The notes under the pieces were generated by a model, which was not told the origin of the DNA, did no database searches, and worked only from the letters and a program-made list of their open reading frames with translations. A program made the position numbers and the translations under genes. From the sequence record MK327935.1: a stretch of 64,000 nucleotides of DNA; one strand, given 5' to 3'. Source of the stretch: Escherichia phage vB_EcoM_G2494. Numbering within the stretch: position 1 is the first letter of the stretch; each line of letters opens with the position of its first letter. Of this stretch, positions 1 through 64,000 are shown piece after piece.

Positions 1-316
1 CTCTTTGATACAGCACGCATAGACGCACGAAAATCATTAATCATCATCATTGCGCGTTGCTGCTTATTGAGACCCTTTGCGCCTTTCCCTTTTAGTTTTT
101 CAACTTCTATTGCTGTTTTAATTTCGCTGGCATAACGAGACATACTTTTAGTGAAAGTCGCATAGGCTATTCCCTTAGAATCTGCAAATGCTTTAGCTGT
201 CATGCCTTTGGCTTTTGCTTTCGCAAATTCTACACCCAATTCGACCCACTGTTTAGACTTTCGTTTTTGGGGAGACGGCTTTTCGTCTTCTGTGATTATT
301 TCAAATACGCTCATAA
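1..316 (-). CDS. partial ORF, N-terminal ~105 codons, continues past window start; occupies the position of T4 gene 2 (DNA end protector) by synteny only
   Basis: ATG at 314-316 on minus strand with open frame to position 1 (MSVFEIITEDEKPSPQKRKSK...); absent from ORF track because no stop in window. Confidence 0.35.
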
Positions 317-325
317 TATTATCCT

Positions 326-802
326 CTATTTGTTAAGCCCTTTAAAGCCAAACACTTTCTTTAATGCATGTTCGGTGATGATCTTAAACTCCATGTTATG
401 CTTTTGACATAAATCAACCGCAGCTTTCCACTTTTCCGTGTTTACAGTATATGTGTAACACTCTTGCATATATCTTTGCTTAGTCTTAGTGGTTATTCTT
501 TTTGGCCTTTCTGGTGGCCTTGTCTCTTTTGCTGGTTTTATTTCCCATAAATGCTCTTTACCATCATCAAACTTAACGTATATATCCATGTAGTAGCGCC
601 TTTTTTTGTTATCGGCGCTGGACCAGTATGGAATCACTACGGTCTCTGACCCCCATTTAGCGACTCTAGGGTTACGGTCTAGCCACTTAAAAATGTGCAA
701 CTCCCAGCTTGACCTATACGTTATTTTATGCAAGTTATTCCCTTTGTACTTCTCAGGATTTTCCGGTCTATACTTGCCCTTATAAGTGTTAGATCCTCCC
801 AT
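326..802 (-). CDS. gp4-position protein (head completion by synteny) with Vsr/PD-(D/E)XK-like nuclease motifs
   Basis: 158 aa, divergently oriented next to gp53 as in T4; motifs YRSSWE ... YMDIYV ... EIKPAKE resemble the endonuclease module attached to the gp17 intein. Confidence 0.5.
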   Translation of the reverse strand: MGGSNTYKGKYRPENPEKYKGNNLHKITYRSSWELHIFKWLDRNPRVAKWGSETVVIPYWSSADNKKRRYYMDIYVKFDDGKEHLWEIKPAKETRPPERPKRITTKTKQRYMQECYTYTVNTEKWKAAVDLCQKHNMEFKIITEHALKKVFGFKGLNK

Positions 803-817
803 TTTAGCACCCTTTAT

Positions 818-825
818 TATAAATA
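818..825 (+). promoter_or_regulatory. T4-type late promoter TATAAATA upstream of gp53
   Basis: exact TATAAATA about 30 nt upstream of the 858 start. Confidence 0.5.
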
Positions 826-857
826 CATAATACTATTTATCAATTGAGGGTGCTAAA

Positions 858-1412
858 ATGCTCTTTTCTTTCTTCCCTGCCATTGAATACAACGGCAAGA
901 TGATTACTGACATTGTGCGCAATTACCGCGCATATTTCAACGCAATAATTTCTGATTATAACATACAAACATATTACATTCAAGGTAGTCCACGACCGGA
1001 ACAAGTTGCATATGAAGTATACGGAAACCAACAACTTTATTGGATCTTGCTGATGCTTAATGACGTATACGATCCGTTCCATGACTGGATCACCGATCAA
1101 GAGACAGCATATGAATCAGCCGAACAGCGATATGCAAATGTAGGAGGAAATCAAGTATTATACCATGTTGATATTGACGGAAACAAGTATTGGAATCTTA
1201 CCGAATATCCGAAAGGATCAAGCAATTGGTATGATAAAGGGGATATTCATCACCGTTATTTGCAGTTTCAGGGTGCATTGTCGGCAGTAGACACACTGGA
1301 AGATGCGATCCTCCGCAATGAGGAACGACGCAAGATCAAGATCATAGATCCTACACAAATTAAACAATTTATTAACGCATTCATTCGAGAAATGGAAAAG
1401 GCTGATGTGTAA
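858..1412 (+). CDS. 53: baseplate wedge protein gp53
   Basis: 184 aa, immediately upstream of gp5; size and position match T4 gp53. Confidence 0.6.
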   Translation: MLFSFFPAIEYNGKMITDIVRNYRAYFNAIISDYNIQTYYIQGSPRPEQVAYEVYGNQQLYWILLMLNDVYDPFHDWITDQETAYESAEQRYANVGGNQVLYHVDIDGNKYWNLTEYPKGSSNWYDKGDIHHRYLQFQGALSAVDTLEDAILRNEERRKIKIIDPTQIKQFINAFIREMEKADV

Positions 1413-1423
1413 GGTGATTAATT

Positions 1424-3223
1424 ATGCTAATGTTTAATAACTCCGTTAAATGGTTTACCGGAATTGTAGAAAACAGGGAAGACCCATTAATGCTGGGGCG
1501 TGTTCAGGTTAGGATTCATGGTATACATCCCTCGCTATCCGCGCACGGTGACATTCAAGGTCTTCCAACCGAAGATCTATTATGGATTACGCCAGTACAA
1601 GATATTACAAGCGCGGCGATCTCCGGTATAGGTCAAAGCCCTACTGGTATTGTTGAAGGTTCAATGGTATTTGGTTTGGCTTTAGATGAACGTTATTTAA
1701 ACTGCGTTATTCTGGGTACTATTGCCGGACAATATACAGAGAAACCACTCACTACAGAGGGTTTTTGTGACCCTTCTGGTGCATATCCTCGTTATATTGG
1801 TAATGATGTTAATATTCTTGCTCGTGGCGGTATTAACCCAGAAACCGGGCAAACAACAAAACCTGATAGTGTCTATATTCGAGATGAAAACACTGGAGTT
1901 GCAGTAAATCCAGACGACGAGCCATTAGACCAAATTCCGGTTGATGATAATCCTGATTTTACAATAGAAAAAATGCTGCGGGGCGATGAGGGATATCGCG
2001 AGAAATGGTATCTTGATTCAGAAGGATATCCGACAATAGGCATCGGGCATTTGATCATTTATAAGAAAACCAGTGATCTGGGTATTATCAATAATGAACT
2101 TTCTAAGCTGGTAGGGCGTGAAGTTACAAACGGAAGACTTACAGCCGAAGAAGTTAGTAAAGTATTTGCTGACGATATAGAAAAGACTCGTCGTGATATG
2201 CGCAAACATCCACGAATTGCACCTGTCTATAATAAATGTAATGCCTCACGTCGTATGGCATTAGAAAATATGGCGTTTCAAATGGGTGTTAGTGGATTGG
2301 GTAAATTTAAGAATAGTCTTGCTGCGATGTTAGCGGAAGAATGGAAACAAGCCTATGATGGATTACGTCAATCGGTGTGGGCTAACCAAACTCCAGGACG
2401 TTCAAGCCGTGTTTCTAAAATTATTCTTACCGGTAACTTAGAATCATATGGCGTAATTGCTCCAAAGAAAGAGGAATCTGTTTCTGAGGATCCGCGAGCA
2501 CGTTTGAGAAATGCCCGTATTGCTGCCTATAAGACGCAGAGAGCAGAAGAAGACCCAGAAGCACCGTTTACCCCACAAGACACACGAATCATGTTTAAAG
2601 AGCCTAAGAGTTCGTATTCTGCAAGGTATCCATATAACCATGTGTACGAGTCAGAGAGCGGTCATATTATCGAGATTGATGATACTCCTTCTCATGAGCG
2701 ATATCATCGTAAACATCCTTCGGGTACATTTGAAGAAACCAGACCGGACGGAACGAGGGTAGAAAAGATTGAAGGTGATGATTATCTGATCGTTAAGCAA
2801 GGCCGTAAAGTAAACGTTAAGGGTAATTTGCAAGTTGTTGTTGAAGGTGACGCGCAAGTTTATTATATGGGTAATGTGATGCAAACCGTTGATGGTAACG
2901 TCACTGAATTTATTCGTGGCAATGTTAATCAGACCGTTGAAGGTACTGCTAACATGCATGTTGTCGGTGATGTTATCGCACAGCTTGACGCTAATTTAAC
3001 GGCTAATGTCAAGGGTAATGCTGAATTAATGATCGAGGGTAACACTACCGAAACAATTAAAGGTAACTATGATTTAACCGTTGAGGGTAATTTTAATATG
3101 ACCGTCAATGGCACTAAATCAGATCAGGTTAATGGTGACTGGTCCCGTAATTGTGGTGCAAGCGTTAAAGATATTGCATCTGGCACAGTTAAAATTGATG
3201 GTAGCCGTATTGATCTTGGGTGA
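1424..3223 (+). CDS. 5: baseplate hub/central spike with tail lysozyme domain, gp5
   Basis: 599 aa; lysozyme motif EGYREKWYLDSEGYPTIGIGHLI matches T4 lysozyme family; C-terminal VxGxxxxx beta-helix repeats (VKGNLQVVVEGDAQV...). Confidence 0.9.
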   Translation: MLMFNNSVKWFTGIVENREDPLMLGRVQVRIHGIHPSLSAHGDIQGLPTEDLLWITPVQDITSAAISGIGQSPTGIVEGSMVFGLALDERYLNCVILGTIAGQYTEKPLTTEGFCDPSGAYPRYIGNDVNILARGGINPETGQTTKPDSVYIRDENTGVAVNPDDEPLDQIPVDDNPDFTIEKMLRGDEGYREKWYLDSEGYPTIGIGHLIIYKKTSDLGIINNELSKLVGREVTNGRLTAEEVSKVFADDIEKTRRDMRKHPRIAPVYNKCNASRRMALENMAFQMGVSGLGKFKNSLAAMLAEEWKQAYDGLRQSVWANQTPGRSSRVSKIILTGNLESYGVIAPKKEESVSEDPRARLRNARIAAYKTQRAEEDPEAPFTPQDTRIMFKEPKSSYSARYPYNHVYESESGHIIEIDDTPSHERYHRKHPSGTFEETRPDGTRVEKIEGDDYLIVKQGRKVNVKGNLQVVVEGDAQVYYMGNVMQTVDGNVTEFIRGNVNQTVEGTANMHVVGDVIAQLDANLTANVKGNAELMIEGNTTETIKGNYDLTVEGNFNMTVNGTKSDQVNGDWSRNCGASVKDIASGTVKIDGSRIDLG

Positions 3224-3231
3224 GGTAACTA

Positions 3232-3798
3232 ATGGTTGAAATTCTTCCGATGAGTTCAAAATTGGAGGATATCAGCGAGCGAGAAATCTTTGAGGTGGTG
3301 TTCTCTTATAAAGCAACGCCACCGGATGCAAATACCACATACACGATTAAAGAGTTTAAGATCAGCGAGTATCGCCCTAATAAGGGCGTTACCGTTGAAG
3401 AAACTAAAATATCTGGTGAGTATCGTGATAGTTTTTCGCTTGGCGCGGATTCTCTTAAATATATAACGAAAGATCGAATTAAAAAATCTGCCGGAAGTTT
3501 TGATGATTTACCAGATCCAACTACCGCAGATCTATATTATTTTAACGCTCCTACACGTCTACAGGAGGTTTATACTTATAAAGTAACCCTAACCTATATC
3601 CAATCTGTTTCAGAGTCTTCTGGGGGTTCTGGTGAAGGAAATAGTGGTGGTTCCAATAGCCGAGAGGGTGCTGGTGAAACTAATCCGCCTCCGGTAGTAA
3701 CAGAACACACAATAGAGAAAGTTTATACTCAAACCGTTTTTGGAAATTGGGATGTGTGGGCGCAGCAACTAAGAGATTATGTACATAGGGGTGTTTAA
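3232..3798 (+). CDS. hypothetical protein at the gp5.1 position
   Basis: 188 aa ORF between gp5 and gp5.4; Gly/Ser-rich linker; no recognised motif. Confidence 0.4.
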   Translation: MVEILPMSSKLEDISEREIFEVVFSYKATPPDANTTYTIKEFKISEYRPNKGVTVEETKISGEYRDSFSLGADSLKYITKDRIKKSAGSFDDLPDPTTADLYYFNAPTRLQEVYTYKVTLTYIQSVSESSGGSGEGNSGGSNSREGAGETNPPPVVTEHTIEKVYTQTVFGNWDVWAQQLRDYVHRGV

Positions 3799-3852
3799 TG
3801 GCTGGCGGGTGTCGATGCCCCGCCGTCATAAATAGTTATATAATGATTTAAT

Positions 3853-4605
3853 ATGAGGTGTTTTATGATTAAAGTGCATGACGATTTCAAAGAACTTTAT
3901 AATGTATGCTCTGAACGTTTTTATTATGATGAAACGAGCGGAACAATTAGACGAAAATATGATTGTAAGAGCAATCATTATAAAGCGGGTGATGTAGTAG
4001 GATATAAAAGAAAACAAAAAAGAACAAATAGTGAAGATGATGTGTTCTATATGTTTACTAAGATTGATGGAGTTTCTTATTCAATTCAACAAATTGTCTT
4101 CTTGCTTACCGAAGGGTATATACCCAATTGCATCGATCATATTAACAGAGACACACTAGATAATCACCGTGAAAATCTTCGTGATGCATCGCGAAGCGGA
4201 AATGCTCGCAATAAATGCAAGGTATATAAAAATGGTTTCGCCTCTTCCGATTACATTGGTGTGTCTAAGCGGGGTTCTGGATTTAGGTGTCGTATTAGAA
4301 TAGACCATGTTATTGCATATGATGAAACGTTCGAAAATGAAACATCTGCCGCATATGCATATAACGTAGAATGTATAAAATTAGGTGTCAGTGAGTATAC
4401 CAACTTTAATAAATTTGAAGACGAAGAATCTGTTAGGAAACTTTACGAAAAAGAGAAAGAAAATAAAGAGTTTCAAGAATATTGGAAGGGAACACATAAA
4501 CAGGGTAAACGATGGGGCGCTAAAGTTAAGAGTGTGCGTTTGGGTACATTCGAAACAAGGGAAGAAGCTAGACTAGCTATAATTCGCTACAAAGAGGGGT
4601 TTTGA
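3853..4605 (+). CDS. free-standing HNH homing endonuclease with AP2-type DNA-binding domains
   Basis: HNH motif [18 protein letters not shown]; AP2-like segments [15 protein letters not shown] and [23 protein letters not shown]; inserted between gp5.1-like and gp5.4. Confidence 0.8.
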
Positions 4606-4898
4606 TGGCTGGTTTATCATATGACAAAGCAAAAACTACTGGACATGGTAATTACGGTCCGACAATAATTAATGCAACTCAATCTAAGGTATTTGTTGAG
4701 GGTATCCCTGTATTAGTCGAAGGAGACCCAATTACACCACATACAAAAACAACAAAGCCTTATGATACACACGGGGGAACTACGGTCGCCAGTACCCCGA
4801 AAGTATTTGTTACCGGAAAGAAAGCAATTCAAATGGCAGATCGTATTAGCTGTGGCGATACCGTCGCTATGGCATCACCGAAGGTATTCATAAAATGA
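4602..4898 (+). CDS. 5.4: PAAR-type spike tip protein gp5.4
   Basis: 98 aa, Gly/Thr/Pro/Val-rich, sits between gp5 region and gp6 as T4 gp5.4. Confidence 0.7.
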
Positions 4899-6799
4899 CA
4901 AAGCAAAAGATTACACAAATTCCTGATATTTTTAATGCTGCTACATTCGATGAAATTAAAAGCGCATTAACAGACTGGATGAGAAACCAGGAAGAATTTA
5001 AAGATTTTGATTTTAATGGTGCTGGTATTAACGTATTGATGGACTTGCTCGCATATAACACTCTGTATATTCAGCAATTCGCTAACGCCGCGCTATATGA
5101 ATCTTTTATCAGAACGGCAATTAAGCGTAGTTCAGTTGTTCAAGCCGCGCAAGATTTAGGATATTTGCCAGCAAGTAAAACTAGTGCATCGACCACAATT
5201 ATGTTGCACGTATCACATCCGCGAAATCCGGCAAGTATTCGAATCCCACGAGGAACTAAATTTATTGCAAGTGTGGATCGCCAGACTTCTTACCCGTTTG
5301 TGACTACAGAAGACGTTGTGAGCGTTTTAGGTTCAAATGGTTTATATACGCCTATGCTTAAAGTCGCACAAGGTCGTATTGTTCGTACAGAAATGTTATT
5401 TGATCCGAAGAAACAAATTCTGATCCGTGATCCTGATATTGACCGCGCTCAGGTTAAGTTGTGGGTAGATGGTGCTGAATGGAAAGACTGGACACGAGAA
5501 AGCATTGTTAACGCAACTGGCGCTAGTAATATTTTCTATATGCGTGAAACCGTAGACGGTCATACAGAAATCTTCTTTGGTGAAGGTGAATCAACTTTAT
5601 CTGCTGCTGGCGGGGCGCTGGAAGCAAATTATATTGGTGGACTTAAGCCGTCAACTGGTGCTAATATTGTTATCGAATATATTAGCACTAAAGGCGCGGA
5701 AGCAAACGGTTCAGTTAATTTTACATATGCGGATACCCTTGCATCTATCTCTATTGTTAAAATTATTGAGAATCCGACAAATGATCGTGATTATGTCGGT
5801 GCAGATGGTGGTGGTGATCCTGAATCAATCGAACGTATCCGTGAACTTGCTCCGGTAATGCGTGAATCTCAGCGTCGTTGTGTGACTGCTTCCGACTATG
5901 AGGCTTTTGTGTCTAGCCGTTTTGGTAGTATTGTTCAGGCGGTACAATGTTTCACCGACCGAGAAAAACCGGGTTATGCTTTTGTTGCTGTTAAGCCTAA
6001 ATCTGGCTTGCGCTTGACAACCGTTCAAAAAGAAGATATGCGGGATTATCTGGCAAAATATAACCTTGCCCCTATCACGCCGAGCATCATTGACCCTAAC
6101 TATCTGTATATTAAACAGAATATTAAAGTTTCCTATTCAATCAACGACTTGTCAGAATCAGAGCAGTGGTTGCGCGGTGCGGTTATTGATCAGATTGATG
6201 CATATTATACCGACGAAGTGGAAATTTTTAACCAGACCTTTAGTAAGTCTAAAATGCTTGCGCGTATTGACAAAGCTGATGTATCTGTGATAGGTTCTAG
6301 TGCAGAAATCGAGATGGTGCGCGAGATCGACAACTTCTATAAAGCACCGATGGCGGGAATCAAGTTTTTAAACCAGTATAAGAGCGGAATCAAGTCTAGT
6401 TCATTCAACTTCGAAAAGGACGACAAGCAATATCCGATCCATTATGTAAGTACAGAAATGAACAAAGAATCAGGTTTAGCTAAATTGTTGGTTGGACCTT
6501 TCCCTGTTGATTCTACAATCGCTTTACCGCACTATTCCGGCACTGATTTTGATAAAGAGGTTATTGACGGGGCGGACCTATACTTTGAGGTTGGAGAAGT
6601 TCAGCATTATGACGACCTTATTTCATGGGATCTGGGTAAACTGAATATCAATAGCGATCGCTTTACTGGTTCATATATTGAGTTGACAGCTAAACCGATT
6701 GCTGATAACATCTTTACTAAAGACGGTTCTTTGATCGTGTTTGAAAACGATCTCCGTCCTCAGTACACAACTATTAGTCTGGAGGCAATTGCTCAATGA
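4895..6799 (+). CDS. 6: baseplate wedge subunit gp6
   Basis: 634 aa; long conserved blocks vs T4 gp6 ([50 protein letters not shown]). Confidence 0.9.
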
Positions 6800-9700
6800 T
6801 TAAAGCGCCTAGTGTAACTAGCTTGACAATAGAAAAATTGTCTGCTAATCAGGCGTATATCACATGGGATGACGTAGGCGAAAACTTCTTTTATTTTGTG
6901 GAGTTAGCCGAAACCAGAACACGAGACGGGGAGATCATCCCCGTCGATGAGTTAAGCTGGGTAAACCTGGGATATACTGCCGACCAAAACTGGTTTGAGG
7001 ATAAAAACCTTTTTCCAGAATATTATTACAAATTTCGTGTAGCAGTAGCCGCAGAAGGATTTGAACAAAGTAAATGGATTGAAACCGAAGAGTTTCAGAC
7101 ATTTAAAACAAACGCATATAATTTTTCTATGATGCGAGAGTTCAACCTTGCAAACGAGTTTATAAAGGAAAAATTTACATACGATAATCGAGAGTATGTC
7201 AAGTTTAATACCGACCTTATTCAAGCATCATTGATGAAGGAAGATTTTGTCTTTAGTCCTGAATATGCAAACATGACAAATATCTCAAACTACATTGTAG
7301 TTGATGAGAACTTTCATGAAATACAGGATCACATAGAAAAAGTTTGTATTGATATAAACCGCACTATGTTAGCGGAAATGAACGGTGTTTTGTACCTTTT
7401 CGAACGGTTCCAGCCGATTGTGAAAGTGTCAAATGATAAAGGTCAATCATGGAAAGCATACAAGGCTTTTAATGACCGTGTAGGAAATCCGGTTTCCCGC
7501 ACATGCGTTTATCAGTCTAAAACCACTACTTACGTTTTAGGATATGACCGAATCTTTTACGGACGACAAGCTAGCGATACTCGATGGAGCGCGGACGATG
7601 TTCGATTTAGTGATGATACGATCACTTTTGCAAAGGTTGGTGACGAGAACGATTTAGGCATTGACGTTGAGGTCTTTGGTGTATTTTCCAGATTAACAGG
7701 GGACACCACAAAATACGCCGAAGCTATGGCGTGCAGTGATGACTATTTGTGGGTTGGTGCTAAAGATGTTATTCGCCGGATTCGTCTTAAGAATACTCCA
7801 GTTGATACCGTACAGGGTTCGCCTACGTTTGGAGAAAAAATATTCGATCCTGATGTTATCCGAGTAACAGGAAATGATAAAGCTGTCATTCAGAAAATGG
7901 ATGTGATCGACGGTAAATTGCTTGTATTTGTTACTGGTGAAGTTAAACAGCGTTATCAAGATCCAACCAAACCAGAAAACGTTGTTCCGTCAGATGATGC
8001 GGGTGTATACTTAATAGGGAGTGATGGTCTGTCTTTTCAGAGAGTATTTGGCAACACTCCGCAGGAAAGGGAATATATTCAGCATGGGTTCAGTAATATG
8101 TCAACCAATGGTGATGAGGTGTTTATAAGCCATTATAATCATCACTTCGAAAGCATTTTACCTGATCCAGAAACTGCCGCGAAATATGAATTGGGCGAAG
8201 CTGTAAAATATTCTCAGGAGCCAACTTATCTAACTGATAAGAAAATACATCAAACTACTTTCAGAGCAAGTTATGATGATTTGCGTATTTGGGAGTTAGG
8301 ACCGCAAGCGTATTATAATGAGGCCGACTATACATGGATGCGTCGAAACGGTGTTCGTGTATGGATCACAAATGATAATCGCCCGTTGGTTGTTTATCCA
8401 GAAGTTGTCTATACGCAGGAAGTTGATACTTCCGGCATTCTTGATAAAAACAGAATTAACCGTGAAGTTTATGATAAAGGGACCGTGACCTGTTATCTTA
8501 ACAATGTTAAATTTGAAGGATTCAAACAATATGCATCCGGTGTAATGTTCCATAAAAACACGGGAGAGATCATTGGATTCTATCAATTTAATTATCGTGT
8601 TCGTGACCAAGTTGGTGTATATTGGAAACCTACAAATGTAGCATTTGTTGCTGAATTGCAAAATCAGGTTCGAGAGGTTCCCTGGGTTCCGGTTCACTAC
8701 GATCGAGAGCAAGATCCAGATTTGCGACCTTTACTGAATAAGATGACACCTGATAGCTTTTTACTTGAGAACGAAAATTTCAGAAAATTCTCTGAATATT
8801 ATCTGCAATTCTTAAGTGATGGTTCAGGAACATATTATAATAAACTAAAAAATCTGATTAAAAACAAATATCCACGCGAGCAAGATGCATATGAGTATCT
8901 TTGGTCAGAGATGAACAAACGAAACATCTATGCAGATAAAAACAAGCGAGATGCGGTAGTAAGATTCTTTGAATCCCGCAAATCAGATTTTTATTCCACT
9001 AAGGGCGTGGAGGCTTCTTATAAGTTCTTGTTTAAGTTACTTTATAATGAAGATGTGGAAATTGAGGTTGAATCACAAGCCGGACTAGAGTATGATATTG
9101 TTGTTAGTTCAACGAACATTGACGAGGATATCGTAGGTCGCACGATTTATACCCCGACCGGACGGGCTAACGTGACTTATCTTGAAAGGGAATATGAAGG
9201 TGGACGTCTACGCTGGCGAGTAACCATTCATAACCTGATCGGGCGGTTCGAAGAAGGTCAAGTGATCAAATCAGAGAAAACAGCGTTTGAAGGGATGATC
9301 CTTGTTGGTGTGCGTGGTAAAGAGTTGTTGAGTAGTTCAATCGACTATATCAACCGCTCACGAAGCCAATACACCATGAAGATTAAAAGTGCATTGCCAG
9401 TTTCGCGCTATGCAAATGATGTAATGCGATTCGTTCATCCTGTCGGCTTTGGGTTTATCGGTGTTACCCTGCTTACGATGTTCATTAACAGCGGGTTGAG
9501 CATGAAGCACACCGAGACGATAATTCAATCTCTGAAAAATTATAAGTTTGACAGCGGATTGCCTAGCGTGTATCCTGATCGGGTGGCAGACCTTGACGTT
9601 GACGGAAACATTAAGAAAGACCCACTAACAGGGAAACCATTATACTTAACGTCACCGACAATGGGCGAAGAGTTCCCCGTTCCTCCTGAATATGATCAGG

Positions 9701-9882
9701 AGAACAGCGAATTGTTCCACGGACTTAAAGCAAGCGAACGAAGATTTGCAATGAGTCCACTGTTTGACCAGTCGGCGGTAACATTCTCTATGTTCCGTGA
9801 ACTTGTAGATAAACGGTTGAAGGATAATATAGGGAATCCACGCGATCCGAAGAATCCGACACAGAGGAAAATTAATGGCTAA
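6796..9882 (+). CDS. 7: baseplate wedge initiator gp7
   Basis: 1028 aa, size and position as T4 gp7 (1032 aa). Confidence 0.85.
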   Translation: MIKAPSVTSLTIEKLSANQAYITWDDVGENFFYFVELAETRTRDGEIIPVDELSWVNLGYTADQNWFEDKNLFPEYYYKFRVAVAAEGFEQSKWIETEEFQTFKTNAYNFSMMREFNLANEFIKEKFTYDNREYVKFNTDLIQASLMKEDFVFSPEYANMTNISNYIVVDENFHEIQDHIEKVCIDINRTMLAEMNGVLYLFERFQPIVKVSNDKGQSWKAYKAFNDRVGNPVSRTCVYQSKTTTYVLGYDRIFYGRQASDTRWSADDVRFSDDTITFAKVGDENDLGIDVEVFGVFSRLTGDTTKYAEAMACSDDYLWVGAKDVIRRIRLKNTPVDTVQGSPTFGEKIFDPDVIRVTGNDKAVIQKMDVIDGKLLVFVTGEVKQRYQDPTKPENVVPSDDAGVYLIGSDGLSFQRVFGNTPQEREYIQHGFSNMSTNGDEVFISHYNHHFESILPDPETAAKYELGEAVKYSQEPTYLTDKKIHQTTFRASYDDLRIWELGPQAYYNEADYTWMRRNGVRVWITNDNRPLVVYPEVVYTQEVDTSGILDKNRINREVYDKGTVTCYLNNVKFEGFKQYASGVMFHKNTGEIIGFYQFNYRVRDQVGVYWKPTNVAFVAELQNQVREVPWVPVHYDREQDPDLRPLLNKMTPDSFLLENENFRKFSEYYLQFLSDGSGTYYNKLKNLIKNKYPREQDAYEYLWSEMNKRNIYADKNKRDAVVRFFESRKSDFYSTKGVEASYKFLFKLLYNEDVEIEVESQAGLEYDIVVSSTNIDEDIVGRTIYTPTGRANVTYLEREYEGGRLRWRVTIHNLIGRFEEGQVIKSEKTAFEGMILVGVRGKELLSSSIDYINRSRSQYTMKIKSALPVSRYANDVMRFVHPVGFGFIGVTLLTMFINSGLSMKHTETIIQSLKNYKFDSGLPSVYPDRVADLDVDGNIKKDPLTGKPLYLTSPTMGEEFPVPPEYDQENSELFHGLKASERRFAMSPLFDQSAVTFSMFRELVDKRLKDNIGNPRDPKNPTQRKING

Positions 9883-10870
9883 TGAAAATAGTGTGATCTA
9901 TCGCTCAATCATTACTAGTAAATTCAGAACGGAAAAACTTCTGAATTTCTATAATTCTGTAGGCGATGAGGCAAATCAAATTACAATTTATGGAACGTTT
10001 GGACGTTCGGAGCCGTGGTCAGAAAACGAAAAAGAGGTGGGCTTTGCCCCACCTTATCCGACCGATTCAACGGCTGGTGTTGTTGACATGTGGACCCATA
10101 TGATGGGGGCGGTTAAGATTAACAAATCACTTCTTGATGCGGTTATCCCTCGTAAAGATTGGGGTGATACCGGACAGGATAACCCGCGCACATTCTTTAT
10201 CAATGACATTGTTGTTGTCAACTCAGCACCATATAACCGAACTGATGTTGGTAGCGGCTGGATGGTGTATCGCGTAACCGATGTTCCTGATCGCGGTTAC
10301 TGCTCGATTTCAAGCATTGACGCTAAAGTAGAGTGTTTGAAGTTGGGCGGAAAGTGGACACCCACTCATGAATCAATTGCGCCACCTGTAGGAAAGGGCG
10401 ATTCTATTGATATGGGTGATGGGTATCGTTGGGAATATCTGTACACAATTCCACCTGATGCGGCGATCAACCGTTGCACCAATGAACATATTGTTGTACC
10501 GTTCCCCGATGAACTGCGACAAGATCCGGCGCGTTGGGGCTATGACAATGTGATCACATGGTATAATGACTATAATCTTCTTTATCGGCTGAAAGTAGTA
10601 ACTTTGCGTTTTCAGGCTTATATGGACTCTGCGCAATTCCCAACTACCGCGTTAGTGGGTAATACTGGTTTCCGTCAGTTAAGCATTATCCTTAACCCAT
10701 TGGAAAAGAAAGCACGCCCTAGCGATCCAGACGTTAAAGCGGTCAAAGATAAGTACCGACCGCAAGACTTAGAGCCACACTCAGGCGAAATGATCTACAT
10801 GGAAAACCGACAACCTATCGTTCGGTCATTAGATCAAACAGAACTTGTTTCTGTATTGTTTGAGTTCTAA
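9875..10870 (+). CDS. 8: baseplate wedge subunit gp8
   Basis: 331 aa; near-collinear with T4 gp8 (VIYRSIITSKFRTEKLLNFYNS, GEMIYMENRQPI). Confidence 0.9.
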   Translation: MANENSVIYRSIITSKFRTEKLLNFYNSVGDEANQITIYGTFGRSEPWSENEKEVGFAPPYPTDSTAGVVDMWTHMMGAVKINKSLLDAVIPRKDWGDTGQDNPRTFFINDIVVVNSAPYNRTDVGSGWMVYRVTDVPDRGYCSISSIDAKVECLKLGGKWTPTHESIAPPVGKGDSIDMGDGYRWEYLYTIPPDAAINRCTNEHIVVPFPDELRQDPARWGYDNVITWYNDYNLLYRLKVVTLRFQAYMDSAQFPTTALVGNTGFRQLSIILNPLEKKARPSDPDVKAVKDKYRPQDLEPHSGEMIYMENRQPIVRSLDQTELVSVLFEF

Positions 10871-10883
10871 GTGTATGATTTTA

Positions 10884-10913
10884 AAAGCCAATTCGAGAGA
10901 GTTGGCTTTTTCT
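10884..10913 (+). terminator. rho-independent terminator after gp8
   Basis: stem AAGCCAA/TTGGCTT followed by T-run. Confidence 0.6.
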
Positions 10914-10923
10914 ATTTTGAGTG

Positions 10924-10951
10924 TTGACAATCTTATTTGGTAAGGTATAAT
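10924..10951 (+). promoter_or_regulatory. sigma70-type early promoter
   Basis: GTGTTGACA, ~16-nt spacer, TATAAT, then ACACAC; same architecture as the minus-strand early promoters at 54-62 kb. Confidence 0.7.
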
Positions 10952-10980
10952 ACACACATCTAAACAACGGAGGATAAATT

Positions 10981-11238
10981 ATGGCACGTCGTAAATTTAC
11001 AGATAATTGTGAAGCAATTCAGGTATCCCCTTGCGGTTGGGATGTGATCGCGAACGGTGAAAAGATCGGAGAGATCATCGATCATACTCATTCATCATTA
11101 GCCGATTACACCGATGAACTGTGGGAGGGTATCAACTTCATGAATGACACTAAACGATTCAAGACTATCGACGAAGCTATCTATTTTGTGTATAATCCAA
11201 CTTTCGGTATGTGGGGAACTAGAAAATGGCACGCGTAA
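10981..11238 (+). CDS. hypothetical early protein
   Basis: 85 aa; strong SD GGAGGA; first gene of three-gene cassette; starts MAR. Confidence 0.5.
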   Translation: MARRKFTDNCEAIQVSPCGWDVIANGEKIGEIIDHTHSSLADYTDELWEGINFMNDTKRFKTIDEAIYFVYNPTFGMWGTRKWHA

Positions 11239-11558
11239 ATATTAAATTGCATTACACAATGAATAAAGCTAAGTTCCCAATGCAAAAGCATTACTATGGT
11301 CTACGTGCACAAGATCCTAAACTCTATGGTACTCATTGGTTTTGTAAACATGATAACCAATGGCACACATACGAAGAAATGCACGAGATGATGAAACAGG
11401 GTATTGAATTTAGTTATTCTAATTATGACCATCGTATAACTTGCATTCGAAAATTGAAACGATGGATTCGTAAGAATCCGCAATTTAAAAACTTTGTGTT
11501 CTTTATGTCTCATGTTTATTTGGGACATAGCGTTACCGTCACAGCAAAGGTTAAATAA
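11226..11558 (+). CDS. hypothetical early protein
   Basis: 110 aa; overlaps previous gene; starts MAR. Confidence 0.5.
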   Translation: MARVNIKLHYTMNKAKFPMQKHYYGLRAQDPKLYGTHWFCKHDNQWHTYEEMHEMMKQGIEFSYSNYDHRITCIRKLKRWIRKNPQFKNFVFFMSHVYLGHSVTVTAKVK

Positions 11559-12397
11559 TGGCACGACTTTCTAAACAAGAACAAAAATTACACGATCGGG
11601 CGATGGAGTTGATTAATTCAGATCGTCCATTGACATTTGAAGAAAAAGAATTTTGCTATAACAATTATCATGGCGATGGACTAGGTGGTTCCGGTGCATT
11701 CTTTACCCCAGAATGGCTTGCCTGGGATTTTACCATTGATGCACACTGCACCGGAAAAGTATTAGATCTTTGTGCGGGGATCGGTCGCTTATCTTTTTGT
11801 ATGTTACATCGTTGTAAGCCAGAAAAGATCGTATGCGTCGAACTCAATCCAGAATTTGCGCGGATTGGCAAGCGACTATTACCGGAGGCAGAATGGATCA
11901 CCAGCGATGTATTCGAATTTGAGTCAAACGAAAAATTCGATGTGGTGATCAGCAATCCACCTTTCGGTAAAATCAATACTACAGACACAAAGGATGTATT
12001 TGAATATACTGGCGGTGAGTTTGAATTTAAGGTTATGACGTTAGGCCAGAAGTTTGCCGATGTAGGTTATTTTATTGTTCCTGCTAGTTCCGCTGGGTTT
12101 GCTTATTCCGGTAGACCTTATTATGATGAATCAGTGAAGTCTAATAAATATCTAAAATGGAGCAAACAAACTGGTTTGGTGACTTACGCCGGATGTGGGA
12201 TCGATACATCAATCTATCGCGATGAATGGCATAGTACCAACGTTTTAACAGAAGTGGTTGAGGTTCGGTATTACGAGAAAGAAGCCGTAGAAGCGCCTAA
12301 ATCACGTCCTAACGAACAAATAGAAGAAAGTAAGGAGATCACCTTACCGAAACAGGAAAGCGAGTCTGGGACGCTCTCAGATTTGTTTGACATTTAA
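11558..12397 (+). CDS. gamma-class N6-adenine DNA methyltransferase (orphan)
   Basis: 279 aa; motif X GAFFTP, motif I VLDLCAGIGRLS, motif IV ISNPPFG in gamma order; TAATG start overlap with upstream gene. Confidence 0.65.
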   Translation: MARLSKQEQKLHDRAMELINSDRPLTFEEKEFCYNNYHGDGLGGSGAFFTPEWLAWDFTIDAHCTGKVLDLCAGIGRLSFCMLHRCKPEKIVCVELNPEFARIGKRLLPEAEWITSDVFEFESNEKFDVVISNPPFGKINTTDTKDVFEYTGGEFEFKVMTLGQKFADVGYFIVPASSAGFAYSGRPYYDESVKSNKYLKWSKQTGLVTYAGCGIDTSIYRDEWHSTNVLTEVVEVRYYEKEAVEAPKSRPNEQIEESKEITLPKQESESGTLSDLFDI

Positions 12398-12401
12398 TTA
12401 T

Positions 12402-12428
12402 AAGCCGTCCTTGTGGGCGGCTTTTTTG
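12402..12428 (+). terminator. rho-independent terminator after methyltransferase cassette
   Basis: GC hairpin AAGCCGTCC...GGGCGGCTT followed by TTTTTT. Confidence 0.6.
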
Positions 12429-12437
12429 TATGTATTT

Positions 12438-12445
12438 TATAAATA
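12438..12445 (+). promoter_or_regulatory. T4-type late promoter TATAAATA upstream of gp9
   Basis: exact TATAAATA ~28 nt upstream of ATG. Confidence 0.55.
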
Positions 12446-12472
12446 ATACATCATAACATGAGGAATTAAACA

Positions 12473-13327
12473 ATGGCACAAGTTCCAAAGAAAAGAATAG
12501 ACACAGGTACTGTCGGCAATCCATCGACTGGCGATATCTTATATGATGGCGGTAATAAAATTAACGATAACTTTGATTCAATATATGACGCATTTGCTGA
12601 TCAACGGTTTAAAGACGTAGACCACGGCGTAGGAAGAATGGTTATTCATGCAACCGGATACTATCAGAAACATCCACGTCAAAGCTACTCTGGGTCCGCT
12701 GTTGAGATTGGGAGTCTACACGATATCGATACAACTCAAGGCGCACTTATTGCTATTCTACCTAAAGCAAAGGTTGGTGAGGGTGTTGTATTCATAAATA
12801 GTAACGGTAGCTTTTCAACGACGACACCGCTCAATATTAGAACTCAAGCAGGTGATTCTATTAGCGGGTATTCCGGTGATGCTATAATAACACAACCATT
12901 TTCAAAAGTCACTGTTTGGTGTACTGCCGTTGAAGGTAGTCGCGTAACATGGCGATTGGGTATCGAAAGTATGTTTACCGATACAACAACGCCATTAGAT
13001 AAAACAGTTAACGTAACTGGAGTAGCAACAAACGTTGCTATTGCCGCAAAAACAGAATACGTTTCCATCAAATTATTAACTACCGCTAGCAATACATCCG
13101 GTTCAAAAATGCGTTCAAGTGAAACGCTACTGATGATTGATTCTAAAGCCGGAAAAGTTTATGCGACGGAATATGCAGTTTTGCAGAAGACAGAAGACGA
13201 ATTATACACGGTTCGTTATTTCATCGGTTCCGGCGATAAAGTATATGCAGAGTATAAGGCTACTGGCGAAAATATTCGTTTAGCAGTTAAAGCCGTAGAC
13301 ACTATTAAAATCGGGGTTGCTACATGA
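12473..13327 (+). CDS. 9: baseplate wedge / long tail fiber connector gp9
   Basis: 284 aa; strong similarity to T4 gp9 (IDTG..GN.STGDIL.DGGNKIN, HATGYYQKH, VFINSNGS, SIESMF, KIGVA). Confidence 0.9.
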   Translation: MAQVPKKRIDTGTVGNPSTGDILYDGGNKINDNFDSIYDAFADQRFKDVDHGVGRMVIHATGYYQKHPRQSYSGSAVEIGSLHDIDTTQGALIAILPKAKVGEGVVFINSNGSFSTTTPLNIRTQAGDSISGYSGDAIITQPFSKVTVWCTAVEGSRVTWRLGIESMFTDTTTPLDKTVNVTGVATNVAIAAKTEYVSIKLLTTASNTSGSKMRSSETLLMIDSKAGKVYATEYAVLQKTEDELYTVRYFIGSGDKVYAEYKATGENIRLAVKAVDTIKIGVAT

Positions 13328-15126
13328 AACAATTAATTAATATCGGTAACGTTGTTGATGACGGTACAGGTGATTATCTAAGAAAAGGCGGTCAAAAGAT
13401 TAATGACAACTTTTCTGAACTTTATACTAAGCTGGGGGATGGTGATATCCCTCATGCATCCGGCGCGTGGAAAACTCACACACAACCAGTATTAAAACCA
13501 AATTTTGGTGATGCATGGGCAATTAATACAACGAACAACGCTGTTTCTGTTGAATTGCCTAAAGGAAGCGCGAGTGATTACAATAAAACAATTAAACTTC
13601 GTGATGTTTGGCGCTCATGGGCTGCACATAACGTAACATTGAAGCCAGCACAAGGTGATACCATTAAGGGATCTCCAATCGACCGTGAGTTGTATAAAGA
13701 TTTTATGGATGTTGAACTGGTTTATTGTGCGCCTGGACGCTGGGAATATATCGAAAACAAGCGAGTTGACACGATCACCACGTCTGACCTAAGCACAGTA
13801 GCTAAGGAAGTTTATATTGCCACAGAAGGGCAAACAGATTTCCCTAATGTATTTGGTTCTAACACATATAACACTCGAAATGTTGAAGTATATTATCGAG
13901 GAAACCTTTTATATTATGGCAAGTCTTTTAGTAATGACTCTAACTACGGTTCAATTGGTGAGGATGGATCACTTGTTGAACTTGATGGCAAAAGCATAAA
14001 ACTTCGTTTTCCTTGTTCGGCTGGGGACACCGTTCAAATTATTACATATATGGACGGAATTGCATCATTCCGATCTAGTTATATCACACACACAATTAGA
14101 GTGTATGATACCGGAATGACAGCACTAGAAACTATTCCGGGTGAAGTGTGGGTAGGTGATTTATCGACGAAAAAAGAATTTACCAATGCTGATTTGGGAG
14201 TTAGTAAACGTGATATAATTAACCCAAATTCATTTGAGTTATTAATAAATGGCACTCAAATGATTAAAGCTGGTGATGCTGATCTTCCTTCGTTTGTTTG
14301 TGAAGGTGCTGACGGAGAAACCGAAGAGAGTTGCGCACTTGCTGGCGGTCAGTGGGTACAGTCTGGAGAAGATTATTCACTGGTATTTGATGAGAATAGC
14401 ATTGTAACAGGGATTAAATTAGCTAAAGCGTTGGACAATAGAGATACTATAACAATTCGTTGGTTTAATAACGATATCGGAACTCTATTAGAATGGGATG
14501 GTGTCGGCGGAATTAAAGAAAAAGCAGACAAGATTTATCTCAATAACGAAGACGAAGTTAATTTAACAAAACAAATTGAATATACAGACTTCCAGAATCC
14601 TAGTCAGAAAAACACTCGTCCGGCAGAAGAGTATTCAGGTCGAATTATGGATATATATTCACTGTTTGATATTTTTCATCCGGTCGGCACGATATACGAA
14701 AACGCACATAACCCAGCTAACCCAGCGACCTATATGGGGTTTGGTATCTGGGTTCGGTATGCGGAAGGAGAATTTCTTGCTGGTTGGTCTTCCGATGCCA
14801 GCGACCAGAATTTTGCATTAAACAATAACGATCTTGATATTCATGGACAACCTACACACACCGCTGGTGGTACTGGTGGTGAAGTTGCCTATCAAATCAA
14901 GAAAGATATGATTCCTGAATTACAATCCAGCGATCGTGTTTTGGTGAAAGACGATACAGGGTCAATTATCATTGGTGGCTGTCAAGTTGATCCTGATGCG
15001 GCAGGTCCAGCGTTTACGAAATATAGAGAGGATATCGTAAAAGTTAATTCTGGAAATGCTGATCCATCAATGATGGGCATTCTTCCTCCATATCGCACCG
15101 TTCATCGCTGGTTAAGGGTAGGTTAA
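13324..15126 (+). CDS. 10: baseplate wedge subunit and tail pin gp10
   Basis: 600 aa; N-terminal domain resembles gp9 N-terminus; size as T4 gp10. Confidence 0.8.
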   Translation: MKQLINIGNVVDDGTGDYLRKGGQKINDNFSELYTKLGDGDIPHASGAWKTHTQPVLKPNFGDAWAINTTNNAVSVELPKGSASDYNKTIKLRDVWRSWAAHNVTLKPAQGDTIKGSPIDRELYKDFMDVELVYCAPGRWEYIENKRVDTITTSDLSTVAKEVYIATEGQTDFPNVFGSNTYNTRNVEVYYRGNLLYYGKSFSNDSNYGSIGEDGSLVELDGKSIKLRFPCSAGDTVQIITYMDGIASFRSSYITHTIRVYDTGMTALETIPGEVWVGDLSTKKEFTNADLGVSKRDIINPNSFELLINGTQMIKAGDADLPSFVCEGADGETEESCALAGGQWVQSGEDYSLVFDENSIVTGIKLAKALDNRDTITIRWFNNDIGTLLEWDGVGGIKEKADKIYLNNEDEVNLTKQIEYTDFQNPSQKNTRPAEEYSGRIMDIYSLFDIFHPVGTIYENAHNPANPATYMGFGIWVRYAEGEFLAGWSSDASDQNFALNNNDLDIHGQPTHTAGGTGGEVAYQIKKDMIPELQSSDRVLVKDDTGSIIIGGCQVDPDAAGPAFTKYREDIVKVNSGNADPSMMGILPPYRTVHRWLRVG

Positions 15127-15127
15127 T

Positions 15128-15772
15128 ATGATTTCTAAAACACGTTCTAAAGCAAGCGTATTTTCTAGCGACGCAGCATTCATTTCATACGATCCGGGGT
15201 CTAAAGACCCCATTATTGGTGACATTCGCCCAATTGGTGGATTAAACGTAGACCAATCTCGCAAAGGTTCTTTTATTAACAACGTACAATCAGCCATTGA
15301 TGATTTGTATAGCATTTCTATGCTTAATGTCGGTGATGTATTGGTAACTACAAATTCAACTCCACCGGAAGCGGCGGGACAAATAGAAACTCTTTCTTTC
15401 ACTGGAACGGTAACAAATAAACACGATCCAGCCGCGAAAAAAGTTGTGATTGAAGTTTTGGGTTATCCATTTGTTGTTAATGTTGGAACATCGAATGTTG
15501 CATTATGCGAAATGGTCACAACAAAATTTACTGAATTGAAAGACAAAAGTATCTTATTCTCTAGAGTTGAGAGGAAAGGTACTGGCAACGATAAAATAGA
15601 GATTCAGTATATTGATTCAAATGCACACGAAGCAACGGTCGTAGAAAAATATGGTATTAGCGTTCGTGGGGAAATAAATTCCCCTGCTCGTTATGGTTAT
15701 GGTGCATGGTCCAGAATGGGAACGGAAGAAAAATTTGGTTCAACACTATTTTATTTTAAGCGTATTGCGTAA
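15128..15772 (+). CDS. 11: baseplate wedge subunit and tail pin gp11
   Basis: 214 aa, position and size. Confidence 0.7.
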   Translation: MISKTRSKASVFSSDAAFISYDPGSKDPIIGDIRPIGGLNVDQSRKGSFINNVQSAIDDLYSISMLNVGDVLVTTNSTPPEAAGQIETLSFTGTVTNKHDPAAKKVVIEVLGYPFVVNVGTSNVALCEMVTTKFTELKDKSILFSRVERKGTGNDKIEIQYIDSNAHEATVVEKYGISVRGEINSPARYGYGAWSRMGTEEKFGSTLFYFKRIA

Positions 15773-15782
15773 GGTGTAAATT

Positions 15783-17186
15783 ATGAATAACACTATTAAT
15801 CACGTAAAAGACGATGCACAGTATGTTAAGTTTGACCCTACCGGAAATTGGCCTAGCAATATAAAAAACGTACAAGCGGCATTAGCCGCTATTCAGGGGT
15901 TTGCTATTGCAGGTCTTCCAACGGCAACCGAAGAAACAGCGGGTATTGCTGAAATTGCTACTCAAAAAGAAGTAGATGATGGGTTGGATGGAACTAAAAT
16001 TGTTACCCCAAAAACATTGGCTGTTAAGCTGTCAAGACCGGACGCAACAAAACTTGTCAAAGGGATCACTCGCTATGCTAATAACGATGAAGCTATGGGC
16101 GATACTCCAAATATTGCAATTGGTCCTGATACATTAACCCATGTATTCGAGAAGAAGAAGGCAACGGAAACCGTACAGGGTACAATTAAAATTTGTTCTA
16201 TGGATGCGGCAAAAATAGGTAGCGATGACACTATGGCAGTAACGCCTAAAAAGATGCACGCTGCGATTGCTCAGATTGTTCCTGGATTGATCCCAGAGCA
16301 AAATACCGCTTCCGAATCCCGTGAGGGTCTAGTTAGGCTGGCAACAAGCCAACAAACGCTTGCTGGTACTATCAGAGAAGGATTTGCCGTTAGCCCATAT
16401 GCATTTTCCAACGCAAGAGCCAATGAAAATCAGGCGGGTACTGTTAAAATTGCGTCATCCCAACAAATGATTGACGGTAATGACAACACAGTAGTAGTAT
16501 CAGCACAAAAATTTGCGAACACTAAAGCAACCACTGGACAATTCGGTGTTGTTAAGCTAACAGATAATCCCAGTTCCGGTGAAGCAAATGCTGCGTTATC
16601 TGCAAATGCTCGTGTATTGCCTCTAAGCGGTGGTGTCGTTACTGGTGATGTGTATCGTCATAGTGGAGGTGACGGAAACCAGTTTACCACTAAAAACGAA
16701 ATGGATGCATGGTGTATGCCAATTGGTGCAATTATTCTAACTGCATTCAATAGCAATGATCACGGCGCATTTAAAATTTGTAACGGTCAATGGTTAAATA
16801 AACACCAATATCCAGTATTATTTTCACGAATCGGTTTCACTTACGGCGGAGATGGCGGAGACAACTTTGCTCTACCCGATATGCGAGGGCTTGTTGCTAG
16901 AGGATGCGACCACGGTCGAGGACTAGACCCAGGTCGTGGATTTGGTACTTATCAAGACGACACCATGCAACATATGACAGGTAACTTCCCTGTAGCTAAC
17001 CGTTGGCGCGGTTGGACTGGTGGTGCATTTGCCATCACAGGCGGTCAATGGAGCACGAACTATAAAAACGGTGGTGGTGATGATTGGGGTAGTATTGTTA
17101 ACTTTGACAGCGCAAGACAGGTTAGAACGTCTGGCGAAACTCGCGTTAAAAGCCTTGCATTAAACTACATGATAAGGGTACAATAA
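15783..17186 (+). CDS. 12: short tail fiber gp12
   Basis: 467 aa; blocks shared with T4 gp12 (YVKFDP, LATSQ..AGTIREGFAVSPYAF, NFALPDMRGL, SLALNYMIRV). Confidence 0.85.
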   Translation: MNNTINHVKDDAQYVKFDPTGNWPSNIKNVQAALAAIQGFAIAGLPTATEETAGIAEIATQKEVDDGLDGTKIVTPKTLAVKLSRPDATKLVKGITRYANNDEAMGDTPNIAIGPDTLTHVFEKKKATETVQGTIKICSMDAAKIGSDDTMAVTPKKMHAAIAQIVPGLIPEQNTASESREGLVRLATSQQTLAGTIREGFAVSPYAFSNARANENQAGTVKIASSQQMIDGNDNTVVVSAQKFANTKATTGQFGVVKLTDNPSSGEANAALSANARVLPLSGGVVTGDVYRHSGGDGNQFTTKNEMDAWCMPIGAIILTAFNSNDHGAFKICNGQWLNKHQYPVLFSRIGFTYGGDGGDNFALPDMRGLVARGCDHGRGLDPGRGFGTYQDDTMQHMTGNFPVANRWRGWTGGAFAITGGQWSTNYKNGGGDDWGSIVNFDSARQVRTSGETRVKSLALNYMIRVQ

Positions 17187-18955
17187 TGATCGAACAGTTA
17201 AACATTCGAAAGATCCCTAACGTCGATGGTGTCCCTGGAGAGGGACAGCATTCTATTAGCTGGATTAAAAATGGTGAATGTCTAAGCGCAGCAACCACAG
17301 AAACAGGACACGAGGGGACGCTTAACCGCGCCCCTTATGCGATTCAAGAAAATATTGTTCGTCTGGATGAAAATTCTAAGACAACGGTAACAAAAGTTAA
17401 CGAAGTTGTTACAGCAGTTAATGATATTAAAACTACTTTAGGCGCGGTTGCTGATGGTAGTATTATTGATATTGTCAATCAAACTATTGCAAAGGTTGAG
17501 TCTGTAGAAGAAAATTTAGGAGAAACTTCAAGGACATTACAAACCACAGTAGATGAACTGGCAGAAACAGGAAAGAAAATTGGTGTTCGTCCGGCAGCAG
17601 ATCCGAGTACACGAACAATATATGATGATATTTCTTTCATCAAACAAGAATTGGGTGCTTTCCCTAACTTCACTATCAACGGTTCTCCAGATCCGGGTAG
17701 TTCAGGTTCCGGTATCAAATATCGAGTTATCCAGAATACGGAAGCATTAAACAACCACGATCAGCGAATCCGCCAACTAGAAAACGACTGGCAAGATTCT
17801 GACGTTGGAGAGCTAACAAAACAAGTTAACAAAATACGAAGCGAGCTAGGCGATACATCACTAGCAACACAGGACAATGTTTATCTTCGTCTTCGCACAA
17901 ACACTAGCAATATCGCTAGTATATCAAACGAAGTTCAGGAAGTAAAGAAAGCGATTCTATTTGAATCAATTCCTGATATCGGGACTAAAGTAACTAAGCT
18001 ACAATCTGATTATACACAGCTTAATGATGAAGTCAACGGCTTTGACGCTGGTATCCGTCCTCGTTTAACTCTTCTGGAAAATACGATTGGCAATCCTCAA
18101 GCCGCTGGAAGTATTGATTATCGATTGACTAATCAAGAACGGGAATTTGTAGATCTTAAATCTATTGTCGGTGTTAGTGGTGCTGATGGCCTACGTGGTG
18201 AGGTTGCACGAATCTCTAACACAGTTGGTACTGATAGTGAGCGTCATACTATCGCAGGTCGTCTAAAAATTGTAGAAAATACACAGGGACGACTAGAAGC
18301 TAGCGTACAGGATATCGAGCAAATGATCGGAGATCGAGATTCCGGTCTAACCGCCGGGGTTATTAAGCTGTCAAGCGACATGTACGGCAATCCAGAAGGA
18401 AGCACGCAGCTTGAACAAGATGGGGTCGTGAAAACTGTTAAGGAATTGAGCACATCAAATGCAAGCAAGGTAACAGACGTTCCTGATGATGGTTTCCATT
18501 ATCTACGTAAGCACGGGGAATGGGTTCAGGTCGCATGGGCGGCTGGTACATTTAAAAACACCGCTCAGATTGATATTACTCTCGACGGACAAGATCAATA
18601 CAAAGGAATCCCGCTAAACGATATGACCGAAGAAGTTCCTGCGCGTGGAATGGTTAAGAGCGAATCTCTTGTTACGGTTAACGACAAAGGCTTATTCCGT
18701 TGTGATTTCCGTTGTTCTGTACATGCGGCAAATAACGCTACTTTCGTAGTCGGTATTGCTAAAAATGGTCTGATTGTACATGAGGTACGAAATGGTCATT
18801 ATGGAACTGATGATTTAATTAGCTATTCTACCAGTGCTTTCCTAAATATTGAAAAGGGCGACCGGATCGATATTCGCATTAAGGGCGTATCCGAAGAAGC
18901 ATTAGCGCAACAGCTACAAATTAAAGAGTTCCTCTTTGGAATTTCTCCGGTATAA
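17186..18955 (+). CDS. wac: fibritin (wac) with ~130-aa extension beyond the foldon-like segment
   Basis: N-terminus SISWIKNGE as T4 fibritin; coiled-coil heptads; foldon-like HYLRKHGEWVQV followed by extra C-terminal domain. Confidence 0.8.
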   Translation: MIEQLNIRKIPNVDGVPGEGQHSISWIKNGECLSAATTETGHEGTLNRAPYAIQENIVRLDENSKTTVTKVNEVVTAVNDIKTTLGAVADGSIIDIVNQTIAKVESVEENLGETSRTLQTTVDELAETGKKIGVRPAADPSTRTIYDDISFIKQELGAFPNFTINGSPDPGSSGSGIKYRVIQNTEALNNHDQRIRQLENDWQDSDVGELTKQVNKIRSELGDTSLATQDNVYLRLRTNTSNIASISNEVQEVKKAILFESIPDIGTKVTKLQSDYTQLNDEVNGFDAGIRPRLTLLENTIGNPQAAGSIDYRLTNQEREFVDLKSIVGVSGADGLRGEVARISNTVGTDSERHTIAGRLKIVENTQGRLEASVQDIEQMIGDRDSGLTAGVIKLSSDMYGNPEGSTQLEQDGVVKTVKELSTSNASKVTDVPDDGFHYLRKHGEWVQVAWAAGTFKNTAQIDITLDGQDQYKGIPLNDMTEEVPARGMVKSESLVTVNDKGLFRCDFRCSVHAANNATFVVGIAKNGLIVHEVRNGHYGTDDLISYSTSAFLNIEKGDRIDIRIKGVSEEALAQQLQIKEFLFGISPV

Positions 18956-18961
18956 GAAATT

Positions 18962-18984
18962 AAAGGGGCGTTAAGCCCCTTTTC
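18962..18984 (+). terminator. terminator hairpin after wac
   Basis: GGGGCGTTAAGCCCC followed by TTTT. Confidence 0.55.
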
Positions 18985-19001
18985 CGTTTATAGGTGATAT
19001 T

Positions 19002-19934
19002 ATGTCAGGATATGTAACCAATAACCCAAGAGAATTAAAAGACGCTATTCTGCGTCGTTTAGGCGCACCAGTAATTAACGTAGAAGTCACAGAAGACCAG
19101 ATTTACGATTGTATTCAGAGAGCACTAGAACTCTATGGGGAATATCATTTCGATGGTGTGAATAAAGGATATAAAGTATTTCGTGTTAGTGCAGAGCAAG
19201 CGCAACATGGGGTATTTGATTTAAGCGATTCTGGTGTATTCGCAGTAACTAAAATAATTCGAACAAACGTAGGTAGCGCGGCTACGATGGATGGCACTGC
19301 CGTTTATCCGTGGTTTACCGACTTTCTGTTGGGTTTAGCGGGTGTAAATGGCGGTTTAGGATCTGGCTGTAGTAAATTTTATGGTCCAAATGCAATGGGC
19401 GGTGATCTAGGATATTTCGAACAGCTTATGAGCTATCGAGCCACTATGCAAAATATGCTCAATCCGCTGCCAGACTATTGGTATAATAGCGCAAACGGAC
19501 AACTTAAGATTACAGGAAACTTCCGAGAAGGTGATCTCATTGTTGTTGAATTATATGTTAAAAGCTATATAGACGTTCCTGATATGATCGGCGCGGTTGC
19601 TGGTTATGCTCATGCAGGAGGATGTTCTACCGCTGGCGGGATTAGCGCCGTTTATGATAATCCAACTGCTGGTTTAAGCGGGATTGTTGCTGGAATGGGA
19701 CCGATCCGTGATAACAAGCAGGGCGCATATAATAACCGTTGGGTTAAAGACATGGCAACCGCTTTCACTAAGGAGGTTTGGGGGTCCATCATGGCTAAAC
19801 ATCAAGGTCTGCAATTACCCGGCGGTGTCACTGTTGATGGTATCCGAATCATTGAAGAAGCACGCGCCGACATTGAGAAATTGCGACAAGAACTAGAATT
19901 ATTAGATCCTCCGTTCGGCATCCTCATGATTTGA
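19002..19934 (+). CDS. 13: neck protein gp13
   Basis: 310 aa; highly similar to T4 gp13 ([62 protein letters not shown]). Confidence 0.9.
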
Positions 19935-19970
19935 TTTATTGGGGGAGTATTCCCCCATTTGGAGTAACAT

Positions 19971-20711
19971 ATGTTTAACAACACTCTTTTTGCTCGCCTT
20001 GAATCGCAGAAGGACTACGAGAATACACGACAAACAGAGATTCTTAATCCTTATGTGAACTTTCACAAATATACAAATACTCAGACGTTAGCCGACGTTA
20101 TGGTCGCCGAAGCTATTCAGATGCGAGGTGTAGAATTATATTACATCCCTCGTGAATTTGTCAAACCAGATATGATCTTTGGTGAGGATGTTCAAAGCAA
20201 ATTTACTAAAGCATGGAAATTTGCGGCTTATATTAACTCATTTGATGGGTATGAAGGAGCGGGTAATTTCTTCTCTAGTTTCGGGTATCAAGCTAATGAT
20301 GAACTAACTTTTACGGTTAACCCCAACCTATTCAAGCATCAAGTAGATGATCAAGAGCCAAAATCAGGTGACTTAATTTATATTCCAATGAGTAATGATC
20401 TCTTTGAAATTAATTACGTCGAGCCATATCAGCCGTTTTTTCAGGCTGGAAAAAATGCCATGCGTAAAATTATTGCAGAGAAATTCGTGTATAGCGGTGA
20501 GGAATTGCGACCAGAATTACAACGCAATGAGGGAATTAATGTTGATGAGTTTGCGGATCTGGATCTTGCACCGATCACTAATCTGGACGGGTTAACAGAT
20601 ATCAACTTAGATCAGTACAAAGAAGATAAGCAATTCAGAAGCGAAGGACAAGATTTTATTGATCCGTTTGATCCTATTAATGGCAAGGGTTCACCTTTCG
20701 CCGATTTTTGA
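19971..20711 (+). CDS. 14: neck protein gp14
   Basis: 246 aa, position and size. Confidence 0.7.
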
Positions 20712-20751
20712 TAAATACTTGTATTGATATAATATAAGGATCTAATGACTT

Positions 20752-21507
20752 ATGAAAAACTATTATCTATACGAAATAAAGAACAATATAAATGGTAAGA
20801 TATATGTTGGCATTCGTGGGTATGATGGTGACATAAGTCAAGATCCTTATATGGGTAGTGGATTGACTCTTAAGAGGTCTATTAAAAAGAACGGGATAGA
20901 AAACTTCACAAAAACAATTCTCAAAACGTTTGACTCATGGAAAGAGGCAAGGAAAGCAGAAAGAGAAATAGTTACAGAGGAATTTGTAAAAAGAGAAGAT
21001 ACCTATAATGTTTCGGTTGGTGGACAAGGTGGAAATACTCACGCTGGGATGAGCGAAGAACGAAGAAAACTTGCAAGCGAAAGACACGCAGAAGCAAACC
21101 GAAATAGAGTATGGAAGCAAGAATCTAGAGATAAGGTTAGCGCAAGATTCAAAGGTCATAAGCTATCACAGAAGCAGATAGACGCGCTAAAGAAGGCAAA
21201 CACAGGAAGAAAGTTCACAGAAGAACACAAGTTCAAAATAGGTAAAACGTGGCGAGGAAAGAAACGACCAGATATAGGAGAGAAGGTTGCGGCAAAATTA
21301 ACAGGGAGAAAACTACCCCCAGAACATGTGGCAGCAATAACGCAAAATACACCGAGAGGAAAACAACACTTTAGGGCAAAAAGATTCTTCATCGACGATA
21401 TGGAATTTTATATTTTGAGTGACGCAGCTAAAATGTTTGGTATAAGTTATAAAACGGTTAAAGCTAGACTTCTCTCAGATAAGTTTCCTACATGGAGATA
21501 TGAATAA
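20752..21507 (+). CDS. free-standing GIY-YIG homing endonuclease (Seg-like)
   Basis: GIY-YIG motif YLYEIKNNINGKIYVGI; NUMOD-like repeats; C-terminal HTH ILSDAAKMFGISYKTVKARL; inserted between gp14 and gp15. Confidence 0.8.
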   Translation: MKNYYLYEIKNNINGKIYVGIRGYDGDISQDPYMGSGLTLKRSIKKNGIENFTKTILKTFDSWKEARKAEREIVTEEFVKREDTYNVSVGGQGGNTHAGMSEERRKLASERHAEANRNRVWKQESRDKVSARFKGHKLSQKQIDALKKANTGRKFTEEHKFKIGKTWRGKKRPDIGEKVAAKLTGRKLPPEHVAAITQNTPRGKQHFRAKRFFIDDMEFYILSDAAKMFGISYKTVKARLLSDKFPTWRYE

Positions 21508-22396
21508 ATGTTTTCACATTTTTACAATTCGTCAATTAGACGGTATATTGTATTGCTGGGTAATTTATTCTCCGGCGTACAAATTAAAAGGGTGCGTAGC
21601 GACGGTGAGCGTTTTATTAAAGTTCCTATCACCTACGCAAAGAAAGAAAAATTCATGATGAGTCTGGACAAATATAACAATATCTCAAGTGAGGAAGACG
21701 TAGCAAAGGTAGAAACTATTTTACCGCGTATGTGTCTTTCTTTGATTGATATGACATACGCCCAGAACTTTAAAACAAATATTGCAAATAAGACAGTACC
21801 AAAATATACGGCTGATGGAATCAGGAGCGTAACACAATATAATCCTGTACCATATAAGTTTACTTTCGAGTTAGGGATTTATACGCGTACAATATAATCC
21901 TGTACCATATAAGTTTACTTTCGAGTTAGGGATTTATACGCGTAACGAAGATGATATGTTTCAGATAATTGAACAGATTCTTCCTTACTTCCAGCCTCAT
22001 TTTAACTGTAAGATTAAAGAACTACACGGTAATGATGTATGGATTGATCGAGATATTCAGGTCACTATTAGTTCTATTACTCCAGATGAACAGGTAGGCG
22101 AAGATAAGTTTTCTCGTCGTCGTCTTGAGTGGACCATTATGTTCGAATTTATCGGCTTTATATATCCTCCAGCTACCGACGTTAAGGGGGAAATTAGAAC
22201 GATTTATCTTGATTTTCATGCTAATTCTCGTGAATTAAATCCTAGCGGTAATTTTGAATCAGTGGATCACGAGGTCGTTAAACGTGACGTCGAGCAAGAA
22301 GATTGGGACGGAACAATCAAAGAATCATATTCTAGTGATATTCCAATACCAGTTGCACCAACTCCACCGGGTCCACGTATTGTAAGAGAATTTTAA
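21508..22396 (+). pseudogene. 15: gene 15 (tail sheath stabiliser/tail completion) split into two ORFs (21508..21897 and 21956..22396) by a frameshifting tandem duplication
   Basis: N-part ends ...ELGIYTRTI*, C-part starts MFQIIEQILPYFQPHF; removing one 55-bp repeat copy restores the continuous T4-like sequence ...GIYTRNEDDMFQIIEQ... Confidence 0.7.
21835..21944 (+). repeat. perfect 55-bp tandem direct duplication inside gene 15
   Basis: caatataatcctgtaccatataagtttactttcgagttagggatttatacgcgta present twice back to back (21835-21889 and 21890-21944). Confidence 0.85.
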
Positions 22397-22409
22397 GAGG
22401 TATTTTATT

Positions 22410-26015
<3,606 letters not shown>

Positions 26016-26049
26016 ATACGATAATGCATAAAAAGATGAGGAAATTCTA

Positions 26050-28053
26050 ATGACTCTATTATCACCGGGTTTCGAAACGAAAGAAACTACTCTCTCCACT
26101 ACCATTGTGCAATCTGCGAGTGGTCGCGCGGCGATGGTAGGTAAATTTCAATGGGGTCCAGCTTTCCAGATTGTTCAAGTAACTAATGAAGTTGAATTAG
26201 TTAATAAATTTGGTCAGCCGGATAATAACACCGCAGACTATTTCATGAGCGGGGCTAACTTCCTCCAGTATGGCAATGACCTGCGTGTTGTTCGTGTACT
26301 CAATAAAGAAAAAGCAAAAAACGCAACCGCACTGGCTGGTAACGTCGAGTTTGAAATCACAAACGAAGGTTCAAACTATGAAGTAGGCGATACCATCAAG
26401 ATTAAACATAACCGTCAAGATATTGAAACGGCTGGTAAAGTAACTAAAGTTGATGGTGATGGTAAAGTTAAGGGCGTATTTATCCCAACTGGTAAAATTA
26501 TCGCTCACGCTAAAGCAATCGGTGTATATCCAGAACTTGATGGCGGTTGGACGGCAGAGTTCACTTCTTCGTCAGGTAACGGTAGTGCGGCGCTGTCAGT
26601 AACTAAAATTGTTACTGATTCCGGTCTTCTGTTAACGGATCTGGAAACTTCCCGCGCCAATATCACAAATCAAACTTTCTTGACTAAACTCCAGAAGTAT
26701 GATATGCCAGCGGTAAGCGCGATCTATGCTGGTGAGATTGGCAACTCGCTGGAAGTTGAAATTCTGGCACGTAGCTCGTTCAGTGGCGCGGTAGCACCTG
26801 AATTAACTATGTATCCGTTCGGCGGAACTCGTTCCGCAGCACGCAACCTAATTCCATATGCACCGCAGAATGATAATCAATATGCGTTTATTGTTCGTCG
26901 AGATGGTGTTGTGGTAGAATCCTATGTACTGTCTACTCTGAAAGGGGATAAAGACGTATACGGCAATTCTATCTACATGGACGACTTCTTTGCTCGTGGT
27001 TCTAGCCAGTACATCTATGCAACCGCTCAGGGCTGGGTCGATGGTTTCAGTGGTATTATCTCTCTCGCTGGTGGTGTTTCTGCTAACGAAGCAACGACTG
27101 GTGGAGTTGGTTCTGATCCGTTCATCGGTGCGATGATGCAAGGTTGGGATCTGTTTGCTGAACGAGAATCTATTCACGTAAACCTGTTGATCGCTGGTGC
27201 ATGTGCTGGCGAAGGCGATGCGTTCTCTACCGTACAGAAACATGCTGTTTCCATCGGTGATGAGCGTCAGGATTGCTTAGTAATAGTTTCTCCGCCGCGT
27301 AGCACTGTTGTTAATATTCCGGTGACTACCGCAATTGATAACCTGATTGCATGGCGCGAAGGTTCAGGAAACTATAATGAAAACAACATGAACATTAATA
27401 CCACTTACGCGGTTATTGATGGTAACTACAAGTATCAGTATGACAAATACAACGACGTAAACCGTTGGGTTCCGTTGGCTGCTGATATTGCTGGTTTGTG
27501 CGCTCGTACTGATGCTGTATCCCAGCCGTGGATGAGTCCGGCAGGTTATAACCGTGGTCAGATCATGAACGTGGTTAAACTGGCTATTGAGCCTCGCAAG
27601 GCACACCGTGATCGTCTGTATCAGGCTGCAATTAACCCGGTGATCGGTGCTGGTGGTGAAGGGTTTATCCTGATGGGTGATAAAACCGCTACGACTGTTC
27701 CTAGCCCGTTTGACCGCATTAACGTTCGTCGTCTGTTTAACATGCTGAAAAAGAATATCGGCGATTCAAGCAAATACAAACTGTTTGAAAACAACGATAA
27801 CTTTACTCGCGCTTCCTTCCGTATGGAGGTTTCGCAATATCTCAGCACGATTCGCTCTCTTGGTGGCATTTATGACTTCCGAGTACAATGCGACACCACG
27901 AACAACACGCCGGATGTAATTGATCGTAACGAATTTGTTGCTAGTATGTTCATCAAACCAGCAAAATCGATCAACTATATCATGCTCAATTTCACTGCTG
28001 TTGCAACTGGTTCTGATTTTGACGAAATTATCGGTCCAGCTAACCAGGCATAA
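26050..28053 (+). CDS. 18: tail sheath protein gp18
   Basis: 667 aa, position and size; follows gp17. Confidence 0.85.
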   Translation: MTLLSPGFETKETTLSTTIVQSASGRAAMVGKFQWGPAFQIVQVTNEVELVNKFGQPDNNTADYFMSGANFLQYGNDLRVVRVLNKEKAKNATALAGNVEFEITNEGSNYEVGDTIKIKHNRQDIETAGKVTKVDGDGKVKGVFIPTGKIIAHAKAIGVYPELDGGWTAEFTSSSGNGSAALSVTKIVTDSGLLLTDLETSRANITNQTFLTKLQKYDMPAVSAIYAGEIGNSLEVEILARSSFSGAVAPELTMYPFGGTRSAARNLIPYAPQNDNQYAFIVRRDGVVVESYVLSTLKGDKDVYGNSIYMDDFFARGSSQYIYATAQGWVDGFSGIISLAGGVSANEATTGGVGSDPFIGAMMQGWDLFAERESIHVNLLIAGACAGEGDAFSTVQKHAVSIGDERQDCLVIVSPPRSTVVNIPVTTAIDNLIAWREGSGNYNENNMNINTTYAVIDGNYKYQYDKYNDVNRWVPLAADIAGLCARTDAVSQPWMSPAGYNRGQIMNVVKLAIEPRKAHRDRLYQAAINPVIGAGGEGFILMGDKTATTVPSPFDRINVRRLFNMLKKNIGDSSKYKLFENNDNFTRASFRMEVSQYLSTIRSLGGIYDFRVQCDTTNNTPDVIDRNEFVASMFIKPAKSINYIMLNFTAVATGSDFDEIIGPANQA

Positions 28054-28126
28054 TCAGTAAATTAGCATAGATTAAAAGTTAAATCAAGCGGGGAGAAAAT
28101 CCCCGCTCTATTAAGGAATATCAATT

Positions 28127-28621
28127 ATGGCACTCGATTTGAATGATATTACACGCGGTTTCGAGTCTGGCGATTTTGCTCGTCCTAACCTGTTTGAAGT
28201 TGAGATCCCGTATCTGGGGCAAAACTTTAAGCTGATGTGTAAGGCTGCGACTGTCCCTGCTGCTACCGTAGAAAAAATTGCTGTAGGCTATCAAAACCGT
28301 AAAATTAACATCGCTGGCGACCGTGTATACGACGACTGGACCATCACTGTATTCAACGATGACGCACACAAGATCCGTGATGCTATCGTTGCATGGAGCG
28401 ATCAGACACATGGCACAGGTTCGGCGATCACTGGTGCAACTCCTGCACAATATAAGAAACAAGCTATTGTTCGTCAACTTAACCGTAACACCGAATCAAC
28501 TAGCGAAAAAACATTGTACGGTATTTTCCCGACCAACGTTGGTGAAGTAACCCTCGATTGGGAACAAAACAACGAAGTTGAAACGTTTGAAGTTACTTTT
28601 GCTATCGATTGGGTAGAATAA
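28127..28621 (+). CDS. 19: tail tube protein gp19
   Basis: 164 aa, position and size. Confidence 0.85.
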   Translation: MALDLNDITRGFESGDFARPNLFEVEIPYLGQNFKLMCKAATVPAATVEKIAVGYQNRKINIAGDRVYDDWTITVFNDDAHKIRDAIVAWSDQTHGTGSAITGATPAQYKKQAIVRQLNRNTESTSEKTLYGIFPTNVGEVTLDWEQNNEVETFEVTFAIDWVE

Positions 28622-28679
28622 ATATATTATCATGCGGGGAGAAGTTCCCCGCCTAATTTCTCCCAATTCGAGGTGAATA

Positions 28680-30245
28680 ATGTTTAGTAGATTAAAAATG
28701 CTTGCGCGTTGGGCTGATTTTGACAACGACAAATACGAAGAACAAATTAAAGATAAAGCAGAGTCTATCGCCGCACCTAAAAACAATGATGGTGCTACGG
28801 AAGTAGAAATTAATGATAATTTACCTGCTAGCGCGTGGAACTCTCTTACCCAGCAATTTTACAGCACCGACCAGAAAATCAGCACAACTAAGCAATTAGT
28901 TAACACATATCGCGGTTTGATGAATAACCATGAAGTCGAAAACGCTGTACAAAATATCGTTAACGATGCGATTGTATTTGAAGAAGGTCATGAAGTTGTT
29001 TCATTAAATCTTGAGGAGACTGGCTTTAGTGAATCTGTAAAAGAGCGCATTCATGAAGAATTTAAAGATCTTTTAAACACTATCCAGTTTGATAGGCGCG
29101 GTCAGGATATGTTCCGTCGCTGGTATGTCGATTCTCGTATTTTCTTCCATAAAATCATCGGCAAAAATCCAAAAGATGGTATCGTAGAATTACGCCAGCT
29201 TGACCCACGTAATCTTGAATATGTTCGCGAGATCATTACAGAAGACACACCGGAAGGTAAAATTTATAAAGCAACGAAAGAATATTTCATTTACACTGTA
29301 GGCAATAGCTCTTATTGCGCAGGTGGTCAAGTATTCTCTCCTAATAGTCGCGTTAAAATCCCGCGTAGTGCTATTACATACGCTCACAGCGGCTTGATGG
29401 ATTGCGATGATAAATATATCATTGGTTATTTGCATCGGGCTGTTAAGCCAGCAAACCAGCTTAAATTGTTGGAAGACGCAATGGTCGTTTATCGTATCAC
29501 GCGTGCACCGGAACGCCGAGTGTTCTTTATTGATACCGGAAACATGAACAACCGCAAGGCTGCACAGCACATGAACTCAGTGGCACAGTCTTTTAAAAAC
29601 CGCGTTGTTTATGATGCATCGACTGGTAAACTTAAAAACCAGCAAGCAAATCTATCAATGACAGAGGACTACTGGTTACAGCGTCGAGATGGTAAAGCAA
29701 TAACCGACGTTACTACTTTACCCGGTGCATCCGGTATGAGTGATATCGATGATATTCGCTACTTTAACCGTAAATTGTATGAAGCGTTGCGTGTACCATT
29801 GTCCCGTAGTAATCTCTCTGATGCTAATATGGTTATTGGTGGTGACGGTTCAGAAATTACTCGCGATGAGTTGGAATTTTCGAAATTCATTAGAACTCTG
29901 CAATCACAGTTTTCGGAAGTATTGCGCGATCCACTTAAATATAATCTGATCCTTAAAAATGTAATTACGGAAGACGATTGGGATCGTGAAATAAATAATA
30001 TCAAGGTGGTTTTCCATCGGGACTCTTATTATACAGAAGTTAAAGACGCGGAAATTTTAGAACGTCGAATCGGTCTAATCGAACGTATCGCCCCTTACAT
30101 TGGTAAGTATTTCTCTAACCAGACAGTGATGCGTGACATTCTGAAATATACCGATGACCAGATGGACACCGAGAAGAAACAGATCGAAGAAGAAGCGAAC
30201 GATCCGCGCTTTAAACAAACTCCCGATGAAATAGAGGATTTTTAA
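28680..30245 (+). CDS. 20: portal vertex protein gp20
   Basis: 521 aa, position and size. Confidence 0.85.
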   Translation: MFSRLKMLARWADFDNDKYEEQIKDKAESIAAPKNNDGATEVEINDNLPASAWNSLTQQFYSTDQKISTTKQLVNTYRGLMNNHEVENAVQNIVNDAIVFEEGHEVVSLNLEETGFSESVKERIHEEFKDLLNTIQFDRRGQDMFRRWYVDSRIFFHKIIGKNPKDGIVELRQLDPRNLEYVREIITEDTPEGKIYKATKEYFIYTVGNSSYCAGGQVFSPNSRVKIPRSAITYAHSGLMDCDDKYIIGYLHRAVKPANQLKLLEDAMVVYRITRAPERRVFFIDTGNMNNRKAAQHMNSVAQSFKNRVVYDASTGKLKNQQANLSMTEDYWLQRRDGKAITDVTTLPGASGMSDIDDIRYFNRKLYEALRVPLSRSNLSDANMVIGGDGSEITRDELEFSKFIRTLQSQFSEVLRDPLKYNLILKNVITEDDWDREINNIKVVFHRDSYYTEVKDAEILERRIGLIERIAPYIGKYFSNQTVMRDILKYTDDQMDTEKKQIEEEANDPRFKQTPDEIEDF

Positions 30246-30485
30246 ATGAAACAATTTATCGAAGCAATTAAAACTCGCGATCTAACGCTGATCGAAAAAG
30301 AATTTGATAAGATCATGGAGGCTAAAAAAGCCCAGATCATCGAATCCCAGCGTGTCGAAATCGCATCCAGCGTCATGATCGAAGGTGAAGAAGAAAAAGA
30401 CCGCGATGATGAAGATATGGAAGATGAGGACGACGAAGACGAAGATCGCAAAGACGATAAAAAAGACAAAGAAGACGACGAATAA
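30246..30485 (+). CDS. 67: prohead core protein gp67
   Basis: 79 aa with highly acidic C-terminus (EDEDDEDEDRKDDKKDKEDDE) as T4 gp67. Confidence 0.7.
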   Translation: MKQFIEAIKTRDLTLIEKEFDKIMEAKKAQIIESQRVEIASSVMIEGEEEKDRDDEDMEDEDDEDEDRKDDKKDKEDDE

Positions 30486-30497
30486 TAGGAAGCCAAC

Positions 30498-30905
30498 ATG
30501 ATTAAAGATTTTACTCCTAAAGCTGACTTAGAAACTTTTCTGCCGGAAGCACAGGAAAAATTGGACATGTTGGCTATGTTTGAGTCAGAAGAACTATTGA
30601 AAATCGTTGAAGGTATCTCCGAGGATGAGCCGGAACTGGCGGTAGCAATGCTGTCTATCATCGACGGAATTACTGTAAATGAAGCAATGGTTAAACATGT
30701 AAACGCACGCGGGGAAGTTGCACGTAAGAAAGATCGCAAAACCCGTGAGCGTAATGCTTACATGACTACTGGCCTAAGCAAAGCTAAACGCCGTCAAATT
30801 GCCCGTCGTGCTGCAAAAACCAAACGTGCAAATCCATCTATCGAACGTCATGCGGAACGTAAGCGCAAAAAAGCAATGCGTAAACGTAAGGCGTTAGGAT
30901 TATAA
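30498..30905 (+). CDS. 68: prohead core protein gp68
   Basis: 135 aa, basic C-terminus, position between 67 and 21. Confidence 0.65.
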   Translation: MIKDFTPKADLETFLPEAQEKLDMLAMFESEELLKIVEGISEDEPELAVAMLSIIDGITVNEAMVKHVNARGEVARKKDRKTRERNAYMTTGLSKAKRRQIARRAAKTKRANPSIERHAERKRKKAMRKRKALGL

Positions 30906-30916
30906 CAGGAAACAAC

Positions 30917-31612
30917 ATGGAAAAGAACGAATTACTGATCGAACAATGGGGCGTTCCTTGTGCTCGCGGTAGTTCGTCATTGCTTGAATCATTTGATGAT
31001 AAGGCTACAGGAAATCTCTATATTCAAGGGATTTTCCTGCAAGCCGAAACAGTAAACCGTAATAAACGCTGGTATCCTCGCAGTGTTCTAGAAAATGCGG
31101 TTACTAAATACATACATGAACAAGTTGAGACACATCAAGCTCTAGGCGAACTTAATCACCCAGCAAGAGCAATGCCAGATCCATCCAATGCTTGCATCAT
31201 AATTGAAAAATTATGGTGGGAAGGTAATAACGTGATGGGTAAAGCCCGTGTTATTGAAGGGGATAAAGGCGCAGGTGATAAACTTGCTGCACTGATTCGC
31301 GCTGGCTGGATTCCTGGCGTTTCCTCCCGTGGGTTGGGTCGGTTGAAAGACTCTGGTCGCGGATACAATATTGTACAGGAAGGTTTTGTGTTGACGGTTG
31401 GTGTTGATGTTGTATGGGGTCCGAGCGCACCAGATGCGTGGGTAACTCCTGTGGTTGAGTCAACGGATAGCGATTCTAGCGCGTCAGACGCACCAGAAAG
31501 CGATAAAACCGAAAAAGTGATTAACCCTACAGCCTCACAACAAAACATCGTAGAATCGAATAATAGCGCGTTTATGGCGCTCGCAGAAGCGTTATCTAAA
31601 CGCTATAAATAA
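30917..31612 (+). CDS. 21: prohead core scaffold protease gp21
   Basis: 231 aa, position; LIEQWG N-terminus. Confidence 0.8.
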   Translation: MEKNELLIEQWGVPCARGSSSLLESFDDKATGNLYIQGIFLQAETVNRNKRWYPRSVLENAVTKYIHEQVETHQALGELNHPARAMPDPSNACIIIEKLWWEGNNVMGKARVIEGDKGAGDKLAALIRAGWIPGVSSRGLGRLKDSGRGYNIVQEGFVLTVGVDVVWGPSAPDAWVTPVVESTDSDSSASDAPESDKTEKVINPTASQQNIVESNNSAFMALAEALSKRYK

Positions 31613-31643
31613 TAACGTCGTTATCAACAAGAAGGTTATAACC

Positions 31644-32438
31644 ATGCTTAAAGAAATGCTGCTCGAAGAAGCAAAACAGATCACCGTAGACGTTGCTCTC
31701 GATGACCTGTTTGAATCCGTCGAACTGTCGCCGGAAGTAAAAGAAAATTTTGGTACTATCTACGCTCAGGCGGTAAAAGCTAATGCTGTTGCACTGGCAG
31801 AAAGCCACATTGAAAAAATCGCCGCTAAAGCCGATGAACTGGTAGAATCAAAGGTCGAAGAAGCACGCACCGAGATTGAAACCAAACTGTACGAAGATGC
31901 AGATAAATTCCTGAATCACTTAGGCGCTAAATGGCTGGCGGAAAATAAAGAAGCCGTTACCCGTAATATTAAAGCGGATCTGTGCGAATCCCTGATTGGT
32001 TCTCTGAAAGATGTTTTCGTTACTCACAATGTTGTAGTACCGGAAGAATCTGTAGACGTTGTTTCTGAACTTGACGAAGCACTCAAAGAAGAAAAAGAAA
32101 AAACCTCCGAACTCTTTGATGCCAAACTGCAACTTGAAAGCGAAATTCGTGGCATGAAGCGCGAACAAGCGATCAATGAAAGCACTCGTGATCTTTCCGA
32201 TACTCAGAAAGAAAAAGTAACCGCGCTGATTGAAGGTCTGGAATATAGCGAAACTTTCGATAAGAAATTAACTGCAATTGTCGAAATGGTTGCTAAGAAA
32301 GAAGACAAACCAGCGAAGATTGAAGAATCACTAAATACTGATGCCGACAAGCTGAATGTTATTGCAGAAGCTGTCGAAGAATCAGAGAAAAAGGCAACTG
32401 TAGATTCCGGCGTATCCCGCTACCTGAATTTCATCTAA
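31644..32438 (+). CDS. 22: prohead core scaffold protein gp22
   Basis: 264 aa, Glu/Lys-rich helical scaffold-like, position. Confidence 0.8.
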   Translation: MLKEMLLEEAKQITVDVALDDLFESVELSPEVKENFGTIYAQAVKANAVALAESHIEKIAAKADELVESKVEEARTEIETKLYEDADKFLNHLGAKWLAENKEAVTRNIKADLCESLIGSLKDVFVTHNVVVPEESVDVVSELDEALKEEKEKTSELFDAKLQLESEIRGMKREQAINESTRDLSDTQKEKVTALIEGLEYSETFDKKLTAIVEMVAKKEDKPAKIEESLNTDADKLNVIAEAVEESEKKATVDSGVSRYLNFI

Positions 32439-32456
32439 TGTAATTCAAATCTACTT

Positions 32457-32464
32457 TATAAATA
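32457..32464 (+). promoter_or_regulatory. T4-type late promoter TATAAATA upstream of gp23
   Basis: exact TATAAATA ~34 nt upstream of ATG. Confidence 0.6.
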
Positions 32465-32497
32465 CTTTAGGTTAACAACAAACAAGGTTTAAAGAAC

Positions 32498-34081
32498 ATG
32501 AAAACTACCAAAGAACTGATGGAAAAATGGTCCCCGCTGCTGGAGAACGAAAAACTGCCGGAAATCGCAACTGCGTCTAAGCAGAAACTGGTTGCTAAAA
32601 TTCTGGAATCTCAGGAAGCGGATTTTGCTGTAGACCCGATCTATAAGGATGAAAAAGTTGTTGAAGCATTTGGTGGCTTTATCACCGAAGCAGAAGTTGC
32701 TGGCGACCACGGTTACGATGCATCCAAAATCGCCGCAGGTCAGACCACTGGTGCAATCACCAACGTAGGTCCGGCTGTTATCGGTATGGTTCGCCGTGCT
32801 ATCCCTAACCTGATCGCATTTGATATTTGTGGCGTTCAGCCGATGAGCACTCCGACTAGCCAGATCTTTGCAATCCGTTCTGTATACGGTGGCGATCCGC
32901 TGAAATCCGATGCTCGCGAAGCATTCCACCCGATGTTTGCGCCGGATGTATATCATAGCTCTCTTGCCGCTAAAGACGCAACCGCAAGCTCTCCGACTGG
33001 TACTGCATTCCAGAAACTGCAAAACAGCCAAGCAATCAACGAAGGTGATATTGTATATCACGTATTCGAACAGACTGGTATTGCATATCTGCAAAACGTT
33101 AAAGGTTCTACCGTAACACCTACTCAGGCGGGAGATACCCTTGATGAATGCGTAATGAAGCTGATCGAAAAAGGCGAACTGGCTGAAATTGCTGCTGGTA
33201 TGGCTACTTCCATCGCTGAATTGCAGCAAGGGTTTAATGGTTCTCAGAATAACCCGTGGAACGAAATGTCAATGCGTATTGACAAACAGGTTGTTGAAGC
33301 GAAATCTCGCCAACTGAAAGCCCGTTACTCTATCGAAGTTGCGCAGGATCTGCGTGCTGTACACGGTATGGATGCTGACGCTGAACTGAATGCTATCCTG
33401 GCTAACGAAGTTCTGCTGGAAATCAACCGTGAAATCGTTGACGTCATCAACTTTACCGCTCAGGTTGGTAAGACTGGTATGACTCAGACCGTTGGTTCTA
33501 AAGCTGGTGTATTTGACCTGCAAGACCCGATCGATACTCGCGGTGCTCGTTGGGCTGGTGAATCCTTCAAATCTCTGATCTATCAGATCGACAAAGAAGC
33601 TGCTGAAATCGCTCGTCAGACTGGTCGCGGTGCTGGTAACTTTATTATCGCTTCCCGTAACGTTGTAAACATTCTGGCTTCTGCTGATCAGGGTATCAGT
33701 CTTGCTATGCAGGGTGCTGCACAGGGTCTGAACACCGACACCACTAAAGCTGTTTTCGCTGGTGTTCTGGCTGGTAAGTATAAAGTATTCATCGACCAGT
33801 ATGCTCGTCAGGACTACTTCACCGTAGGTTACAAAGGCGACAACGAAATGGATGCTGGTATCTACTATGCTCCGTATGTTGCTCTGACTCCGCTGCGTGC
33901 AACTGATCCGCAGTCTTTCCACCCGGTTCTGGGCTTCAAGACTCGCTACGGCATCGGTATTAACCCGTTTGCAGACAGCAAATCCCAGGCACCGTCCGCT
34001 CGCATCACCTCCGGTATGTTGAGCAAAGACAGCGTAGGTAAAAACGCATACTTCCGTCGTGTATGGGTTAAAGGTTGCTAA
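32498..34081 (+). CDS. 23: major capsid protein gp23
   Basis: 527 aa; near-collinear identity to T4 gp23 (PLLENEKLPEI, GDHGYDASKIAAGQT, MVRRAIPNLIAFDICGVQPM, GIYYAPYVALTPLR, KTRYGIGINPFA, NAYFRRV). Confidence 0.95.
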   Translation: MKTTKELMEKWSPLLENEKLPEIATASKQKLVAKILESQEADFAVDPIYKDEKVVEAFGGFITEAEVAGDHGYDASKIAAGQTTGAITNVGPAVIGMVRRAIPNLIAFDICGVQPMSTPTSQIFAIRSVYGGDPLKSDAREAFHPMFAPDVYHSSLAAKDATASSPTGTAFQKLQNSQAINEGDIVYHVFEQTGIAYLQNVKGSTVTPTQAGDTLDECVMKLIEKGELAEIAAGMATSIAELQQGFNGSQNNPWNEMSMRIDKQVVEAKSRQLKARYSIEVAQDLRAVHGMDADAELNAILANEVLLEINREIVDVINFTAQVGKTGMTQTVGSKAGVFDLQDPIDTRGARWAGESFKSLIYQIDKEAAEIARQTGRGAGNFIIASRNVVNILASADQGISLAMQGAAQGLNTDTTKAVFAGVLAGKYKVFIDQYARQDYFTVGYKGDNEMDAGIYYAPYVALTPLRATDPQSFHPVLGFKTRYGIGINPFADSKSQAPSARITSGMLSKDSVGKNAYFRRVWVKGC

Positions 34082-34166
34082 TATAAGCCAATTCCTGAAA
34101 ACTCCGGTCGGGTGCAATACCCGACTTATCATAAACCTTATGACAGTGTAAAGTGTTAATTCCAAA

Positions 34167-34196
34167 GGGAAGACTCGAAAGGGTCTTCCCTTTTTG
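34167..34196 (+). terminator. rho-independent terminator after gp23
   Basis: GGGAAGAC...GTCTTCCC hairpin followed by TTTTT. Confidence 0.7.
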
Positions 34197-34211
34197 CGTA
34201 TTATATCCCGT

Positions 34212-34219
34212 TATAAATA
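34212..34219 (+). promoter_or_regulatory. late promoter-like TATAAATA
   Basis: exact motif in gp23-gp24 spacer. Confidence 0.4.
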
Positions 34220-34394
34220 AGGTTGCAAGCCTATATTCTATTGGGAGCGAAAATAGATACACACAACAAAGACAGGAAGATGCAGAACATCGGTGGGTTG
34301 CTAGCCTAAATCCGGTGGCTATAATATGTGATTTCTTTTGATGCTGGATTTATTAAAACACAACAAACAATTCCACCAATTTTCGTAGTAACTG

Positions 34395-34547
34395 CATGGC
34401 AAAGGGACAAATGAATGAAATGAGCGTTCATGTTGATATTGGGTCGGATAGATTTTGTAGATATACAGATCTGGTGTATGCCGACCTTGTTATGACATTC
34501 CAGCGTGACGCTAGCGGTAATTTTTGGTTTTGGTACGCTGTTCCCTG
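34395..34547 (+). CDS. small hypothetical ORF (50 aa)
   Basis: ATG..TGA open frame in gp23-gp24 spacer; weak support. Confidence 0.25.
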
Positions 34548-34580
34548 AATTAACCCAAAATTCTCCATAAGGAGGAATGC

Positions 34581-34733
34581 ATGAGTAAGAAAGAAAACAG
34601 CTATGTTATGACTCGTAAGGAATACAACGAATTGATGTTAGCATTAGCTTATGCAATTATTCGTTCTGATCATGCAATTAATCTGGTAAACAAAGTTAAC
34701 CGTAGCGTTGATAATGTTTCTAGGAAGAAGTAA
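34581..34733 (+). CDS. small hypothetical ORF (50 aa)
   Basis: strong SD AAGGAGG before ATG; followed by hairpin GGAATCCTTCGGATTCC plus T-run. Confidence 0.4.
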   Translation: MSKKENSYVMTRKEYNELMLALAYAIIRSDHAINLVNKVNRSVDNVSRKK

Positions 34734-34742
34734 GTTTATTTT

Positions 34743-34770
34743 GGAATCCTTCGGATTCCTTTTTCTTTTT
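34743..34770 (+). terminator. rho-independent terminator
   Basis: GGAATCC-TTCG-GATTCC followed by TTTTTCTTTTT. Confidence 0.65.
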
Positions 34771-34771
34771 G

Positions 34772-34779
34772 TATAAATA
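34772..34779 (+). promoter_or_regulatory. T4-type late promoter TATAAATA upstream of gp24
   Basis: exact motif ~38 nt upstream of the MTHIF start. Confidence 0.55.
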
Positions 34780-34816
34780 TGATATATCCATTAAGGCAAA
34801 TACAGGATTCATAAAC

Positions 34817-36058
34817 ATGACTCATATTTTTACTGAACTGTTGCGGGAATCTACTTCCTCAGTAGCTAACCAGACAGCGCGACCGCAACTATTATCATTA
34901 ACTCGCGCGGTAAACAACCTGATTTTCTCTGATCTGGTAGCAATCCAGCCAACGGATCAACCAGTATCTGCATTGTACGGCCTACGTTATCTTAATCGTG
35001 ATGGTCAGATGACTTTCCGAACTGCTGCGACCTACGGTGGCGCGGCTGGTGATCGCACAGAGATTGAAGAGTTTTCAAAAGAAAAATCTTATGACGAAGG
35101 CGCACTGTTCAAATCAGGCGATGTTGTATACGAAGTTGTGACCGCTGGTACAGTCGGTGAAGATGCCGAAACTCCAGAATCTGCAATCTTTAAAGGCGTA
35201 ATGACAAACAAAATTCGTTTCTATAGCGATTGTGCATCGGTAGAATACTTTGAAGATAAAAACACCGAAATTGCGTCTACCTCTATGCAGTTTGACAAGT
35301 GGCAAGTTAATGTAGGTTCTCGTAAACTGAAAACCTCGTTCACCACTGAATTAATGCAGGATCTTGAGGCAAGCCAAATCAACTCTGAAAACTCTGTAAT
35401 TGATCTTCTGGCTACTGTTGCTTCCGAAGAGATCAACAAAGATATTATTCAGAAGTTGATCACTGTATCATCTCGCTATAAAATTAAAGGGATCACCCCT
35501 GATGGCGTACTTTCTCTCGTTAGCGTTCAGGATGCACCAACACAATCGCGTGAACTTTACCGCTATGCTTGCGAGATGAGCAATCAAATGTTGCGGACTT
35601 CCTCCTTTGCTGGTACATACGTTTTGGCGTCTTCTCGCGTGGTTGGCCTCCTGCAATCATCCGGTTGGATGGAAGAAACCGACAATGCTCTAAGCGAAGG
35701 TCGTCTACGTTGCGGTCTGGAAGTGTACGCAGACACGACAACACCTTTCGATTATATGCTCGTTGGTTGTAAGCACATGATCGGTGATATGGAGAGTGTC
35801 GGTTCTCTGTTCTACTCCCCATATACAGAAGCCGACGGCGCTGGCGCGTATAAGAGCGTAATTGACCCTAATAGCTTCCAGCATCATGTAGCTATTATGA
35901 ATCGTTATTCACTCTCTGTCAACCCATACACATCAAAAGTTGATCAGGAAGAACACCAGGTCATCAAGGGTGACGATTGGGGTAAAATGGCTGGACGTTC
36001 AGAAATGTCCTACATTTTAGGAATCGAACTGCCACCACTTGAGATTGACAACGCTTAA
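34817..36058 (+). CDS. 24: capsid vertex protein gp24
   Basis: 413 aa from ATG at 34817 (track ORF starts earlier at 34769); ELLRESTSS N-terminus and overall similarity to gp23/T4 gp24. Confidence 0.85.
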   Translation: MTHIFTELLRESTSSVANQTARPQLLSLTRAVNNLIFSDLVAIQPTDQPVSALYGLRYLNRDGQMTFRTAATYGGAAGDRTEIEEFSKEKSYDEGALFKSGDVVYEVVTAGTVGEDAETPESAIFKGVMTNKIRFYSDCASVEYFEDKNTEIASTSMQFDKWQVNVGSRKLKTSFTTELMQDLEASQINSENSVIDLLATVASEEINKDIIQKLITVSSRYKIKGITPDGVLSLVSVQDAPTQSRELYRYACEMSNQMLRTSSFAGTYVLASSRVVGLLQSSGWMEETDNALSEGRLRCGLEVYADTTTPFDYMLVGCKHMIGDMESVGSLFYSPYTEADGAGAYKSVIDPNSFQHHVAIMNRYSLSVNPYTSKVDQEEHQVIKGDDWGKMAGRSEMSYILGIELPPLEIDNA

Positions 36059-36646
36059 CTAAATATCTAACCAAGACAAGTCAGATCCGCCAAAGATTTT
36101 TTCGACGGCGGATCTATTTTCTTGATGATATAAGTTAAAACATGGTATCCCATGTCTACGGGCAACATAAACAGCAATTCTAGTTCCTCCCGAAACGATT
36201 CCATTAACTTCTTTCGCCCAAAATATCACACAATCTACAGGGTCATCAAGTGTCTCACCTAAGACTTGAGCAACATTTCTAGAAAACAGATTTTGCATGT
36301 ATAACGGTATAGAACGAGGATTATCATAAACGTGTTCTAATTCATCCATCGCCAGATTTTTTTGTTCTAAGGTTTGCCATGCAATCACATCATGACCGTT
36401 ATGCTTGTGGTCATAAAACTTCCAATTTGGAATGAAAATTTTTCTATAATCTGGATCGTAATACTTCATGAAAGCATTGTCCATACCGTAAGCCCCTCCA
36501 GAATGCGCTACAACGCGATTTTCTGACAATACCCTCCCAATGGTACTAGCCATTATCAAAATGTCGCTAGGCGCTTTTCTAGAGCCTATTAAAGCACATC
36601 TACGAAGTGGTTTTACTCCAAATAGATCTTGTAACTGGTCAAACAT
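36059..36646 (-). CDS. DprA/SLOG-like Rossmann-fold protein
   Basis: 195 aa; ALIGSRKAP...VVAHSGGAYGMDNAF resembles DprA/Smf-type nucleotide-binding motif; occupies the slot where T4 has rnlB. Confidence 0.45.
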   Translation of the reverse strand: MFDQLQDLFGVKPLRRCALIGSRKAPSDILIMASTIGRVLSENRVVAHSGGAYGMDNAFMKYYDPDYRKIFIPNWKFYDHKHNGHDVIAWQTLEQKNLAMDELEHVYDNPRSIPLYMQNLFSRNVAQVLGETLDDPVDCVIFWAKEVNGIVSGGTRIAVYVARRHGIPCFNLYHQENRSAVEKIFGGSDLSWLDI

Positions 36647-36800
36647 AATATTTCCTCCATAGAAAGCAATATCATACTACAAGTTAATAACAAATACAAG
36701 TATCCGCGTAGCGGAAGCGAGCACAGCGAGCAATAAAAACACTTCCAGTAATTGATTAATAAATGTTCGAAACAAATTTTTATTATTCTATAAGATAAGT

Positions 36801-36974
36801 CTTCGTTTTGATCATAATTTAATCACACATGTAAAAACTACACAAAAGGATATCGCTTCGCGAACTCCTACGGAGTATAACATTTGTGTTACAATATGTA
36901 GTGATTAATAATTAACCAAAGATACATTTTCTATGTTCTAAAGATCTTTCTTCGTTTTGATCATAATTTAATCA
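36801..36974. repeat. pair of 25-bp direct repeats (cttcgttttgatcataatttaatca) ~150 bp apart in AT-rich intergenic region
   Basis: copies at 36801-36825 and 36950-36974, each followed by cacatgtaaa. Confidence 0.6.
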
Positions 36975-37025
36975 AACAGTATTAATATCGTGCACATGTA
37001 AACTAAAATTATGTTAATAACATAT

Positions 37026-37053
37026 ACAAAAAAAGCCGCCCCGAAGGACGGCT
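37026..37053 (-). terminator. rho-independent terminator (minus strand)
   Basis: GCCGTCCTTCGGGGCGGC hairpin followed by U-run on minus strand. Confidence 0.65.
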
Positions 37054-37061
37054 AATGTTAA

Positions 37062-37499
37062 TTATTTGTTGATAACGATCTGATTTCGGCGAATGGTAAC
37101 ATTACTCTTAGAGATGATCAGATCATCCGGCACTACGTTAGTTTTGTATGGTTGGAAGCGAACAAGCATCTGATTGCGTTTAGACCCTTCCTTAATCTTG
37201 ATTTCCATCTGGATATTGTTGCCTACGTGAGCAACCGCAATTTCACCTTTATTCTCATAGACCCACTTGCTGGTAACGTCTCCAGCAAAAGCCTTAATAA
37301 CTTGCAATGCTTCGTCGTATGCGGTAGAGCTGTGAACTTTCAGAAGGCCAGCCGTAGCAAGACGGGAGCAGGTGATCGCCGGAGATTGCCAAACATCAAC
37401 ATTAATTTGCTCAATCAGAGTAACACCGCCCTGATCAACTGCTTTGAATGCTTCGAACATTGCCTTTTTCATTGCTACGTGGGTTTTACGGAATTTCAT
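37062..37499 (-). CDS. hypothetical protein
   Basis: 145 aa ORF with terminator downstream. Confidence 0.5.
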   Translation of the reverse strand: MKFRKTHVAMKKAMFEAFKAVDQGGVTLIEQINVDVWQSPAITCSRLATAGLLKVHSSTAYDEALQVIKAFAGDVTSKWVYENKGEIAVAHVGNNIQMEIKIKEGSKRNQMLVRFQPYKTNVVPDDLIISKSNVTIRRNQIVINK

Positions 37500-37545
37500 A
37501 ATTAGTCACCTCTATTGATTAGTTATTCAGAATATTAATTACAAA

Positions 37546-37821
37546 TCAGGACATTGCCCGTTTGAATGCGTCCATTATAACAGTGTTATTTGGCTTGTCA
37601 ACACGTTTTTGAACTTTATTTTTAAATTTTTTGTTGATGTGGTGTTTACGATAAACAACCTTTTCACGGTTGGCGTAAGCCTCGCGTGCATCTTTTACCA
37701 TCAACCATGCCTTAGCCGCATCTTGTCCGCTGATCCCGCCAATCTTTTTAGCAATATCAACAAAATTAAGACCGTGGTCTTCTCGTAGCATGTAAACCAT
37801 TAACGCTGTTTTCTTGTCCAT
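37546..37821 (-). CDS. hypothetical protein (91 aa, starting MDKKTAL)
   Basis: ATGA overlap with stop of upstream membrane-protein ORF; longer track ORF (to 37929) overlaps that gene out of frame. Confidence 0.4.
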   Translation of the reverse strand: MDKKTALMVYMLREDHGLNFVDIAKKIGGISGQDAAKAWLMVKDAREAYANREKVVYRKHHINKKFKNKVQKRVDKPNNTVIMDAFKRAMS

Positions 37822-38018
37822 CACTTCGCCCCATTGACGATTAACAGGATAGTGATCAGCACCGGAAACTGGATCATGATAGTGCCAATAAACCGGATAA
37901 ACGCATTTTCTGACTTCCACACATGACATGCGACTAGCTGATATACCATTGTTGCCACCAAAGCCAGAAAATACATCTCGATTGGTGTTTCTTTGATCAA
38001 TCGTACAATCTCATTCAT
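37821..38018 (-). CDS. small hydrophobic membrane protein
   Basis: 65 aa, two hydrophobic segments; SD GAGGTG upstream. Confidence 0.45.
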   Translation of the reverse strand: MNEIVRLIKETPIEMYFLALVATMVYQLVACHVWKSENAFIRFIGTIMIQFPVLITILLIVNGAK

Positions 38019-38145
38019 ACTTCACCTCATACATTCATAAACACAACAACGAATAGGACAGTAACAGTTATCAACGCCATTTTCAACCCCACATTCATAA
38101 TATTTTCTTCGCCTCACTATGGACAGTAGCATGTCGATGTGTGCC

Positions 38146-38173
38146 ATTATAGGCATCTAAATCGCTCTGTCAA
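38146..38173 (-). promoter_or_regulatory. sigma70-type early promoter (minus strand)
   Basis: TTGACA, 16-nt spacer, TATAAT on minus strand, downstream of hoc terminator. Confidence 0.6.
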
Positions 38174-38183
38174 GCACAAAAAC

Positions 38184-38209
38184 AAAAAAGCCACCCCGAA
38201 GGATGGCTG
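38184..38209 (-). terminator. rho-independent terminator after hoc (minus strand)
   Basis: AGCCATCCTTCGGGGTGGCT hairpin followed by U-run. Confidence 0.65.
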
Positions 38210-38219
38210 ATATATTTCA

Positions 38220-39434
38220 TTAAGCAGGATGCATTTCACGAATGCGTAGAACTCGCTCTAACGTCTCTCGGTCCAGTTTATGTAACTCTTTGGAATGATA
38301 CATGAAACCATTGCGAGATTCCATGCAAGTGCAATCACTATATTTTTCTTCCGCTGCCGCGATTGTCTCCAGATCTTTGGCGTACTTGCTTGTTGAATAA
38401 ACTTCTCGATCACGCCACTCTAACCCAGCCTCATTGAATTTAACAATCTCGTCAAATACCCACCATCCAATGTAGATAAATGAAGTTTTGCGCCACGGGA
38501 TCGGGTGTACGTAACGAAACATTTTAACAACTTCCATCGAACATTTTCGGCTTGTACTTGCTGCAACTTCTACTGTTTCATCTTCGATCTGTTGATATAG
38601 TTTAGCAACACACCAGAATTTGGCTGTGTCATCGTAAGTAGCACTCTCTTTGAACAGATGACCGTCTGGAGTGATAGAAAATCCTTCCAGTGCTTCGCCG
38701 ACCTCACTACCGATCAGAGTCGGTGACATTTGCCCTTCGCGCTGCAAATACCAGTTATATTTGATCGTCAAATTAGGCATACCGCTAGAATCGCCTACAA
38801 TGTTCTCTGACACAACATAATTAAGTAAGATCTCATTACCTAGTGCCACGGTCTTTGATTCCACCACATCCTGATCTAAGTTCATTGTTGCCAGCATTAT
38901 TTTAGTCGATGCGCTAGCGGCTGAATCTTCCGACTCACCCCACACTTTTACAGTATACACGCCGTTTTTATCTGCTGTAAATTCTTGGATTGTAATATCT
39001 TTTTTTGTGTCTATAACGTCTTCGCCCTTACTCCAACTATAATGTAGTTCATAGTTGTCTGCTGGAGTCTTCCCACCAGAAAATTTTACTGTTGCATGTA
39101 ATTCTACGTCTGTTTGTGATGATACGTAGAAATGCTGCGGTTCGGTGATATTTACGATTAATTCAGCTTCTTCCATGAGAAAAACTTCAGATTCTACTGA
39201 TTCCATCGTATCGGTATCCTGTACCGTTACTTTATAGATACCCGCATTTTCACTTGTTGCGTCTGCTACAGATAGCGTAGCTGTGCTATTTTCATGTGGT
39301 TGGTCGTCTTTTGTCCATGTATATGTCAAATTGCTGGGTAATGGTTCGTCACCCGATACAGTCGCCGTTAAGGTGAAACCATCGCCAGCAAGAAAACATC
39401 TTTTGTCAGATTTAATTGATACTGTGAAAGCCAT
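38220..39434 (-). CDS. hoc: highly immunogenic outer capsid protein Hoc
   Basis: 404 aa; Ig-like repeat region plus C-terminal capsid-binding block (YVHPIPWRKTSFIYIGWWVFDEI ... ESRNGFMYH) matching T4 Hoc. Confidence 0.85.
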   Translation of the reverse strand: MAFTVSIKSDKRCFLAGDGFTLTATVSGDEPLPSNLTYTWTKDDQPHENSTATLSVADATSENAGIYKVTVQDTDTMESVESEVFLMEEAELIVNITEPQHFYVSSQTDVELHATVKFSGGKTPADNYELHYSWSKGEDVIDTKKDITIQEFTADKNGVYTVKVWGESEDSAASASTKIMLATMNLDQDVVESKTVALGNEILLNYVVSENIVGDSSGMPNLTIKYNWYLQREGQMSPTLIGSEVGEALEGFSITPDGHLFKESATYDDTAKFWCVAKLYQQIEDETVEVAASTSRKCSMEVVKMFRYVHPIPWRKTSFIYIGWWVFDEIVKFNEAGLEWRDREVYSTSKYAKDLETIAAAEEKYSDCTCMESRNGFMYHSKELHKLDRETLERVLRIREMHPA

Positions 39435-39603
39435 ATAAAGCCACTCCCATAGAAAATCCGAATTTAATTAATTGAAATAGTTGATTGCCATCAACCAGAT
39501 AACCATTGCGAGATTCCAATACATGAGTATTAGAATAGTGATGCAACGAGGCCGAAATAGTATCGATCTCGTCTGGGTATTTGTTCTGTTTGATGTAATA
39601 CAT
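39412..39603 (-). pseudogene. hoc C-terminal-like fragment
   Basis: YYIKQNKYPDEID...HVLESRNGYLVDGNQ parallels the last ~45 residues of Hoc; no good RBS; overlaps hoc start. Confidence 0.4.
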
Positions 39604-39699
39604 TTATTTTGTTAGACATGTAGTATCCTCTTTTTAATTGCATAACGGAACTACAATTAAAATTATAACAAATATTTCACAACTTTTATCACCCAAAAA

Positions 39700-40425
39700 T
39701 TACTTGAGTGTGTGGAATTGGCTGTGTTTAGTCTCTCGCACCTTGACAGACCCATCGCGTTTGATATAATAGATCAGTGACTTGAGTGTGTCGTGTACAT
39801 ACGCGTGCGGGAAACGCTCTGGATACTTCTTCCAATCTGGAGTATTAACGATCCAGTCGAAAATCCACCACGGGCAGGAGTAGTAACCACGACCGCCACC
39901 GATCAAGCAAATGGTCGGACGGAAACCAGTAAGATCGCAAAATGAATCAGTGTCATGTGCTGGGGAACGATGCTCTGCTTCGTTAGAGAAAATGTTGGCT
40001 ACCGGAGATTCCACTTTAACTTCCGGTGCTTCTTCAACATCTGACTTAACTTCTTCGACCACTGGTTCAACTGCCGGAGATTCTTCTTTTGTTTCTTCAA
40101 TGACGATCTCAGGTTCTTTCATTGCTTCAACCAGAGACGGATCAACTTCGTCGAATACCACTTTATCATCTGCGGTGTCTGTTGCCAGAATAAGATCGTT
40201 AATACTGGTTCCTTCTGCCGGAGTTTCTTCTTCCATTTCGGAAGCCAGTTTAGTTAATTCTGTTTCTACGAACTCGATCATGTTCTCTAGCGAGAGCGTC
40301 TTTTTGACCTTTATATCAAATTGTTTTGCGTAGTCCGCTAATTCTGTTTTAGCGGCTTTCTGTGATTCTTTGTCGTCGGACGCCGCAATAGCGCGGAGTT
40401 CTTCGAAATATTCTTTATCAAACAT
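39700..40425 (-). CDS. acidic protein with Hoc-C-terminal-like segment (inh position by synteny)
   Basis: 241 aa; acidic low-complexity middle; C-terminal CPWWIFDWIV...DWKKYPERFPHAYVHDTLK resembles Hoc capsid-binding region. Confidence 0.45.
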   Translation of the reverse strand: MFDKEYFEELRAIAASDDKESQKAAKTELADYAKQFDIKVKKTLSLENMIEFVETELTKLASEMEEETPAEGTSINDLILATDTADDKVVFDEVDPSLVEAMKEPEIVIEETKEESPAVEPVVEEVKSDVEEAPEVKVESPVANIFSNEAEHRSPAHDTDSFCDLTGFRPTICLIGGGRGYYSCPWWIFDWIVNTPDWKKYPERFPHAYVHDTLKSLIYYIKRDGSVKVRETKHSQFHTLK

Positions 40426-40451
40426 GTTATTCTCCTGATTGGTGGTGTTTG

Positions 40452-40459
40452 TATAAATA
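40452..40459 (+). promoter_or_regulatory. late promoter-like TATAAATA upstream of uvsW
   Basis: exact motif ~22 nt upstream of start. Confidence 0.45.
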
Positions 40460-40480
40460 TTTGTATACTGTATTTATTGA

Positions 40481-41998
40481 GTGAGGCTATTCGCTATGCA
40501 AGATATTAAAATTCACTTTCTGAACTACTCCCATGTTCAAATTGAATGTAGCGATTCAATTTTATTAGAAATGCGAGATTATTTTAGTTTTGAAGTCGAG
40601 GGAGCGCGGTTTCAAAAAAGATTTAAGTATGGTGGATGGGATGGGCGTATTCGTCTTTTAGATTACAACGGAAAGCTGCCAATCGGCCTAACTAAAACCG
40701 TGGGAATCTTCGCTAAAAATATGGGCTATAGCGTATGGGTAGATCCTCGCTTATTCGAAAAAGAACAAGTTACAGAAGAAGAAATTACAAAATGGTGTAA
40801 TGACTTAGAATTATATTCCGGTGCTAACAGGATCACCCCGCATTGGTATCAATCAAAGGCTGTCTTTGAAGGTATTCATCATAAACGCCGTATGTTAGTT
40901 TTGCCTACGTCCGCTGGTAAATCTGCGATTGCTTGTATGTTGTCTCGCTGGTACTTAGAGAACTACGAAGGGAAAGTGCTGATCATCGTTCCTACCACGT
41001 CGCTAGTGCTGCAAATGCGTGATGACTTTGTTGATTATCGCCAGTTTCCTTATGAAGCAATTCATACTATCATGAGCGGTACTAGTAAACACGTAGGTGA
41101 TCGCCTGATCGTTGTTAGTACGTGGCAATCAGCATGTAAACAGCCTCGTGAGTGGTTCCAGCAATTTGGGATGGTTATTGTTGACGAATGTCACAAAGCC
41201 ACTGCTAAAAACCTGCTAAACATCGTTACTGATATGGATCATTGCCAATTTAAGATCGGCATGACTGGTTCCCCTCGTGACGGGAAAGCTAACATGATGC
41301 AGTATGTCGGGCTTTTCGGTGATATTTCTAAGATCGTGAGTATTGACCGCCTGATGGAAGAAGGGCAGGTGACAAAACTGAAAATTAACTGTCTTTTCCT
41401 TCGTTATACCGATGATGAATGTAGCGCGGTTAAGGGGCGAGAATATGCGGAAGAGATCAAGTATATTACGTCTAACCCACGACGAAATAAGTTTGCTTGT
41501 AATTTGGCGCTAAAACTCGCTAAGAAGGGCGAAAACGTATTCCTGATGTTCCGCAATACTAAGCACGGAAAACTTATGTATGATGCGTTACAGAAGGTAC
41601 ACGACAAGGTTTATTATATTGACGGTGGAGTTAAGACAGAAGAACGTGATGAATTTAAGAAATTAGCGGAAGGGGAAACCGGGATCATTTGCGTTGCATC
41701 CTATGGTGTGTTCTCTACTGGTGTTTCAATTAAGAATTTGCATCATGTTATTTTCGGTCATCCAGTGAAGGAATCAACTATCGTTCGTCAGAGTATCGGT
41801 CGTGCATTGCGTAAACATGGTTCTAAGGATATTGCAACGGTCTGGGATCTTATAGATCATCTGGCGGTGAAGACAAAGAGCAAGAATGCTAAGAAACAGT
41901 TTAGTCACCTTAATTATGCTCTTAAACATGCCATTGAAAGAATAAAAATTTACAACACCGACCGATTCGAATATGCCACGAAAACCATCGAGATTTAA
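40481..41998 (+). CDS. uvsW: UvsW DNA/RNA helicase
   Basis: 505 aa; extensive identity to T4 UvsW (GGWDGRIRLLDYN, LPTSAGKS, VDECH, GMTGSPRDGKANIMQYVG, ASYGVFSTG, HLNYALKH). Confidence 0.9.
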   Translation: MRLFAMQDIKIHFLNYSHVQIECSDSILLEMRDYFSFEVEGARFQKRFKYGGWDGRIRLLDYNGKLPIGLTKTVGIFAKNMGYSVWVDPRLFEKEQVTEEEITKWCNDLELYSGANRITPHWYQSKAVFEGIHHKRRMLVLPTSAGKSAIACMLSRWYLENYEGKVLIIVPTTSLVLQMRDDFVDYRQFPYEAIHTIMSGTSKHVGDRLIVVSTWQSACKQPREWFQQFGMVIVDECHKATAKNLLNIVTDMDHCQFKIGMTGSPRDGKANMMQYVGLFGDISKIVSIDRLMEEGQVTKLKINCLFLRYTDDECSAVKGREYAEEIKYITSNPRRNKFACNLALKLAKKGENVFLMFRNTKHGKLMYDALQKVHDKVYYIDGGVKTEERDEFKKLAEGETGIICVASYGVFSTGVSIKNLHHVIFGHPVKESTIVRQSIGRALRKHGSKDIATVWDLIDHLAVKTKSKNAKKQFSHLNYALKHAIERIKIYNTDRFEYATKTIEI

Positions 41999-42041
41999 TA
42001 AATAGGGGATTTAATGCCCCTTTATTCTACGGAGATTAAAA

Positions 42042-42278
42042 ATGATTAGCTTTAAACGTTTTTTGGTTGAGGCCGCTATTGACGGTTTCATGAGTAAGAT
42101 TTATTCTTGTAATACTATCGAGGGATTAAATGAACTTGAGGCATATTATGAGAAGCGCAAGAAAGAAACAGAATTGAAACCTGCTGATGATATTTCGATC
42201 CGTGATGCCATCGCTGGACGCCGTAAGCAATTGGAAGCGGACAACGAGCCAGAAGAGGAGCCGGAAGAGGATTTTTAA
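42042..42278 (+). CDS. uvsW.1: UvsW.1
   Basis: 78 aa directly after uvsW, acidic C-terminus. Confidence 0.65.
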   Translation: MISFKRFLVEAAIDGFMSKIYSCNTIEGLNELEAYYEKRKKETELKPADDISIRDAIAGRRKQLEADNEPEEEPEEDF

Positions 42279-42289
42279 GATATAAAAAA

Positions 42290-42308
42290 GCCCCATCAAT
42301 GATGGGGC
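42290..42308. terminator. bidirectional hairpin between convergent uvsW.1 and uvsY-side genes
   Basis: GCCCCATCA-ATGATGGGGC flanked by A/T runs on both sides. Confidence 0.55.
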
Positions 42309-42341
42309 AAAATAAACCAATTAAAATCGGTTATCAACAAA

Positions 42342-42518
42342 TTACATTAACAGCATTGTTTGCTCTACGAGTTGTTCTTGTTCTTCGCCGTTCGCATCTT
42401 CACTAATCGAACGTTCTGTTACTAGCTGTAAGCAGTAGCCAGTGTGAACAACGCCGTTTTCTGTCTGGACGGCTAACGCATCCTCGACAGGTTGTTTACA
42501 ACAAATACAGATTTTCAT
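42342..42518 (-). CDS. small Cys-rich protein (58 aa) downstream of uvsY
   Basis: MKICICCKQPVED...; SD AGGAGG 8 nt upstream; below ORF-track length cutoff. Confidence 0.45.
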   Translation of the reverse strand: MKICICCKQPVEDALAVQTENGVVHTGYCLQLVTERSISEDANGEEQEQLVEQTMLLM

Positions 42519-42539
42519 AAAAATTCCTCCTGCATGTAT

Positions 42540-42947
42540 TTAGCGTCCAGATTCCAGCATACGCAATTCTATAGCATTCTTGATCGCAAATCCACGAGAT
42601 TTAACGATATCAAGTGCGCGACCAGCAAAATCCATTACCATCTGGTAATATGCAATTTTCGTATCAAGCGGTAAGATCTCGTCGTCTGCTGCCATGACAA
42701 CTTTCAATTCTGATTTCTCATATTCAGCGCGACACCAGTCATCACTACGGTTAGTGTAAAAGTCAAGACGATTTTTCATAGCCTTTTTCTTTTTAGCCTC
42801 AAGAGCAATCGTCTCTCTTTTCGCCTCGCTGTAAATCCTTAACCACTTTGAGTATACTACCGGATTATTCAGCGCCTCCCATTGCAACTTAGTCGCATCG
42901 ATCTTCATGTCAGCTTCTAATTGTTCTTTCAAATCGTTTAGGTCCAT
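42540..42947 (-). CDS. uvsY: UvsY recombination mediator
   Basis: 135 aa; similar to T4 UvsY (KLQWEALNN..YSKW, KSELK, SRGFAIK). Confidence 0.85.
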   Translation of the reverse strand: MDLNDLKEQLEADMKIDATKLQWEALNNPVVYSKWLRIYSEAKRETIALEAKKKKAMKNRLDFYTNRSDDWCRAEYEKSELKVVMAADDEILPLDTKIAYYQMVMDFAGRALDIVKSRGFAIKNAIELRMLESGR

Positions 42948-42994
42948 AATATCCCCTTATTCACACTAAGACCTATATCATATCACACACAAAA

Positions 42995-43393
42995 TCACTT
43001 TGCAAGTCTTATGCGTAGTTGTTCAAGATCATCTGGGTTATCTATTACTGAAAAGTAGATTGATACTATGATTGAGTTATCGTCGTACTGCGGAGTTACT
43101 TCTACTGTCAGGTTTCGGACCCGTGGTTCATAGTTTCGGATCGCCTCATTGATGTTTTTTGATAAGGTGTCCACTGTCAGTGGGTTCATGTTCTCAAACA
43201 GTGATTTATTGAGATCGCATCCAAACAGTGGATCAAATGGACGAGATCCCTTGCGAGTAGTCACGATCAGTAGAATAGAATCCTTAACCGCTTTAATCCC
43301 TATGTTCTTTTTAACGTCGTTATTCCACGATCTGGATATATTGAGATCCAAATCAGTATACATCTGATTAATAGTTGCCATGTTATACCTCAA
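42995..43393 (-). CDS. 25: baseplate wedge protein gp25
   Basis: 132 aa; strong similarity to T4 gp25 (TTRKGSRPFDP.FGCDL, FENM.PLT.DT, IRNYEPR, FSVIDNPDD). Confidence 0.85.
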   Translation of the reverse strand: MRYNMATINQMYTDLDLNISRSWNNDVKKNIGIKAVKDSILLIVTTRKGSRPFDPLFGCDLNKSLFENMNPLTVDTLSKNINEAIRNYEPRVRNLTVEVTPQYDDNSIIVSIYFSVIDNPDDLEQLRIRLAK

Positions 43394-44019
43394 AGAATTT
43401 TAAGGAAACTGGATAGACCTGATAATGAATATACACCAGATTCCCCGCATTCGCACTTGATCGGTACTGCCAGCGTGATTTGATTTCTTGTTAGCTCGTC
43501 GATCACTTCTTCCACTTTATCCGTGGTAAGCATATCCAGCACGCGGTCAAAGTCCTGTGCGTTCAGGTCGTCTATATTGAATTGCTGATCGCCGATCACG
43601 ATATATTCGATACATGCAATTACCATCTGCATAATATCAACATCTTCTGTAAACTTAGGTTGACGAAATTTGATTTTTACTTGCCCTAAGTCCAGAATAT
43701 ACGGTTCAACTTCTGGTATCTGTGTGCGTGAAACATCAAGAGAATATACTTTCTCTTTATTGCATACACCACATACCCAAGTAGCATCAATTTTCATCTT
43801 ATTGAGGCTGTGACACCATAAGAGAAGAAAAATATATTCTGCTTCGCATTTCTCTAGCTCTAATGCATTGATCCCCGTACATTCATGTATGATCTCTATA
43901 ACAACCTCTGACAGCTTGCCAGTCTCTTTTGCTGCTACCAGTTTTTGAAATTCGCCGAAGGTGAAAGCACGGGCGTGTATCAACTTTTCGCCTAATTGGA
44001 TCTTGAAAAAGTATTGCAT
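43390..44019 (-). CDS. 26: baseplate hub subunit gp26
   Basis: 209 aa, position and size. Confidence 0.65.
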   Translation of the reverse strand: MQYFFKIQLGEKLIHARAFTFGEFQKLVAAKETGKLSEVVIEIIHECTGINALELEKCEAEYIFLLLWCHSLNKMKIDATWVCGVCNKEKVYSLDVSRTQIPEVEPYILDLGQVKIKFRQPKFTEDVDIMQMVIACIEYIVIGDQQFNIDDLNAQDFDRVLDMLTTDKVEEVIDELTRNQITLAVPIKCECGESGVYSLSGLSSFLKIL

Positions 44020-44061
44020 AATAAAACACCCTTTATAAACACATAGAATTATTTAGTATTT

Positions 44062-44069
44062 TATAAATA
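44062..44069 (+). promoter_or_regulatory. T4-type late promoter TATAAATA upstream of gp51
   Basis: exact motif ~20 nt upstream of ATG. Confidence 0.55.
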
Positions 44070-44089
44070 CCCGAAAGGGGGATTATACC

Positions 44090-44860
44090 ATGAATATTAT
44101 CCGAATAAAACTACCGGAAGGTGTGCAGAGATTTAAACCATTCACGGTAAAAGATTATAGAGATTTCCTTCTGGTGTCAACTGAAATTAAGATGAATCCA
44201 GAAGAAGAACAAACGATTCTGGATGAGCTATTAGAAGAAATATATCCAGAAGTAGATCCGGCATTTCGTGAATATATTTTCCTGAATGTCTTTACTAGTT
44301 CAATTGGTAAAACAAAGATACCGCTTTGTTTTACTTGCCCGACTTGCAACAAAGAAAGAAAAATGTTGCTTAACTTACAGGTTGAAGCACTAAAACCAAT
44401 CGTTCTAGAGGCCGCAGGGCTTAAAATAACTTTCCGGTATGTTAAACCATCAACCGACTATGCAAAAACGTTTCTGGATGCGATAGAGCGTGTATCTGAT
44501 GGTGTTAATGATTATCTATGGACTGAATTACCGGAAGAAGTTAGAGAACAGGTTATAGATTCAATCTCATTTGCTGAATTTGAAGAAGTTGTTAAGCAGA
44601 TGCACACAATCAAGATCGAACAAAAGATATCTTGTTGTGAAAGTCATGACCTGAAATACATAGGTCTTCTTCCATTATTCAAATTGTTGTTGAATCCAGA
44701 TGAGTTATTCATCTTTTATCGAATAAACCATCTATTGGCAAAATCAAATTATTCTATCAGTGATCTTATGGATATGTTACCGATTGAGAGAAACATTGCA
44801 CTGACACTGGTCGAGAAAGACGTAAAAGAGGCAAATAATGCAAAGAACGGGGTTTCCTAA
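44090..44860 (+). CDS. 51: baseplate hub assembly protein gp51
   Basis: 256 aa, position and size. Confidence 0.65.
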   Translation: MNIIRIKLPEGVQRFKPFTVKDYRDFLLVSTEIKMNPEEEQTILDELLEEIYPEVDPAFREYIFLNVFTSSIGKTKIPLCFTCPTCNKERKMLLNLQVEALKPIVLEAAGLKITFRYVKPSTDYAKTFLDAIERVSDGVNDYLWTELPEEVREQVIDSISFAEFEEVVKQMHTIKIEQKISCCESHDLKYIGLLPLFKLLLNPDELFIFYRINHLLAKSNYSISDLMDMLPIERNIALTLVEKDVKEANNAKNGVS

Positions 44861-45947
44861 TGTCTCAATAAAACTTTATCAGGATTATGAGGCATTTCTA
44901 AATCATCGCTTTATAGAATTGGGTGCTACCTTTGTTACAATGACTCTGCGTGATTCGATTCGTGGGGTGAACGAAGGATTGTTGCAATTCTATGATAATA
45001 AGGCGATGCATACAAAATTAAATGGACGAGAGATCATTCAGATTTCGCTATCCACTGCTAATACAGATGAAGTGTTTAACCGAATCTATGGGATCTCTCA
45101 TAGTAATGTAACAATTGACCAAAAATCCGACAACATTTTAACATTCCAGTTAAAGAGCTATCACGAAACACTAAACCTTAAATTTTCTCGCTCATTGACA
45201 AATAACGCTGTTAATAACGTAACTAGCATGATTGATGCCATCTATAAGGAAGTTCCTTTATGGAAACCTACTATAAAGGGTGATAACGTTGTTATTCCTC
45301 GTTGTCCGTGGGTTAGTACCATAAATGACTATATGGATTTTGTGAGGGCATACGGGCAAAGCGTAGAAACAGAGTCTTTCGTGTATTGCTGGGAAGATTT
45401 TGATGGTATAACGATCGCTGGACACGATACAATATTAAAAAATGAGCCAATACCAGCTATAATCTGTGAGCCTAGACTCATGGGGCAATTTATTGATATG
45501 TCGCCTAATCTGATGGTTTTTAATTTCGAGTGGCAGACTAAGAGCAATGCTAAAGTTAAAAATTCATTTAGCAATGTGACATACACAACTATTGATTTTG
45601 TTACTAAGCAGTATAATAAAATTATTGTTGGTAATGGAGATAATATTGCACACTTTGCTCATGGTGGCGCTTATGGCGATTTAACTTATAAGAATGCGTT
45701 TTTGGAAGGTTCTAAACTTGCCACAATAGAACAATATGATTCATATGCTACCGCCGTGTGTCACGGTAATTTCTCGTTGCGCCCCGGTATGGTTATTCGA
45801 TTCTTTGATGAGAAGCAACAAGCACGCAATGATTTTATTGTTGACGAAGTGGTGCATGAAATTAGCCGAGAGCAATCATTAACTCACCTGTATATGATCG
45901 GTAACAGCGAAGAATTACAGGAAGTCAAATTTGAAGGTAAGATATAA
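44838..45947 (+). CDS. 27: baseplate hub subunit gp27
   Basis: 369 aa; similar to T4 gp27 (GFPNVSIKL, MTLRDS, NEG.LQFYD, EIIQIS, THLYM). Confidence 0.85.
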   Translation: MQRTGFPNVSIKLYQDYEAFLNHRFIELGATFVTMTLRDSIRGVNEGLLQFYDNKAMHTKLNGREIIQISLSTANTDEVFNRIYGISHSNVTIDQKSDNILTFQLKSYHETLNLKFSRSLTNNAVNNVTSMIDAIYKEVPLWKPTIKGDNVVIPRCPWVSTINDYMDFVRAYGQSVETESFVYCWEDFDGITIAGHDTILKNEPIPAIICEPRLMGQFIDMSPNLMVFNFEWQTKSNAKVKNSFSNVTYTTIDFVTKQYNKIIVGNGDNIAHFAHGGAYGDLTYKNAFLEGSKLATIEQYDSYATAVCHGNFSLRPGMVIRFFDEKQQARNDFIVDEVVHEISREQSLTHLYMIGNSEELQEVKFEGKI

Positions 45948-46465
45948 TGACAGAAACTAAACCTATGCTAAAATTTGTTGTTCCTGTAAAAAAATTAGAG
46001 ATAAACGGGAAACATATCAAGATCCCAAAAATGGGGATTAAGCAACATCGATTATTAAAAGATGTTCGTAGCTGTGATGAAACATTAAAGATTCTTCTTG
46101 ATTCAATCTGTCCTGGGTTAAACGCTGCCGAGTCTGAATTGGTTATGCTTAACCTTTGTGCGTTTAATGGCAAGTGTCTGGAAGAAAAAGATGGTCTTAA
46201 GCTGTCTGATGTGTATATTTGTACAGAGACTGAATTTACTTTAAATGGTAAAGTCTTTAAATTTAAAAATCCAGTGTATACTTCTGACCCCATTATCGAT
46301 GACGCTGATTTCTTGAGTCATCATTATCACGATCCTAGCGTAGACTTCCATGATTTCCCCGCTTTTATTATGGATTGGGCTACAGGATTAAGAAAAACTA
46401 TTGCACTGGATACACCGGAAGGTACTATCTATGGTGGAATTAACATATTGGATCGCCTATCATGA
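45947..46465 (+). CDS. 28: baseplate hub distal subunit gp28
   Basis: 172 aa, position and size. Confidence 0.65.
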   Translation: MTETKPMLKFVVPVKKLEINGKHIKIPKMGIKQHRLLKDVRSCDETLKILLDSICPGLNAAESELVMLNLCAFNGKCLEEKDGLKLSDVYICTETEFTLNGKVFKFKNPVYTSDPIIDDADFLSHHYHDPSVDFHDFPAFIMDWATGLRKTIALDTPEGTIYGGINILDRLS

Positions 46466-48195
46466 ATAACGCATTAACATCATTTCGCGGGATGCGCAAG
46501 GAAGCGGAAGAAAACCCGATTGATAAACTTAACAAATTAGATAAACTTGATTCTATTGATAATTTGCAAGCTGCTACCGAATTGGTGGCAGAGACAGTAG
46601 AACAAAAATCTAATGAAGTTGTTGGTGCGGTCGAGGATAACACCGCAGCCAATGAATTGACGGCAGAAAATACACAATCTACCGCTGGCAATACCCAAAA
46701 AACTTATGAAGAATTGCAAAAACTCAATAATTTCTCTTCTCAGATGAATGAGAAATTACGTGGTTTTGGTGTTATGATGGAACGTAGATTTGGTGTTGTC
46801 AGTAAAATGGCTAGCGGTATTGGTGCGATTGAAGAAGCATTGAAAAAACCGGAACAACCGCAAACAATGCCATCACCTCAGCCAGTTTTGCCTACTGTAC
46901 CGGAACAGCCTAACAATGACAACTATCAAGGTCTTCCAAAGAAAAAACCAGATGCTGATGACCGAAAGAAAAAGAACGTCACAGATAAGCGTAATGCTGA
47001 TTCTATGGAAAATCTTCTTAAAGTTGTTCGTGGAGGATTTAAAGAAACCATAGGTATCTCTAATAAGGTCTTAGGGATGTTATTTAAGATCACCTTGACC
47101 GCTATGGCAGAAGCCGCAAAATGGGGTGCCATTTTGATGGGTATTGTTTTTGTCATTGATACCCTGATGGTTCATTTCAGATATTGGAGCGATTTATTCG
47201 AGACAAAATTCAGTGAATTTATGGATAAAGCCGGAGAATGGGCTGGACCAATTAGTGATATTCTAACAACTATTCGTCAAGTTCGAGATTATTGGTCTAA
47301 AGGCGAATATGGAGAGTTAATTAAATCTCTTGTTATGGGTATTGGTGATGCATTCTATAAAACCTTTATCCAACTTGATCGAATTATCACTACTGGTATT
47401 GCTAAAATTCTTCGCATGATCCCTGGTATGGGTGATTATGCCGATAAGTTAGAATATGGTGCTTTAAAATCTGCTGTCGCTCAAGGCTATACGCCAAATG
47501 AAAGAGAACTCGAATTAATGGATAAGGTCGAGTCTGAACACGAAGAGGACAAATACGGGGAGCGTACTGGTTGGGCCGGAAAAGCCCGTGATATTGGTGA
47601 GGCTATCGGTGACTCCATTAAAGATAAAGTTAATGAAGGACTTGTTAGTCTGGGATGGAGAGATCAAAAGGATGTTGACGCAGAGAAGCGACAAGAAGAA
47701 TTAAAGCGCGGGGAATATGAGTCTGTTTCTGCTGAACAACGATCTGCTAGTCGTAAACTTAGAATTAAAAGTGAGGGCGCGATCAATAATATTAATGAAG
47801 TTATGGAGAACTTGAGCGGTGACTATGACAAAGAAAGAATGGGAGAGTTGAAAAGGGATATTGATGTTTACCGTGAGAAAGTTCAAGATCCTACATTAGT
47901 TGAAAGTGATCGTTCTCAGTTAGAGCGTCTTATTGAAAAATTTGATGAGATGTATGCTGATAAGACTAAGGGTGTTGTGCAAACACAGCCGGTTCCTGCA
48001 ACTGAAACGGAAACAGCAAAACAAGCGGAGCGTACTGAACAAATGCAGAAACAAGCTGCAATCCAGCAACAAACGACAAATCAGACCTCAAACGTAAATA
48101 ATACACAAATTGTAACAAACAATAGAACTATTAAACAGGGTGCACCAACAACTAGAATTGATGCCCCCGGTACAATTAATATGGGGAACTTTTAA
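46462..48195 (+). CDS. 29: baseplate hub / tail length determinator gp29
   Basis: 577 aa, position and size. Confidence 0.7.
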   Translation: MNNALTSFRGMRKEAEENPIDKLNKLDKLDSIDNLQAATELVAETVEQKSNEVVGAVEDNTAANELTAENTQSTAGNTQKTYEELQKLNNFSSQMNEKLRGFGVMMERRFGVVSKMASGIGAIEEALKKPEQPQTMPSPQPVLPTVPEQPNNDNYQGLPKKKPDADDRKKKNVTDKRNADSMENLLKVVRGGFKETIGISNKVLGMLFKITLTAMAEAAKWGAILMGIVFVIDTLMVHFRYWSDLFETKFSEFMDKAGEWAGPISDILTTIRQVRDYWSKGEYGELIKSLVMGIGDAFYKTFIQLDRIITTGIAKILRMIPGMGDYADKLEYGALKSAVAQGYTPNERELELMDKVESEHEEDKYGERTGWAGKARDIGEAIGDSIKDKVNEGLVSLGWRDQKDVDAEKRQEELKRGEYESVSAEQRSASRKLRIKSEGAINNINEVMENLSGDYDKERMGELKRDIDVYREKVQDPTLVESDRSQLERLIEKFDEMYADKTKGVVQTQPVPATETETAKQAERTEQMQKQAAIQQQTTNQTSNVNNTQIVTNNRTIKQGAPTTRIDAPGTINMGNF

Positions 48196-49253
48196 TGAAA
48201 ATTAGTGTTATCAATGATGCCGTTGATAGCTTTAAAGCGGGGGTTAAAACCTCCGCTGGTTTTACCTCAAAAAATAAAGGGAAAACATTAACCGCTCAAT
48301 TCCCCGCTGAACGTGCTAGCGGTAATGATGCTAGCGGTTATTATATCAACGACTTATATAATAATGGTCTGTTATTCACTGCATACGATTACACATCTCG
48401 TACTACTGGATCGCTGCGTGATTTCAGGAAAAAGAAAAATGTTGCTAGCGGTTTTGGCGGTAGCGTTAATATCGCTGGTTTTGATTTAAATTTGGGTGGG
48501 AGAAATGCTGCATTTGACCGAGAGGCAATTGCTAATATTCTTCTTCCTCGTAGTCAATCTGACGTTGACGCTGCCAGCCATAAGTTTAATGATGTTGGTG
48601 AATCTGTTATTTCTCGCGGCGGTGGTACTTTAGGCGGTGCTCTTTCTAATATGGCATCTACTGCCGTTTTTGGTGGTATCGAAAGTATTACTGGTGGATA
48701 CCTTGCCGATCACGGTGAACAGATTTATAATACTGCGCGAAGCATGTATGCGGGTGCTGACGCACGAACGAAAAACTACGTATGGCATCTAACCCCACGT
48801 AGTATTGAAGACCTTCGCAATATTCTGATCATATACGAAACGTTTTTAGAATTGTCTTATGGTTCTAGTGGTATTTCCAGCACCGCAAAAGAATTAAAAG
48901 CGGAAGTTGATGCGTGGTATAAAAATACACTATTGAGAAAATCCACTCCAGAGGAAGCGAAGAGAAATGATACTCTGTTTGAAGGGATCACCGATTTTCT
49001 ATCAAACGTAATTACTGTATCTAACCCGACAATATGGATGATCTCTAACTTCGGCAAGCGTACATCGTTTGAAGGGCGTAGCGATGCATTTGGTCCCGCT
49101 CAGATCTCAAGTGTACGTCTGGACAAGTCGCCTGATGGTAAGTTTAATGGCCTTGCTATTTCTCCTAACTTGCCGAGTACCTTTGTTCTGGAAGTAACAT
49201 TTAGAGAGATCTTGACACTTTCCCGTGGTACTATATTTGGGAGTGCGGCATAA
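48195..49253 (+). CDS. 48: baseplate tail tube cap gp48
   Basis: 352 aa, position and size. Confidence 0.7.
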   Translation: MKISVINDAVDSFKAGVKTSAGFTSKNKGKTLTAQFPAERASGNDASGYYINDLYNNGLLFTAYDYTSRTTGSLRDFRKKKNVASGFGGSVNIAGFDLNLGGRNAAFDREAIANILLPRSQSDVDAASHKFNDVGESVISRGGGTLGGALSNMASTAVFGGIESITGGYLADHGEQIYNTARSMYAGADARTKNYVWHLTPRSIEDLRNILIIYETFLELSYGSSGISSTAKELKAEVDAWYKNTLLRKSTPEEAKRNDTLFEGITDFLSNVITVSNPTIWMISNFGKRTSFEGRSDAFGPAQISSVRLDKSPDGKFNGLAISPNLPSTFVLEVTFREILTLSRGTIFGSAA

Positions 49254-50185
49254 TGTTTGATTTAAATGACTTTAACGAACAAGCCGCTAACCTTGACTTT
49301 CAGCGATCTAACTTATTCAGCGTGGCATTTGCCACCACTCCAAGTAATAAGACACAAGCGATCCTAGAAAGTATGGGTGGTGCGGTATATGATATTATAC
49401 CAAATGCATTAAATGACTATTTCGGGATTACTCGTGGTGATTATACTGACGCATTAACAAATCTTGCTGTACAGGGTGTTAGGCGTGCTGTTGATTCATC
49501 TGGTGTCAAAAAGTATCTTTTAGGTGCAATGTCATCCCGCGTAGTTCAATCTCTTCTGGGGCAATTTGATGTTGGTACGTATGCTCTTGACTGGTTCAAT
49601 ATGGCATATAAGACAAGCGGTCTTCTGGTGTATGCTGTTAAGGTTCCAGAAAACAGATTGAATTATGAAATGGACCGCAACCACAATGCGCCAAACATTC
49701 GAATTACCGGACGTGATTTTGATCCGCTTGTATTGAGCTTTAGAATGGACTCTAGCGCATCAAACTATAGAGCAATGCAGGATTGGGTTAACTCAGTAGA
49801 AGACCCCGTTACAGGGCTTCGTGCGCTTCCTGTTGACGTTGAAGCAGATATTCAGGTTAACTTACATAACCGAATGGGAGTTCCTCACACGATCATGATG
49901 TTTAATGGTTGTGTTCCTGTTGGTGTGAGTGCACCGGAATTAACCTATGAAAATAACAACGAAATTACAACATTCGATGTTACTTTCGCATATCGTTCTA
50001 TGCAAACTGGTGCTGTAGGAGAGCAAGCCGCGCGAGAATGGATTGAGGATAAGGCAATAAACGCAATAACAAACACTTTCGGCAATAATTTACTTGATAG
50101 TGGGTTATCTGCTGCTGGTAATGCTTTATCGCGTCTAAATGGCGTTGGTGGGCGTGTGGTGAATACTGTCACTAACTGGTTCTGA
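49253..50185 (+). CDS. 54: baseplate tail tube initiator gp54
   Basis: 310 aa, position and size. Confidence 0.7.
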   Translation: MFDLNDFNEQAANLDFQRSNLFSVAFATTPSNKTQAILESMGGAVYDIIPNALNDYFGITRGDYTDALTNLAVQGVRRAVDSSGVKKYLLGAMSSRVVQSLLGQFDVGTYALDWFNMAYKTSGLLVYAVKVPENRLNYEMDRNHNAPNIRITGRDFDPLVLSFRMDSSASNYRAMQDWVNSVEDPVTGLRALPVDVEADIQVNLHNRMGVPHTIMMFNGCVPVGVSAPELTYENNNEITTFDVTFAYRSMQTGAVGEQAAREWIEDKAINAITNTFGNNLLDSGLSAAGNALSRLNGVGGRVVNTVTNWF

Positions 50186-50194
50186 TAAGCGAAA

Positions 50195-50220
50195 GGCGGG
50201 GATTATCCCCCGCCTTTTTA
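50195..50220. terminator. terminator hairpin between convergent gp54 and lipoprotein gene
   Basis: GGCGGGGATTATCCCCCGCC followed by TTTTT. Confidence 0.65.
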
Positions 50221-50703
50221 TTTTGCTAAATCATTGCAATATTTTAGTGCCTTAGTTTGAAATTCTGCGCTGTTAAGTTCTTCATAACGGTCATAATCAC
50301 CGTTTAATGCTGCCTTTCTTGCTTCTTGCTCTATCTGCATGTCAGACATGATAATACAGCGATCCCGTGCTTTCATCTTCTCAAGTTGTATAGACTCTTC
50401 TTTCTGCTTGCGCAATTCTTCTTGACGCTTCTTTTCTTCTTGTGCTTTCTCTTCCCGCGCTTCTTTGATTGCATCCTTGAACATCTGCGTTTGTGGTGCT
50501 AAACCAACTTTAACGCGATCTACGTCTCGACGTTCCATTTTAGAAATAAAGCATGATTCGATCTTATCATCACTTGCATATGTTGCTTTACATTCACGAA
50601 GCAAGAAAACCGGATCTGATTTAGCATTCATCATAGCTTCCATGTTAGCACAACCAGTAAGCATGAATACAGCCGCAAGACCAATTAGTTTAATCATTTT
50701 CAT
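50218..50703 (-). CDS. lipoprotein
   Basis: 161 aa; signal peptide with lipobox LTGC; Glu/Lys-rich helical middle. Confidence 0.6.
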   Translation of the reverse strand: MKMIKLIGLAAVFMLTGCANMEAMMNAKSDPVFLLRECKATYASDDKIESCFISKMERRDVDRVKVGLAPQTQMFKDAIKEAREEKAQEEKKRQEELRKQKEESIQLEKMKARDRCIIMSDMQIEQEARKAALNGDYDRYEELNSAEFQTKALKYCNDLAK

Positions 50704-51524
50704 TTAGTCACCTCACCGAAAATTGTAAATTGTCTACGATTCTCATCGCCGAAAGATTCTACTACGTCGTTTACCTTGACGCAAGTCCCGCGCGGTAAAA
50801 TTACTTCACATTCGCAAGGGTTCCATGCAATGGACCCAACAACAAAACCTTTATGATCTTTTACATCAATCACCCATGATACATTACAAGAATGTTGCAT
50901 CTTTCCGGTCATTGATTCATATCGATTCTCACAATAAAGGCTAGTGCTGTTTGAAAGCCATCCTCCAAAGATGATCGGTGTCATGCTAGTAGATACAAAG
51001 TTTTTAAAGGTAAATTCCTTATCTTCAATAATACGCTCTATTGTCTGAATGTCAAGATGTTGACCGCGATAAAGAGTACCGTTTAACTTTTCGGTTTTAT
51101 CCATGACACAATCCATCAAATCAACAATCTCTGATATCTCATCGGTCATGTCTTCTTCCCCTAAGAGAGCACCATTTACCCATTCGTATTGTTCAGACAC
51201 ATAATCACAGATTGCATTATATTCTGCTGGGGTTATGTTGTTATGTTTGTAATGTTTGAATACATTATCTCCAAAGTCTTCGGAGTGTACTTCATACATC
51301 ACATTAATGATTTTCTTTACAAATCCATAATCTTGTGTCTCGCGCTCAAGGAAGCGGATAACCTTCACATAATCATCAAAGTTAATCTGATCGCTGATCA
51401 TTTCAGTGATCATGTAACCATTAATACCATCAATGTCATATGTTTCGATGTAATTATCCATACGTTCCATCATTGATTCGCGTGATTCTTCCGAAAGACG
51501 AAAATCCTGTAATTTCTTGAACAT
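50700..51524 (-). CDS. ADP-ribosyltransferase, short Alt/Mod-like paralog
   Basis: 274 aa; R-S-ExE motifs (LYRGQ, FVSTS, ECEVILPRG). Confidence 0.7.
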   Translation of the reverse strand: MFKKLQDFRLSEESRESMMERMDNYIETYDIDGINGYMITEMISDQINFDDYVKVIRFLERETQDYGFVKKIINVMYEVHSEDFGDNVFKHYKHNNITPAEYNAICDYVSEQYEWVNGALLGEEDMTDEISEIVDLMDCVMDKTEKLNGTLYRGQHLDIQTIERIIEDKEFTFKNFVSTSMTPIIFGGWLSNSTSLYCENRYESMTGKMQHSCNVSWVIDVKDHKGFVVGSIAWNPCECEVILPRGTCVKVNDVVESFGDENRRQFTIFGEVTK

Positions 51525-51546
51525 TTTAAACCTCCCATATAACAGA

Positions 51547-51585
51547 AAACGGGGCTAGTATAAAACTAGTCCCCGTTTGAGTCAA
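51547..51585 (-). promoter_or_regulatory. overlapping terminator hairpin and sigma70-type promoter
   Basis: minus strand TTGACT, 17-nt spacer, TATACT; spacer and -10 lie inside hairpin AAACGGGGCTAGT...ACTAGTCCCCGTTT. Confidence 0.5.
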
Positions 51586-51602
51586 CCATTATTTCTTAAA
51601 AA

Positions 51603-53654
51603 TTACATTTTAAATTTATCTGGCATTGCGTCTACCGATACCAGATCAGCGATAAGCTGACGTAGAGTTGCCTTATCTGCTTTCTTACGTTCGGTTTTAG
51701 CTTCGGTAATAAATCTGGAGAAAGACAGGTCAGAAGCAGGTTTAACAACACCTTCACGGATGAATGCATCACCGTCCGCGATCATCTCACCAGATTCTTG
51801 TAATGCTGCCAGTTCATTTTTGTTCATAATATGTGCCTCAATGTAATAAGTTTCTTGTGAATCCGTCGATGCCGTAGCACGAGTTACCGTATCAAAGGAT
51901 AACACAACACCGCGAGGAAGTAAAATCTCGCATTCTTTGTAAGCAAATGCTTTGTTACCTACTGGCAACACAGGGATGTTTTCCGCGCCAGCAATGGAGA
52001 AAGCAACATTAGCGCCACCTTCACCGCGAGAGCCAGCCATAGAATCAACACCAGCAACGGCACTAGCCACGTTTGCATTCCAGCCGCCAAAAATGTTAGG
52101 TGCAAGGGAAGTGCTCACATAGTTTTTAAAGTAAAACGCTTTTTGCTTACGTGCAGTTTCCCACATTTGCGACCGGAAGTCCATACCACGATACAGAATA
52201 GTACCCGGATCAAGTTTAACGCCATAGTTGGAGAAGGCATTATCCAGTGCATCACACATCTTGACCAATTCTTCTGGATCTGCGATGCCTTCAAACTCTT
52301 CCAGCTTACGGTCGGTTAGGAAGTTGTTCATATTGATGTATGCTGCATCGGCATATTCGCTCAACACAAAACCTTCCGCGCCTGGCAGATCAAGATCAAT
52401 ATTTGCCATCATTTCACCCATGTTGCTAGCAATTGCTTCAAACATACCGGAAGCAACATTACGTAGGGCATCGGTTTTAATCTGGGTGATATGACTACGC
52501 AGCATTTCAGCTTTTACATCTGCTGGCATAGACTGGTCTACTCGATCCATTGCCAGGGCGGTGATCTTGTTTTCGAATACTTCCTCGCTCATGATTTCTT
52601 TTAAGCGTTTGATTGATGCTGCGATAACTTCCGCAGACAACGGATCATATTGATCCTGAACTTTTACCAGTTCGCTTACTGCGTATTTTGCATCGGCTTC
52701 GCTTTCAAAAATAGTACGCATGAAACCATAGCGAGTGATAATATCACTTGTCCATTCATTCAGAGAACGGGCGGTTGAACGTTCTAAGGCTTGACGATCA
52801 ATCAGAGTATTAAACTGTTTCTTAGGTTCGGCTTCGGTGATATCTTCTTCCGGTTTAAGATTAATTTTTTCTGGATGATTCACATAGTCGCTGTTATAGG
52901 TCGCTTGAGTTTTCAGCATTTCTTCTTTAGTCAAACGAGATTTAGCCGCTACGCGTTGTTCCGCTTCCGCGTTTCGTTCTTCTTCTGACACCAGACTAGC
53001 CGCATACGCCTCATCTTTAGTCAGAGATTCACCAGTAGCCTTAGATACCCAGCGATCACCTAAATCACTTTCTACTTTAGTGAACAAGGAATCATCAAGT
53101 TTAATCCCTTTAATCTTATCAATCGCCATACCGCGACGTTTGACAACAACTAAAGCGATCTTTTTGCTGGTCATTACTTCCTGCTGGAATACTTCAAACT
53201 TCGGTGTACGACGCACCAAACGCTCTATAACGCGCTTAACCAGTTCGGTCTTACCTTTCATGCGGGATACGTTAAAACGGAACATAACAGCGTCTAATTG
53301 CGCTTTACGGGCTGTTTCCATAACCACATCAAAAGCACTTGCCATAACTGCAATCGGGTTATCGCCTAGACCATTTTTAAGCTGTACAATACGACCGCTT
53401 TTGTTCATTTCGCACAGTACAACATGTGCGGTCTTGTCACCCATACGAATGATTTTAGGTGTTTTGTTGGTGAAGTTACAAAGACGGACAATCACATCTT
53501 TATCGCGTGTCTGTACTGCAAAAAGCTGTTTAGGATTCTGCTTAGGCTTTAAGCACTGTACCGGAGCAATACTGCCAAAGTTTTCTTCCTCTTCCGTCAA
53601 CAGCCATTTCTCGAAAGATTCAATCATTAGATCGTCGATTTCTAAGTTAAACAT
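51603..53654 (-). CDS. alt: Alt ADP-ribosyltransferase
   Basis: 683 aa (T4 Alt 682 aa); C-terminal ART motifs ILYRGMDF, YVSTSL, ECEILLPRG. Confidence 0.8.
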   Translation of the reverse strand: MFNLEIDDLMIESFEKWLLTEEEENFGSIAPVQCLKPKQNPKQLFAVQTRDKDVIVRLCNFTNKTPKIIRMGDKTAHVVLCEMNKSGRIVQLKNGLGDNPIAVMASAFDVVMETARKAQLDAVMFRFNVSRMKGKTELVKRVIERLVRRTPKFEVFQQEVMTSKKIALVVVKRRGMAIDKIKGIKLDDSLFTKVESDLGDRWVSKATGESLTKDEAYAASLVSEEERNAEAEQRVAAKSRLTKEEMLKTQATYNSDYVNHPEKINLKPEEDITEAEPKKQFNTLIDRQALERSTARSLNEWTSDIITRYGFMRTIFESEADAKYAVSELVKVQDQYDPLSAEVIAASIKRLKEIMSEEVFENKITALAMDRVDQSMPADVKAEMLRSHITQIKTDALRNVASGMFEAIASNMGEMMANIDLDLPGAEGFVLSEYADAAYINMNNFLTDRKLEEFEGIADPEELVKMCDALDNAFSNYGVKLDPGTILYRGMDFRSQMWETARKQKAFYFKNYVSTSLAPNIFGGWNANVASAVAGVDSMAGSRGEGGANVAFSIAGAENIPVLPVGNKAFAYKECEILLPRGVVLSFDTVTRATASTDSQETYYIEAHIMNKNELAALQESGEMIADGDAFIREGVVKPASDLSFSRFITEAKTERKKADKATLRQLIADLVSVDAMPDKFKM

Positions 53655-53722
53655 TTTATATCCTCTAGTTGATAACCTATAAACCTATATTTATGAAAAC
53701 GGGGCTTAACGCCCCCTTTTTA

Positions 53723-53935
53723 TTATAATGCACCATCGAGCAATTGCTCTAAGGTGTATCCTGAATAGTCTTTTTCAATCAGGATATATTTTCCTACTCG
53801 TTTAATACAACCGCGCATTTCAACGTATTCTGCGTAGTTGATGGTACGAGTTGTTCCATCTTCCAGTAATGCAGTACCGATTTCGTTAATGCGGTCATAA
53901 GTTACGTCGGTAATGATGATTTCGATGTTAGCCAT
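53723..53935 (-). CDS. hypothetical small early protein
   Basis: 70 aa; early promoter and SD upstream. Confidence 0.4.
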   Translation of the reverse strand: MANIEIIITDVTYDRINEIGTALLEDGTTRTINYAEYVEMRGCIKRVGKYILIEKDYSGYTLEQLLDGAL

Positions 53936-53961
53936 TTGATACTCCTTAGTAGTTCGTTTCT

Positions 53962-53990
53962 GTATGTGTGTATTATGATATACACCCTCT
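53962..53990 (-). promoter_or_regulatory. sigma70-type early promoter
   Basis: minus strand GTTGTTGACA, 17 nt, CATAAT. Confidence 0.6.
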
Positions 53991-54005
53991 GTTATGTCAA
54001 CAACT

Positions 54006-54185
54006 TTTAGAACATTTTTGAAATTAATTCTGCTTTGATTTCGCAGAGAACATCTAAAGATTTCTCGTCACCCGCTTTTGCTGCTTCTGCTTGCATTTTT
54101 GAAATGGCTTCAATCTCAGTGCAATTATAAGCCGCTTGAACTTTAGCGATTGCGAGGATTGCCGATTCGATGGTTAAGTGTTTTA
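54006..54185 (-). CDS. small early ORF lacking a canonical start codon (ATA where paralogous contexts have ATG)
   Basis: conserved RBS GGAGAATCAAAC then ATA AAA CAC...; 60-codon open frame; early promoter upstream. Confidence 0.3.
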
Positions 54186-54217
54186 TGTTTGATTCTCCTT
54201 TCGTTTCGGTATGTGTG

Positions 54218-54246
54218 TATTATAGGGGATCGATGATCCCCTGTCA
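54218..54246 (-). promoter_or_regulatory. sigma70-type early promoter with palindromic spacer
   Basis: TTGACA-ggggatcatcgatcccc-TATAAT on minus strand. Confidence 0.65.
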
Positions 54247-54255
54247 ACAACTTTT

Positions 54256-54810
54256 TTAGTTATTTTTTAATTGCTCATCTTGCAATAGGGCAATCACATG
54301 CTGGCGATGTTCTTCCGATTGAGGCACACCGAAAAAGTTTGTTTTGTAGAAATACTCTAATCGGTCTTCTCGTGTGCTCTCTTCCATCATGATCGCGGGT
54401 AGTCCGAGATTTCGGAAACGTCGCTTTTCTGCTGGCGTAAAATCACTGTAATACATCATAGAATCATCATTACCAGCAATGCTAAACTCATCCTTCATGA
54501 AGGAGAATATTGCGTTTAAACGCTGTTTACCGTCCACGATTTCGATCTCATAGCGAGAGCCATCATCAATCTTAGCCATTGCGATAGCACCAACCGGAAA
54601 ATCATTAATCAGGTTTTCGATAAACATACGTTTGTTTTCGGTGTCCCATACTAAAGGACGCTGATAATCTGGGTTCATGTTGATATAGCCATCTTCTAAC
54701 CATGCATCATAAACAGAGATGACAAAGTTTTTAGTATTGGTATAGTAACGGCGTTTAGGCGTTAAACGGTTCATGTTATAGTCTCCTGAATGGATCATCA
54801 CGTAAATCAA
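54256..54810 (-). CDS. DUF262 / ParB-like nuclease-domain protein
   Basis: 184 aa; NPDYQRPLVW ... IVDGKQRLNAIFSF match the DUF262 N-terminal and DGQQR-type motifs. Confidence 0.55.
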   Translation of the reverse strand: MIYVMIHSGDYNMNRLTPKRRYYTNTKNFVISVYDAWLEDGYINMNPDYQRPLVWDTENKRMFIENLINDFPVGAIAMAKIDDGSRYEIEIVDGKQRLNAIFSFMKDEFSIAGNDDSMMYYSDFTPAEKRRFRNLGLPAIMMEESTREDRLEYFYKTNFFGVPQSEEHRQHVIALLQDEQLKNN

Positions 54811-55105
54811 TATCTTTTAAGAACTCATCCCATGAATGGCGGATATTGTTCTTAATTCTCCAGATAAGAGCAGGGATTGAACGCTCTCCCATCTGGAAGT
54901 ATGGATCATATGATCCGTATGCCCAATATGCTACTACAATTCCACAATCAGCGCAATAGTATTCTATTTCACTTGCTGGCGACAAAAGTCCATCAATATG
55001 ATCGGTGATCTTGCTTTCGATGTTATGGCTATGACAATCAGGGCAACGGATGCAATGACCTTGTTTATCGTAATTTGATGTTAGTGAATACTTAAACAAT
55101 CTCAT
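54776..55105 (-). CDS. zinc-ribbon protein
   Basis: 109 aa; CIRCPDC...CADCG. Confidence 0.45.
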   Translation of the reverse strand: MRLFKYSLTSNYDKQGHCIRCPDCHSHNIESKITDHIDGLLSPASEIEYYCADCGIVVAYWAYGSYDPYFQMGERSIPALIWRIKNNIRHSWDEFLKDIDLRDDPFRRL

Positions 55106-55821
55106 TATAGATCCTTATTTGCTTCAAATACTGCCTTTGCGAATCCTCGCGGGGTAAGTGACCTTATAGTCTTTGTTTTCGTTCCTTTCCCGCCTAGCTT
55201 AGAATGCTGTTTACTGTACCCTTTATTAATCTGCAACGGTTTCTTTTCTGGCATTATAAAGCCTTGTCCGGTCCATAAGCAAGTCTTTTTTGGGTACATA
55301 TCACGGGCGGCAATATACTCAGGAAACGTAGGATGCTTATCATCTTCCGGCAAATAACCGCCATATTCCCACGGATGGAACATATAATCAGGCTTACGCC
55401 ACATGCTAGAGATAACGCTTACAGGATTCTCTATCATGTAGGGAACTCCTAGCCATTCACCCAAATAAGCGGTTATTTTGGCTGCCCTTACATCATGAAC
55501 TTGAATCAATGGTCCTTGTTCTCGTTTCTTTCGTTCAAAGTGCGCAGCGCCACTAACAGCTAAATTGGTGCATGGTGGGAATGCAAAGATAATATCCGGT
55601 TTCCCCCATTCAAGGTCCATTGCTCTTTCTAGCCAGTTAAAATCAATCCATGTGTTTACATAGGTAATGTTTGGATGTTCAAATCTGGTATTATACTTTT
55701 TGTATGTTCCGTGGTCGCCATCGTCAGCATTAAAGCAGATCACCTTATGACCTGCTTTAGCCCATTCTAACCCCATTATCCCCGATCCGTCAAAGTTACA
55801 GAATATTAATTTTTGTTTCAT
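55105..55821 (-). CDS. C5-cytosine methyltransferase-like protein (divergent, short)
   Basis: 238 aa; motif I-like FCNFDGSGIMG, motif IV-like FAFPPCTNLAVSG (PCT instead of PCQ), motif VI-like YMIENPVS, C-terminal RSLTPRGFAKAV; no obvious target recognition domain. Confidence 0.45.
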   Translation of the reverse strand: MKQKLIFCNFDGSGIMGLEWAKAGHKVICFNADDGDHGTYKKYNTRFEHPNITYVNTWIDFNWLERAMDLEWGKPDIIFAFPPCTNLAVSGAAHFERKKREQGPLIQVHDVRAAKITAYLGEWLGVPYMIENPVSVISSMWRKPDYMFHPWEYGGYLPEDDKHPTFPEYIAARDMYPKKTCLWTGQGFIMPEKKPLQINKGYSKQHSKLGGKGTKTKTIRSLTPRGFAKAVFEANKDL

Positions 55822-56063
55822 ATACGCCCCTTTAATCCAACACAGATTTTAGAAGGTTCTTTGCCGTGCCACATTAAGTAAAGTCCGTTAATGCGGCCTT
55901 GTTTTGTATATGATTCTTTTCTGATCTTCTTATAGTGTCGTGCTTCCTCAGCCGATTGTTTAGAATACCAATCATAAAGGAAGAGGCACAAAGGCCACCC
56001 ATTAGCGGCCTTAATGCAGTTATTAAGAAATTCCTTATTGCGTTTAATTAATTTTCTTTTCAC
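55818..56063 (-). CDS. hypothetical early protein
   Basis: 81 aa, overlapping start/stop with neighbours (operon). Confidence 0.4.
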   Translation of the reverse strand: MKRKLIKRNKEFLNNCIKAANGWPLCLFLYDWYSKQSAEEARHYKKIRKESYTKQGRINGLYLMWHGKEPSKICVGLKGRI

Positions 56064-56311
56064 GCTGCCCCCATTGGTTTGATAGTAACAGAATCTAAAA
56101 GACCTTTGTTAGCCAGTTCGCGGCAAGTTTTCAGATCCGCAACTTCCCAGCCAGCCGCAATCAGGTTATCAATGAGGCTGTTAGCAACTTCTTCGCTCAT
56201 GAAAGAGCACTGTTTGCCGATGGTGTAGCGTACACGCTGTAATTTCAGTTTACGGAAGCCTTTAACGTTCAGGTCTTTAGCGATTTTCTTTGCGGTTTCG
56301 ATGTTAGCCAT
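56060..56311 (-). CDS. hypothetical early protein
   Basis: 83 aa, first gene behind the promoter at 56352-56380. Confidence 0.4.
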   Translation of the reverse strand: MANIETAKKIAKDLNVKGFRKLKLQRVRYTIGKQCSFMSEEVANSLIDNLIAAGWEVADLKTCRELANKGLLDSVTIKPMGAA

Positions 56312-56351
56312 TGTTTGATTCTCCTAAGTGGTATCTCGTCTTGATGGTTGT

Positions 56352-56380
56352 ATTGTAGGGGAGTTATCCTCCCCTGTCAA
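56352..56380 (-). promoter_or_regulatory. sigma70-type early promoter with palindromic spacer
   Basis: TTGACA-ggggaggataactcccc-TACAAT on minus strand. Confidence 0.6.
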
Positions 56381-56394
56381 CACTTTTTATAAAA

Positions 56395-56562
56395 TTATTT
56401 GTTAATTTCCGGTGCGTTGCTTGGATAGTAACCTTCTTTAACACCCAGGTATTTCGCAACCATCCCTACAATCTTCTGTGCTACTACAATGTCAAATTTC
56501 AGATAATCTTCGCCGTGGGTTTCAATGATATATGCTTCACATGCTGCTTTAGTCTCGAACAT
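56395..56562 (-). CDS. small early protein (55 aa), paralog of 60188..60355
   Basis: MFETKAACEAYIIETHGEDYLKFDIVVAQKIVGMVAKYLGVKEGYYPSNAPEINK; below ORF-track cutoff; conserved RBS GGAGAATCAAA. Confidence 0.5.
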   Translation of the reverse strand: MFETKAACEAYIIETHGEDYLKFDIVVAQKIVGMVAKYLGVKEGYYPSNAPEINK

Positions 56563-56595
56563 TTTGATTCTCCTATTTCGTTTCGTTATGTGTGT

Positions 56596-56624
56596 ATTAT
56601 AGGGGATCTCCCGATCCCCGTCAA
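56596..56624 (-). promoter_or_regulatory. sigma70-type early promoter with palindromic spacer
   Basis: TTGACG-gggatcgggagatcccc-TATAAT on minus strand. Confidence 0.6.
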
Positions 56625-56637
56625 CAACTTTTTAAAA

Positions 56638-57111
56638 TTATTTGCACCAAATTCGAATGATTTCGTCTCGTTCAAATTTTTGCCAGATTACTCGGTCGCC
56701 CGCTGCCATAATCCTGACAAATCCAGTTATATTTCCGGTGTACTTGCTTTTAGTTTCTGCATCATATTCAAAGAATGGAGCTTTAAGATCGCTAAACTCA
56801 TCTTTTCCCACAAACTTCATAACATGACGGTGTGCGTAATATTCGCTTCTTAGTGTTGTTGTGATAGTTCCGTCATCATTTGATTTCAGATGCAATTCGG
56901 CATCTTCATAAAGACTTGCATCTCGTTGTTTACTTTCGATACCATCATTATATGTTGATTTGGTTGCACTCCAACATTGATATGTCTTATCTACATTTTC
57001 GATCTTTTCCTGTGTCATGTCAAAAAGCGGCGCAACCTTTTTCTTAGCCGCGTGCGCAACGTTGGTCATAGACAGTGCCGCAACAACCGCAATAGCAATA
57101 ATTTTCTTCAT
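56638..57111 (-). CDS. secreted/periplasmic protein
   Basis: 157 aa; N-terminal signal peptide MKKIIAIAVVAALSMTNVAHA. Confidence 0.55.
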   Translation of the reverse strand: MKKIIAIAVVAALSMTNVAHAAKKKVAPLFDMTQEKIENVDKTYQCWSATKSTYNDGIESKQRDASLYEDAELHLKSNDDGTITTTLRSEYYAHRHVMKFVGKDEFSDLKAPFFEYDAETKSKYTGNITGFVRIMAAGDRVIWQKFERDEIIRIWCK

Positions 57112-57172
57112 AATATCATCTCCTTTGGTTTATATGGCGGGAGTATCTTAGCAATACTCCCTTAATACTATA

Positions 57173-57454
57173 TTATTCGTGATTAGTTTCGATGTTGTGC
57201 ATTTTGCACCAGTTCAGCCAATCGCCCAGATCTTGATAGTTGATGCTTTTATCTGCTGCCATCGTTTTTGTCTTGATACCCATATGTGCGTTATGAGTAA
57301 GCATTTTTACAGTGAACTCAATTTTATCACCTTTAGCTTTAACATCAACCAGTTTGGTCCACTGGCTACCAGCGCCGCGAATGTTCATACCAACGATGTT
57401 TCCGATGTATGCTTCTTTGTTTTTCAGGATTTCGGTTGCTTTGATGAATTTCAT
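57173..57454 (-). CDS. hypothetical early protein
   Basis: 93 aa; promoter 57488-57516 and RBS upstream. Confidence 0.45.
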   Translation of the reverse strand: MKFIKATEILKNKEAYIGNIVGMNIRGAGSQWTKLVDVKAKGDKIEFTVKMLTHNAHMGIKTKTMAADKSINYQDLGDWLNWCKMHNIETNHE

Positions 57455-57487
57455 TTTTGATTCTCCAGTTCGTTTCGGTATGGGTGT

Positions 57488-57516
57488 ATTATGCTATGTT
57501 CTTACTTTGGTGTCAA
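57488..57516 (-). promoter_or_regulatory. sigma70-type early promoter
   Basis: TTGACA, 17 nt, CATAAT on minus strand. Confidence 0.55.
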
Positions 57517-57524
57517 CAACTTTT

Positions 57525-57794
57525 TTAGATATTTTCAGAAATAAATTTTAAAACTTGACGTAAATGTTTCTCGTCTTTGATAGTCGCCGGAAGTTCTTCT
57601 TTTACTTCCTGTGCAAGATAGATATTTCCGTTCCAAGTGAAAGATCCGTCTTCGTTTACGCGATAGCTGAACATCCACTCGCAATCATTTTCGATTTCAT
57701 ATACACACAGAAGGGTGTAATCTTCAAAGCTATTGATTTCAAGGTCGAAGCCGTGACGTTTTGCAAAGTTGGTAGTGGTTTTAGTCAGTGCCAT
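57525..57794 (-). CDS. hypothetical early protein
   Basis: 89 aa; RBS GGAGAATCAAACA-ATG. Confidence 0.45.
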   Translation of the reverse strand: MALTKTTTNFAKRHGFDLEINSFEDYTLLCVYEIENDCEWMFSYRVNEDGSFTWNGNIYLAQEVKEELPATIKDEKHLRQVLKFISENI

Positions 57795-57834
57795 TGTTTG
57801 ATTCTCCTAAGTGGTATCTCGTTTCGATGTGTGT

Positions 57835-57863
57835 ATTATGCTATAGGCGTGATCTGGTGTCAA
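57835..57863 (-). promoter_or_regulatory. sigma70-type early promoter
   Basis: TTGACA, 17 nt, CATAAT on minus strand. Confidence 0.55.
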
Positions 57864-57920
57864 TGCCTTTTTTAAAATTTTATGCAATAAAAAAGCCGAC
57901 ACTAAGGTCGGCTAATAAAA

Positions 57921-58229
57921 TCATTTAGACAAATAATCATTCTGTGCAATCCGGTCGGCGTATGCTGGTGTTATGTCAATCGCCAGCACTTTAACGCGTG
58001 CTTTCTTGCGACCTGGGTTTTCTCGTAACCAGTGCTCATGACCGTGAACATTTTTATACTGCGATGCTTCTTCGAAGGTACGGATCGGACCTGGGTAATC
58101 AGCGTAAAGGATCTCTAGATCTTCGGTGATGTAAAAATATACATCGTAATTGCTGTTCTCTAGCTTAAGCAGAGACTTTCGGAACATTGGGAGATTTTCG
58201 CGGGTAAATTCAAAGATATTATCTTTCAT
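57921..58229 (-). CDS. HxHW-family small early protein (paralog 1 of 7)
   Basis: 102 aa; YFYITEDLEILY ... HGHEHW ... VLAIDI. Confidence 0.5.
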   Translation of the reverse strand: MKDNIFEFTRENLPMFRKSLLKLENSNYDVYFYITEDLEILYADYPGPIRTFEEASQYKNVHGHEHWLRENPGRKKARVKVLAIDITPAYADRIAQNDYLSK

Positions 58230-58279
58230 AGTATTATCCTCAATAGTTGGATGAAAAGGGGGGCTTAACGCCCCGTATA

Positions 58280-58567
58280 TTAAAACAGTCCTTCCTGTAC
58301 ACCGTAGTAGAGTTCATCGCTGATAATTTCATTAATGCGACGGTGTGCATATTCCTGATTTGCGAAGTTGTCAGCAAGTTCTACTTTAGTTTCGCCGTCA
58401 TGAGTCCATTTAGTGATAACTTTACCATCTGCAAATTTGAAGTTGAACTCTTTAGCTACCGCATCGCGTACCAGACGTGCAAACTTATTGTTGCGGATTG
58501 CATTGTCGGTTTCGTGTTCAGCGTGAGCGAATTTGTTAACTTTCAGAGTGATAGTAATGTATGCCAT
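58280..58567 (-). CDS. small early protein, AKEFN-motif family (paralog of 61845..62156)
   Basis: 95 aa; ARLVRDAVAKEFNFKF vs AILIREVRKALAKEFNTKI in the other copy. Confidence 0.45.
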   Translation of the reverse strand: MAYITITLKVNKFAHAEHETDNAIRNNKFARLVRDAVAKEFNFKFADGKVITKWTHDGETKVELADNFANQEYAHRRINEIISDELYYGVQEGLF

Positions 58568-58613
58568 AATTTGATTCTCCTAGTTAGAAAGTGTATCTCG
58601 TTTCGATGGGTGT

Positions 58614-58642
58614 ATTATGCTATACACCCGATCTTATGTCAA
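58614..58642 (-). promoter_or_regulatory. sigma70-type early promoter
   Basis: TTGACA, 17 nt, CATAAT on minus strand. Confidence 0.55.
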
Positions 58643-58648
58643 CACTTT

Positions 58649-58927
58649 TTATAAAATAATTTTTTGATATTTTTCTATGATGTTTGTGTAGGTCACATCA
58701 ACCGCGAGCACCGTTGCTTCGAATCCACCGTTTAGCCAATGGCTATGATCGTGATCGTTAAAGAAACCGAGGCCAGTGCGAAGACCTTCTTTATATTCGG
58801 CGCGTACATTCAGTTTGTCGTCGATAAACAGATAAAACCATGAATTTTTACTAGGATTGATGATACAACCTTTCAGATTAGGGAGAATATCACGACTAAG
58901 AATAAACTTATCACCTACTTTGAACAT
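58649..58927 (-). CDS. HxHW-family small early protein (paralog 2)
   Basis: start taken at ATG 58925-58927 (MFKVG; track ORF starts at a GTG at 58942); FYLFIDDKLNV ... HDHSHW ... VLAVDV. Confidence 0.5.
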   Translation of the reverse strand: MFKVGDKFILSRDILPNLKGCIINPSKNSWFYLFIDDKLNVRAEYKEGLRTGLGFFNDHDHSHWLNGGFEATVLAVDVTYTNIIEKYQKIIL

Positions 58928-58931
58928 AATA

Positions 58932-59252
58932 TTAGTCCTCACTTATAAGGTCAAACCAATTGTTTTTCGCATAATGCTTAATGCGTGCTTGATCTGCTTC
59001 CGCTGGTGATAGATTCCATGCGATCACTACAACTTCTGACGCATCGTCATCCGTTTCTGATATCCAATGATTGTGATTCATACAGTTATTTGCTATCGCG
59101 TGAGCAAATGATCTCATTACTGGAGACGTATAATCATAGTAACGGATTTTCAGATTTTCATCAACGTACAAATAGATCGTATAAGGTTTATATTCAGTAA
59201 CCAGTAACAGACAGTTACGCAATTCTGGGAAAATCTTTTTAGTTAATTTCAT
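58932..59252 (-). CDS. HxHW-family small early protein (paralog 3)
   Basis: 106 aa; IYLYVDENLKI ... NHNHW ... VVVIAWNL. Confidence 0.5.
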   Translation of the reverse strand: MKLTKKIFPELRNCLLLVTEYKPYTIYLYVDENLKIRYYDYTSPVMRSFAHAIANNCMNHNHWISETDDDASEVVVIAWNLSPAEADQARIKHYAKNNWFDLISED

Positions 59253-59454
59253 AGTCTATTTCTCCGTAATACACGGTAATCCATTTTTCTTCATACTTTG
59301 TATCTTTCCAACACACAATCCCGTTTACTGTGCAATCTTTGGAATTGACGAATGATTCATATTGTTCTGCGTCTTCCATCATTGCATGAGCGGTCTTTTC
59401 ATCGAATATATCGCAGATCGCTTTATATGCTCAATAATCTTTAAATTTGCTCAT
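59239..59454 (-). pseudogene. tandem paralog of 59457..59666 with in-frame TGA at codon 8
   Basis: MSKFKDY-TGA-AYKAICDIF...AMMEDAEQYESF... parallels MSKFKDYKAYQQILRVY...KMMEDASKCPSF... of upstream copy. Confidence 0.4.
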
Positions 59455-59456
59455 AA

Positions 59457-59666
59457 TTAAGACCACTCAAGAGTTTTTGAAAACACATCTATCCATTGTT
59501 GAGTATATGCGGTTTCTTTCCATGATACAATACCAGTAGAATAATGGTTTTTGTTTCCAGAAAAGGACGGGCATTTTGATGCGTCTTCCATCATCTTTTC
59601 GGCGAACTCTGGTTCGTATACTCGCAAGATCTGTTGATATGCTTTGTAGTCTTTAAATTTGCTCAT
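59457..59666 (-). CDS. small early protein (69 aa)
   Basis: intact copy of a tandem gene pair. Confidence 0.45.
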   Translation of the reverse strand: MSKFKDYKAYQQILRVYEPEFAEKMMEDASKCPSFSGNKNHYSTGIVSWKETAYTQQWIDVFSKTLEWS

Positions 59667-59931
59667 AATCGTTAACTACCTTATCAGCTTCTTTTATTGT
59701 TTTTACATCAACTGCGATAACCCGTAAAGGTTCGTCATGGTTCCACCAATGATCGTGAATATCGGCTTGTGATTTATCACCAAAGGAATCACGAATATCA
59801 TTTTTACATTTATAGCTAATGTGACCTTCATAGTCAACATAAAGGTAATTATCGAAAATCGGCGTTTTTAAGATCATACCGAAAAATCTTTCTTTGTGTG
59901 TCTTATCCAGTGTTGCAGTAATTCGCATCAT
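59653..59931 (-). CDS. HxHW-family small early protein (paralog 4)
   Basis: 92 aa; NYLYVDYEGHI ... HDHWW ... VIAVDV. Confidence 0.5.
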   Translation of the reverse strand: MMRITATLDKTHKERFFGMILKTPIFDNYLYVDYEGHISYKCKNDIRDSFGDKSQADIHDHWWNHDEPLRVIAVDVKTIKEADKVVNDYEQI

Positions 59932-59943
59932 AATATATTCCTC

Positions 59944-60123
59944 TTAGAAAGGGATGGTCATTTCTTGAGCTTGTACATTCTCGTTAGGATTAAACTTCAT
60001 CCAACCGATATTGTCTACCAGCATATGCACATTTTTATCATATCCTACGTGAGTAGTCAACACTAAATGTGATTTACCTTCAACGATGATTTCCATGTAC
60101 TTCTGAACTTCGATAGCTTTCAT
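59944..60123 (-). CDS. small early protein (59 aa)
   Basis: RBS GGAGAATCAAA-ATG; MKAIEVQKYMEIIVEGK...; below ORF-track cutoff. Confidence 0.4.
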   Translation of the reverse strand: MKAIEVQKYMEIIVEGKSHLVLTTHVGYDKNVHMLVDNIGWMKFNPNENVQAQEMTIPF

Positions 60124-60155
60124 TTTGATTCTCCGTTTGTTGTCTTGATGGGAGT

Positions 60156-60184
60156 ATCTTACTACTCCCTTTAATCATTGTCAA
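60156..60184 (-). promoter_or_regulatory. sigma70-type early promoter
   Basis: TTGACA, 17 nt, TAAGAT on minus strand. Confidence 0.4.
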
Positions 60185-60187
60185 CGA

Positions 60188-60355
60188 TTATTTGTTAATT
60201 TCCGGTGCGTTGCTTGGATAGTAGCCTTCTTTAACACCCAGATATTTTGCAACCATTCCGGTGATCTTCTGTGCTACTACGATATCGAATTTCAGGTAGT
60301 CTTCACCGTGGTTTGCTACAATGTATGCTTCGCATTCTGCTTTAGTCTGGAACAT
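60188..60355 (-). CDS. small early protein (55 aa), paralog of 56395..56562
   Basis: MFQTKAECEAYIVANHGEDYLKFDIVVAQKITGMVAKYLGVKEGYYPSNAPEINK; track ORF extended to 60448 runs through the promoter and is rejected. Confidence 0.5.
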   Translation of the reverse strand: MFQTKAECEAYIVANHGEDYLKFDIVVAQKITGMVAKYLGVKEGYYPSNAPEINK

Positions 60356-60389
60356 TTTTGATTCTCCTATATCTCGTTGGTATGTGTGT

Positions 60390-60418
60390 AGTATAGGGGA
60401 TCGGTGATCCCCTGTCAA
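60390..60418 (-). promoter_or_regulatory. sigma70-type early promoter with palindromic spacer
   Basis: TTGACA-ggggatcaccgatcccc-TATACT on minus strand. Confidence 0.6.
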
Positions 60419-60428
60419 CAACTTTTTT

Positions 60429-60737
60429 TTATTCTTCATCTTCATCATTATCTTTATATGCGTACTTCATAAATTTGTCTGCTACTTCGTCCGCGTTTTC
60501 AGGTTCTACGTCTGACGCTAGGACAACAGCTAGTTCGGTTTTGTCGTTTCCATCATACCAATGATTATGAGTGTCGTTTTCTTCGATATAAAACGAATCA
60601 GTTGGAGTTGTGCGACAATATACGTCTAAATTCCCATCGATATAAAAGATCCAATCCGAATACAAAATGATTGTTTTAGCAAGATTTTTATTGTCTCTCA
60701 CAAAAGGTTCTGAGACAAATAGCTTAGTTTGTTCCAT
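60429..60737 (-). CDS. HxHW-family small early protein (paralog 5)
   Basis: start at ATG 60735-60737 (MEQTK) with SD GAGGA; IFYIDGNLDVY ... HNHW ... VVLASDV; acidic tail. Confidence 0.5.
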   Translation of the reverse strand: MEQTKLFVSEPFVRDNKNLAKTIILYSDWIFYIDGNLDVYCRTTPTDSFYIEENDTHNHWYDGNDKTELAVVLASDVEPENADEVADKFMKYAYKDNDEDEE

Positions 60738-60753
60738 AACATTTTCCTCAAAA

Positions 60754-60945
60754 TTATACAGCTTCGTAAACTTCCCAATGTCCAGCGCCAACACGCTTAA
60801 CGAAAAGGTTTTCTTTGATGTTATTCATAAACGTCTGGATGGATTTAATGCGGTTTGAAGGTTTCCAGTCTTCGTTGGAATTGCGTCGATACATCATAAC
60901 ATTACCAGTTCGCTTATATTCAGCAACCATTTTAAGACCATACAT
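60754..60945 (-). CDS. hypothetical small early protein
   Basis: 63 aa ORF ending immediately before RBS of next gene. Confidence 0.35.
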   Translation of the reverse strand: MYGLKMVAEYKRTGNVMMYRRNSNEDWKPSNRIKSIQTFMNNIKENLFVKRVGAGHWEVYEAV

Positions 60946-60996
60946 AATATTATCATCAATTTGTGGGAGAGTATTACCCTCCCGATTATTGTTATA

Positions 60997-61305
60997 CTAC
61001 ATTACGCAAAATGGCGTGTCAATACTTCTTTTTGCTGTTCCGCTAAGATTCTCGATCTCTCCTGGCATAACATCAACCGCCAGAACTTCTACAACATCCT
61101 CTGATCCTAACCAGTGAGTATGACCTTTGTAGAACTTGATATCCCATTTATCGCTATCGCTAGCCCACCACACATCACCGTCTATAAAGTTGATGTAAAG
61201 CACACTACGACACATTGAATTAGTTACTTTCAATACTGCGCCTTTCATCTCTTCCACGGTATGGTCTTCCATTTTGAAGACCTCGCCTACCTTAACTTTT
61301 GCCAT
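60997..61305 (-). CDS. HxHW-family small early protein (paralog 6)
   Basis: start at ATG 61303-61305 (MAKVKVG); LYINFIDGDVWW ... HTHW ... VLAVDV. Confidence 0.5.
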   Translation of the reverse strand: MAKVKVGEVFKMEDHTVEEMKGAVLKVTNSMCRSVLYINFIDGDVWWASDSDKWDIKFYKGHTHWLGSEDVVEVLAVDVMPGEIENLSGTAKRSIDTPFCVM

Positions 61306-61306
61306 G

Positions 61307-61573
61307 TTACATGTTCCGAATATGTTTAGATGCATCTTCCAGTTCGTCGATAGTGACACTGTGAGCCAGTAAGTGTACTGGTTGTGGTTCTTCACCTTCC
61401 ATAGTATTGATCAGATGACCGTTTCCTGGGTGGAATGTATCGTTGCCGTTCCAAATAGCATACACATCATCTTCTGTTACGTAGATAATAAGTCCAATCG
61501 GTGATTCTGGTAATTGAAAAATTTTACCCACTGCATCTTTGCGATTGTCTACGATATCTTTGACTGTCTTCAT
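61307..61573 (-). CDS. HxHW-family-related small early protein (paralog 7, motif degenerate)
   Basis: 88 aa; LIIYVTEDDVYAI conserved strand, GNGHLI in place of HxHW. Confidence 0.45.
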   Translation of the reverse strand: MKTVKDIVDNRKDAVGKIFQLPESPIGLIIYVTEDDVYAIWNGNDTFHPGNGHLINTMEGEEPQPVHLLAHSVTIDELEDASKHIRNM

Positions 61574-61582
61574 TTAGTTACC

Positions 61583-61762
61583 TCTCTTTAAATTACATCA
61601 CAATCACGCCAGCCGTAGAAAGTTGATGTTTCAACTGAGCATTTTCTGCTACTGTCAAATCAATAATTTCTTGTGACGCTGCAATCATATAGCCATTGGT
61701 GATATTGTTTTGCATCAGTTCAATGGTTTCTTCGTTGTAGCGGATTTTAGCGATGATTTCGT
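61583..61762 (-). CDS. small early protein (59 aa)
   Basis: RBS GGAGAATCAATT-ATG; MNFNEIIAKIRYNEETIELMQ...; below ORF-track cutoff. Confidence 0.4.
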
Positions 61763-61806
61763 TGAAGTTCATAATTGATTCTCCTAGTTCGTTTCGGTAT
61801 GTGTGT

Positions 61807-61836
61807 ATTATAGGGGAGTTTAACCTCCCCTGTCAA
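61807..61836 (-). promoter_or_regulatory. sigma70-type early promoter with palindromic spacer
   Basis: TTGACA-ggggaggttaaactcccc-TATAAT on minus strand. Confidence 0.6.
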
Positions 61837-61844
61837 CAACTTTT

Positions 61845-62156
61845 TTAAAGTTTTTCCATGATAACGGTCATAATTACATCTTCTGCGCGAGCGGTCAGAT
61901 TATCAGCGTCAGCATGTGGGCGGTTGGTTGTTACAGAGATAACACCGTTGCGCACTGGTTTGATATTGATATCAAGATGATCCGCGAAACGTTCGCCAGT
62001 TACAGAATGAATTTTGGTGTTAAATTCTTTTGCCAGTGCCTTGCGAACTTCACGAATCAGGATAGCGTTTTTCAGTTGGTTCTCCGCGCTCATGGTCTTC
62101 TGGGTGTTCATGGTTCCGTCGAAGTCAATCATTGGCAGCGTTACGATGTATTTCAT
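61845..62156 (-). CDS. small early protein, AKEFN-motif family
   Basis: 103 aa; paralog of 58280..58567. Confidence 0.45.
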   Translation of the reverse strand: MKYIVTLPMIDFDGTMNTQKTMSAENQLKNAILIREVRKALAKEFNTKIHSVTGERFADHLDINIKPVRNGVISVTTNRPHADADNLTARAEDVIMTVIMEKL

Positions 62157-62201
62157 TTTTGATTCTCCGTTTAAGAAAGTGTGTTTCGTTTTGATGTGTG
62201 T

Positions 62202-62230
62202 AGTATAGGGGATACGTGATCCCCTGTCAA
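62202..62230 (-). promoter_or_regulatory. sigma70-type early promoter with palindromic spacer
   Basis: TTGACA-ggggatcacgtatcccc-TATACT on minus strand. Confidence 0.6.
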
Positions 62231-62322
62231 CAACTTTTTTGAATTATTTTTTCATGAGCTTAATGGCTTCTTCCATAGCCAGCACATTTCGATAGTTAGG
62301 GTATCGTGTTAGATCGTCATAC

Positions 62323-62354
62323 ATTCGCTTAAGGGTGGATTCGCTTAAGGGTGG
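62323..62354. repeat. perfect 16-bp tandem duplication (attcgcttaagggtgg x2)
   Basis: copies at 62323-62338 and 62339-62354. Confidence 0.8.
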
Positions 62355-62589
62355 AAACTTCCTCAAACTCTGGGTTTTCTAGATACAGTTGAACAAATTG
62401 TTTCTCTACCATCTCGGCTTTTAGCTTGTCTGCTTGTTCCTGTTCATATGATTTAGTTGGACCCAACACCAACAAAATGATAAAGGTGATCAACGATAGG
62501 AGAACATAACCGATAACGCTACGGTTTAAACGGCTTGCGTACATGCCTACCAGGAAAACAAAAAGGATATAGATAAACAGAAAGAACAT
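62329..62589 (-). CDS. small membrane protein, C-terminus truncated by a 16-bp tandem duplication
   Basis: 86 aa with two hydrophobic segments; removing one repeat copy extends the frame to ~109 aa ending at ~62244. Confidence 0.5.
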   Translation of the reverse strand: MFFLFIYILFVFLVGMYASRLNRSVIGYVLLSLITFIILLVLGPTKSYEQEQADKLKAEMVEKQFVQLYLENPEFEEVSTLKRIHP

Positions 62590-62596
62590 ATAATGG

Positions 62597-63070
62597 TTAC
62601 TCCTTATTTTCGCGCTCGTACTTTTCGAAATAAAATTCTACTGGCTGGTCGTGGATTGACAGTAAGCCAAAGCGTTTAGCCGCTCGCAATCCCATATTGC
62701 GCTGAATGTACTTCTGGAAGTTCTCGCGTATACACTTACGCCAGTATTCTAAGCCCATACAGCTTTTGTAAAGATTGCATTGCACACAAGCCGGATTCAT
62801 ATTATCAAGTATATCGTGCTCCGGTTTATGCATTCCTACAACCTTATACTTCCACGATCCATCATCATTACGGGCAATTCGTCCATTTTCATCATAGACT
62901 ACCTTTGAGCGTCGCAATACTGGTTTGATGTGGTCTGCGTGCCATCGGTCCCCTAGTTCCTCGCCACAATAGGCACAACGCCCACCGTATTTCATTTTCA
63001 GGATCTGGCGTTGCTCTTTCTTTGACAATTTTTTAGGTTTAGGGGCTTTCGCCCCTTCATTATCACACAT
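62597..63070 (-). CDS. HNH endonuclease
   Basis: 157 aa; CAYCGEELGDRWHADHIKP ... NMNPACVQCNLYK HNH/zinc-finger motifs; basic N-terminus. Confidence 0.65.
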   Translation of the reverse strand: MCDNEGAKAPKPKKLSKKEQRQILKMKYGGRCAYCGEELGDRWHADHIKPVLRRSKVVYDENGRIARNDDGSWKYKVVGMHKPEHDILDNMNPACVQCNLYKSCMGLEYWRKCIRENFQKYIQRNMGLRAAKRFGLLSIHDQPVEFYFEKYERENKE

Positions 63071-64000
63071 CGAATACCTCTTTTACTGTATTTGCAGTGG
63101 TCTTGTCGTAGCGAATACGTTTGATGATCGGGAGAAATAAAGAGAACTCCGGTTCATCTTCTTTACGTGATTTGCTGCGGATATACCCGTTGCATGTCAT
63201 CTCAATGACTTTTCCAATCAGGTTATGACGGTCAGCCCATAACATTTCTCGGTCGAGTTCATTTCGACGATCGAACGGAATTACACGTTCAGTACCATCA
63301 TCACCTTTTTCGGTTGTAGTGTCGGTTAATCCCGATCCGGTGTTAGTCATCATTCGTCCGCACGCACTACGGACAGTAAAACCGCCTACCTTATTGGGGT
63401 CTTTACTATGCGGATATGCATCAACAATTTCCGCGTCGAAGTCAATCACTTCTTTAAATTTAACCTGATCTTTACTACGGCGATCTTCAAATACACCATG
63501 TAAATTTTTAAGGATAATACCTTCTAAGCCCATGTTTACATAGCGATGATATACTTCGCGAGCTTCATCGATATTGTTAACTACAGTGTTTTCGATTATC
63601 TGAACACGAGGATCGTTAAGTTCTTCAACAATCTGTTTTAGTTCTTCGAATCGATCTTTATATTGCTTCGTTGCTTTCTCGTTTCCGTAATACACATCAC
63701 GGTCGATAACATCCCAGACAGTGTAAACAATACATTGGGCTTCTTCTTTTGGAATAGTTCCTTTAAGTGATTTGTTGAGGATACCATTTCCGGTCTGACG
63801 ATCTGCAACAACGGATTCTTTCACTGCTTCCGCTACTGGCGTTAATGGCATTTCCTCTTCTTCAAATATCCATGACAGAGTACCATCATAAACGCTTTCA
63901 ACGAAGTTCTGCGCTGGTGTTTGCGAAAGGGTAGGCATATATACCAATTCGCCATCTAGAACAATTCCACGGCCTCGTAGACGCTCTAAAACCGCAAACA
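63063..64000 (-). CDS. 30: ATP-dependent DNA ligase gp30, C-terminal part (gene continues beyond window end)
   Basis: ligase motifs EGIILKN and DQVKFK; track ORF starts at an internal Met (63947) but the frame is open to the window edge. Confidence 0.7.
   Translation of the reverse strand, partial: FAVLERLRGRGIVLDGELVYMPTLSQTPAQNFVESVYDGTLSWIFEEEEMPLTPVAEAVKESVVADRQTGNGILNKSLKGTIPKEEAQCIVYTVWDVIDRDVYYGNEKATKQYKDRFEELKQIVEELNDPRVQIIENTVVNNIDEAREVYHRYVNMGLEGIILKNLHGVFEDRRSKDQVKFKEVIDFDAEIVDAYPHSKDPNKVGGFTVRSACGRMMTNTGSGLTDTTTEKGDDGTERVIPFDRRNELDREMLWADRHNLIGKVIEMTCNGYIRSKSRKEDEPEFSLFLPIIKRIRYDKTTANTVKEVFDV

Follow-up and report, generated by a model that had tools for sequence, protein, structure and literature searches.

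Within the window, the whole 64,000 nt stretch of Escherichia phage vB_EcoM_G2494 (MK327935.1) that was analysed, seven minus-strand ORFs (m1 to m7) are located at positions 57921-61573, as placed by the initial annotation (Table 1). The array lies between gene 30 (ligase)/HNH upstream and alt downstream, in a hyperplastic region of this Krischvirus, a T4-type coliphage of the RB49 group, and its members are six or seven of the approximately sixteen ORFs of that region. The orthologs of m1 to m6, and m7 itself, are annotated as "hypothetical", an annotation given to nearly everything in Krischvirus hyperplastic regions, and our literature searches found no functional study of the array ORFs. 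With the start codons of related genomes the proteins are 88-106 aa long, instead of the 88-121 aa given initially. They are neutral to strongly acidic by sequence (pI 4.2-6.8, with a net charge of about -16 for m5) and predicted to be soluble, without a Cys/His cluster, and neither signal peptides nor transmembrane segments were found in them. The window copy of m6 has a frameshifted C-terminal tail.

Promoter/stem-loop (PeSL) cassettes are known from the hyperplastic regions of RB49 and phi1 (Arbiol et al. 2010, PMC2839356; Comeau et al. 2014, PMC4122927), and experiments have measured their activity as promoters and terminators, PeSL206/205 included (PMC2839356). In the array they form a repeat family of 63-95 nt, with TTGACA, 17 nt and a TATAAT-like sequence plus a GGGG/CCCC stem-loop. 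Three PeSL and two other promoter-like sites were detected, each followed first by an unrelated small ORF, and all seven members are the second or a later gene. Most copies had been credited with an early promoter of their own, but 0/7 are directly behind one, and between the stem-loop at 58260..58274 and m1 no promoter was found. Judged by promoter layout, the array consists of up to five predicted polycistronic units, with an unrelated ORF of 55-95 aa preceding one to three members. The leader ORFs do not constitute a second conserved partner family, their mutual similarity being limited to the ORF201/202 pair and the ORF205/56395 duplication. The assignment to an early region was borne out by the sigma70-type PeSL promoters on the array strand, as described in PMC2839356. 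No late promoter (TATAAATA) was found on this strand, and immediate-early transcription by the host sigma70 RNA polymerase is implied, a timing read from promoter sequence rather than from phage transcripts.

Table 1. Array members, promoters and stem-loops at the locus (positions in the window)
Feature	Position	Strand	Details
m1	57921..58229	-	102 aa; HGHEHW...VLAIDI; ortholog of RB49ORF197c / G2494_00200
m2	58649..58927	-	92 aa from ATG; HDHSHW...VLAVDV; ortholog of RB49ORF199c
m3	58932..59252	-	106 aa; NHNHW...VVIAWNL; ortholog of RB49ORF200c
m4	59653..59931	-	92 aa; HDHWW...VIAVDV; ortholog of RB49ORF203c
m5	60429..60737	-	102 aa from ATG (MEQTK); THNHW...VVLASDV; ortholog of RB49ORF206c
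m6	60997..61305	-	102 aa from ATG (MAKVK); GHTHW...VLAVDV; ortholog of RB49ORF208c
m7	61307..61573	-	88 aa; N-G-H-L replaces HxHW; LLAHSV; RB49 without m7
PeSL cassette	61775..61855	-	TTGACA...TATAAT and GGGG/CCCC stem-loop; drives 59-aa ORF 61593-61772, then m7, m6
PeSL-like promoter	60970..61022	-	TTGACA, 17 nt, TAGTAT and downstream stem-loop; within m6 3′ end; before 63-aa ORF 60754-60945, then m5
PeSL cassette	60374..60436	-	equivalent of published 'PeSL206/205'; drives 55-aa ORF 60188-60355
Promoter-like site	60156..60184	-	TTGACA, 17 nt, TAAGAT; before 59-aa ORF 59944-60123, then m4, ORF202/201 equivalents, m3, m2
PeSL cassette	58570..58664	-	drives 95-aa ORF 58280-58567; then stem-loop, then m1
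GC-rich stem-loop	58260..58274	-	between ORF198-equivalent and m1; terminator in G37-3 annotation
Terminator-like hairpin and T-run	57894..57913	-	directly downstream of m1; terminator in G2248 and G37-3 annotations

Family membership, conserved residues and predicted fold

Sequence comparison shows that the seven genes encode a single protein family, with six unambiguous members and a divergent m7. The common core proposed initially aligns across the seven ORFs, as a Y-x-Y/F-I-D strand, H-x-H-W and a VLAVDV-like strand. Of the 581 window ORFs with 40 aa or more in six frames, H.HW is present in six, all of them array members (0.55 expected from residue shuffles), and the extended pattern H.HW...[VIL][VIL]A.[DN][VIL] has 6 occurrences versus 0.0 expected. 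BLASTP within the window connected m1 to m3 (6e-12), m1 to m2 (1.5e-4) and m2 to m4 (2e-3), while HMMs from which one subfamily was left out regained each of the six omitted members with E 1e-10 to 1e-16; no unrelated ORF scored below E 0.1. The paralogs share 19-36% identity, with the core nonetheless kept, and by sequence they represent anciently diverged copies of a lineage-restricted family. Their N- and C-termini had been described as divergent, which overstates the case, as the N-terminal element L-K-G-x-I-L and, at the C-terminus, a helix with P-x-E-A-D recur in most copies.

The degenerate seventh copy did not match other members by BLAST within the window, and was detected marginally by the family HMM (E 0.01-0.16). 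Its membership, as a divergent copy, is supported by profile-profile comparison with the family (hhalign probability 91.9%, E 7e-7, 75 columns) and by Foldseek, which matched the m2 model to the BFVD model of C4MZ33, the JSE ortholog of m7, with probability 1.00 and a TM of 0.58-0.63. The AF2 model of m7 itself was built from 5 sequences and is of low confidence (pLDDT 55), and was not counted as evidence; the order of its secondary structure is compatible with the family.

Conservation in a 36-sequence family alignment weakened the suggestion of a His-rich metal site. The second His alone is invariant. In several lineages the first is missing or replaced by N or S (neither the m7 lineage nor several m5 orthologs retain it), and the Asp of VDV is frequently N, G or S. 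A single invariant His makes it improbable that an HxH metal site is obligatory; this His, together with a nearly invariant Trp, is what the family conserves best. The AF2 model of m2 is confident (pLDDT 85.8, pTM 0.80), and the family domain is a small soluble, neutral-to-acidic alpha/beta domain of approximately 90-105 aa. The model predicts a five-strand core, with a strand order that fits an SH3-like small barrel, and a conserved His-Trp insert between strands 4 and 5 as well as a C-terminal helix. Apart from the own-family model of C4MZ33 in BFVD, the m2 model gave no significant fold match and nothing enzyme-like.

No family relative was found above threshold in Pfam, NCBIfam, PADLOC or the PDB, and the PADLOC-DB defence models gave 0 matches to the seven proteins at E <= 1. 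The PROCT (MPN-like) match of m2 and those to TTL and plant acid phosphatase were isolated, single-member and sub-threshold, and were treated as chance. A JAMM/MPN metalloprotease-like assignment was rejected, as the E...H-x-H-x7-S-x2-D motif combined with a score above the Pfam gathering threshold was not found. Sequence-profile similarity to DUF2829 (PF11195; Tad2/AcrIIA7) was likewise rejected: hhalign comparison of A6, an alignment of 30 DUF2829 sequences, with the family alignments A5 and A3 gave a probability of 0.1-0.2% (E 0.3-0.4), and Pfam scans with an E cutoff of 10, covering 18 members, never reported PF11195. Spindlin/Tudor matches to the N-terminal half were sub-threshold and lost with a broader profile.

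Distribution and selection

An exhaustive HMMER search with the family profile gave 22 matches among 1.84 billion representatives, which were Krischvirus-type or metagenomic small ORFs, bar one repeat-protein artefact. None was a T4 protein and BFVD did not return a T4 match either, consistent with the initial failure to assign the array to a named T4 family. The 1034 aa protein P0095 was discarded as a family member: none of its seven 'stretches' was significant alone and it has many sub-threshold Pfam matches, which makes it an artefact of summed repeats. By tblastn the array genes were found in Krischvirus records only, with m1 in 56 of these (frameshifted in JSE and kvi), and six copies are kept in essentially all of the approximately 56 sequenced members of the genus. 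A dense array is also retained in a divergent metagenomic relative. In the close relative pEJ01, with approximately 98% of the genome scanned, members are found only in the array, which supports a local expansion of the family.

The term 'diversifying' did not hold for orthologs, with a dN/dS of 0.03-0.47 for m1 to m5 (0.03-0.08 for m2) that signifies purifying selection; for m6, the frameshifted tail accounts for an artefactual dN/dS of about 1. Two deep alleles of m5 exist within the genus (72% aa identity, dS > 1). Individual copies are dispensable despite purifying selection, since m7 is present in a minority of genomes and m1 is frameshifted in two phages. The cassettes are readily fused or recombined and in-frame fusions are tolerated, P0088 being a tandem two-domain fusion.

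As a variable cassette, m7 is found in only 7 sequenced Krischvirus, and it has a homolog in Salmonella prophages. There, the m7-like gene is the last of a small operon at the prophage edge, after an ORF for a small membrane protein, and is followed downstream by a terminator and then chromosomal genes. This site represents horizontal spread of the m7 lineage into a typical accessory ('moron') position; a search for the lineage on plasmids gave no match.

Possible functions and comparison with known systems

The putative host-takeover or anti-defence role put forward initially is plausible. Our best explanation, a tentative one given somewhat less than even probability, is that the family comprises putative non-enzymatic early accessory proteins that bind or inhibit macromolecules of the host or its defence. 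A single invariant His and no conserved catalytic constellation make stoichiometric action most likely: the proteins would bind or inhibit their targets early in infection, the paralogs having probably diverged to recognise different ones, and the members would most likely be optional fitness or host-range factors and not core T4-type machinery. The invariant His beside a near-invariant Trp, together with frequent Asp residues (YID, VDV, EAD), could also constitute an active site, or a pocket for a ligand or metal, which speaks against a binder function. We regard a more specific version as unlikely, in which the seven paralogs would be an immune-evasion family of small barrels with a His/Trp pocket, each acting against a different E. 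coli defence or immune signal, with the m7 lineage exchanged with Salmonella prophages and the array constituting a PeSL-shuffled 'anti-defence island'.

Two readings of the predicted domain itself are each rather improbable. The proteins may bind small molecules or metal, as a Tad2-like sponge for immune signalling nucleotides or a small metalloenzyme with an HxHW and Asp pocket. The conservation of His and Trp is in agreement with this, two DUF2829 proteins do appear low in the BFVD list of the m2 model, and the P0088 fusion is compatible with a pocket between two domains, but the DUF2829 profile comparison, the loss of the first His, the variable VDV Asp and the Pfam and PADLOC results all argue against it. 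Alternatively, the proteins may bind nucleic acid, or the ribosome or RNA polymerase, and retune host or phage expression early, as KOW, Sm and Tudor small-barrel proteins often bind such partners. The SH3-like strand order and Spindlin (Tudor-like) matches point in this direction, as does a public label of the m2 ortholog P0070 as 'KOW2-KOW3 of Spt5'; however, none of these signals reaches significance, the pI range is unfavourable for nucleic-acid binding, and the 36-sequence alignment contains no conserved basic patch.

With lower probability still, the family could protect the infected or lysogenic cell through superinfection exclusion or a moron-type defence. The end of an operon at a prophage edge is a classic site of lysogenic-conversion or exclusion genes, which fits the Salmonella m7-like gene, but anti-defence genes occupy such positions too, only the m7 lineage was seen in prophages, and the lack of membrane-targeting sequences and of PADLOC defence matches weighs against this role. 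It is highly improbable that PeSL-mediated shuffling carries the ORFs along as functionless passengers, selfish or decaying ORFans whose common motif reflects recent duplication. The hyperplastic region is known as a hotspot of recombination (PMC2839356) and some genomes have lost, frameshifted or fused copies, but purifying selection largely refutes a passenger status, and paralogs at such low identity have the same core and a confident predicted fold, with six copies present throughout nearly the whole genus and a dense array in the metagenomic relative.

Phage therapy cocktails and screens of defence systems make wide use of Krischvirus (RB49-like) phages. As one ancient, selectively maintained domain family with a confident predicted fold and without known relative, an anonymous ORFan block becomes a defined and tractable target. 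If the anti-defence or host-takeover role is true, the sevenfold divergence would illustrate how targets diversify naturally within one phage genome.

Compared with known protein families, SH3-like small beta-barrels (KOW, Tudor/Spindlin, Sm) gave no significant sequence or structure score, and neither the His-Trp insert that separates strands 4 and 5 nor the helix at the C-terminus is a feature of these families. The DUF2829 signature residues R-x-G-W-N-G-K-G and P-W-L-A-S-Q-T-D-x-L-A-E-D-W, both invariant in A6, are absent from the 36-sequence family alignment. The VLAVDV segment is a strand in the family model. Six members match PHROGs 9345 (m1), 17255, 15972, 15965 and 16486, all of 'unknown function', with E 1e-49 to 1e-64, and PHROG 9345 has weak cross-matches to four subfamilies. 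In PHROGs the family is split into these five unrelated-looking groups and m7 is missed; their union with m7 into one family of seven lineages is new here. Paralogy among the six or seven RB49 ORFans is not mentioned in PMC2839356 or in the five-genome comparison PMC1524935, as judged by text searches of both. The array has the hallmarks of PeSL-associated hyperplastic-region ORFans, with early-strand ORFs between core genes and interspersed sigma70 promoter and stem-loop cassettes. It shares region and regulatory cassettes with the PeSL-flanked ORFans of RB49 and phi1, its members being ORFans of that cluster (RB49 ORFs 197-208), and the ORFan210 mini-circle has its counterpart in the window in the unit 61845-62156 between two PeSLs. 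Unlike the published PeSL ORFan cassettes, the members lack individual PeSL flanks, which refines that picture: they ride behind unrelated leader ORFs and not as individual promoter-flanked cassettes.

The array as a single protein family

The seven minus-strand ORFs of the array (m1 to m7, see table) were present as described in the initial annotation, with a common core that could be aligned across all of them, and they constitute a genuine seven-member family on the combined evidence of motif counts, BLASTP, HMM recovery, and profile and structure matches for m7. The H.HW motif occurred in 6/581 six-frame ORFs of the window, every one inside the array (0.55 expected), and its combination with a VLAVDV-like sequence was found six times in these ORFs versus 0.0 expected. 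Members m1 to m6 were connected transitively by pairwise BLASTP within the window, and leave-one-subfamily-out HMMs regained each left-out member at E-values of 1e-10 to 1e-16, with the best unrelated ORF at E >= 0.1. The divergent seventh copy, m7, was not detected by BLAST and was marginal by HMMs; the profile of its homologs aligned to the family profile with an hhalign probability of 91.9% over 75 columns, and the AlphaFold2 model of m2 matched the BFVD model of C4MZ33, the m7 ortholog in JSE (probability 1.00, TM about 0.6). Applying the start codons of related genomes gives protein lengths of 88-106 aa, and the upper length of 121 aa given earlier arose from the open frame upstream of the m5 ATG (60429-60794), which adds ~19 codons.

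Scans of Pfam, NCBIfam and PADLOC gave no matching family, while PHROGs spread six members over five "unknown function" families and left m7 unmatched. When 1.84 billion cluster representatives were searched exhaustively with an HMMER profile (E <= 1e-3), 22 proteins in total were returned, all small phage-type ORFs save one repeat-protein artefact. In the m2 model, which was predicted with confidence (pLDDT 85.8, pTM 0.80), a strand and a helix are followed by three strands, a pair of short helices, the VLAVDV strand and a C-terminal helix, with the second short helix holding S-H-W-L-N. This strand order, together with structural neighbours that include many low-Z small barrels (eL14, mS34, LSm, RimP, MazF), suggests a possible SH3-like barrel into which a His-Trp element is inserted.

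Conservation of the His motif was assessed in a 36-sequence alignment covering all seven lineages and metagenomic relatives. The second His (H68 in the 97-aa m2 numbering of the model) was the sole invariant His, the Trp following it was conserved but replaced by Leu in the m7 lineage, the first His was N, S or a gap in several lineages, and the Asp of VDV was often N, G or S. The variability of the first His and of the VDV Asp makes a universal H-x-H...D metal site unlikely and weakens the previously proposed His-rich metal site; a single His may be critical for function or structure.

Promoters and transcription units

The intergenic repeats of the array are PeSL (promoter/stem-loop) cassettes as described for RB49 and phi1 (PMC2839356), each combining an AT-rich tract and TTGACA with a GGGG...CCCC stem-loop and a hexamer resembling TATAAT; PeSL206/205 was shown experimentally to be strong (PMC2839356). 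Behind each of the five promoters or sites an unrelated ORF of 55-95 aa came first, followed by one to three family members, and m1 was preceded by a GC-rich stem-loop without a promoter of its own, so the earlier assignment of separate promoters to most copies was wrong. The PeSL-type promoters, and the finding of no TATAAATA late promoter on the array strand, mark the family as predicted early genes.

Family members and promoter features of the array
Feature	Coordinates	RB49 equivalent	Remark
m1	57921-58229	ORF197c	
m2	58649-58927	ORF199c	
m3	58932-59252	ORF200c	
m4	59653-59931	ORF203c	
m5	60429-60737	ORF206c	
m6	60997-61305	ORF208c	
m7	61307-61573		
PeSL	61775-61855		within array
PeSL	60374-60436		within array; published PeSL206/205
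PeSL	58570-58664		within array
PeSL-like promoter	61022-60970		within array
Promoter-like site	60184-60156		within array

A direct duplication of 172 nt with 87% identity (56394-56565 and 60187-60358) encodes a 55-aa protein (MF(E/Q)TKA(A/E)CEAYI...SNAPEINK) twice, each time immediately after a PeSL. The 103-aa ORF at 61845-62156, equivalent to RB49 ORF210, lies between the first PeSL of the table and another at 62186-62248, about 394 nt apart; BLASTP gave no link between it and the 95-aa ORF at 58280-58567, and an '...AKEFN.K...' segment is common to both by eye.

Divergence, fusion and spread

The paralogs share 19-36% identity, indicating old duplications, and ortholog dN/dS values for m1 to m5 ranged from 0.03 to 0.47. 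The value near 1 for m6 was caused by a +1 frameshift, located in an A-run and present in G2494 only, which altered the last ~9 residues. At this 3' end (61000-61030) the tail reads KRSIDTPFCVM in place of KEALTRHFV, unique to G2494 among database entries, and the bases of the frameshift also hold the -35 TTGACA of the PeSL-like promoter. Two deeply diverged alleles of m5 were found (72% aa identity, dS > 1). Member m1 was present in 56 records and frameshifted in JSE and kvi, and two family HMMs run over about 98% of the pEJ01 genome detected members in this array only.

In-frame fusions were common among family-related ORFs. In Escherichia phage FL04 the ORF207 and ORF206 (m5) equivalents form one 172-aa ORF (P0291), the window counterparts of which are separate (60754-60945 and the m5 frame 60429-60794). 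Other cases were a two-domain family protein (P0088), a 260-aa ORF made up of two ORF202-like units and an ORF200-like domain, and an ORF204::ORF208 chimera. A 2.1-kb metagenomic contig of a more distant relative holds five family domains in four ORFs. In the ORF201c equivalent at 59239-59454 (minus strand) codon 8 is an in-frame TGA (MSKFKDY*AYKAICDIF...), and the ORF is probably a pseudogene or re-initiated from an internal ATG (47 aa). The adjoining ORF 59457-59666 is its paralog (BLASTP 4e-13), and in a metagenomic relative ORFs resembling these two were fused with a family domain.

Only seven sequenced phages carry m7, and searches of plasmids and of other sequenced phages gave no further member of its lineage. 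A homolog with 64% identity is the last gene at the edge of a Salmonella enterica prophage, implying horizontal exchange between a virulent T4-type phage and a temperate one. In the S. enterica assemblies (L013-L016) this 97-aa homolog (10001-10294) closes a prophage that encodes a GpA-type terminase; upstream of it lie an ORF for a small membrane protein and one of 78 aa, and downstream a terminator and chromosomal genes. The family is selectively maintained, yet any single copy is dispensable and its cassettes are recombinationally mobile.

Interpretation and relation to RB49-like phages

The array is an orphan seven-lineage domain family in a known hyperplastic region, the stretch from ligase to alt, where it is carried on transcription units predicted to be early. 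The proteins are soluble and neutral-to-acidic and have no catalytic set in common, the paralogs are deeply diverged, and their distribution is that of accessory genes; on the simplest reading, a tentative one, they would bind host or defence components stoichiometrically. Proteins with a ligand or metal pocket seem unlikely, and binders of nucleic acids or ribosomes no less so; a role in exclusion or defence is more doubtful still, and functionless passengers, contradicted by the purifying selection, are highly improbable. The family is a well-defined candidate set for anti-defence or host-takeover screens. No description of these ORFans as a single paralogous family was found in the searchable RB49 and phi1 literature, nor any functional work on them in the literature searched.

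The seven proteins are exact matches to those of Escherichia phage vB_EcoM_G2494. The 3.9-kb array segment shares 91-96% identity with about 58 Krischvirus genomes (RB49-like T4-type coliphages), and in annotated relatives it is flanked upstream by gp30 DNA ligase and an HNH endonuclease and downstream by the Alt ADP-ribosyltransferase, with all its genes labelled "hypothetical protein". Six members have RB49 equivalents, and RB49 lacks one for m7. The HNH endonuclease ORF (62597-63070, minus strand, 157 aa, equivalent to RB49 ORF212c) has an 8-nt overlap with the 3' end of the DNA ligase gene, and is likely a homing-type insertion that separates gene 30 from the hyperplastic region. The Alt-like ORF 51606-53684 and the downstream ORF 50703-51554 (both minus strand) have ~109 aa in common at 37% identity (BLASTP 4e-15), consistent with the alt/alt-like paralog duplication reported for RB49 (ORF183c). 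The hyperplastic region and its PeSL-mediated shuffling have already been published, the genes being in databases as hypothetical proteins, and the PeSL-bracketed unit at 61845-62156 matches the 'ORF210 mini-circle' of ~400 bp found by Arbiol et al. using inverse PCR (PMC2839356).

Follow-up and report, generated by a model that had tools for sequence, protein, structure and literature searches.

Genes and features at the locus

The window analysed here is a stretch of 64,000 nucleotides from phage vB_EcoM_G2494 (MK327935), an RB49-like Krischvirus (Straboviridae) that infects E. coli and whose genome stems from the study of Korf et al. 2019 (PMC6563267). Over its full length the window shows an aligned identity of ~95-98% to phage JSE. 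The locus of interest is encoded on the minus strand. It consists of an HNH endonuclease gene (62597..63070), directly followed by a truncated ORF of 86 aa (62329..62589), an out-of-frame 3' remnant of the same gene (62244..62328), and an early promoter (TTGACA-17-TATACT) with a GGGGAT...ATCCCC stem-loop in its spacer (62202..62230). The latter is the PeSL211/210 cassette (PeSL, promoter-stem-loop), located just downstream of the gene; the ORF210 ortholog (103 aa, 61845..62156) lies directly downstream. The truncated ORF is deposited as QBO63176.1 ('hypothetical protein G2494_00215') and is the ortholog of RB49 ORF211 and JSE EpJSE_00218, both of which have 114 aa. RB49, JSE, G37-3 and metagenome contigs have the order lig - HNH - ORF211 - promoter/stem-loop - ORF210 in common with the window. 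The intergenic PeSL between ORF211 and ORF210 has been described as a combination of a promoter and a strong terminator, and mini-circles of ORF210 with PeSLs as their boundaries have been reported (Arbiol et al. 2010, PMC2839356). By exact look-up, the deposited products matching the window are QBO63176.1 (86 aa), QBO63115.1 (129 aa), QBO63116.1 (146 aa) and QBO63172.1 (102 aa).

The alignment to related phages also brings up features elsewhere in the window. Gene 17 (large terminase, 22904-26015) is split into two overlapping ORFs (583 + 459 aa) and, relative to JSE and AV108, carries an insertion of ~1.3-1.6 kb with a coding region for a TnsA-like / endonuclease I-like domain. An error in the record as the cause of the split terminase was ruled out, since JK32, kaaroe, TB34, SAP and phiS have the same 1.8-kb arrangement, gap-free. 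The comparison identifies the insertion as a natural mobile insertion; Rfam returned no match in the window, and no intron match for the terminase. Opposite window position 45558, JSE has one extra A (~110,921 of NC_012740.1; L007:~921). Its annotation lists two CDSs (201-935 and 910-1311) for the baseplate hub gene 27, which in RB49, AV108 and G37-3 forms a single CDS; the extra A is probably a homopolymer error in the reference. Four segments of the window (3805-4595, 55820-56047, 56632-57102 and 58685-59448) have no counterpart in JSE and represent typical cassette gain or loss, in hyperplastic early regions and beside structural genes.

The ORF211 family

The intact ORF211 product consists of two transmembrane helices and a helical tail. 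An AlphaFold (AF2) model of moderate confidence (pLDDT 75) shows a simple helical protein, with helices at residues 2-19, 25-47, 53-76, 78-82, 84-95 and 102-113. Distant homologues have the N-terminal hairpin in common, with an invariant LSLIISPLITFIILLV motif, and in many of them a zinc-ribbon follows the hairpin. The intact RB49-type protein matches phrog_25625 over its entire length (positions 1-114, E = 3.7e-76), a family that PHROGs annotates as 'unknown function', and no Pfam family scored above threshold for the ORF211-type protein. The 86-aa ORF matches the same profile at positions 1-89 of 114 (E = 2.2e-50). An intact allele would give a full-length product of 114 aa with the invariant LSLIISPLITFIILLV motif, a description that the 86-aa product does not fit: the gene in G2494 is a damaged allele of the RB49 ORF211 family and not an intact member.

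The distribution of the gene is patchy. Of 58 matching Krischvirus records, 21 (~1/3) contain it, and Phi1 and AV108 lack it. ORF211 had already been described as unique to RB49, absent from phi1 and located in a hyperplastic region, as well as homologous to a superintegron ORF of Vibrio fischeri (Arbiol et al. 2010, PMC2839356). Given its occurrence in about a third of the records, its absence from the two phages named above, and its reported uniqueness to RB49 and hyperplastic location, the ORF211 ortholog is an accessory, dispensable early gene. Where relatives carry it, the gene is under purifying selection, with a pN/pS of ~0.2 between divergent alleles. Compared with gene-carrying E. coli phages of the RB49/JSE type, the region has an identity of 94.5-96.4%, indels counted.

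A private 16-nt tandem duplication in the ORF211 ortholog

At the 3' end of the truncated ORF the 16-nt unit ATTCGCTTAAGGGTGG is found in perfect tandem on the plus strand, at 62323-62338 and again at 62339-62354; on the coding strand the unit reads CCACCCTTAAGCGAAT. One copy, listed here as the second (62339..62354), is surplus compared with every relative examined, although which of the two copies is the new one is not definable. A repeat scan agrees with two copies of a 16-nt unit at 62323-62354, and with one extra matching base 3' of the copies Tandem Repeats Finder reports 62323-62355 (period 16, 2.1 copies, 100% matches). Perfect tandem duplications with a period of at least 16 are expected ~3.6e-5 times per 64 kb at the base composition of the window, and the repeat is therefore not a product of chance.

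The duplication shifts the frame of the ORF, whose product terminates in ...EEVSTLKRIHP. Deletion of one 16-mer in silico restores the frame to ...STLKRMYDDLTRYPNYRNVLAMEEAIKLMKK, followed by a stop codon at 62244-62246. The cost of the frameshift is thus 26 lost codons and 3 novel ones (IHP); the lost residues (MYDDLTRYPNYRNVLAMEEAIKLMKK) are still encoded in the out-of-frame remnant, together with the ancestral stop, and an ATG of the remnant begins 4 nt past the new TAA. A preliminary description of the window had reported the repeat at these coordinates, the shifted frame with an end in ...STLKRIHP, and the truncation of a small membrane protein. Sequence reading, Tandem Repeats Finder and translation support the first two statements, and the third agrees with two strongly hydrophobic N-terminal segments that coincide with the predicted helices 2-19 and 25-47. 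It had further placed the stop of the single-copy frame at ~62244, which is accurate, after ~24 additional codons, which is too few by two.

The duplication is private to vB_EcoM_G2494. In all 21 phage records that contain the gene, a query of 121 nt across the site spans 105 nt, equivalent to a single 16-mer, and all 22 fetched loci, which represent ~18 distinct genomes or contigs, show an identical set of 31 gap positions against the window, 16 of which correspond to the duplication and 15 to the deletion described below. A comparison with orthologs in related phages, as the preliminary description had proposed, accordingly finds a single copy in every one. The products of the relatives have 114 aa throughout, with one exception of 120 aa. 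The duplication junction, searched as an exact 29-mer, is absent from viral, metagenome and GTDB genome contig collections. The protein cluster of the 86-aa product has one member, from NCBI only, and no independent assembly encodes this product.

A private 15-nt deletion in the same gene

The gene carries a second lesion, an in-frame deletion of 15 nt at about 62487-62496, which was overlooked in the preliminary description. The RB49 counterpart reads TAT-CGTTGATCA-TTAGCC-CGTTGATCA-CC on the coding strand, and the window retains one copy of the 9-nt direct repeat CGTTGATCA (62487..62495, minus strand), which marks the deletion. The loss takes the residues IISPL out of transmembrane helix 2; these residues are invariant across the family alignment. 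Every relative has the 15 nt, and a search of the same three contig collections (viral, metagenome and genome) for the deletion junction found nothing. The event is a textbook case of a deletion between 9-nt direct repeats.

Apart from the two indels, the gene is 1 base away from its nearest relative. Both indels are private and probably disabling, which fits the decay of a dispensable gene. In this lineage the gene has most likely lost its function and is decaying; the 86-aa protein is presumably inactive. We note that both lesions are already public, as the GenBank record annotates their consequences in the form of short CDSs, a point that the preliminary description also missed.

The proposed course of events can be outlined as follows. 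An insertion of 16 nt into the ORF211 ortholog, equivalent to a shift of +1, would result in three wrong codons (IHP) followed by a stop. The truncation would remove the last 26 residues, and with them the greater part of the two helices predicted at the end of the soluble tail. The loss of the allele would be tolerated in the lineage since the gene is dispensable.

The two lesions also bear on a reading in which the repeat is functional. Here the ribosome would hop 16 nt between identical codons or shift by +1 at CCU-UAA, or else the repeat would serve as a reversible on/off switch. A perfect tandem repeat of any kind offers matched take-off and landing codons, the new stop directly follows a CCU, and the ATG for the lost 26 residues is only 4 nt away from it. 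Against this, the repeat is found in none of the 21 records and none of the 22 loci, its junction occurs in none of the three contig collections, and no stem-loop is predicted for the single-copy context, folded as DNA (z = +1.03, no inverted repeats). A switch would be expected to vary in copy number, as contingency loci do, but relatives have exactly one copy without variation. The allele moreover contains a disabling deletion in an invariant motif. We regard a functional repeat as extremely improbable, and recoding or bypass was rejected as the main reading for want of conservation.

The 55-nt repeat in gene 15

The window contains a second perfect tandem duplication, likewise noted in the preliminary description. 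It consists of two copies of 55 nt (+1 nt) at 21834..21944 on the plus strand, within gene 15 (21508-22396), and cuts gp15 to 129 of 277 aa. The deposited gp15 is accordingly represented by two CDSs, QBO63115.1 (129 aa) and QBO63116.1 (146 aa). A single copy is present in the 57 related records that align at this site and in the inspected cluster proteins, which have 277-278 aa. The gene 15 product is the tail sheath stabilizer. From T4 genetics it is known that gp15 is essential for a stable tail. G2494 was plaque-purified and has the measured dimensions of a normal myovirus (PMC6563267).

The authors of the study ran SPAdes 3.12.0 at a k-mer of 55, report a single contig per phage, and subsequently re-arranged the contigs of the circularly permuted T4-like genomes (PMC6563267). 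For a T4-like phage assembled with the same version of SPAdes, overlapping contig ends of 55 bp that needed trimming have been reported (PMC8483715), and Unicycler explicitly strips the end overlaps of SPAdes (PMC5481147). The length of 55 nt equals the SPAdes k, and an essential tail gene is split in a viable phage; therefore the gene 15 repeat is interpreted as an assembly artefact, namely an untrimmed k=55 contig-end overlap that was left in place when the contig was re-opened. When an untrimmed contig is re-opened, its end overlap becomes a perfect tandem repeat of 55 nt inside the sequence; this can occur at most once per contig and accounts for gene 15 in full. The sibling G37-3 shows neither a 55-nt repeat nor a terminal overlap in the ~158 of 168 kb scanned, so that this genome was either trimmed or sequenced differently and lends the overlap reading no support.

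The 16-nt repeat resembles such an end overlap in being a perfect tandem duplication at an arbitrary position that is absent from all relatives, as is the gene 15 repeat. It differs in that it does not have the length of the assembly k (55), which the gene 15 repeat has, and in being a second event, in the window interior and ~40 kb away from the junction. Because there is one junction per contig, already accounted for at 21834-21944, a k-mer overlap cannot produce the 16-nt repeat, and an end overlap was ruled out as its source by its length, the single-contig assembly and the distance of ~40 kb. The preliminary description had suggested a shared cause for the two duplications, either a slippage-prone genome or a common artefact. 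This suggestion does not hold, as 55 equals k and 16 does not.

Genuine mutation or error of the record

The sequences of the study are not uniformly clean, since the record of G37-3 (MK327941; L030/L031) contains ~12 private indels of 1-2 nt in conserved context. Among them is a 2-nt deletion that splits baseplate gene 6 (e.g. L030:11592), and others are found in hoc and uvsW (the latter annotated only as 'similar to helicase'); the relatives are intact at these positions. The pattern suggests consensus errors in that record. Across the 64 kb of the G2494 window, a comparison with four relatives in conserved context gives, besides the 55-nt repeat and the two lesions of the ORF211 ortholog, two intergenic single-base indels (15778 and 50207) and one additional base in an A4 run (A5 here) at 61029..61033 on the minus strand. 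The latter changes the C-terminal ~10 residues of an early ORF of 100 aa (deposited as QBO63172.1, 102 aa) and may stem from a true slip or from an error of the consensus.

Against this background, the duplication could exist in the record only, as an artefact of sequencing, consensus calling, polishing or manual editing; the phage itself would then be single-copy and encode an intact 109-aa protein save for the 5-residue deletion. We consider this explanation unlikely, if plausible. In its favour, the same record holds the uncorrected 55-nt artefact that splits gene 15, the sibling record of G37-3 has many small indel errors, and three private indels (+1, +16 and -15) are clustered within 1.5 kb. 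The coverage of G2494 (51.6x) is also the lowest of the four Krischvirus isolates in the table of the study (PMC6563267), and the 86-aa product has no counterpart in an independent assembly of the phage. Several points speak against it. A k-mer overlap gives one junction per contig with a length of k = 55, not 16, and the site, ~40 kb from the gene 15 junction, is interior to the window. RB49, which was sequenced independently, has a similar private perfect tandem duplication nearby. To our knowledge, perfect duplications of 16 nt are not an Illumina error type.

The assembly method provides a further argument. De Bruijn contigs are built only from k-mers that are found in the reads, and such a contig cannot hold a junction that was seen in no read. 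A k of 55 covers the entire 32-nt repeat, so that by the logic of the assembler reads bearing the junction must have existed and formed at least the majority path. The small number of other private indels in the window, and the private perfect duplications that RB49 and G2248 have close to this site, likewise count in favour of a real mutation. The platforms of the study were PacBio or Illumina (PMC6563267), and the use of Illumina/SPAdes for G2494 is deduced solely from the 55-nt repeat. Since de Bruijn contigs hold only k-mers from reads, the 16-nt repeat is most simply a real mutation, and we infer that it is present in the DNA and not merely in the record. The interpretation we favour, and consider probable, is a genuine and evolutionarily very recent tandem duplication in the sequenced stock that truncates a decaying accessory gene.

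Possible origin of the duplication

For a genuine duplication, the source would be a misalignment during replication or repair. The single-copy relatives read T-CCACCCTTAAGCGAA-T at the site, which leaves a flanking identity of 1 nt, short of flanking direct repeats of at least 2 nt. Because the ancestral sequence offers this single nucleotide of identity, classical repeat slippage is not evident. There are no inverted repeats at the 16-nt site, and the single-copy context, folded as DNA, has a minimum free energy of -1 kcal/mol and a z-score of +1.03, no better than shuffled sequence; an origin from a hairpin or quasi-palindrome was ruled out on these grounds. As judged from the flanks, an untemplated misalignment or break-repair would fit better than classical repeat slippage.

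Two further duplications are found in the neighbourhood. RB49 ORF210 contains a private, perfect, in-frame tandem duplication of 18 nt that adds six residues (L014:4075-4110), and G2248 (MK327932) contains a private perfect duplication of 40 nt that comprises part of the ORF211/210 promoter-stem-loop (L016:3845-3925). Like the 16-nt duplication, both are private, perfect and in tandem, with a microhomology of 0-1 nt, and the events are located within ~340 bp. The RB49 event is in frame and the G2248 event intergenic, whereas the event in G2494 alone destroys a reading frame. No other perfect tandem duplication with a period of at least 10 was found in 20 loci of ~6.4 kb each, nor was any other found in ~65 kb of four genomes beyond a shared 12-nt repeat.

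The proximity of these events raises the question of a local hot spot, in which breaks or template switches near the HNH gene and the PeSL211/210 cassette leave untemplated tandem duplications. Possible routes could be the fill-in of staggered nicks made by the neighbouring endonuclease, followed by ligation, or template switching driven by the PeSL. This reading is a sub-mechanism of the origin of the lesion and compatible with a real mutation. The three private perfect duplications (16, 40 and 18 nt) in three genomes within ~340 bp, for which a rough post-hoc estimate gives a chance of 0.01-0.02, the microhomology of 0-1 nt, and the flanking of ORF210 by PeSLs that recombine into mini-circles (PMC2839356) are consistent with it. 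However, the number of events is three, two of the three come from one study, and their clustering was spotted after the fact. Indels are tolerated in such regions and purged from core genes, which alone is enough to concentrate them. Overall, we consider a local hot spot very improbable.

Implications

The significance of these results is chiefly one of quality control. MK327935 holds an untrimmed 55-nt overlap that falsely splits the essential gene 15, and it annotates a damaged accessory allele as an ordinary 86-aa protein. Users of this record in pan-genome, protein-family or therapy-safety work should correct gene 15 and flag the 86-aa ORF. The 16-nt repeat itself is an ordinary, one-off private frameshift allele, separate from the gene 15 artefact, and a small example of disabling indels that accrue in dispensable genes within the hyperplastic regions of T4-type phages. 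A wider question opens only if the local duplication hot spot, so far a weak hint, is borne out; in this case a specific break-and-fill-in repair process may be the source of small duplications in hyperplastic regions.

Comparison with known systems

Gene 60 of phage T4 is known for its translational bypass. The locus in G2494 shares with it a T4-type phage as host of the gene, a non-coding gap within the gene and matched codons that flank this gap. It differs in that the conservation, the stop directly after the take-off codon, the stem-loop and the evidence of read-through that accompany gene 60 have no equivalent at the G2494 site. The similarity is a resemblance only.

A second point of reference is Streisinger-type misalignment mutagenesis, the source of spontaneous tandem-duplication frameshifts in T-even phages. 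The duplication in the ORF211 ortholog is similar to these in being a short perfect repeat whose length is not divisible by 3 and which shifts the frame into a stop close by, in being private to one lineage, and in that its copies are still identical. The classical model, however, requires a pre-existing repeat, and the 16-nt site offers an identity of 1 nt; the 15-nt deletion in the same gene, with its 9-nt repeats, fits this model.
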